Made by a program: the position numbers and the translations under genes. A model generated the notes under the pieces. That model was not told the DNA's origin, did not search any database, and saw only the letters and a list, made by a program, of their open reading frames with translations. From positions 1-29,924 of IMG/VR virus record IMGVR_UViG_3300012667_000752: a stretch of DNA of 29,924 bases. The stretch is one strand, 5' to 3'. The DNA is from a virus (Duplodnaviria; Caudoviricetes). Below, piece by piece: positions 1-29,924 of the stretch. The stretch's first letter is position 1. Each line of letters opens with the position of its first letter.

Positions 1-1191
1 TCGCTATCCGGGCCCGCCGGGTCTGGCAAGACCTCAATCATCACTGGCATTTTGGATGCCCGCCCGTCGGCGGTAGTGGTGGCCTTTACCAACGCAGCGG
101 CGAAGGTGCTGCGCCGTAAGGGGCTCGCCGCGACGACTATCCACAAACGGTTTTACATGCCCGAAGAGCGCCGCACTGTTGAGGGGAAGAAGTACACCGC
201 CTTTGTGCCGTGTCATGCCTACCAGGGCAAGCTCCCGGATGGCAAGCTGGCGTTCAGCCCGACCATCATCATCGATGAGGCGTCTATGGTGTCCAGCAAA
301 GTGCTGAGCGACCTGCGCCAAATGTCCGACGAAATCATCCTGGTGGGCGATGGCAGTCAGCTACCACCGGTGGGCGATCTGAAGGCCCCGCGCGGCGTGT
401 TCAACACGCTCAGCCATACGGCCGTGCTCACTGAAATCCACCGGCAGGCCGAAGGCAACCCAGCTTTGAAAGTAGCCACCGCTGTGCGCCTGGGCGAGGT
501 AAGCCCAACCGACTACAGCCTGCTGCGCGGTTTTGAGTCGCTCGACCCCGACGGGTTCTCCCGGGCCATCACCAACCTGGACTCCCAGGGCAAGACCTGG
601 AAGGCCATCAGTTTCACAAATGCCACGCGGTGTCGCCTGAACAACCGCGTGCGCAAGCATTACGGTCACGCCTCAAGTGTGGCCCCACAACCTGGGGAGA
701 TCATGGTCTGCACGGCAAACTACAGCGACACGGTAACCAACGGGACATTCCTGCGCGTCATTGAGGCGACTACGCCTGCGCTGGCCCCGCACCGTGACAA
801 CCTCATCGGCCGCATCCGCGCTGAGATCATTGACGACGACACCGAGGTCGAAATTCCTTTCAGCTTCGGCAATCACCTGTGTGAGCTTGCCGACCCCGAC
901 CTGGTGAAGCTGGGCAAGCGCCTGGTGATGCTGGGCCGTGACCTGGACGATGCGCCCTCCGGTGCCCGTCTGTCGTTTGGCTATGCCGTCACCTGCCACA
1001 AGGCACAGGGCAGCGAATACGACCATGTGTTCTTGTGCGATGAGCGCTCTGCAGTGGCCGCGGTCGCAGCACGCAGCGCGGCTGAGAACATCGAGTGCAA
1101 GGACCCGCTCAGTGGCCGCGAAGCCGCTCAGCGCTGGCTGTACACCGCGCTCACACGCACGCGCTCCGGTCTGTCGTTGGTGAGGGCCTGA
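1..1191 (+). CDS. Dda/RecD-like superfamily 1B DNA helicase (5' truncated by window edge)
   Basis: Frame is open from base 1: SLSGPAGSGKTS (Walker A at 10-33), AFTNAAA, IIIDEASMV (Walker B), LVGDGSQLPPV, LTEIHRQ, FGYAVTCHKAQGSEY, WLYTALTR. These are SF1B helicase motifs; the true start lies upstream of the window. Confidence 0.9.
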   Translation, partial: SLSGPAGSGKTSIITGILDARPSAVVVAFTNAAAKVLRRKGLAATTIHKRFYMPEERRTVEGKKYTAFVPCHAYQGKLPDGKLAFSPTIIIDEASMVSSKVLSDLRQMSDEIILVGDGSQLPPVGDLKAPRGVFNTLSHTAVLTEIHRQAEGNPALKVATAVRLGEVSPTDYSLLRGFESLDPDGFSRAITNLDSQGKTWKAISFTNATRCRLNNRVRKHYGHASSVAPQPGEIMVCTANYSDTVTNGTFLRVIEATTPALAPHRDNLIGRIRAEIIDDDTEVEIPFSFGNHLCELADPDLVKLGKRLVMLGRDLDDAPSGARLSFGYAVTCHKAQGSEYDHVFLCDERSAVAAVAARSAAENIECKDPLSGREAAQRWLYTALTRTRSGLSLVRA

Positions 1192-1194
1192 TCG

Positions 1195-3693
1195 ATGCCT
1201 ACCAAGTTCGGAACTATCGGACCCACCCTGCACCAGGCCGGCTGGCCCGTCATCCCAATCAAGCCAGGCACCAAGGCGCCCGGCGAGGGCGCCTGGCAAA
1301 ACGGCTTCCCGCTGGAGCGCATCAAGGCCTTCGCAGCTAACGGCTACGCCGGCGGCAGCACGGGTCTCCTGGCCAAGCACTTCCCGGGCGCCGACGTGGA
1401 CGTCACCGACAAGGCCTGCGCCACCGCGATAGCCAAGGCCATCATGGCCGTGCTGGGCCCAGCCCCTGTGCGCGTTGGCTCTGCGCCCAAGTGCCTGCTC
1501 ATGTATGCCACGGCCGAGCCGTTCAAGAAGCGCAAGGTATTCCTGGCCGACCCGCAAGGAAACACCAAGGGGGCCGACGGCAAGGAGTACGCGGTCGAGT
1601 TCCTGGGCGACGGCCAGCAGTATCTGATCTACGGGCAGCACCCTGATGGCTTTGAGTACCGTTGGCCGCGCGGCGGCGGCCCGCTCGAATCTGAGGTCTG
1701 GGACCTGACCACCATCACCGCGGACCAGGTCGATGCGTTCATCGCCAGGCTGCCGGAGCTGCTGCCACCAGGCTGGACAGTGCGATCGGCCAGCGGCAGC
1801 TCTGGGTCCGTCCAGGTGCTCGATGCGTTTGAGGCCTATCGCGCGCAGTTGGATGGCTGGGACCTCGAGCGCGTGCGCCAGGAAGTCGCGCCGCACCTGG
1901 ACCTGGAGATGGACTACGACTCCTGGGTGCGTGTTGGCCAGGCGCTGTACCACCAGTTCGACGGTGCGCCGGAGGCCTTCGAGCTGTGGGATGAGATATT
2001 CCAGGAGTCGAGCAAGTACGCCGGGCCTGACTACGGCCAGGCGCGCTGGGACAGCTTTAGCGTGCAGCGCGCGACCGGCCGGGGGCCGGTCACCCTGGCC
2101 AGCATTCTGGCCGACACCAAAGAGGCCCGGGGCGTTCAGGCCCAGGTCAACGCCGTCGATGCTGTGGCCACTCACCGTGCAGCCATTGAGGCAGCCACCA
2201 CCGAGCTGACCGTGCGTGAGATTTGTCAGCGCATCGCAGCCGATGGCTCGGTTGACGCGCTCAGCCGGGACACCCTGGTTGGCGTCATCCAAAACAAGCT
2301 GCGGGACATCAACGGCGTCAAACCGACAAAGGCAGCGGTGACAGCCCTTGTTGCCATGACCCGCGTTGCGCGCACCGGCCCATCGCTCGGCCCCGAGTGG
2401 ATCAAGCCCTGGTGCTATGTGTCCGGTGAGGCCAAGTTCTTCAACCGCAACACCAAGGAGCTGATCACCCGCGAGGCGTTCGATGCGTCGTTCGGCCGGC
2501 TCATGGAGCCCGATGACGACGGCAACCTGCCACAGGCCTCGCGCATGGCCTGCGACGTCTGGGAGATTCCCGTTGTCTATGAGCGCATGTATCTGCCCAG
2601 CGCCGGTGAGCTGTTCACCCTGGACGGCAAGGAGTACGCCAATGACTACCGCCCTGAGTCAGAGCCTATCGGCGTGGTGGACCAGGCAGTCAACGCGGTG
2701 CTCATGCGCCACGTCGAGCTGCTCATCCCAGACCGCGCCTACCGTGACCTGTTCCTGCAGTGGGCCGCCTGGGTCGTGCGCAACCCCGGCAAGAAAGTCC
2801 TCTGGGCCGTCCTGGTCAAGGGCGTCGAGGGCGATGGCAAGAGCGTGCTCGGCTCCATGATCGCTCAGGCTATGGGGCACATCAACGTCGGGATCATCAG
2901 CCCCGAGACCATGGCCGGGTCGAACTTCAACGATTGGGCCAAGGGCCGCTGCGTCAACGTGCTGGAAGAGATCAAGATTCCAGGTCACCGCCATGACGTG
3001 TACAACAAGATCAAGCCGCTGATCACCAACCCGCGCATCGAAGTCCACGGTAAGGGCAAGGCGTCCACGACGGTCATCAACACCACCAACTACATCGGCT
3101 TCACCAACCACGACGATGCGATGCCCTTGGATGACAAGGACCGCCGCAACTTCGTGCTGTTCACGCCCTGGCGCAACATCGATGAGATGCACGCAGCCGT
3201 CGCGGCTCTGGGCCTGACCATCGACCAGTACTGGGAACAGCTCTGGGACCCGATCAAGAACCGGCCCGACGCAGTGCGCGGCTTCTTCGACTCCATCGAC
3301 ATCAGCACGTTCAACTCCAACAGCCGGGCACCTGCCAGCTCATTCAAGACCGAGCTGGTGGCTGCAGGCGACCTGGACGACGCTGAAGGCCACGCCAAGC
3401 TGTGGGTGGAGGAGGGCTGCTACGGCGTGAGCAAGACCGTGGTCAGTTCCAACTGCTTGACGCGGGCTCTGGCCAACATGGACCCATCGATCAAGATTCA
3501 CACATCGCGGGTGCGCAAGGTGCTGACGTCGATGGGTTTTGAGCAAACCGGCTTCCTGAAATGGAAGGGATCGACGCATCGGGTGTGGGTACATGCCTCG
3601 GTTACGAACCAGGTTACGAGGGATTCCACCGATTGGCTGCGTGCTGAGCTGGACAAAACGGACCTCGGTGGTGGGGAGGACTTCCTGAAATGA
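1195..3693 (+). CDS. Primase-helicase: N-terminal Prim-Pol, PriCT-2, C-terminal SF3/NrS-1-like (DUF5906-type) helicase
   Basis: GWPVIPIKPGTKAP...GLL...DVD (bifunctional primase-polymerase); DYDSWVRVGQALY...FELWDE...SKY (PriCT-2-like); GVEGDGKS Walker A, LEEI Walker B, FTNHDDAMPLDDKDRR sensor/arginine finger. Confidence 0.88.
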   Translation: MPTKFGTIGPTLHQAGWPVIPIKPGTKAPGEGAWQNGFPLERIKAFAANGYAGGSTGLLAKHFPGADVDVTDKACATAIAKAIMAVLGPAPVRVGSAPKCLLMYATAEPFKKRKVFLADPQGNTKGADGKEYAVEFLGDGQQYLIYGQHPDGFEYRWPRGGGPLESEVWDLTTITADQVDAFIARLPELLPPGWTVRSASGSSGSVQVLDAFEAYRAQLDGWDLERVRQEVAPHLDLEMDYDSWVRVGQALYHQFDGAPEAFELWDEIFQESSKYAGPDYGQARWDSFSVQRATGRGPVTLASILADTKEARGVQAQVNAVDAVATHRAAIEAATTELTVREICQRIAADGSVDALSRDTLVGVIQNKLRDINGVKPTKAAVTALVAMTRVARTGPSLGPEWIKPWCYVSGEAKFFNRNTKELITREAFDASFGRLMEPDDDGNLPQASRMACDVWEIPVVYERMYLPSAGELFTLDGKEYANDYRPESEPIGVVDQAVNAVLMRHVELLIPDRAYRDLFLQWAAWVVRNPGKKVLWAVLVKGVEGDGKSVLGSMIAQAMGHINVGIISPETMAGSNFNDWAKGRCVNVLEEIKIPGHRHDVYNKIKPLITNPRIEVHGKGKASTTVINTTNYIGFTNHDDAMPLDDKDRRNFVLFTPWRNIDEMHAAVAALGLTIDQYWEQLWDPIKNRPDAVRGFFDSIDISTFNSNSRAPASSFKTELVAAGDLDDAEGHAKLWVEEGCYGVSKTVVSSNCLTRALANMDPSIKIHTSRVRKVLTSMGFEQTGFLKWKGSTHRVWVHASVTNQVTRDSTDWLRAELDKTDLGGGEDFLK

Positions 3694-3880
3694 CCGGATG
3701 TAACCTGCCTTGTAGCCTTTCTTGTATCTTGCCCTTTTCCCTCTGTAGAACACATAAAGGTCACAGGGTTACAAGTTATAGCTATCCACATATAGAGAAA
3801 AAGAAATATTGGTCTAAAAACATTATTTCCTATAGGGCTGAGCGACTTGGGAGTGTTGTGCCCTTTCCTGTAACCCGGGG
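3600..3880. promoter_or_regulatory. Putative replication origin: AT-rich spacer with direct and inverted GTAACC/GGTTAC iterons
   Basis: GGTTAC at 3600, 3612, 3767; GTAACC at 3700, 3870; three imperfect 12-bp tandem units at 3699-3734; AT-rich core ~3775-3835; located directly downstream of the primase-helicase. Confidence 0.55.
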
Positions 3881-3888
3881 GGTGGAGC

Positions 3889-4155
3889 ATGCTTGAGCGC
3901 CAGATTGAAGCGGCCCTGGTGAGGGCGGCCCACGACGTTGGCGGGATGGCGCTGAAGTGGACCAGCCCCGGAATGACCGGAGTGCCTGATCGCATTGTGT
4001 TCATCCCGGGTGGCCGGATTGTGTTTGTGGAACTCAAGGCACCTGGCAAGAAGCCCACGCCCCTGCAGCTCAAAGTCCAGCAGCGCATCCGCGACCTGGG
4101 ACATGAGGTGCTGGTGATCGATTCATTGGAGGACGTTCATGCGCTCTTTCAGTGA
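3889..4155 (+). CDS. VRR-NUC domain nuclease
   Basis: MLERQIE...KWTSPG..GVPDRIV...FVELKAPGKKPTPLQ: typical PD-(D/E)xK VRR-NUC signature. GGAG just upstream of the start; sits next to an SNF2 helicase as is common in phages. Confidence 0.92.
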   Translation: MLERQIEAALVRAAHDVGGMALKWTSPGMTGVPDRIVFIPGGRIVFVELKAPGKKPTPLQLKVQQRIRDLGHEVLVIDSLEDVHALFQ

Positions 4156-5512
4156 CTTCCGCCCCTACCAACACCAGGCCCTGGACCGGTTCACCAACGT
4201 GCGACGCGGCTACCTGGCAGCCAAAGCGGGAGCCGGCAAGACAGCGATCGCACTGGCACTTGCCCGCCACGTCCTGCATGACGCGTTCGAGACCACGCGC
4301 GTGCTGGTCGTGGGGCCTAAGCGTGTTGTGGCTCAGTGGCCCCAAGAGGCACTTGGCTGGGAGTTTTCAGCCCACCTGCGCTTCAGCGTCTACCTTGGTG
4401 ACGCCGGCCAACGCAAAGCAGCTATCGCAGCACCCCATGACGTTCTGGCTTGCAGCTTTGAGTTCTTCCCCGAACTGGTCTCAATGTTCAAAGCGGCAAA
4501 CTGGCCATTCGGTCTGGTTGTCTTTGATGAGGCATCGCGCCTGCGCCAGGGTGGCCGCCGCGGCTCAGTGGGTTGGAAGGCGATGAACTCCATCGCCCGT
4601 AAGACCAACGCGCGCATCCTGATGATGTCGGGAAGCCCGCGTCCGGGTACAGCCCATGAGCTATTTGCACCGGTCGCAGTGCTGGACGGTGGCCAGCGCT
4701 TGGGCACGACGCTGACTGCGTTCAGGACAGCGTACCTGGAGCCCCACAAGCAGAACCGCCACACCGGCCAGGTGTACTCATGGCGGTGCCGGCCAGGGAT
4801 GGAAGATGCGCTGTACAGCAAGATCAGCGACCTGTACTTTGCCGTGGCGCCCGACCTGGGCCTGCAGAGCGTTGTGATTGACCGCCCGGTGGAGCTACCA
4901 GCCAAGGTGGCACAGGGCATCAGGACCCTGATGCGCGACCAGGTGCTTGATCTTGATCTTGATGAGCTGGAGCTGGTTGCAGCCAGCCAGGGCACGGTGG
5001 CCGGCAAGGTGCATCAGATGTGCCAGGGCGCTGTGTTCGATGCCGATGGGGCTGTGACCAGGCTGCACACCGCCAAGCTGGATGAGCTGGCCGAGCTGGT
5101 CGATCAGGTCGATGCCCCGATGATTGTTTGCTACTGGTACAGCCACGACCTGGAGCGCCTGGTTGAGCGATTCCCCGAGGCCGTGGACATCACCACAGAG
5201 CAGGGGCTGGCTGATGCCAAGGCGGGCCGCGTGCGCCTGGCCCTGCTGCACCCAGGCAGCGCCGCGCATGGCATTGATGGCCTGCAGTTTGTATTCGACT
5301 ACATGACCTGGTTTGCCATACCAGCGTCGTTCGAGCTGTACGACCAGGCATGTAAGCGGATCGTGCGCAGCGGGCGCAAGGGCACAGCAACCATCTACCG
5401 AATTGTGGCGGTGAACGGCGTGGCCGACACCCGCATGGTTGAGCGCTTGGCAGAGAAAGAGGCCGAGCAGGACGAATTCTTTAAGTACTTGGAGGGACAG
5501 CAACATGGATGA
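4139..5512 (+). CDS. SNF2-like (SF2) phage helicase
   Basis: FRPYQ Q-motif, GAGKT, VVFDEAS, MSGSP, HPGSAAHGIDGLQ, ELYDQACKRIVRSG (motif VI-like). Confidence 0.88.
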   Translation: MRSFSDFRPYQHQALDRFTNVRRGYLAAKAGAGKTAIALALARHVLHDAFETTRVLVVGPKRVVAQWPQEALGWEFSAHLRFSVYLGDAGQRKAAIAAPHDVLACSFEFFPELVSMFKAANWPFGLVVFDEASRLRQGGRRGSVGWKAMNSIARKTNARILMMSGSPRPGTAHELFAPVAVLDGGQRLGTTLTAFRTAYLEPHKQNRHTGQVYSWRCRPGMEDALYSKISDLYFAVAPDLGLQSVVIDRPVELPAKVAQGIRTLMRDQVLDLDLDELELVAASQGTVAGKVHQMCQGAVFDADGAVTRLHTAKLDELAELVDQVDAPMIVCYWYSHDLERLVERFPEAVDITTEQGLADAKAGRVRLALLHPGSAAHGIDGLQFVFDYMTWFAIPASFELYDQACKRIVRSGRKGTATIYRIVAVNGVADTRMVERLAEKEAEQDEFFKYLEGQQHG

Positions 5513-5867
5513 GAACTGCAACGGAATCGGCCCAGGCAAAGGTGGCTTTGTGCGCGGCGAGGGTATGAAGTTCGATGCTGGCAAGGTCCGCATGGATTTG
5601 CTGGACATGCATGCCATCGAGCAGCTGTCCGCTGTGCTGACGTTCGGGGCCAAGAAGTACTCGGCCCACAACTGGCGCAAGGGCATCAACAAGAGCCGCC
5701 TGATGGCAGCGATGTTGCGACACACGTTTCGCTACCTTGGTGGCGAAGACAAGGACCCCGAAACGGGCTTGTCGCACATAGCACACGCCATGTGCTGTGC
5801 CATGTTCATTTTGGGCCTGGAGCACAGAACCGATCTGGACGACCGGTACAAGGAGGCCTCAGAGTGA
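5505..5867 (+). CDS. dATP/dGTP diphosphohydrolase-like domain protein (DUF5664 family)
   Basis: KFDAGKVRMDLL...VLTFGAKKYSAHNWRKG...AAMLRH...GEDKDPETGLSHIAHAMCC matches the family signature. ATG at 5505 has GGAGG upstream, so the ORF-track start at 5439 is probably too early. Confidence 0.85.
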   Translation: MDENCNGIGPGKGGFVRGEGMKFDAGKVRMDLLDMHAIEQLSAVLTFGAKKYSAHNWRKGINKSRLMAAMLRHTFRYLGGEDKDPETGLSHIAHAMCCAMFILGLEHRTDLDDRYKEASE

Positions 5868-6067
5868 TCCGAGCAAGCACAGACGGCGCAGCAGCCGTGA
5901 ACACAGCGCTGAAGTGGATACCACTGACCCAGAGCCAACCTGGCGGTGGGCAGCGTGTGCTGCTGATCAACAAGCCCGATGGCGTGGCCAGGATAGACAT
6001 CTACAGGCCAGGGTGCCGTGCAAGCCATTGGCAGGCCCTGCCGACGTTCGACAAGGGGGAACTGTGA
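5864..6067 (+). CDS. Small hypothetical protein, DUF551-like
   Basis: GTG start overlapping the upstream stop, AAGGAGG upstream; W-I-P...P...VLL...SHWQALP pattern resembles DUF551 phage proteins. Confidence 0.6.
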   Translation: MIRASTDGAAAVNTALKWIPLTQSQPGGGQRVLLINKPDGVARIDIYRPGCRASHWQALPTFDKGEL

Positions 6068-6390
6068 TGGCACCACCAACCGGGATCAAAGGGCGCGTGG
6101 CGCTTGTTTTGGAGCAGTCTGGGGCCGTGGCATTGACTATGAGTGAAATCATGTCCCAGGCGGGCATTGAGAAGACCATGGCCAATGAGGTCAGCAGTGC
6201 GCTGTACAAGCTGCGCAACCAGGGCAAGGTGAAGACGATCAGGGGCGAGGCGACCAGCAAGAACGGTCCGCGCTTCGTGAGGCGGTATTTGTGGGCGATC
6301 AAGCCGCCGGCGCAGAAGCCGGCTGCAGCTCGTCTGGACGTGCGGGCCGTTAGCCCGTTGCAGATGTTGGGAATTGGGAGGATCGGATGA
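6067..6390 (+). CDS. Hypothetical protein, possible winged-helix DNA-binding protein
   Basis: ATG at 6067 coupled to the upstream TGA, AAGGGGG upstream; LTMSEIMSQAGIE...EVSSALYKLRNQGKV resembles a wHTH. Confidence 0.6.
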   Translation: MAPPTGIKGRVALVLEQSGAVALTMSEIMSQAGIEKTMANEVSSALYKLRNQGKVKTIRGEATSKNGPRFVRRYLWAIKPPAQKPAAARLDVRAVSPLQMLGIGRIG

Positions 6391-6692
6391 GTAACGACTT
6401 TGATACCGATGAGGCGGAAGAGTTGAGCCTGATGGAGATACGCATACCTGGCCAGCAGGTGAGCTGGGCGGGCATCACGGTGCCCGATGGGCACGTATAC
6501 CTACAAGGTGACCTTCACCCCCTTGGGAGCGCGACAGCGCTGATCAAGGCGGCTAAGGAGCATGTGCCCTATGTAGCGGTGAGCGCAGTGCAGGTTTTGT
6601 TTCCTGCTGAGTGGCTGGCTGCAGAGTGCCTAGCCGATACCGACCGGCTGCGTGTGATAGCCAATCTTTGTTCTTTTGTGAGGAGCCAATAA
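6387..6692 (+). CDS. Hypothetical protein
   Basis: ATG overlapping the upstream stop (ATGA), GGAGG RBS, 101 aa; no recognised motif. Confidence 0.7.
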   Translation: MSNDFDTDEAEELSLMEIRIPGQQVSWAGITVPDGHVYLQGDLHPLGSATALIKAAKEHVPYVAVSAVQVLFPAEWLAAECLADTDRLRVIANLCSFVRSQ

Positions 6693-6694
6693 CA

Positions 6695-6943
6695 ATGGAC
6701 ATTAACAACGAAAAAGCACGCGAGATTTCGCGTACCCGCGCGCAGGTTGAGCGCCGCAAGGAGCGTGACTCCGGTGGCCAAGCGCACTCGGCTTTGACCC
6801 TGCGTGACCACTTCGCAAGCCAGGCGATGCAGGCATTGGTGCCAACGCTTACGGGCATGGGCACTGGCAAGCTCGATGCCATGGCTGGCGATGCGTACAA
6901 GGTGGCCGACGCGATGATGCGGGAGCGCAGCAATGGATCGTGA
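6695..6943 (+). CDS. Conserved phage hypothetical protein (LRDxFA...AYxxADAM family)
   Basis: LTLRDHFASQAMQAL...AYKVADAMMRER, a recurrent small phage protein motif; GAGGAG RBS before ATG 6695. Confidence 0.8.
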   Translation: MDINNEKAREISRTRAQVERRKERDSGGQAHSALTLRDHFASQAMQALVPTLTGMGTGKLDAMAGDAYKVADAMMRERSNGS

Positions 6944-7193
6944 ATATTTGCAGGATGTGCACCCCGATGTGCTGCTGATGGAGCCGCCGGGCATGGATGT
7001 GGCCATCCTTGGGCTTGTGGAGCGTTGTGGCGCCGAGCCCGTGCTTTGCTACAGCTACAAGAAGTTGGTGGAGTACTTCGAGTCCGAAGGCATGACCAAC
7101 GAGGAAGCCCGCGAATGGGTAGACCACAACGTCCTCGGTGCCTACGTTGGCGAGGGGACACCGATGATCTTGACTATGGAATGGGGAGATTGA
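6933..7193 (+). CDS. Conserved phage hypothetical protein
   Basis: DVAILG...CYSY...MTNEEAREWVDHNVLGAYVGEGTP, a motif pattern I recognise from uncharacterised phage proteins; GGAG RBS. Confidence 0.75.
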   Translation: MDREYLQDVHPDVLLMEPPGMDVAILGLVERCGAEPVLCYSYKKLVEYFESEGMTNEEAREWVDHNVLGAYVGEGTPMILTMEWGD

Positions 7194-7194
7194 T

Positions 7195-7689
7195 ATGGCC
7201 AGCCGCGACGAGCTGCATGAACAGTTTGCACATTGCATCCTTAAGGGCATGACCCAGGCCGACGCATACAGGCATGTATATCCAAAGAGCCGAAGCTGGA
7301 AACCTGCGTCTGTTGACAATAAGGCAAGCGTGTTGGCTAGGTCCCCTGGAATTCAGGCTAGGGTAGCCAGATTGCGCGAACCGGTCGTCCAGGCCGTGCG
7401 CGAGCAGGTCGCGTACAACCTGGCGCACGCCATGCAGGAGGCTGAGAGGGCACTGGAGCTGGCCGAGCGCATCGGCAACCCTGGAGCCATGGTGGCAGCA
7501 GCCCAGTTGCGCGCCAAACTCAACGGCCTCTTGGTCGAACGCAAAGAGGTCAGCGTTACGCAGATGGGCAACATGACACCGACCGACAAGCAGGACCTGC
7601 TCGACATGGCCAAGGCCGCGCTGGAAGAGCGTAAGCGCCAGGTCCAGCTCAGCGACCAGAGCATCGACGACGTTATCCCCAAGAGCTAG
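7195..7689 (+). CDS. terS: Terminase small subunit
   Basis: HEQFA...GMTQADAYR..Y...ASVLARSPGIQARV HTH pattern of terminase small subunits; upstream of terL. Confidence 0.8.
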   Translation: MASRDELHEQFAHCILKGMTQADAYRHVYPKSRSWKPASVDNKASVLARSPGIQARVARLREPVVQAVREQVAYNLAHAMQEAERALELAERIGNPGAMVAAAQLRAKLNGLLVERKEVSVTQMGNMTPTDKQDLLDMAKAALEERKRQVQLSDQSIDDVIPKS

Positions 7690-7693
7690 GTCT

Positions 7694-7721
7694 ATCAGAT
7701 ACAACGTTCATTATGTTAAGT
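7694..7721 (+). promoter_or_regulatory. dif-like XerC/XerD recombination site
   Basis: ATCAGATACAA-cgttca-TTATGTTAAGT has the 11+6+11 layout. The right arm matches the XerD arm TTATGTTAAAT at 10/11; the left arm ends in TACAA like the cer XerC arm. Confidence 0.6.
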
Positions 7722-7735
7722 TGCAAACCCTTATA

Positions 7736-7748
7736 AATCAATGACTTA
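7736..7748 (+). promoter_or_regulatory. IHF consensus site
   Basis: AATCAATGACTTA is an exact WATCAANNNNTTR match, preceded by an AT-rich stretch. Confidence 0.55.
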
Positions 7749-7814
7749 CGCTATTCACACCCCTGTTTCGCAGTTATGCACAGGGCATTTGCCTATTAAA
7801 CAGGCAGCGAGGCA

Positions 7815-7845
7815 GGGGGAGGGGAGGGGGAGGGGGGATAAGGGG
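7815..7845 (+). other. G-quadruplex-capable G tract
   Basis: GGGGG-A-GGGG-A-GGGGG-A-GGGGGG-ATAA-GGGG. Confidence 0.65.
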
Positions 7846-7929
7846 AGCCCCTCGGCCAGCCTGGCTTGGTGCGCGATGCGTGCTGCCTGCGCTGTGCGTA
7901 GCGCTTGGCGAAACGATATGCGTAACGAT

Positions 7930-8130
7930 ACGCCACGCGCCATGCTGGCTGCGTGCTGCGCGCTGGCTGCACGCCACGTTGCGCGCTGCGCTGCGCCTGG
8001 CCGCCACGCGCTGCGCTGGCTGCCCGCTGCGCCACGTTACGCCACGCTGAGCGCTGCACGCCGCGCTGCGCTGGCTGCAGGCTGCGCCACACGCTGCGCA
8101 GCGCCTGGCCGCGGCGCGCCGCCCGCGCGA
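7930..8130. repeat. Degenerate GC-rich tandem repeat (~55-bp period) in the terS-terL spacer
   Basis: CGCGCTGCGCTGGCTGCnnGCTGCGCCAC at 8007-8035 and 8062-8090; GCGCCTGGCCGC at 7993 and 8101; GCTGGCTGC at 7944, 7961, 8015, 8070. Confidence 0.7.
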
Positions 8131-8360
8131 AAACGCACCCCCACCCCTGCGAAAAAGCGACCGGCCGCGTGCGTTTCGAGGGGGAGTGGGCCCGGAAATC
8201 GCTTTGGGTCCTCTCCACTTTTTATGGGGTACTTTCCGGCAGGATTCAAAATGAAAAACCACTGTAAGCCCATACAGCCATTAGGAATTGACCCCGTGGG
8301 AACAAACACCAGGTCGCAACGCCTGAATCCCCACATATTTGCCCTTATGAGGACAACGCA

Positions 8361-9767
8361 ATGAGCCTAGCAAACCTAACCGAAGCCCAGCTCGCCGCAT
8401 TGATCGACCAGTTGCAATACGAGTCCAAGCGGGAGGGCATGCGCCTCTACAAGCCCTACGCCAAGCAGAGGGCCTTCCACAACGCCACCAAGGACCACCG
8501 GGAGGTCTGCTTTGCCGCGGGTAACCAGATTGGCAAAACCTACGCTGCAGCCAACGGCCTTGCGATCTGGCTCACCGGCGAGTACCCGGACTGGTGGGAC
8601 GGGCGCCGCTTTGATCACCCAATCAACGCCTGGGCCATCGGCCTGACGGGGGAGTCCACCCGCGACACCCTACAGCGCCTGCTGATGGGGCGCCCAGGTT
8701 CGTTCGGAACCGGGGCCATACCGGCGGACTGCATTGTGAGTTACACCAGTGCGCGTGGTGTCAGCGACGCCTTGGACACGGTGATCGTGAAGCACAAGAA
8801 CGGTGGGCAGTCCACGCTCGGATTCAAGTCCGTAGCGCGAGGGCGCGAGGCGTTGCAGGGTGAGTCCTTGCACGTCGTCCAGGCCGACGAAGAGCCCGAT
8901 CTCGACACCTACACTGAACTTTTGACCCGTACCCAGGCGCGCAACGGGTTGGTGGCCATGACGTTCACCCCCCTCTTGGGCATGTCGGATGTTGTGAAGC
9001 GCTACTTCATGGAGAAGAACCCGGACCGGGCTTTGGTGAATGCGACCATCGATGACGCCGAGCATTACACCGAAGAGCAGCGCGCCAGCATCATCGCCGG
9101 ATACCCGGCCCATGAGCGCGACGCGCGGGCCAAAGGCATACCGGTGCTCGGATCGGGCCGGGTCTACCCGGTGGATGAGGCCCTGTACGTCTGTGACCCG
9201 TTCCCTCTTGGCAAGCACCTCCCGCGCTTGGCGGCCATCGACTTTGGCATAAATCACCCGACCGCCGTGGTGTGGCTGGCCTGGGACCGCGATACCGACA
9301 CCGTGATCCTGTACGACTCAATGCGGATCAAGGACACCAGCGTGGTGCTGCAGGCGCCGCTGATCGCGGCCAAGGGCAAATGGATTCCGTGTGCGTTTCC
9401 GCATGATGGGGACAACAGGGAAAAAGGTTCTGGTAAGACCCTGGCCGAGCAGTACCGGGAGCTGGGTGTGAACATGCTACCGGGGCCGGTAAAGCACGTC
9501 GATGGTGGCAACTCGGTTGAGGCGGGCATCAGCGACATCTTGAACCGAATGCAGACCGGGCGTCTGAAGATATTCTCGAACCAGTTGCAGATTCTCGAAG
9601 AGCTGAGGATGTACCACCGTAAGAACGGGCTGATCAACAAGGTGGATGAGGATTTGGCCGATGCCCTGCGCTATGGGGTTATGGGTATCCGCTTCGCCGC
9701 CACGGAGCCGCGTCAGATCGGCACGGTGGTGCGTCCCAACTTCGGAATCCGCCGCGGCGGGTACTGA
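8361..9767 (+). CDS. terL: Terminase large subunit (P22 gp2-like)
   Basis: PYAKQ adenine motif, AAGNQIGKT Walker A, YPDWWDGRRF, QADEEP Walker B, MTFTP, AIDFGINHPTA and DLADALRYG nuclease motifs; GAGG RBS. Confidence 0.95.
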   Translation: MSLANLTEAQLAALIDQLQYESKREGMRLYKPYAKQRAFHNATKDHREVCFAAGNQIGKTYAAANGLAIWLTGEYPDWWDGRRFDHPINAWAIGLTGESTRDTLQRLLMGRPGSFGTGAIPADCIVSYTSARGVSDALDTVIVKHKNGGQSTLGFKSVARGREALQGESLHVVQADEEPDLDTYTELLTRTQARNGLVAMTFTPLLGMSDVVKRYFMEKNPDRALVNATIDDAEHYTEEQRASIIAGYPAHERDARAKGIPVLGSGRVYPVDEALYVCDPFPLGKHLPRLAAIDFGINHPTAVVWLAWDRDTDTVILYDSMRIKDTSVVLQAPLIAAKGKWIPCAFPHDGDNREKGSGKTLAEQYRELGVNMLPGPVKHVDGGNSVEAGISDILNRMQTGRLKIFSNQLQILEELRMYHRKNGLINKVDEDLADALRYGVMGIRFAATEPRQIGTVVRPNFGIRRGGY

Positions 9768-9798
9768 TATCATTGAGCCGTATCGACTAGGAGTTAAT

Positions 9799-10428
9799 AT
9801 GGCTGATGAGACAGTTGTTTTCAATGGCAGGGTGTATGCCTGGAACGGGCGCTACTTTCGCAAATCCAGGAGCTTCTTGCACCGTGATGTGTGGATTCAT
9901 TTCAATGGGCCCATACCCAAGGGGTATCACGTCCACCACATCGACCACGACACCCGGAACAACGCCATTGAGAATCTGCAGATGGTGTGGGGCACGACGC
10001 ACCTGAGTACGCACCAGCGGGCCATGTCAAAGCCCAAGCCGGTATGGGCCTATCCAGCGCTGCAGGCCTGGCGGGAGAGCGAAGCGGGGAAGGCCGCACT
10101 CTCCGAGATGGGCCGGCGCAATAGCGTCTACTTGGGTCAGGAGAAGGAGTTCAAGTGCGAATGCTGCGGTGAGTACTTCAACGCGCCAAACGTGGGACAC
10201 AACCGCTTTTGCAGCAACAACTGCAAGTCGAAGTGGCGCAGGGCGGCCGGCCTGGACGATGTGGCCAAGGTCTGTGTTGAGTGCGGAGTGGAGTTCAAGA
10301 CGAACCGGTTTAAGCCAACTGTGACGTGCTCGCTGTCATGTGGCCGCAAGCAGTGGTTGAAGACCGACGCAGGGAGGGCCCACCTCGAAAAGCTGGCCAG
10401 TGCTAAGCGCACCAAGCCCCACCCCTAA
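9799..10428 (+). CDS. HNH endonuclease with C-terminal Cys-rich zinc-binding repeats
   Basis: LHRDVW...GPIPKGYHVHHIDHDTRNNAIENLQ (HNH); CECC...FCSNNC and CVEC...TCSLSC; AGGAG RBS before ATG 9799. Confidence 0.88.
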   Translation: MADETVVFNGRVYAWNGRYFRKSRSFLHRDVWIHFNGPIPKGYHVHHIDHDTRNNAIENLQMVWGTTHLSTHQRAMSKPKPVWAYPALQAWRESEAGKAALSEMGRRNSVYLGQEKEFKCECCGEYFNAPNVGHNRFCSNNCKSKWRRAAGLDDVAKVCVECGVEFKTNRFKPTVTCSLSCGRKQWLKTDAGRAHLEKLASAKRTKPHP

Positions 10429-10482
10429 AGCAGCATATATGCCAGCCTAGCCACCTGGCGAACCCATCTTCAGAATCGGACC

Positions 10483-10536
10483 CATCACTGTAGGCAGTGG
10501 TGCGTCCGCCCTTTTCGCGGACATCAACAGGTCCGC
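10483..10536 (+). promoter_or_regulatory. Structured leader of the portal gene (hairpin plus alternative hairpins)
   Basis: CATCACTG-tagg-CAGTGGTG (10483-10502); GTCCGC (10504) / GCGGAC (10517) / GTCCGC (10531) allow mutually exclusive pairings. Confidence 0.45.
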
Positions 10537-10538
10537 AA

Positions 10539-12779
10539 ATGAACCCACTTGAGCAAAAGATCACAGAGGCCTTGCAGTCTGGAGACATAGCCCCGGAAGA
10601 TGCACTGGCGGCTGTGCAACAGCTCATGGAAGACCCCGAAGTACTAGCAGAGCAGCAGCGCAAAGAGGCTGAGAGCCGTCGTATGCGCTTGTCGGCGCTA
10701 GGCCACCGCCTGGCTGGCGAGGCAAAGACCCAGGTAGCCCTGCGGCAGATGACCGAAGAGCGTTGGTACAAGGACGTGCGCCAATTCAACGGCCAATACG
10801 ATCCGGGCACCTTCGTCGAGGCTGACCAGTACGGCAGCCGCGTGTTCGTGCCACTCACCCGCCGTCTGGTGAACCTGTGCGAGGCCCGGCTTTTCGACAT
10901 GCTGTTCCCCAGCGACCAGCGTTTTTACGTCATCGAGCCCACGCCAGTGCCCGACATGGACCTGGCCGACAAGCTGGCCGACCAGTTGCCAGCAGACCAC
11001 CCGGTCCAGCTACCTGGTGGCCCGTCGCTGCCGGCCGGTGGTATCCAGGCCGCGATTAAGCAGGTCATTGAAGAGGCAAAACACCGCAACGATGCGATGC
11101 AGCGCGAGATCGATGACCAGCTCGCAGAGTGCAACTACGCATCGGTGGCGCGCGACGCGATCCACGACGCCGTTTTGCTGGGTACTGGTGTGCTCAAAGG
11201 CCCGACGCCCCTGATCAAGACGACCAAGCGCTGGACGCAAGGTCCTGATGGGTCCCACACGCTGCTGATGGACAAGCGCCCCGTGCCGGTCACCGTGCGC
11301 GTGGACTTGTGGAACTTCTTCCCGGACATGGCCAGCACCACAATGGCCGACTGCGAGCGGGTCTGGGAGCGCCATTTCCTGAGCAAGCGCCAGATGGTGG
11401 CGTTGAAGGACATGCCCGGCGTCGATCCTGACGCGCTGCGCGAGATTCTCGAAGGCGAGCCCAACGTACCGTCGGACAACTACCGCGAGCGGCTGCGCTC
11501 CATCAACGGCGCCAACGGAGCACCCGATAAGCGCTACGAAGTGTGGGAATACCACGGCCCCGTGGACAAGCAGGACCTCATCGACTGCGGTGTCGAGGAC
11601 ATCGATGACGAAGACAACCTGGTGCAGTACACCGGAATCGTCTGGTTCTGTGGTGGTGTCGTGTTCAAGGCCGCGCTCAACCCGATGGACTCGGGCGAGC
11701 TGCCTTATCGCGTGTTCAACTGGCAAAAAGACGAGTCCAGCATCTTCGGTCTGGGCTTGCCCTACGAAGTGCGCGACCAGCAGGTCAGCGCGAACAGCTC
11801 CTGGCGCGCGATGTTGGACAACATGGGCCTGTGCGTCATGCCCCAGGTGGTGCTCGATGAGAACACCGTCGAGCCGGTCAACGGTTCATACGCCCTGGAG
11901 CCTGGCAAATTCTGGCGCAACAAGCGCCCCGGCGCCGACGCCCGCCAGGGTATCCAGTTCATCGAGATCGGCTCGCGTTTGCAGGAGCTGCAGGCCATTT
12001 TCATGGCCAGCAAGAACCTGATCGAGGAAGTGGGCACCATGCCCGGCTTCATTCAGGGTGCAGATGCACCGGCCAAGATGCAATCCGCCACTGAGGCAAG
12101 CATTTCCTGGACTGCTGCAAACCTGTGGGTCCGCCGTTGCGTGCGCAACTGGGACGACGACATCACGGCGCCGACCATCCGCGGGTACTACGACTACAAC
12201 ATGCAGTACTCCGAGAAGGAGGACATCAAGGGCGACAGCAAAGTGCGCGCCCTGGGCGTCGTCGCACTGGCCGAACTCGAAGGCCAGGCCGGTCGTATGC
12301 AGCAGTTGGCCAACGCGGCAAGCGCGATGGGCCTTCCAATGTCCACGCAGTTCGCCATGCTGCGTGAGCTGAGCCGCTCCCTGAAGCTGGACCCGGATCG
12401 CTGGCTGCCGACCGAGCAGGAAATCGCCAAAATGAAAGAGCAGGAGCAGAAGAATCCGAAGCCCGATCCCGAGATGCTGAAGTGGCAGGTCACTCAGGAA
12501 AACAACCAGATGGACTTCCAGCTTGGCCAGGAAAACATCCAGCTCAAACGCGAAGAGCTGCAGGGGCGTCGTGAGGACAACCAGGCGCGCATGCAACTGG
12601 AGATCGCCGACACGGCCGCCGCGCAGCAAATCACGCAGCAGGAGGCCATGCGCAAGTACGGCTTCGAGGCCCAGCGCATGAACGCCGAGCTGCAGGACCG
12701 CCAGAACAACCGCGATCACAAGGCCCAGATGGCCAACGCTGAGATGGCGCTCAAAGCGCAGATGGGCACAGGCATATGA
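10539..12779 (+). CDS. Portal protein
   Basis: 746 aa directly after terL/HNH; ARDAIHDAVLLGTGVLKGP, VDLWNFFPD, YEVWEYHG, SIFGLG.P, SATEAS, IKGDSKV motifs of podovirus-type portals; long Q/E-rich coiled-coil C-terminus (barrel-like). Confidence 0.88.
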   Translation: MNPLEQKITEALQSGDIAPEDALAAVQQLMEDPEVLAEQQRKEAESRRMRLSALGHRLAGEAKTQVALRQMTEERWYKDVRQFNGQYDPGTFVEADQYGSRVFVPLTRRLVNLCEARLFDMLFPSDQRFYVIEPTPVPDMDLADKLADQLPADHPVQLPGGPSLPAGGIQAAIKQVIEEAKHRNDAMQREIDDQLAECNYASVARDAIHDAVLLGTGVLKGPTPLIKTTKRWTQGPDGSHTLLMDKRPVPVTVRVDLWNFFPDMASTTMADCERVWERHFLSKRQMVALKDMPGVDPDALREILEGEPNVPSDNYRERLRSINGANGAPDKRYEVWEYHGPVDKQDLIDCGVEDIDDEDNLVQYTGIVWFCGGVVFKAALNPMDSGELPYRVFNWQKDESSIFGLGLPYEVRDQQVSANSSWRAMLDNMGLCVMPQVVLDENTVEPVNGSYALEPGKFWRNKRPGADARQGIQFIEIGSRLQELQAIFMASKNLIEEVGTMPGFIQGADAPAKMQSATEASISWTAANLWVRRCVRNWDDDITAPTIRGYYDYNMQYSEKEDIKGDSKVRALGVVALAELEGQAGRMQQLANAASAMGLPMSTQFAMLRELSRSLKLDPDRWLPTEQEIAKMKEQEQKNPKPDPEMLKWQVTQENNQMDFQLGQENIQLKREELQGRREDNQARMQLEIADTAAAQQITQQEAMRKYGFEAQRMNAELQDRQNNRDHKAQMANAEMALKAQMGTGI

Positions 12780-13015
12780 GCTGGAAAGAGAAGATTCGGC
12801 CTGATACCGGTGTGTGGGACGGCGTGCAGGAGTACGCCGCTGAGCGCATCGCTGAGCTGGCCAACGTCTGCACATCGGAGGAATCCAGCGAGATGCAGAT
12901 TCGCCAGGCGCAAGCGGCCATCCAGGAGATGCGTCGCCTGGTGAGCCTGCCCAATTTAATTCGGGCCGAGGCCCAGGTGCGCGGCGCCACTAGCGCTCGC
13001 AGGGAGAACTACTGA
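12776..13015 (+). CDS. Small helical hypothetical protein following the portal
   Basis: ATGA overlap with the portal stop; 79 aa, W...I..L...IRQAQAAIQEMRRLVSLP, the kind of small gene often seen after portals. Confidence 0.75.
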   Translation: MSWKEKIRPDTGVWDGVQEYAAERIAELANVCTSEESSEMQIRQAQAAIQEMRRLVSLPNLIRAEAQVRGATSARRENY

Positions 13016-15117
13016 TGGCAGACAACATATTCAACACCTCCACGTCTACGACGGGCACCGGGGCCACTTTCAATCTGTCTGGTTTGAAAGACCCGGCGAA
13101 GGTGGAAGTTGACCCAGCCAAGCAGACGGTAGCGGGTCAGTTGTCGAACGTGATGAGCGCAGACAGCCCGTTGATCCAGCGGGCCCGTAGCCGTGCGATG
13201 GAGCAGATGAACTCTCGTGGGCTGGCCAACAGCTCGATGGCGCTGTCCGCAGCAGACTCCGCAGCGTATGACGCCGCCATGCCGATTGCCACGGCAGACG
13301 CCAGCATCTACAACGACGTGGCCAAGACCAACGCCAACACGCAGAACCAGTTCAGCTTGAACAGCAACGCCCAGGCGTTTGACCTGCAGAAGGGCGCTGT
13401 CAACCAGGGCTACACACAGCAGAACCTGGCCACGCAGCAGGCCAACACCCTGCAGACGATGGGCGTCCAGCAGGGGTTTGACCTTGCCAAGATGGACAAG
13501 CAGGCCGCCGCCACGCTCACCCAGATGTCGGTTGAGCAGCAGAACAATCTGGCGAAGATGGCCGCTCAGCAGGGCTATAACCTGCAGACCATGACAGCGC
13601 AGCAGGTCAATGACCTGGCGAAGATGGCCGTGTCGCAGGGCTACAGCATGCAGACCCTGCAGGCCCAGCAGGCAAACAACCTGCAAACCTTGTCGGCGCA
13701 GTACGGGTTCGACCTTGGCAAGATGGACGCGCAGACAAGAGCCACGCTCACGACAATGTCTGCCGACCAGCAGAATACCCTTGCGAAGATGGCCGTGTCG
13801 CAGGGCTACAACCTGCAGACCATGAGCCAGCAGCAGATCAACACGCTGGCACAGATGGCGCAGTCCCAGGCGAATAACCTGCAGACGTTGTCCACCCAGT
13901 ACGGATTCGATTTGGGCAAGATGGACGCCCAGACGCGTAATACGCTGACCACGATGACCGCGGACCAGCAAAACGCACTTGCCAAGATGGCGGTGTCGCA
14001 GGGCTACAACCTGCAGAACATGACAGCTCAGCAGGTCAACGATTTGCAGAAAATGCAAGTGGCCCAGCAGAACAACCTGCAAACGCTGTCCACGCAATAC
14101 GGCTTCGACTTGGGCAAGATGGATGCGCAGACGCGCAACACACTGACCACGATGACCGCGGACCAGCAAAACGCGTTGGCGAAGATGGCTGTATCGCAGG
14201 GCTACAACCTGCAGAATATGACCGCTCAGCAAGTAAACGACTTGCAGAAAATGCAGGTTGCCCAGCAGAACAACTTGCAGACGCTGTCCACACAGTACGG
14301 TTTCGACGTGGCCAAGATGGGCATCGACCAGCAGAACGCGCTGCAGACGATGTCGGTTCAGCAGCAAAACACCGTTGCGAATATGGCGCAGCAGCAGGGC
14401 TACAACCTGCAGAACATGTCTGCCCAGCAGATCAACGACTTGGGCAAGATGGCGCAGGCGCAGCAGAACAACCTGCAGACGCTATCCACGCAATACGGGT
14501 TCGACCTCGGCCGCGTTGACGCGCAGACCCAGGCAACGCTGCAGACCATGTCCGTGGATCAGCAGAACAACCTTGCGAAGATGGCTGTATCGCAGGGCTA
14601 CAACATGCAGACGATGAACGCCCAGCAGTTCAATGATCTGCAGAAGATGCAGACCGCGCAGACAAACAACCTGCAGACGCTGGCTACGCAGTACGGGTTC
14701 GACGTCGCCAAGATGGACAAGCAGTCTGCCAATACGCTGACCCAGATGGGCGTGGAGCAGCAGAATGCCCTGGCCAAGATGGCAGCCCAGCAGAACATGA
14801 CGCTGGACCAGATGGCCGCCCAGAGTGGCTACGACGTCAACAAGCTCAAGGTTCAGGCCACAGCGGCGATGGACGTGGCCGCTATCGAGGCCAGCTACAA
14901 AAACCTGACCCAAGGCAGTGCTGCAGCGACGTCGATCATGGGCAAGATGCAGGACTCGCTCAACGCCTTGTCCGCCAACAAGGACATTGTGGACCCAGCG
15001 GTTCGGGATGCTATGGCGGCCGACATCAAGGCCAACGCCGCAGAGGCGCTGAACCTGGTCGGCGCGATTGCCGGCAACGTGGACCTGTCGGCTTACATCG
15101 CACAGGTTGGCCCGTAA
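13015..15117 (+). CDS. Putative internal virion/DNA-ejection (pilot-like) protein with long hendecad repeat
   Basis: N-terminal SPLIQRAR...SRGLANSSMA...AMPIATADA followed by 45 in-register 11-aa repeats rich in Q/N/M/T/A; upstream of a GNAT-like gene and other ejection-type genes. Confidence 0.7.
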   Translation: MADNIFNTSTSTTGTGATFNLSGLKDPAKVEVDPAKQTVAGQLSNVMSADSPLIQRARSRAMEQMNSRGLANSSMALSAADSAAYDAAMPIATADASIYNDVAKTNANTQNQFSLNSNAQAFDLQKGAVNQGYTQQNLATQQANTLQTMGVQQGFDLAKMDKQAAATLTQMSVEQQNNLAKMAAQQGYNLQTMTAQQVNDLAKMAVSQGYSMQTLQAQQANNLQTLSAQYGFDLGKMDAQTRATLTTMSADQQNTLAKMAVSQGYNLQTMSQQQINTLAQMAQSQANNLQTLSTQYGFDLGKMDAQTRNTLTTMTADQQNALAKMAVSQGYNLQNMTAQQVNDLQKMQVAQQNNLQTLSTQYGFDLGKMDAQTRNTLTTMTADQQNALAKMAVSQGYNLQNMTAQQVNDLQKMQVAQQNNLQTLSTQYGFDVAKMGIDQQNALQTMSVQQQNTVANMAQQQGYNLQNMSAQQINDLGKMAQAQQNNLQTLSTQYGFDLGRVDAQTQATLQTMSVDQQNNLAKMAVSQGYNMQTMNAQQFNDLQKMQTAQTNNLQTLATQYGFDVAKMDKQSANTLTQMGVEQQNALAKMAAQQNMTLDQMAAQSGYDVNKLKVQATAAMDVAAIEASYKNLTQGSAAATSIMGKMQDSLNALSANKDIVDPAVRDAMAADIKANAAEALNLVGAIAGNVDLSAYIAQVGP
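13372..14856 (+). repeat. 45 x 33-bp (11-aa) coding repeat with 198-bp (66-aa) higher-order unit
   Basis: Units such as YGFDLGKMDAQ / TRNTLTTMTAD / QQNALAKMAVS / QGYNLQNMTAQ / QVNDLQKMQVA / QQNNLQTLSTQ; 1485 bp = 495 aa. Confidence 0.92.
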
Positions 15118-15126
15118 GGTGACGCT

Positions 15127-15531
15127 GTGCTTCTCAAAAAGATACCTCCCTACTTTGCCGCCCAGAGCTGGAGCGGTGTGCGAGAGCACATCGAGAAGGC
15201 ACAGCCGTACAGCCACGGGGAGTGGACTATGGAACAGCTCAAGTCGGACATCTTCACAGGCCGGGTCGAGCTTATATCGGTCCTTGATGGTGACGCCTGC
15301 GCAGGGGCGGTGGCCTACGTCATGCAGAACCGGCGCAACTCACGCTGCGCGTTTGTCGTCGCCATCGGCGGGGCAGCGCTTGCCTCACGGAATAACTTCG
15401 AGCAGTTGCGCACGATATTTAGGGCCGAAGGCGCAACGGAGATTGAGGGTGCGGGTAGGCCCGCGATTGTCAGACTCTGGTCGCAGTTTGGATTCGAGCC
15501 AAAGTACCAAGTATTCGGGGTGCAAATATGA
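15127..15531 (+). CDS. GNAT-fold (acetyltransferase-like) virion-assembly protein
   Basis: W..V..HIEKA...GRVELI...AFVVAIGG...GATEIEGAGRPAIVRLWSQFGF; such GNAT-like genes commonly precede podovirus ejection genes. GTG start with AAGGTG upstream. Confidence 0.7.
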   Translation: MLLKKIPPYFAAQSWSGVREHIEKAQPYSHGEWTMEQLKSDIFTGRVELISVLDGDACAGAVAYVMQNRRNSRCAFVVAIGGAALASRNNFEQLRTIFRAEGATEIEGAGRPAIVRLWSQFGFEPKYQVFGVQI

Positions 15532-17051
15532 GTAGCAGCGGATCAAGTTCTAGCTCTAGTTCCAGCTCCAGCGGAAACTACGGTGGGTACACCACCGGGT
15601 CGGATTCAAATGCGACGACCGCATCGGACGCCGCGAGCGCTCAGAATCAGTACAGCAGCCCGACGCCATCTAGCGGGTCATCTAGTAGCGCCACAGCCGC
15701 TGCTGATGCAGCCGCCGCCCAAGCAGCTGCGGATCAAGCCGCAGCAGAAACTGCGCGATTGGCCGCGGCGAACCAGGCCGCTGCGGATGCCAAAGCGGCA
15801 GCAGATGCTCAGGCCGCTGCGGATCAAGCCGCAGCTGAAACCGCGCGCTTGGCAGCCGCGAACCAAGCGGCGGCAGATGCTCAGGCCGCTGCGGATGCCC
15901 AAGCTGCAGCAGATGCCCAAGCTGCAGCAGATGCCCAAGCTGCAGCAGATGCCCAAGCGGCGGCAGATGCTCAGGCCGCTGCGGATGCTCAGGCCGCTGC
16001 GGATGCTCAGGCCGCTGCGGATCGGGCGGCCAACCAGCAACTGGTCGAGTCACTCGGCGGCTGGAGCAAGGCGTCCACCACGTCCCAGGCGGAGGCCCCG
16101 ACAACGCCGGCCATCGCCCCCGGCGACACCAAGCCGGACACCGGCACGCCGACCGCTACTGAGAGCAAGCTCCAGGACGCACCGGAGAAGACCGACCTGG
16201 CAACCCGGGCGTTCAACCTGGCGGGCCTTGGCAAGCCCGGCGAAGACGGCATGGCTCAGGCCGGTGCGCGCGTTGGATTCAATCTGTCAGGCGCAGCGCA
16301 GGAAGCCAAAGAGACCGGCACCCCGCTGAGCGCCATCATGGGCGGCGTTGAACCCAACCGCGCCCAGCTCCAACGCCTGAGCGAGACCGGCTACGGATCG
16401 CTGACCGGCGTGAATCCGAACAACCTGGAAGGCCAGAGCGTGGATCACATGATCGCCTCGCAGCGGGTCAGCGACGCGCTTGGCCGCGTTGGAAACTTCA
16501 CCATCAACGCCGCGCTGTCCACTGTCCCGGGCGGCGCGCTTATCGGCGCAGGCCTGAAGGGCTACCAAGCGGTGCAGAACGGGGCCACTGTCGGGGAGGC
16601 AGTCCAAGGCGCCGCGCTTGACGCGGTCGGCGGATGGGCTTCTGGCAAGATCAACCAGGTCGCCGGCGCCGCGCTTGGCCCCGACGGCCGTGCAGCGCTT
16701 AGCGCCTATAACCAAGGCGTGTCCCTTGCCAGCCTGGCCGGTATCGATACACCCGGCCCGATCAATCCAGGGGCTTACGTCGTCGGTCAAGCCCGTGCCG
16801 CTATGGGCACACCGGACACCAGCCCCCGCTCTGGCGTGTACACACCCGGCGGGGAGCCGGTCCCGGCCTTCAACCTGTCATCCGCCGGCAGCAGCAGCAG
16901 CCAAGGTACGACGGCTCCCGAGATAGTTCCGCCCGTTGTCCAGCCGCCGGCATCCAAGGCACCAAACTTCAAAACAAACATGCGATTCAGGTTTGATGGT
17001 GCCGCCATGGGCCGCGCTATTCGGGCCGGCGCTTCCAAACGAGGATATTGA
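15528..17051 (+). CDS. Putative internal virion protein with Ser-rich N-terminus and AAADAQ repeats
   Basis: 507 aa; poly-Ser start, (AAADAQ)n block, Gly/Ala-rich weakly hydrophobic segment (AALSTVPGGALIGAGL) typical of ejection proteins. Confidence 0.7.
   Translation: MSSSGSSSSSSSSSSGNYGGYTTGSDSNATTASDAASAQNQYSSPTPSSGSSSSATAAADAAAAQAAADQAAAETARLAAANQAAADAKAAADAQAAADQAAAETARLAAANQAAADAQAAADAQAAADAQAAADAQAAADAQAAADAQAAADAQAAADAQAAADRAANQQLVESLGGWSKASTTSQAEAPTTPAIAPGDTKPDTGTPTATESKLQDAPEKTDLATRAFNLAGLGKPGEDGMAQAGARVGFNLSGAAQEAKETGTPLSAIMGGVEPNRAQLQRLSETGYGSLTGVNPNNLEGQSVDHMIASQRVSDALGRVGNFTINAALSTVPGGALIGAGLKGYQAVQNGATVGEAVQGAALDAVGGWASGKINQVAGAALGPDGRAALSAYNQGVSLASLAGIDTPGPINPGAYVVGQARAAMGTPDTSPRSGVYTPGGEPVPAFNLSSAGSSSSQGTTAPEIVPPVVQPPASKAPNFKTNMRFRFDGAAMGRAIRAGASKRGY
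15696..16035 (+). repeat. 18-bp/6-aa AAADAQ tandem repeat with a duplicated longer unit
   Basis: GCTGCAGCAGATGCCCAA x3 and repeated GCCGCTGCGGATGCTCAG; AQAAADQAAAETARLAAANQAAADA occurs twice. Confidence 0.88.
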
Positions 17052-17052
17052 T

Positions 17053-17664
17053 ATGGCACAAATGTACGACGACCCGTATGAAGATTGGGGCATCTCCTAT
17101 GACCCGGCGCCCGCGCCAGAGCCCGCGCCAGAGCCCGCTGAGTACAAAGCGCAGGGGGAGTTCAAGCCTGGCGAGTGGACAACCCGCGATTGGATGGCTA
17201 ACTCTGTGCAATCGGCTGGTCTTGTGGATACCCCCCTTGGAGAGATGTTTGCCGGCGACTACGTCACTGGCGGATCGGCAGCAGCGCGACGCCTGTCGGA
17301 TACGAACCAGGACGGCATGCCCAAGGACCTCCCCAAGGAAGAAGAGAACGTGTTCTCTCGCATCGGCAGCAAGCTCAAGACCGGCGTGTCCGATGCCTTC
17401 GACAAGGACCCGCTGAAATTCCTCGAAGCAGGCCTGGGCGGTCTGGCCGGTCTGTACAAGACCAAGGCCGCGCGTGATGCCGCAAACGCGCAGGCGCAGT
17501 CTGCGGTTGAGGTCGTAAAGGCCAAGGCCGCTGCCGAGAAGGATGCGCAGGACCGCTACAACGCGTCGTTTGGCACCACCAAGCGCGCGCCCCTGGTGAA
17601 GAAACCGCTCACCCGCATGGACGGCAGCGCCGTCTACGACGCAAACGGACGTCTGAAAGGCTAA
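17053..17664 (+). CDS. Hypothetical protein (probable internal virion protein)
   Basis: ATG at 17053 with GAGGA RBS; EAGLGGLAGLY followed by an Ala/Lys/Gln helix. Confidence 0.7.
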   Translation: MAQMYDDPYEDWGISYDPAPAPEPAPEPAEYKAQGEFKPGEWTTRDWMANSVQSAGLVDTPLGEMFAGDYVTGGSAAARRLSDTNQDGMPKDLPKEEENVFSRIGSKLKTGVSDAFDKDPLKFLEAGLGGLAGLYKTKAARDAANAQAQSAVEVVKAKAAAEKDAQDRYNASFGTTKRAPLVKKPLTRMDGSAVYDANGRLKG

Positions 17665-17666
17665 CC

Positions 17667-18188
17667 ATGAAACTCAATTCCGCCGATCAATCCGTCCTGT
17701 CCAAGTACACCTTGGTGGCCAAGAAGATCATCTACAACCCGGAGCGCATGAAGACGTTCCTGAAGATGCTGGGCTCCAAGGAAGGCGCCGTCACCGCAGT
17801 GCAGACTGTGGTGGCAGCCATCGACAAGCTCAAGCCGATCCCGCCCCAGATCGTGCCCATGCTGGCGGTCAACGCCTACATGATCATGGTCGATGTGGCC
17901 CAGGAAGGCACCGGCCACCAGGCTGATCCAGCCATCATGGAAGAGGTCGTGGGCCAGATTCTTAACGTGGCCAAGGGCATCGCAGGCCCGGCAAAGCCCC
18001 CGGAAAACCCCGGCATGCTGTCTCAGATGCAAGAGCAGGGCGAGCCTGCAGGCGACCCGACCACACCGGACAACACAGCCGAGCACGAAGGTGCTGAGAG
18101 CCCAGCTCTCGAACAGGCCGAGGGCTCCGAGGAGGACGCACCCGGCGGCATGTTGGCCAAGATGCAACGCCGAGGAGTACCAGCATGA
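17667..18188 (+). CDS. Hypothetical protein
   Basis: 173 aa, phage-like codon usage, helical N-terminal part, acidic disordered tail. Confidence 0.75.
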   Translation: MKLNSADQSVLSKYTLVAKKIIYNPERMKTFLKMLGSKEGAVTAVQTVVAAIDKLKPIPPQIVPMLAVNAYMIMVDVAQEGTGHQADPAIMEEVVGQILNVAKGIAGPAKPPENPGMLSQMQEQGEPAGDPTTPDNTAEHEGAESPALEQAEGSEEDAPGGMLAKMQRRGVPA

Positions 18189-19066
18189 GCTTCTTCGAGG
18201 ACCTGATCGGGTCTTTCGCGGAAGCAGGAGCGAAGGGCCTCAACGACATCAGCGCACGCAACCAGCGCGAGGCTGAGCTGAAGCTGCAGAACGACCTGGC
18301 GATTGAACGCGCCAAGGCCGCCGAGGAAATCCGCCTGGACCTTGAAGAGCGCCAGCGCCAGGCCAAGCAGCAACGCCTGTCGCAGCAGCGCCAGGAGGTG
18401 GAGGCCGCAGCGCCGGCAGCCACCCAGGCCCGCGAGTTGGGTCAGGCCCAGAAGATGGCACCCAGCGTGGACGGCAACGTGCTGGACATCATCAAGTCCA
18501 AGCTCACGCCCGCCCAGATGCAGAAGTTCTACGGCGTGGACCAGGGCCCCGTGGCCGAGCTGGACGACAAGCTGGGCGTCGCACGCGACAAGGGGCTCTA
18601 CGACGCCGAGGCCGTGTTGCAGGTGGAGCGTAAAGACACCGTGGCCGCTATCAAGGCCGCGCGTAAGGAAGCACTCGACCAGCAGAAGGCCGACGGCTTT
18701 GATGAGCGCACTGCAGCCATGATCAAAGTCGGCGCCGGGCACGACGCAGCTCGCGTCGCGGCTAAGAGCGCGGGTGCCGCAGGCGGTGGTGAGGGCAAGC
18801 TCAGTCTGCAGCAGGCCCGCGAAAAGCGCGTGGACCTGAAGGACCAGATCGCCACCCTGATGAAAGAGGTCGAGCTGGGGCTTACCAAGAAGGACGCGGC
18901 CAAGCCCCTGATCGAATCGCTCAAAGCGCAGCAGAACAAGTACGACAAGATCATTGCGGATGGGGAGGGCGCCGCGGCTCCAACTCCGAAGCCGGCACCC
19001 GCGCCGAAGCCTGCCGCCGCAGCGCCTGCAGCAAATACACCTGGTTGGTCCATCAAAAAGAAGTGA
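18185..19066 (+). CDS. Coiled-coil hypothetical protein (probable ejection protein)
   Basis: GAGGAG RBS, ATGA overlap; MSFFEDLIGSFAEAGAKG then an E/Q/R/K coiled coil and a Pro/Ala tail. Confidence 0.75.
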   Translation: MSFFEDLIGSFAEAGAKGLNDISARNQREAELKLQNDLAIERAKAAEEIRLDLEERQRQAKQQRLSQQRQEVEAAAPAATQARELGQAQKMAPSVDGNVLDIIKSKLTPAQMQKFYGVDQGPVAELDDKLGVARDKGLYDAEAVLQVERKDTVAAIKAARKEALDQQKADGFDERTAAMIKVGAGHDAARVAAKSAGAAGGGEGKLSLQQAREKRVDLKDQIATLMKEVELGLTKKDAAKPLIESLKAQQNKYDKIIADGEGAAAPTPKPAPAPKPAAAAPAANTPGWSIKKK

Positions 19067-19075
19067 GGCCTTTGA

Positions 19076-22000
19076 ATGGCAACGTATGAGATCAAGTCTC
19101 CCGATGGTCAGACCTGGGAGGTCAACGCTCCTGACGATGCGACCGAGCAGCAGGTCTTAGCCTACGCGCAGAGCCAGTGGGAGCCGACAAAGCCCGCCGG
19201 CGGTGGTCGCGGCTTTGTGCAGCCCCCGGCAGCGTCTGACGCCCAGGGCAACCGTCTGCGTGAGCTGCAGGACCCTAACCTGTCCCGCGTGGAGAGGTTG
19301 AACCTGGCGGACACCTGGACCCAGAACGAGATGGCCCGCCTGGCCGACATCAACCCGGGCGCATCGGCAGACGACTTGGCAGCGCTTGCGGCTCAACGGT
19401 TCCAGGCTGTTAAGGACGGCGCCCCGGCACCTCTGGTAGACCGGGTCTCTGAGTACCTGAACAAGCCCGGTTCAAACTACGACCTCGAATCGGCCAAGGC
19501 CAATGCAAAGTTCGACGAGGGCGTTGAGCGCCGGTTCAACCTGAGCCAGCAGAGCCGCGCGCCAGATGCCAATGGCGACCGGGTAACCATCGGGTACAAC
19601 CCTATCCAAGACGCGCAGAAGACCGCACGCGATACGCAAGAGCTGGCCGACCTGCGCGACGACGCCCTGGGCCGGGTTGCATCGGGCGAGATGAATTCGA
19701 CCCTGCGCGGCTTCGTGAAGGGCGGCGTTCAGTCAGCAGGTCTTACGGCCGCGACGGTTGGCTACCTGGCCGATGTGGTCGGCGCCGATGCCGTCAAGCA
19801 GTGGGGCTTGGACACCAACAACGCGGCAGCGCGCATTGCCAACCAGATGACGCTGGCCAAGACCGCTTCGCAGATTCAGAACCTGGACGACTTCCAGGGC
19901 TGGCTCGCTGAGAACGGCGGCTACGTCGCGTACCAAGCGGCCGAGGCCCTGCTCACCGGCGGTCTGGTTTCTGGCGTGAGCAAGCAAGCCGCACGCCAGG
20001 CTGCGATTGAAGCGACCGCCCTGGGCATGAACAACCTGCGCCAGACGCTTGGCTCGGTCTACGCCGACGCGGTCGATGAAGCCAAGCGCACGGGCAAGGA
20101 CCCATCCCTCTTTGGCGTAGCCCTCGGTGCTGTTGGCTCCGCCGTCATCGACACCGTAGCGGACAAGTTCGGCCTGGACGCGATGACCAAGACCGGCTTC
20201 AAGGGCGCCGTGGCTGAGCGCATGGCCAAGTCCATCGGATCGCAGGCCTTGATGCAAGGCGGCACCGAGGCGCTGCAGTTGGTACCCGAGGAAATGGGCG
20301 CCGGGCGCGATCCGTTCCGTGACGGCATGGGCGCGCAGTTCTTCGATGAGGCGGCAGTTGGCGCGCTCGGCGGCGGAGGCCCTGGCGTACTCGGCGGGCT
20401 GAACAAGTACCAAGAGCCCACCGGCCCCACCGCCGAAGACATCGCCCGAAGCAAGGGCTTCCTGACACCGGAGCCCATCGTCGCCCCGCGCGTCGAGGAC
20501 ATGCCCACAACGCCCACCGTGCCCACGGTGAAACCGGCCGCGCAAAACGTGGTTGAAAACATAGCGAGTCTCCTTGGCCAACAAACCCCCACGCCTGACG
20601 CAGGAGCAGCGCCTGCTGTCGAAGCACCTACAGTGCAACCCCCTGTATCTGGTGTACCTGGACAAACTGACGTCGCCACGACAGAACCTGTTTCCGACGC
20701 GACACAGCCCGCCGCCGTTCCTGCAGCCGATGCGCCAGCACCTGCGTCACTGAGCAACCCGACCGGACCCGCACCGTTTGGGTTGAACCCGGGTGACCGA
20801 GTTGAGTATGCGGATGGCGCCGAGACAACCTACGGACTTGAAGCGAGCAACCCGGCGCCGGCGATCCCCGCCGGGACCGATCCGCGCCAGGCAGCCCTGG
20901 CCAAGATCGAAGAAGAGCTGCAAGCCAGCAAAGCCCGCCAGGAGGCCGAAACGAAGGCCCAGGCTGCAACTGCCCAAGCTGAGCAGGAAACGGCCGCAGC
21001 GGCCGATCTGGCCAAGCGCAGCGTGGGTTCTGCGTACCAGCAGACCAGCGCAACGCCGACACCCCAGCCGGGTGCTGTGCCTACGGCCCCGGAGGGCCCC
21101 GCCCTACCTAGCGCCACTTCTGCGTACAGGGACACCAGCGCGGCGCCCGCCACTGATAACGGCGTACCGACGGCCTCCGCCCCGGCGGCGCCCGCTCCGA
21201 CTGTTACCTGGGACAAAGCCACCGAGGCCAAGCTGAAAGCGGCGTCCGAGTCGTCAGTGGGCCGCGGCATGGTCAAGCTGGCCATGGACCGCTGGAACAA
21301 GAATAGCGACCTAACCGACAGCAAGACCTACCCGGAGGCAGTGCTCTATGGCATCATCAACTCCCCTGACGTCGGGCCAGACCTCCTGGCTTCAGCGCGT
21401 CAAGAAATTGGACGTCGCCGTGGCACAAACACACAACCAACTGTCAGCTACACCGGAACCACTCAGCCTGGAACAACAAGCCTCGGAGTGGGTGGCCAAT
21501 CGCAACCGGCTGCGGGACTCAGCAGCTACCCAGCTCAACAGCCCGCTGTCGCTGCGCCTGTCGGACAAGCAGTCGGCGGTCAACCCGTACTCTCTTCCCG
21601 AGCCACTGCAAACGGAAGTGCTGCGCCTGCTGGAACAACCAAGTCCTTAGCGCCAACTGCCCCGGACGCGCTGCTTGCGCGGGTATCCGAGCAGCTCAAG
21701 GCTGACCGCGGCGTTCAGTTCACACCCTTCAAGGGTCAGCTCACCACCGGCCAGCAGGTGGCCAGTGCCTTTGCCAACGCCAACGGTCGCACGTTCACGG
21801 TGGTCGAGCGCACTGCCGGCAACGAGCGCGACATGCCCAACGGCTTCGCTATTCCCGGCACCAACCACGTCGTCATCGACAGCAAGGCCAGCGACGCGCC
21901 GGTGCTGGTGGCGGTCCATGAGGTTTACCACCTGCTGCCGACCAAGCTGCGCATCAAGGCCAACAAGGCACTGCGCGCTTTGTTCAAAGAGGACCAAGCG

Positions 22001-25000
22001 ACTGAGTTCGGCCGTGAGTTCAACGTAACCCCCGAGCAGTTCGAGGAGGAAATCCCGGCGTACATGGCGCAGGCCGTGGCGTCGCGCCCGACCTTCTGGC
22101 AAGAGCTGCGCACGAAGATGGGCAACAAGGACTTTTCGGAGTTCGCCGGCTTCGTGCTGCAGAAGTTCAAGGACCTCATGCGCGGAGCGGAGAAGTCCCT
22201 TGGCGAAGGGTTCCTGCAGAAGTACATCGGGGAAGAGTCCAACATCCTGGAGGCTCAGCGCATCCTGTCGGACCTGTACGTCGAGTCCATGCGCGAGCAG
22301 GGCTTGCAGCCTGATGAGGCCCTTGCCGCACCGGTGATGATGTCGCAAAAGCGCACTCAGAACACCGAGCAGGTTGGCGAGCACGAAGTAACGCCCGCTA
22401 AGGACGGAAGCATCTTTGTCCACGGCGACCCCGAGGCTATTCGCGCCAAGATACCGGAAGGCGTCAAGGGCCGCGTGGAAGCCGGCGGTGTGCGGTTCAC
22501 GCACTCCGATGCACCCCGCGTGCGCGGTGCGCTTTCAGGCAACCAGATTGCGTACAGCCGAGGCGGCCAGGTCAACGAGAAGTTGGCCCTGACCAAAGAC
22601 GGTAAGTACCTCGGAGCCCCGGAGAAGTTCAACACCCCCGGCAAGGTTCCGACATTGCGTCGCTGGTTGCGTCAATTGGCTGAAGAGGGTGCACCCGGCC
22701 GGTACTGGTACGAAAATAGCAGCGCAGCCATCTTGCACATGACTGGCGGCGACGTCCAGGAAGCGCGCAAGTTCGTTGCCCTTCTGGCGATCTACTCGCC
22801 CCAGGCCAAGGTTGACGCAAACAGCACATTCGCGCTGCGCGCATGGTCCCAGTACAAGATGGGCCAGCCCATCAGTGTGAAGACCGGCGTGATGGACCGC
22901 AAGGCCCAGGCCGCGCTTGATGACGTGGATGCGTTCTGGTCCGGCGAGAAGACAGGCAACTTCTTCCACAACCTGCTGAGCGAGATCGACCCGACCACCA
23001 AGGGTAAGCAAGGCGCCACCATCGACATGTGGATGATGCGTGCCGGGCAGTACAGCAACGACGCGCCGACAAAAACTCAGTACGCGTTCATGGAGAACGA
23101 GACCAACCGCCTGGCGCGCGAGTTGGGCTGGGAGCCGCAGCAAGTGCAGGCCGCGATCTGGGTGGCCATGAAGGCCCGGATGGAGAACACCGGGGTCAAG
23201 AAGCGCACGGAGGCCATCTCTGAGAAAAAGGGTTGGCTGCGCTACGACTACCCGCTCAAGAAGGGCACGCCGACCAAGACCCGCGTGGTGCAGGACGCGC
23301 AGAAGCACCGCGACAATTGGCTTGACCAGGCGTTCAAACACGACCCGTCGAAGCAAGACACGGCCACCGCCAAGTTCGATTTCAGCGACGGCGTGCGCCG
23401 CCACATCGGCCAAGTCTCCTGGGAGGCCCGCCCTGGTCGTAGCACCGGAGTCCTGCCCGGCGTGAACGACGCCCCGTATGACCAGCAGGTTGAGTTCCAG
23501 CAGGCCGTACATCGCGCCCTGCTTGGCCCCAACGGTGAGGACCTCCTAGCTCAAAAGCTGGGCTTGTTGGTGGACGGCGAGGACCTCCTGGCACCGGGAA
23601 TCTGGCAGGGCGAGGTAGCGGCCGGCATGCAGAAGCAAGTGGCCATGGCACCCGCCAAGGGCGACGAAGGCAAGACCGGCTTGGACACTACCCAGAAGCA
23701 GGCGCTCGACACCTACTCTGCGGTGCTGGGCCTGCTGCTGCGCCAGGAGGGCGTCGGCTGGCACCGCCCGTTCTACAACGGCAAGAAGTCCGGCGAGAAC
23801 GGCGCTGAGCTGCGCATCGGTTCGCCCTTCACCCCGGAACAGGCCCAGGAGCTTTGGTCCGCCCTGGACGCCGCGATGCAGGCAAAAGGCGTTGCGGATT
23901 GGGAACAGTCGGCAGGTTTGATTTCCAGCCCACAGGGAATGCGGGTTGTCAACTTCGGTGCCTTGAAGGACAATGGTGACTTCCAGCGGCTAGTTGAGTC
24001 AGCCGCTAACGGGCTGTCTTTTGACGTGCAAGAGCATGTGCGCTTTACGTCTGACGGCAATTTGGTTACGAACGATTGGAGGGCCAATCCAGATGGCACT
24101 ACTTACCAAACCGCGATCAGCGACGCAGGACGATCCGATCTACTCGGGTGGAGTCGAGATGTTCTCGCCCCGAGGGTCCAGCAAGTCTTCGACGACTTCA
24201 GCGAGCGATACGACTGGGGAAATCCCGGCAGCATCAACTTCAGCAACAAGCCCGGCGATGGACTCGGTGGCGTTCATGCAGAGCGTGGACCAGGCGCTAG
24301 AGCGCACGCTGTTCGGATCGACGGCACCCACTTCAGCCAAGGCCAACGAACAAGCCTAGACGGCCGGTACTTCGGTCGCGGTCTCAAGGGCGCTGAGCAG
24401 TCGCGCCTCTCCGAGGCAAGCGACTCCCGCATCAAGGAGCGGGTCTACTTCTACGTCGATGAAGGCAAGGGCATCACGCCCGAGGCCGGCGTGGGTGGCT
24501 ACGCACATGCGGCCAGCGTAGACAACCTCTACAACACACAGGGCGATCCGCTCAAACTGTTCCGCGCTGGCGACATCAACGGCAGCGAGAGCCGTGTCCT
24601 GGACGCCGGGTTCGACGGCTACTACTTCCCCAACTACGTCAACGGCCAGGGCATCGCCGTGGTTATGGGCAACGCCAGCCGGGGCATCAAGGTGTCGCCC
24701 ACCGAGTACGCCAAGGGGCAAGCCCCAGCAGCCCCCGCGCAGCCCTACAAGCGCGGCTTGTCCAGCAAGGAACTCAATGCCATCGACATGCCGGCCGTGC
24801 AGGCTGTGGCGCCCAGCTCCAAGCTGCGCGCCGGCACGTTCCAGGTAGACGAGTCGGAGCTGGACGCCGCCCGGGCGGAACTAGCCAACCAAGGCATCAC
24901 GCTGCCTGGCACCACGCCGTTCAGCAACAAAGCCCAAGACCTGGACCAGGACATCACCCTGGAAATCCCAATCGAAGGCGGCAAGACGGCCAAGCTCACA

Positions 25001-25078
25001 GTCAACGCGGCCAGCTACATCAAGCAGCTTGATGCCCGCGAGGAGGCTCTCAAAATGGTCAAGGAGTGCATGCTATGA
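19076..25078 (+). CDS. Large polyvalent/ejected virion protein (HExxH metallopeptidase-like, HhH glycosylase-like and ART-like domains)
   Basis: 2000 aa; N-terminal YEIKSPDGQTWEVNAPDDAT module; Gly/Ala helical region; VAVHEVYH (HEVYH at 21917-21931); WYE..ALLAIYSPQ..GEKT..TIDMWM..PQQVQAAIW (22700-23175); HFS..FGRG..RVYFY..NLY..AGFDGY (24329-24690). Confidence 0.8.
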   Translation: MATYEIKSPDGQTWEVNAPDDATEQQVLAYAQSQWEPTKPAGGGRGFVQPPAASDAQGNRLRELQDPNLSRVERLNLADTWTQNEMARLADINPGASADDLAALAAQRFQAVKDGAPAPLVDRVSEYLNKPGSNYDLESAKANAKFDEGVERRFNLSQQSRAPDANGDRVTIGYNPIQDAQKTARDTQELADLRDDALGRVASGEMNSTLRGFVKGGVQSAGLTAATVGYLADVVGADAVKQWGLDTNNAAARIANQMTLAKTASQIQNLDDFQGWLAENGGYVAYQAAEALLTGGLVSGVSKQAARQAAIEATALGMNNLRQTLGSVYADAVDEAKRTGKDPSLFGVALGAVGSAVIDTVADKFGLDAMTKTGFKGAVAERMAKSIGSQALMQGGTEALQLVPEEMGAGRDPFRDGMGAQFFDEAAVGALGGGGPGVLGGLNKYQEPTGPTAEDIARSKGFLTPEPIVAPRVEDMPTTPTVPTVKPAAQNVVENIASLLGQQTPTPDAGAAPAVEAPTVQPPVSGVPGQTDVATTEPVSDATQPAAVPAADAPAPASLSNPTGPAPFGLNPGDRVEYADGAETTYGLEASNPAPAIPAGTDPRQAALAKIEEELQASKARQEAETKAQAATAQAEQETAAAADLAKRSVGSAYQQTSATPTPQPGAVPTAPEGPALPSATSAYRDTSAAPATDNGVPTASAPAAPAPTVTWDKATEAKLKAASESSVGRGMVKLAMDRWNKNSDLTDSKTYPEAVLYGIINSPDVGPDLLASARQEIGRRRGTNTQPTVSYTGTTQPGTTSLGVGGQSQPAAGLSSYPAQQPAVAAPVGQAVGGQPVLSSRATANGSAAPAGTTKSLAPTAPDALLARVSEQLKADRGVQFTPFKGQLTTGQQVASAFANANGRTFTVVERTAGNERDMPNGFAIPGTNHVVIDSKASDAPVLVAVHEVYHLLPTKLRIKANKALRALFKEDQATEFGREFNVTPEQFEEEIPAYMAQAVASRPTFWQELRTKMGNKDFSEFAGFVLQKFKDLMRGAEKSLGEGFLQKYIGEESNILEAQRILSDLYVESMREQGLQPDEALAAPVMMSQKRTQNTEQVGEHEVTPAKDGSIFVHGDPEAIRAKIPEGVKGRVEAGGVRFTHSDAPRVRGALSGNQIAYSRGGQVNEKLALTKDGKYLGAPEKFNTPGKVPTLRRWLRQLAEEGAPGRYWYENSSAAILHMTGGDVQEARKFVALLAIYSPQAKVDANSTFALRAWSQYKMGQPISVKTGVMDRKAQAALDDVDAFWSGEKTGNFFHNLLSEIDPTTKGKQGATIDMWMMRAGQYSNDAPTKTQYAFMENETNRLARELGWEPQQVQAAIWVAMKARMENTGVKKRTEAISEKKGWLRYDYPLKKGTPTKTRVVQDAQKHRDNWLDQAFKHDPSKQDTATAKFDFSDGVRRHIGQVSWEARPGRSTGVLPGVNDAPYDQQVEFQQAVHRALLGPNGEDLLAQKLGLLVDGEDLLAPGIWQGEVAAGMQKQVAMAPAKGDEGKTGLDTTQKQALDTYSAVLGLLLRQEGVGWHRPFYNGKKSGENGAELRIGSPFTPEQAQELWSALDAAMQAKGVADWEQSAGLISSPQGMRVVNFGALKDNGDFQRLVESAANGLSFDVQEHVRFTSDGNLVTNDWRANPDGTTYQTAISDAGRSDLLGWSRDVLAPRVQQVFDDFSERYDWGNPGSINFSNKPGDGLGGVHAERGPGARAHAVRIDGTHFSQGQRTSLDGRYFGRGLKGAEQSRLSEASDSRIKERVYFYVDEGKGITPEAGVGGYAHAASVDNLYNTQGDPLKLFRAGDINGSESRVLDAGFDGYYFPNYVNGQGIAVVMGNASRGIKVSPTEYAKGQAPAAPAQPYKRGLSSKELNAIDMPAVQAVAPSSKLRAGTFQVDESELDAARAELANQGITLPGTTPFSNKAQDLDQDITLEIPIEGGKTAKLTVNAASYIKQLDAREEALKMVKECML
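20574..20753 (+). CDS. Candidate nested +1-frame ORF (59 aa) inside the 2000-aa gene
   Basis: TTG start after an in-frame TAG at 20562; MANKPPRLTQEQRLLSKHLQCNPLYLVYLDKLTSPRQNLFPTRHSPPPFLQPMRQHLRH; CTG/CAG/CGC-rich codons while the host frame uses CCT/GCA/GGA/ACA. Weak RBS; absent from the ORF track. Confidence 0.45.
   Translation: MANKPPRLTQEQRLLSKHLQCNPLYLVYLDKLTSPRQNLFPTRHSPPPFLQPMRQHLRH
21348..21650 (+). CDS. Candidate nested +1-frame ORF (100 aa) inside the 2000-aa gene
   Basis: GGAGG at 21334-21338, 9 nt before the ATG; GC3-rich codons in this frame (CTG, GCC, CGC, TCG, CCG) where the host frame becomes an A/T3-rich low-complexity linker. Confidence 0.6.
   Translation: MASSTPLTSGQTSWLQRVKKLDVAVAQTHNQLSATPEPLSLEQQASEWVANRNRLRDSAATQLNSPLSLRLSDKQSAVNPYSLPEPLQTEVLRLLEQPSP
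24093..24359 (+). CDS. Candidate nested +1-frame ORF (88 aa, DDPIYSGG motif) inside the 2000-aa gene
   Basis: GGAGG at 24078-24082, 10 nt before the ATG; MALLTKPRSATQDDPIYSGGVEMFSP...MDSVAFMQSVDQALERTLFG; codon usage switches to this frame at ~24258-24320. Confidence 0.55.
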   Translation: MALLTKPRSATQDDPIYSGGVEMFSPRGSSKSSTTSASDTTGEIPAASTSATSPAMDSVAFMQSVDQALERTLFGSTAPTSAKANEQA

Positions 25079-25482
25079 AACTGATGACAGCAGACCAGGT
25101 AAAGCGCATGGCCCTGGCCCACGGGGGCAAGGCCGAGATCGACGGCAAGGCTATCAACGCAGCGCGGCTGCAGGTGGCCACCAAGGCGCCGCAGCCCCAG
25201 GCCAAACCAGCATATATGCCACCCGAGCCAAAGCCGGTCCCGGTGCAGACAATCGAGTCCAAGCCAGACCCAGCCGTGCGGGAGGCCGTGCAGTCGATTG
25301 ACCAATACGCGGCGAGTCAGTTCCTGCTCAATGAGTCGAACATCCAACTGATGCAGACCGTGAAGGAAATGCTCTCCCAGGTCTCGGCAGCCAAGCCTGA
25401 TGCGCGGCCCACGAAGTGGGTGTTCCGCGTGAAGCGTGACGCCCAGGGCCTGATGGAAACCATCACTGCTACTGCCACATGA
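25075..25482 (+). CDS. Hypothetical protein
   Basis: ATG at 25075 in ATGA overlap, AAGGAG RBS; C-terminal KWVFRVKRDAQGLM hairpin-like motif. Confidence 0.75.
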   Translation: MKLMTADQVKRMALAHGGKAEIDGKAINAARLQVATKAPQPQAKPAYMPPEPKPVPVQTIESKPDPAVREAVQSIDQYAASQFLLNESNIQLMQTVKEMLSQVSAAKPDARPTKWVFRVKRDAQGLMETITATAT

Positions 25483-25676
25483 ACGAACAACCGCTTATCT
25501 GGACCACCCTGGGCAACGTGCCCGTAGCCGATCTGACCCACAAGGTCACTTGGCGGGTTGAGCCCGATCTGATCGTATGCACCGAGTCCTACTTCTTGAA
25601 GGACATGTTGGTGAAAGAAAGTTCCCACGTCAAAGTCCTTGTCGGCGCGGCCGCCGAAGGCACTGCCACTATCTAA
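25479..25676 (+). CDS. Small hypothetical protein
   Basis: ATGA overlap, 65 aa, IWTTLGNVPVADL...ESYFLKDMLVKESSHV. Confidence 0.7.
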   Translation: MNEQPLIWTTLGNVPVADLTHKVTWRVEPDLIVCTESYFLKDMLVKESSHVKVLVGAAAEGTATI

Positions 25677-25687
25677 GGAGATACCTC

Positions 25688-26170
25688 ATGGCTCTTACCA
25701 CCGTTATGCCGACTTCAGCCAAGCTGGCTTTCCTGCGCGGCGAGCACGCTGCAGGCGACGCCTACAAGATGTCTTTGATCAAGGTCGGCCACACCGGCAC
25801 CTATGACAAGCTCTTCCAGGCGGCAGGCACCCCAAACAACAGCACGGGCGGAACGCCCTCTGTGACCAACATCGGCACCGATGAGGTGGCTGCTTCCGGC
25901 TCCTACGCCGCTGGCGGCATTGCGATGTCTGGTTACACAACTGGTTCTGACACCACGACCAACACCGCTTGGATCGACTGGACCACAGACCCGGCGGCCA
26001 CCACGGCCACCATCAGCGCGGTCGGCGCGATCATCTACAACGACACCGACGCCGGCAAGCCCGTCGTGTCCCTGCATGACTTCGCAGGCACCGTGTCTTC
26101 TACGGCCGGCACGTTCACCGTAACCCTGCCTGCTGCCGCTGCTGCAACTGCCGTCGTCCGCCTGGCGTAA
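25688..26170 (+). CDS. Beta-rich virion structural protein
   Basis: TAAGGAG RBS, ATG 25688; TSAK..LRGEH...YKMSL...EV..SGSYAAGG...GAIIYN...DF.G..SSTAGTFTVTLP, a recurrent phage structural protein pattern; exact role unknown. Confidence 0.75.
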   Translation: MALTTVMPTSAKLAFLRGEHAAGDAYKMSLIKVGHTGTYDKLFQAAGTPNNSTGGTPSVTNIGTDEVAASGSYAAGGIAMSGYTTGSDTTTNTAWIDWTTDPAATTATISAVGAIIYNDTDAGKPVVSLHDFAGTVSSTAGTFTVTLPAAAAATAVVRLA

Positions 26171-26190
26171 TCCGTTACCGGGTAACGCCA

Positions 26191-26400
26191 ATGACGCTGG
26201 ACGACCTGACCCCACTCACGCTTGAGGTGGCCCGCGTCACCTATGAAGCCATGTCTGCCCCAGATGGGGTTGCGCTCTGGCGCGGCCCTATTCAGGGCGG
26301 CGAGTGGAAGATCGCGGTCAACTATGACGCTGATGCAGAGACATTTCATATCCGCGTGATACGGCGCGACCTTGGGGCAATAAATGGCGCAGCGAATTAA
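26191..26400 (+). CDS. Small hypothetical protein
   Basis: 69 aa filling the gap between neighbouring genes, overlapping the next start. Confidence 0.55.
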   Translation: MTLDDLTPLTLEVARVTYEAMSAPDGVALWRGPIQGGEWKIAVNYDADAETFHIRVIRRDLGAINGAAN

Positions 26401-28327
26401 AACGACCGAGTGGGGATTCCCGTTAGCTGCTGCGTCTGTTGCGAGCACCGTGGCGCGTACCTTCACGGCGATCACGGTTTACGCGCCGGAAACCACCAGC
26501 CGCACCATTCGCTCCGCGCATCTTGAGTTTTTCCTGCAAGACAACAGCACTGCGGCGGCGAATACCACCGCTCTGAATATGTCGGTGCAGATTGATGCTA
26601 TTGGCGCATCGGCAGCTACGGTCACACACACCTTCGCACAGTCCGGTGAGAACTACACCATGCTGGCGACCAAGGACGTGACGAGCTATTTCGTCACCAA
26701 CTTCACCGGGGCAAGCCACTCGGTAACTGCGGCCATCACGGTCACTGGTGCGGCCACCATCAATGCCTGCTGCAAACTGGTGCTGACCTATGAGTACGAT
26801 GATGCCGCGCAAGACACGCGTATCAAGACGGTCAGAATCCCCATTGACGGCAACAACGGAAACCTGACAACCGCCTACGTCAATCTAGGCAGTCTTGCAA
26901 GCCAGATTCCCAACCTCGACACCTTCCTGCCGGAAGCGTCGAAGGTGTATCGCAACATCTTCATGCAGTGGGATACGCATGACGGGCACACGGCGGCTGG
27001 TGCATCCACGCTGGACATCAGCTACGACGGCGGCACAACCACCGTAAGCAATGTGGCGCAGACGCAAACCGACCTTAACTCGGACGTTTATGTGCGCCGC
27101 ATCGACAACCTCACTGCCACGCTTAACACAGCGGCGTCTGCCAACTTGCAGGCTAAATGCACCACGGTAACTGCCACCCCGTACCCGTGCCTGAACGGGG
27201 TGCTGTATGTCACCTATGAGTACGACCACAGCACCAGCACTCGGGTGATGAACAGCATCATTATTGGTGCGGCAGACGACCCAGGTTGGGCAGGCGGTAC
27301 GACCACTGGTGACAAGAGCCGCTTTACCCGCACCGTCAGCATCCAAGAGCCTGGCACCATCACATTGGAACAATCTGCCGTGCAGATATGGATGGCCGAT
27401 GCCGGAGCCATTACGATGGATTTGCGCGTTGGTTCGCAGGCCAGCCGTGTCTATACGCAGCCCACCTCGGCACACTGCGGCGGCATGAGCGTGATGCGAC
27501 GAATTGACTCAGGCGCGACAGGTGGCGCGGGCATCACTTTAGCGCGAGGCATGGATAACACGCTCACGGTTGATTGGTTCAGCACCAGCGCCACGGCGAA
27601 CAACATTGGCAGCAACATCACAGGCATTTGCTACCTTAACTACACCAGCGACATCCACGCAGACGGTGACGGCGTTCACAACCACACGACCAAGTGGTGC
27701 ATCCAGCCACACGCTACAGGAAACTTGGTGCAGCGTTTGCAGCGGGTTCCGACTATTACGCCAAACATTCCAGAGGCTGAATACTGGCTAAGTGGTCTTG
27801 TTTACGAAACCATCTTCGGCCTATTCAACTCGACGCCTTTGAACGTAGGGCTGTCCGTATTGTGCGAAGAACAGGCGGGAGAGGGTGAAGGCGCTGGCTG
27901 GGTGAACCTCTACATGGGTTTCCTGACATCTGACGCCGAGAGCGGCACATTCTTGATCTACGGTCGTGCGCGTGATGACTTCAAACGCTGGCCTGCTGAT
28001 TCGGACACTGGTCGCATTAACATCGAAACGGCGCGTGATTATCGGTTCGACTGTTCTGCAACCGGCATGGCGATGTGGCAGCTTATCGGGTTTGTCACGC
28101 ATCACGCCATCACCTATCAGATCGCTGGAACGGTCACTGGAAGTGCTGGCGGCACGGTCACGATTGATGCCCACCGAGAATCTGACGGCATGATGCTTGG
28201 TGCCGCCAGCAGAACCGGCAACGGCGCGTATTCGATCACTTGGTACGACAATGTGGGCACCGTGTACGCTGAAGCCTACGAGGACGGCACCCACATCGGA
28301 AGGTCGGCCAACGGAACGGCGGTGTAA
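26384..28327 (+). CDS. Putative tail/receptor-binding or surface protein with tandem ~142-aa beta domains
   Basis: 647 aa, Thr/Ala/Gly/Ser-rich, lower GC than the flanks; TYEYD at aa 135 and 277, NYTSD at aa 419. Confidence 0.7.
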   Translation: MAQRIKTTEWGFPLAAASVASTVARTFTAITVYAPETTSRTIRSAHLEFFLQDNSTAAANTTALNMSVQIDAIGASAATVTHTFAQSGENYTMLATKDVTSYFVTNFTGASHSVTAAITVTGAATINACCKLVLTYEYDDAAQDTRIKTVRIPIDGNNGNLTTAYVNLGSLASQIPNLDTFLPEASKVYRNIFMQWDTHDGHTAAGASTLDISYDGGTTTVSNVAQTQTDLNSDVYVRRIDNLTATLNTAASANLQAKCTTVTATPYPCLNGVLYVTYEYDHSTSTRVMNSIIIGAADDPGWAGGTTTGDKSRFTRTVSIQEPGTITLEQSAVQIWMADAGAITMDLRVGSQASRVYTQPTSAHCGGMSVMRRIDSGATGGAGITLARGMDNTLTVDWFSTSATANNIGSNITGICYLNYTSDIHADGDGVHNHTTKWCIQPHATGNLVQRLQRVPTITPNIPEAEYWLSGLVYETIFGLFNSTPLNVGLSVLCEEQAGEGEGAGWVNLYMGFLTSDAESGTFLIYGRARDDFKRWPADSDTGRINIETARDYRFDCSATGMAMWQLIGFVTHHAITYQIAGTVTGSAGGTVTIDAHRESDGMMLGAASRTGNGAYSITWYDNVGTVYAEAYEDGTHIGRSANGTAV

Positions 28328-28329
28328 AC

Positions 28330-29517
28330 GTGGCGTTTGACATATCGCTACGCGACAACGGCAGCGGGTCGTTTGACATATCGCTGTCTGCCGGTGGTGG
28401 CGGGTCAAACGGAACGGCGACCATTGTCGGCGTATCGGCAACCGCAGCGGTCGGGACCGTAACGCGGTCTGGTTCAGCCACCAAGGATCTCACCGGCGTA
28501 TCCGCAACGGCGGCGGTAGGCACCGTCAGCGCTTCTGGGTCGTCGGTAGTAAACGCCACGGCGACGCCTTCGGGCGTATCCGCTACGGCGGCGGTAGGCA
28601 CGACCACGCAATCCGGTACAGCCACCAAGGCCATCACCGGTGTATCAGCTACGGCGGCGGTCAACACAACAACCAATACCGGTACAGCCACAACCAGCCC
28701 GGCAGGCGTATCGGCAACCGCAGCGGCTGGCACGGTAACAGCCTCGGGCGCTTCCGTAGTCAACGGCACGGCCACCCCGGCTGGTGTCAGCGCGTCCGGC
28801 CAGGTCGGCACAACGTCCCAAAGTGGTACAGCCACAACCAACCCGGCAGGCGTAGCAGCCACCGCCGCTGTCGGTACGACCACGCAGGCAGCCGCAGGCA
28901 ACGTCACGCTCACGGGCGTGGCCGCCACAGCGGCCGTCGGCACGGCGACGGCCAGCGGCACAGGCAGCCCCGACGCAACGGTCAACCTGGTAGGTGTAGA
29001 CGCCACCGCTGCCGTCGGCACGGTGACCGCAGCAGGCACCGCCAACGCGACGGTAGCTATCACTGGTGTATCCGCCTCGGGTCAGGCAGGCGACGTGAGC
29101 GCTGCGGGCGTGACCGTAGTCAACGCAAGCACCTCGATCTCGGGCGTGTCGGCGTCGGCCGAGGTTGGCAGCACCAGCAATTCAGGCGATGCAGCCGTTG
29201 GGGTCCTTGGCGCCACAGCCCAGGCGTATATCGGTGCGCTAACGACCACCAGCACAGCGACCATTGCAATCAGTGGCGTGGCTGGCTTCGCGTCGGTTGG
29301 CGATCTGTTTGCGCATGAGGTTGTGCCCAGCACCACGCTGGACATCATCCTGAAAATCCTGTCCAACAAGCAGGCCCTGGACCCGACCACTGGCAAGTTC
29401 ACGATCTGGGACAACGACGGGGTCACCGTGCTCTACCAGGCTGATGCCTGGGAGGACGCAGCAGGGACCATTCCTTATCGCGGCAGAGGACTTGGGCGCA
29501 TTGACGCCTTGGCGTAA
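28330..29517 (+). CDS. Fibre-like protein with 13 GVSATAAVGT repeats
   Basis: GTG start; 22/24/26-aa repeats beginning GV(S/A)ATAAVGT; C-terminal ILKILSNK...FTIWDNDGVTVL module. Confidence 0.75.
   Translation: MAFDISLRDNGSGSFDISLSAGGGGSNGTATIVGVSATAAVGTVTRSGSATKDLTGVSATAAVGTVSASGSSVVNATATPSGVSATAAVGTTTQSGTATKAITGVSATAAVNTTTNTGTATTSPAGVSATAAAGTVTASGASVVNGTATPAGVSASGQVGTTSQSGTATTNPAGVAATAAVGTTTQAAAGNVTLTGVAATAAVGTATASGTGSPDATVNLVGVDATAAVGTVTAAGTANATVAITGVSASGQAGDVSAAGVTVVNASTSISGVSASAEVGSTSNSGDAAVGVLGATAQAYIGALTTTSTATIAISGVAGFASVGDLFAHEVVPSTTLDIILKILSNKQALDPTTGKFTIWDNDGVTVLYQADAWEDAAGTIPYRGRGLGRIDALA
28429..29310 (+). repeat. Coding repeat array (GVSATAAVGT...), 66-78-bp units
   Basis: GGCGTATC(C/G)GC(A/T)AC... 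recurs; unit lengths 22,26,22,22,26,22,22,26,24,26,22,22 aa. Confidence 0.85.
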
Positions 29518-29825
29518 TGGCGACGCCCGAACAAATCCTTGCAGTGCTCACCGGCAAGAAGGTATTCGCCGGCGGGTCCTGGCGCGTGTATGCGGCCGAT
29601 GGCACTGAGCTGGCAGACCCGGGCGGGGTGCTATGGCGCGGCGTGCATGGCGCGATCCTGTGGGCCGCCCTGGCGCTCACAGGCACACCCGTTGACCAGC
29701 TACCCGTAGAGCCCCCGCGCTACTACAGCGCCGCGCTCGACATGGTGCAGGCCCTGCGCCGGCAGCAGCTTGAAGAGGATGAGGTCATCCTGGCCGTCAT
29801 CCAGCAATTCGTTTTGGAGACTTGA
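29517..29825 (+). CDS. Hypothetical protein
   Basis: TAATG coupling to the upstream gene; C-terminal RRQQLEEDEVILAVIQQFV helix. Confidence 0.7.
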   Translation: MATPEQILAVLTGKKVFAGGSWRVYAADGTELADPGGVLWRGVHGAILWAALALTGTPVDQLPVEPPRYYSAALDMVQALRRQQLEEDEVILAVIQQFVLET

Positions 29826-29826
29826 T

Positions 29827-29924
29827 ATGCCAGTACTAGGATGTGGGGCCGAGATGGCCAAGCTGATGGATGTGTCGGACAGCGACGTGGCCGTGATGGA
29901 GGACACCATCGCGGAGCGCCTGGC
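29827..29924 (+). CDS. Start of a further gene (3' truncated)
   Basis: GGAG RBS then ATG 29827: MPVLGCGAEMAKLMDVSDSDVAVMEDTIAERL..., open to the window end. Confidence 0.65.
   Translation, partial: MPVLGCGAEMAKLMDVSDSDVAVMEDTIAERL

Follow-up and report, generated by a model that had tools for sequence, protein, structure and literature searches.

The window, i.e., the whole stretch of viral DNA analysed here (29,924 nucleotides), contains terminase and portal genes and, downstream of them, a giant gene in which three small open reading frames lie in the +1 frame (Table 1). The giant gene encodes a polyvalent-type phage protein and lies within the structural gene block. Homologous giant genes of 1492-3606 aa are present in 33 of the 34 IMG/VR loci found with the giant protein as query. 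As in polyvalent proteins, several unrelated enzyme-type domains are combined, and their order varies among relatives. It is shuffled in six homologues, in which the C-terminal domain lies upstream of the glycosylase-like module.

Table 1. Coordinates of the giant gene, its modules and the frames nested in it
Feature	Position	Strand	Description
Giant host gene	19076..25078	+	2000 aa; from ORF list and translation
ORF1	20574..20753	+	59 aa; TTG start, no Shine-Dalgarno (SD) motif; likely chance
ORF2	21348..21650	+	100 aa; GGAGG at 21334-21338; likely chance ORF in low-GC3 linker
HEVYH (HExxH) motif	21917..21931	+	aa 948; domain aa 858-1080, limits from HSPs
Host module	22355..24259	+	aa 1094-1728: HhH-GPD glycosylase-like part (DUF7178), alpha/beta subdomains, C-terminal helices
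Predicted docking surface	23396..24046	+	discontinuous; host aa 1441-1444, 1565-1578, 1618-1620, 1637-1657
ORF3 Shine-Dalgarno GGAGG	24078..24082	+	10 nt 5' of ORF3 ATG
Synonymous-constraint core	24092..24259	+	host codons 1673-1728; also encodes last three host-module helices
ORF3	24093..24359	+	+1-frame overlapping ORF, 88 aa; conserved, with predicted translation from a start of its own
C-terminal region	24296..24955	+	aa 1741-1960; possibly ART-PolyVal-like

Modules of the giant gene and frames nested in it

The sole Pfam match of the giant protein is DUF7178 (aa 1202-1367). The surrounding host module was modelled with AF2 (pLDDT 87.8, pTM 0.82), and model residues 96-342 align by VIA-align with 3n0u_A (Z 10.1, rmsd 4.1, 173 aligned residues) and with 1xqp_A (Z 8.5). 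Foldseek matches to AGOG/Ogg glycosylases reached a probability of 0.92-0.96, although with E > 0.1. The last three helices of the module correspond to model residues 582-619 and are modelled with a pLDDT above 90. The HExxH domain (aa 858-1080) has no Pfam match. As for the C-terminal region, its closest protein-atlas clusters carry PF18760 (score 0.87), a lead to a possible ART-PolyVal assignment. PRTase-like domains occur in the giant proteins of relatives.

A sequence-only reading had described the three +1-frame ORFs as a possible embedded effector/immunity system. Their coordinates, frame and stops are all as it gave them. GGAGG indeed precedes two of the start codons, 9 nt ahead of the ATG of ORF2 and 10 nt ahead of that of ORF3, and the HExxH motif begins at nt 21917, downstream of ORF2. 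Its placement of ORF3 between two domains does not hold, since the ORF starts within the final helices of the glycosylase-like module. In its longest form, ORF3 would start at a TTG at 23994. The loss of GC3 in the host frame was likewise borne out: the value drops from 0.765 over the whole gene to 0.40 at ORF1, 0.475 at ORF2 and 0.607 at ORF3. With a codon-usage table derived from 14 further genes in the window, the LLR of the nested frame exceeds that of the host frame at all three ORFs (0.19 vs -0.22 for ORF1, 0.11 vs -0.19 for ORF2 and 0.03 vs -0.10 for ORF3). There are 12 open stretches of at least 50 codons in the +1 frame; only the three that contain ORF1-3 equal or beat the host frame, and the remaining nine have +1-frame LLRs from -0.38 to -0.83. 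The whole stretch around ORF3 is about level (-0.07 nested vs -0.04 host).

The openness of the +1 frames is, on its own, within chance expectation. Given the host protein, the probability of an open frame is 0.45 for ORF1, 0.15 for ORF2 and 0.71 for ORF3, and the flagged stretches are not the longest of the 12. ORF counts in the giant gene match the shuffle null with two exceptions, i.e., +1 stops (45 observed vs 54 +/- 4) and stretches of at least 100 codons (seven vs 3.5 expected, a result seen in 0.6% of shuffles). Out-of-frame pairs of an SD motif and an ATG are also in excess: two were observed, whereas 1000 synonymous shuffles predict 0.35 (0.30 when the +1 frame is taken by itself), and at least two pairs occurred in 4% of shuffles in any frame and in 2.3% in the +1 frame.

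Conservation of ORF3 among relatives

Comparison with homologues supported one of the three nested genes. The region of ORF3 is covered by 32 of the 34 loci; L008, which ends before it, and L027, which has no giant ORF, were excluded. The sample comprised 29 unique sequences including the window, of which 21 were non-redundant at <85% aa identity. All 29 keep the +1 ATG at host codon 1673. It is formed by AAT or GAT followed by GGx, a disfavoured codon: the ATG-forming codon has a frequency of 0.07-0.47 within each gene, and the naive product over the 21 sequences is 1e-14.6, a figure which overstates significance because the homologues are related. The ATG is also present in the L027 contig (= L072), in L080/L081 and in all three bacterial-genome loci. 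In L076 and L085 it is replaced by a GTG one codon downstream, preceded by AAAGGAG. A Shine-Dalgarno-like motif (GGAAGGAG, GGGAGG or GGAGAG) is found about 7-11 nt 5' of the ATG in 26 of the 29 unique homologues, and L030, L023 and L024 have merely a weaker GGAG. Moreover, in 21 of 21 sequences the 60-nt window at the start ranks in the least-structured quartile (median percentile 0.03).

Across host codons 1673-1725, the +1 frame is open in all 21 non-redundant sequences, and the remaining frames are open in 5, 11, 0 and 1 of them. Codon resampling predicted a +1 stop in 5.1 sequences and none was observed, vs 16 observed and 16.2 expected in the +2-frame control. Most of this openness is forced by the host protein (probability 0.25-0.98 per sequence), and the product of 1e-3.7 is, once more, too favourable for related sequences; stop avoidance beyond what the host protein demands is a modest effect. 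In deep relatives with 30-35% host identity, DDPI[YF]..G or DNPIY..G is still encoded in an open +1 frame with an ATG upstream.

The host frame shows depressed synonymous change over the same region. The ratio of observed to expected synonymous codon identity has a median of 1.13 (sd 0.19) over 132 windows, and the top 11 windows all fall within host codons 1669-1728, where the ratio peaks at 2.23. The rise starts at the ORF3 ATG. No comparable peak was found in the HExxH domain (maximum 1.40) or in the C-terminal domain (maximum 1.29). Disjoint pairs of sequences, which give a safer figure than the product probabilities, have a higher synonymous identity in the ORF3 region in 10 of 10 cases; pooled, the counts are 277/345 vs 2164/3943 (0.80 vs 0.55, Fisher 2.6e-21). 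Host third positions are identical at 0.61 in the region vs 0.45 elsewhere, whereas no increase is seen at position 1 (0.65 vs 0.685) or position 2 (0.72 vs 0.753). In four-fold boxes, pairs of the same GC class have the exact base in common in 92% and 86% of cases, vs 60% and 63% elsewhere.

This constraint at the nucleotide level lifts the conservation of the +2 frame as strongly as that of the +1 frame (z 19.6 and 18.9). Therefore, the coding case rests on the ATG, the Shine-Dalgarno motif, the shortage of +1 stops and the weakly folded start. Substitutions in the variable tail are spread over nested positions 1, 2 and 3 (62/61/72), and clear coding periodicity is absent; one close relative has four third-position changes within nested codons 27-44. 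ORF3 likely encodes a small protein, since every diverged relative examined has kept the start codon, the ribosome-binding site and the openness of the frame.

The ORF3 product and its predicted docking

The product, of 57-114 aa among relatives, appears to consist of a conserved core followed by a variable Ser/Thr-rich tail. The core may be written as M-[GA]-K-x-[TI]-x-x-G-x4-D-D-P-[MI]-[FY]-S-x-G-P-E-[LM]-F-S. The profile of the nested peptides is matched by 79 small proteins called by others. All peptides are hydrophilic (median GRAVY -0.80), and AF2 predicts disorder for the ORF3 product (pLDDT 61, pTM 0.19).

The sequence-only reading had pictured each nested product as the partner of an enzyme domain of its carrier. 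For ORF3, complex prediction agrees with a partnership: the peptide and the host module scored 0.74 vs 0.00 for the best of three controls. Of 157 solved complexes, 116 reach this mark, as do 2 of 215 mismatched pairs; these counts hold only roughly because our own alignments served as input. The runs share at least 45% of contacts, and the partner has a pLDDT of 46-47. The interface comprises residues 348-351, 472-485, 525-527 and 544-564 of the 635-aa chain (+1093 gives host numbering). Contacts are predicted on the alpha/beta subdomain (chain residues 348-564) and not on the glycosylase-like part (96-342). The model supports a predicted binding of the ORF3 peptide to its own module.

Alternatively, the constraint at 24092-24259 could reflect a non-coding element, such as a regulatory RNA or DNA or a ribosome-loading site, of which all three ORFs would be by-products. 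The equal conservation of the +2 frame, the lack of codon periodicity in the tail and the disorder predicted for the product fit such an element. Nevertheless, it would not account for an invariant +1 ATG made from a disfavoured codon, or for the GTG that takes its place behind a Shine-Dalgarno motif. The contrast between +1 and +2 stops, the onset of constraint at the ATG, the DDP[IM][FY] motif kept down to 30% host identity and a complex prediction that passes its controls argue against it as well. RNAalifold found no conserved RNA structure in the region (-1.3 kcal/mol, 8 pairs). A non-coding element is therefore considered unlikely. A conserved overlapping gene, whose small disordered protein docks on its own module, with ORF1 and ORF2 as chance frames, is the probable explanation, and we hold it with fair confidence.

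ORF1, ORF2 and known embedded genes

The claim of nested small genes did not extend to the other two ORFs. Alignable homologues of ORF1 and ORF2 were looked for and not found. In a related metagenomic contig, the TTG at 21408-21410 within ORF2 is changed to TAG, and the 16 substitutions listed for the same contig fall 4/2/10 on host positions 1/2/3; this evidence comes from one 151-nt contig with a depth of 2.1. In relatives, stops interrupt the +1 frames that precede the HExxH domain and no ORF2-like peptide was found there, nor was an ORF2-like protein found among 5.8 billion database proteins. As for ORF1, its initiation codon is a TTG without a Shine-Dalgarno motif, and positions 20715-20849 are swapped for 42 other bases in one related contig. 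Both ORFs are likely open by chance, within linkers of low GC3. Low GC3 in itself does not set these linkers apart, since at 24 of 30 homologous loci GC3 is lower in the linkers than in the remainder of the gene. The codon-usage flip is rare in the linkers of homologues (5 of 62), and at ORF1 and ORF2 it counts against the verdict of chance.

In the full proposal of the sequence-only reading, all three ORFs would be real, and each would supply a neighbouring, putatively toxic domain with an inhibitor, antitoxin or chaperone as a cassette. Besides the support for ORF3, such cassettes would agree with a codon-usage flip in these three intervals only and its rarity elsewhere, and with the weakly folded starts of ORF1 and ORF2 (percentiles 0.025 and 0.17). 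Relatives also have a second conserved +1 ORF (ORF-B, MxxKPLKPSK), which is absent from the window and unlike ORF2. The TAG and the bias towards host third positions in the related contig, the lack of an ORF2-like frame or database relative, the unaided TTG of ORF1 and the generally low GC3 of linkers make three cassettes very improbable. Least probable of all, with hardly any weight, is a programmed +1 frameshift yielding a truncated polyvalent protein with an alternative C-terminus and without the downstream domain. In its favour are the Shine-Dalgarno-like motif ahead of the site and an open +1 frame that spans a domain boundary and, in some database proteins, continues into real domains (P0080, cpYpsA; P0081, PRTase-like). 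However, when the codon alignment of the 21 sequences was inspected, it revealed neither a conserved slippery run nor an in-frame stop or a rare-codon pause, and a frameshift does not need the invariant ATG. The PRTase-like part is in the host frame in L042, and the cpYpsA fusion is probably a gene-calling extension because 9 of 14 cluster members have a different N-terminus.

The preferred reading, a conserved gene at ORF3, has parallels in known systems. Rz1 is a small ORF that lies entirely inside a larger phage gene, in its +1 frame, and has its own start. Such genes are usually missed by gene callers; the Rz1 product contains many disorder-promoting residues and forms a pair with the protein whose gene surrounds it (PMC6139136, PMC5295617). 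Like Rz1 within Rz of lambda, ORF3 lies completely within the +1 frame of its host gene, with a start of its own and a product predicted to be disordered; the pairing is a prediction here. In contrast to Rz1, an outer-membrane lipoprotein of the lysis cassette, the ORF3 peptides are hydrophilic, and the signal peptide and lipobox Cys that mark the Rz/Rz1 pair do not apply, Cys being absent from 29 of 29 nested peptides. Unlike Rz, an i-spanin, the host of ORF3 is a multi-domain protein of 2000 aa, encoded in the structural block.

With its shuffled enzyme-like modules, this host resembles the giant multi-domain phage proteins described by Iyer et al. (2017, PMC5512222). It differs from them by its probable embedded second gene, which is outside that description: the terms frameshift, overlapping, alternative reading and internal start do not occur in the paper. 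In overprinted genes, e.g., the genes within genes of phiX174, an existing gene also encodes a second protein in another frame; according to PMC8227390 and PMC6195259, the newer product is typically disordered and the older frame has depressed synonymous change. ORF3 shares both features, the disorder being predicted. Overprinting in small viruses is associated with very small genomes pressed for space, whereas the phage contig that carries ORF3 is at least 30 kb long. ORF3 is also tied to one mobile protein module, which it follows through domain shuffling.

On late mRNA, ribosomes would start internally at the conserved ORF3 ATG and read, in the +1 frame, a gene that overlaps the sequence for the final helices of the glycosylase-like (DUF7178) module. 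Residues 2-18 of the peptide may then add to the edge strand of the alpha/beta subdomain (host aa about 1653-1657), and the docked peptide and the module would form a two-chain module. The second +1 ORF of relatives lends some ground to the general idea of nested partners. Our best guess is that the ORF3 product may act as an accessory subunit, either as an assembly helper or as a regulator of the module; such a role would parallel the pairing of the embedded Rz1 with Rz.

The giant host gene and its +1 frame

The window, a 29.9-kb IMG/VR virus record, has an estimated completeness of 53% and a G+C content of about 63%. It encodes helicases, a primase, the small and large terminase subunits, an HNH endonuclease, and a portal protein, followed downstream by unannotated structural genes and then by the gene of a 2000-aa protein. 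About 120 nt at the 3' end of the large terminase gene are shared with the HNH endonuclease ORF. DUF7178 (phrog_3842) at aa 1202-1367 is the sole Pfam or PHROGs match in the giant protein, and a sequence search of the PDB gave no match. With the protein as query, IMG/VR yielded 34 loci (L-numbers), 33 of which have giant ORFs of 1492-3606 aa that align to window residues ~770-1950. The C-terminal, possibly ART-like domain lies upstream rather than downstream of the DUF7178 glycosylase-like module in six loci (L002, L003, L005, L008, L029, L031). The alignment span and this permuted order place the host gene in a family of mosaic, polyvalent-type phage proteins.

Positions of the features discussed, in the window, in homologous loci (L-numbers) and among database proteins in which an ORF3-type leader continues into a domain (P-numbers)
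Feature	Locus or protein	Position	Remark
Large terminase gene	window	8361-9767	
HNH endonuclease ORF	window	9646-10428	
Giant host gene	window	19076-25078	2000 aa, plus strand
ORF1	window	20574-20753	+1 frame of giant gene
ORF2	window	21348-21650	+1 frame of giant gene
ORF3	window	24093-24359	+1 frame of giant gene
ORF-B	L004	6771-6950	+1 frame of giant gene
ORF-B	L015	7080-7259	+1 frame of giant gene
ORF-B	L006	6846-6995	+1 frame of giant gene
ORF-B	L009	6891-7016	+1 frame of giant gene
ORF-B	L010	6476-6625	+1 frame of giant gene
ORF-B	L011	5082-5231	+1 frame of giant gene
ORF-B	L016	7032-7259	+1 frame of giant gene
Fused or related protein	P0080, P0088, P0093 (190 aa)		
Fused or related protein	P0075, P0097 (142 aa)		
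Fused or related protein	P0077, P0095		
Fused or related protein	P0081 (323 aa)		

The sequence-only reading had proposed three small genes nested in one +1 frame of this gene. Their positions and common frame were confirmed, as was GGAGG 9 nt (ORF2) and 10 nt (ORF3) ahead of the ATG. Host-frame GC3 is 0.40 in ORF1, 0.475 in ORF2, and 0.607 in ORF3, against 0.765 for the whole gene. Codon usage was scored with a table built from 14 other genes in the window. Among 12 long +1 stretches, the nested frame equalled or outscored the host frame only in those with ORF1 (0.19 vs -0.22), ORF2 (0.11 vs -0.19), and ORF3 (0.03 vs -0.10; about equal over its entire stretch, -0.07 vs -0.04). The remaining nine had +1-frame scores of -0.38 to -0.83. 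The compositional claim made for these ORFs was therefore both correct and specific. Open alternative frames are ordinary in such a G+C-rich gene, and the high nested-frame GC3 follows from the G or C with which Pro, Ala, Gly, and Val codons begin. Over the whole host gene, there are fewer +1 stops than in synonymous shuffles (45 vs 54 ± 4) and more +1 stretches of at least 100 codons (7 vs 3.5). ORF3 by itself is insufficient to account for these two departures.

Conservation and constraint at ORF3

The sample for ORF3 consisted of 32 loci, excluding L008, which stops short of the region, and L027, which has no giant ORF. Together with the window they gave 29 unique sequences, or 21 non-redundant ones (<85% aa identity). 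A +1 ATG is found at host codon 1673 in 29/29 unique sequences. It arises from AAT or GAT plus the following GGx, and these genes use the ATG-forming codon for only 7-47% of their Asn or Asp residues; a naive product of these frequencies is 1e-14.6. In 26 of the 29, GGAAGGAG, GGGAGG, GGAGAG, or GGAGG lies ~7-11 nt 5' of the nested ATG; L030, L023, and L024 have a weaker GGAG and nothing better. The +1 frame is open over host codons 1673-1725 in all 21 non-redundant sequences, compared with 5, 11, 0, and 1 of 21 for the four other alternative frames. Under synonymous codon resampling, 5.1 sequences with a +1 stop were expected and none was observed, while +2-frame stops matched expectation (16 vs 16.2 sequences). 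Openness is modest as sole evidence (product 1e-3.7). In 21/21 sequences, the 60-nt window around the ORF3 start ranks with the most weakly folded ones of its gene (median percentile 0.03).

Wider sampling extended this pattern. The nested ATG also occurs in L072, which is the contig of L027, as well as in L080/L081 and at three loci from bacterial genomes, namely a Burkholderiales MAG, Halomonas sp. NO4, and a Gallionellaceae MAG. L093 (Halomonas sp. NO4, NZ_WHMA01000002.1) and L024 share the same giant gene and an identical 88-aa nested ORF; in L093 this gene apparently sits as a prophage in the contig of a named bacterial genome. In L076 and L085, a GTG preceded by AAAGGAG lies one codon downstream. 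The farthest relatives (30-35% host identity) have different upstream ATGs, and their +1 frame is still open, reading DDPI[YF]..G or DNPIY..G. The nested-peptide profile matches 79 small metagenomic proteins called by others, unnamed or labelled 'hypothetical protein'. The conserved ATG and ribosome-binding site and the absence of +1 stops in homologues, by which the sequence-only reading had proposed to judge its nested genes, thus hold for ORF3.

Depressed synonymous change in the host frame, the other mark of overprinting it had named, was also found over ORF3. Synonymous-codon identity was taken relative to each gene's own codon usage in 132 windows of the 650-codon module (ratio: median 1.13, sd 0.19). 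The 11 highest windows all fall within codons 1669-1728, with a peak of 2.23, and the increase starts at the ATG. In ten disjoint sequence pairs, the ORF3 region exceeded the rest of the module in 10/10 (pooled: 277/345 vs 2164/3943 elsewhere; Fisher 2.6e-21). Neither the HExxH domain nor the C-terminal domain has a comparable peak.

Other sources of this constraint were considered. A cluster of rare codons was rejected since the exact base is kept and not just the GC class: in four-fold boxes, 92% and 86% of same-class pairs have the base in common, against 60% and 63% elsewhere. A/T-ending codons make up 0.31-0.49 of the region irrespective of the rest of the gene (0.06-0.47). Host codon positions argue against recent recombination at the module border, as third-position identity rises from 0.45 to 0.61 in the ORF3 region without a rise at positions 1 and 2. 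A conserved RNA structure was dismissed, as RNAalifold detected no common structure, and so was an antisense gene, the minus frames being open in just 11, 0, and 1 of 21 sequences.

In the ORF3 tail, the 7 best pairs are more alike in the nested frame than in the host frame, and no codon periodicity was seen in the tail substitutions. A nested-frame coding signal in the tail is suggestive only. Sequencing-run contigs over ORF3 contain anecdotal differences only.

The ORF3 product and its host module

The nested ORFs would encode 57-114 aa, with a conserved N-terminal core of ~45 residues followed by a variable Ser/Thr-rich tail. None of the peptides contains Cys, and the median GRAVY is -0.80. 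AF2 predicts the ORF3 product to be disordered (pLDDT 61, pTM 0.19). The host module (host aa 1094-1728; model residue plus 1093) has a confident predicted fold (pLDDT 87.8, pTM 0.82). Its model residues 96-342 resemble HhH-GPD DNA glycosylases (3n0u_A, Z 10.1, rmsd 4.1, 173 aligned; 1xqp_A, Z 8.5), and Foldseek against the PDB returned no match at E <= 0.001. This part is followed by alpha/beta subdomains and finally by three helices (582-619). The nested core overlaps these helices, i.e., a folded protein rather than a linker.

Three runs of complex prediction for the module and nested residues 1-52 gave scores of 0.74, 0.73, and 0.76, and controls scored 0.00 in 3/3. The score mark was reached by 116/157 solved complexes and 2/215 mismatched pairs; these counts are rough owing to custom alignments. 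The runs agreed in at least 45% of contacts, with a partner pLDDT of 46-47. Nested residues 2-18 are predicted to contact module residues 348-351, 472-485, 525-527, and 544-564, most tightly through nested residues 7-10 and module residues 560-564. The predicted docking surface lies outside the glycosylase-like part. Since the overlapping DNA encodes none of the contacted module residues, the signal does not stem from trivial co-variation. The models support, and do not show, that the nested peptide is a subunit of the module encoding it.

We consider ORF3 to be probably a real embedded gene under conservation, and its product to be a likely partner of the host module. The product might inhibit, assemble, or regulate the module. 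The same logic of a nested product pairing with its host is described for Rz1 embedded in Rz (PMC6139136). With a shared embedded architecture and a pairing that is predicted here, ORF3 and its module would be a variant of the Rz/Rz1 type, set in another class of phage protein.

An ORF3-type leader continues in frame into real-looking domains (cpYpsA SLOG, PRTase-like, and others) in some metagenomic contigs. These fused forms (P0080, P0081, P0075, P0077, P0073, P0052) may be cargo fusions, over-long downstream gene calls, or frameshifts. They are treated as ambiguous, because searches found the domains only without the leader and most members of the cpYpsA cluster have a different N-terminus.

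ORF1, ORF2 and a second embedded ORF in relatives

The ORF1 and ORF2 regions align with no homologue. Blastn against a phage collection gave no close relative over them, and tblastn for closer relatives found two records that match just aa 1681-1931. Searches with the N-terminal 495 aa in IMG/VR found no relative, and a single 23-aa match came from metagenome contigs searched with the N-terminal 875 aa. PHROGs has no family for the ORF1, ORF2, or ORF3 peptide. A related public-run contig (151 nt, depth 2.1) spans 21341-21480, at the start of ORF2. It has 16 differences among those listed, distributed 4/2/10 over host codon positions 1/2/3, and alters 11/44 nested residues vs 5/46 host residues. 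One change turns the nested TTG at 21408-21410 into TAG and the host Ile into Leu. ORF1 is covered by sequencing-run contigs, with two differences among those listed.

ORF2 is not supported as a conserved nested gene, given this TAG, the stops and missing ORF2-like peptide in the +1 frame upstream of the domain in HExxH-bearing relatives, and the absence of an ORF2-like protein among a 5.8-billion-protein collection. Nor is ORF1 supported as a nested gene; it has no alignable homologue, a TTG start, and no SD sequence. The sequence-only reading, in which each ORF is a small partner overprinted on the giant protein, thus stands for ORF3 as a probable conserved embedded gene and is unsupported for ORF1 and ORF2.

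In 24/30 linker-bearing loci (duplicates counted), GC3 in Pro/Ala/Thr/Ser/Gln-rich linkers falls below that of the remaining gene. The low GC3 persists with the comparison restricted to Pro, Ala, and Thr codons (window 20504-20800 and 21419-21706, and homologue linkers). tRNA supply, avoidance of extreme G+C, or further embedded ORFs are possible causes. A full codon-usage flip occurs in 5/62 homologue linkers, one of which is the ORF3 tail of L013. The ORF1 and ORF2 starts are weakly folded (percentiles 0.025 and 0.17; median 0.12 for 11 real gene starts in the window). The rarity of the flip and these weakly folded starts count against dismissing both ORFs. ORF2 is nonetheless unlikely to be a real gene, and ORF1 very unlikely. 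A local GC3 drop together with a codon-usage flip can serve as a marker of a true overlapping gene; linkers without comparative support carry it as well.

A second conserved +1-frame ORF (ORF-B) is found in relatives and is absent from the window. Of the homologous giant genes in the scan, 11 (L004, L006, L009, L010, L011, L012, L014, L015, L016, L019, L021) have a +1 frame with the reading M-[AS]-[RL]-KPLKPSK-x-[KR]-[RK]-[KR]. The motif directly follows a small conserved domain, in a Gln/Ala-rich, low-GC3 linker. An ATG, GTG, or TTG start stands at one aligned position, 6-7 nt after an invariant GGAGA; the host residue at the start varies (L, N, R, S). Over the first 14 codons, host third-position identity is 0.82 vs 0.74 and 0.79 at positions 1 and 2, and aa identity is 0.81 in the nested frame vs 0.65 in the host frame. 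Six sequences encode a nested Ser by AGC and three by TCC, with a host residue that shifts among Q, V, I, and L. ORF-B is 42-76 aa long. L016 carries it without a detectable HExxH domain, which ties ORF-B to the upstream small domain and not to the peptidase-like domain. ORF2 and ORF-B share no similarity in BLASTP or hhalign (probability 0.1). An all-against-all scan of alternative frames was uninformative (2071 HSPs vs 2046 in the host frame), low-complexity off-frame matches being dominant.

A broader and rather doubtful proposal is that giant polyvalent phage proteins are two-layer genes. Their modules would bear their own conserved +1 embedded small genes, which would move with the module during shuffling and whose products would dock back; ORF1 and ORF2, with their like codon-usage flip, would be lineage-specific members. 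In its favor are two unrelated examples, namely the ORF3 family on the glycosylase-like module and, in relatives, the MxxKPLKPSK family. No mention of DUF7178 was found in the papers searched. A term search of PMC5512222, on polyvalent proteins, gave no mention of frameshifts, overlapping genes, or internal starts, and the titles and abstract openings listed for overlapping or embedded phage genes contain no report of one in such proteins.

Embedded genes are thrown out by standard gene callers. Here, a hidden ORF is kept across a widespread giant-protein family from freshwater, soil, and prophages, to 30% host identity, and is physically locked to one enzyme-like module. A host-silent change can remove the nested start, which offers a clean genetic handle, and Halomonas sp. 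NO4 (L093) is a cultured host and a possible experimental system. If the nested ORF is translated and binds as predicted, polyvalent proteins would be a polypeptide plus built-in small subunits rather than single chains, and their delivery, activation, or self-protection would need to be approached differently.
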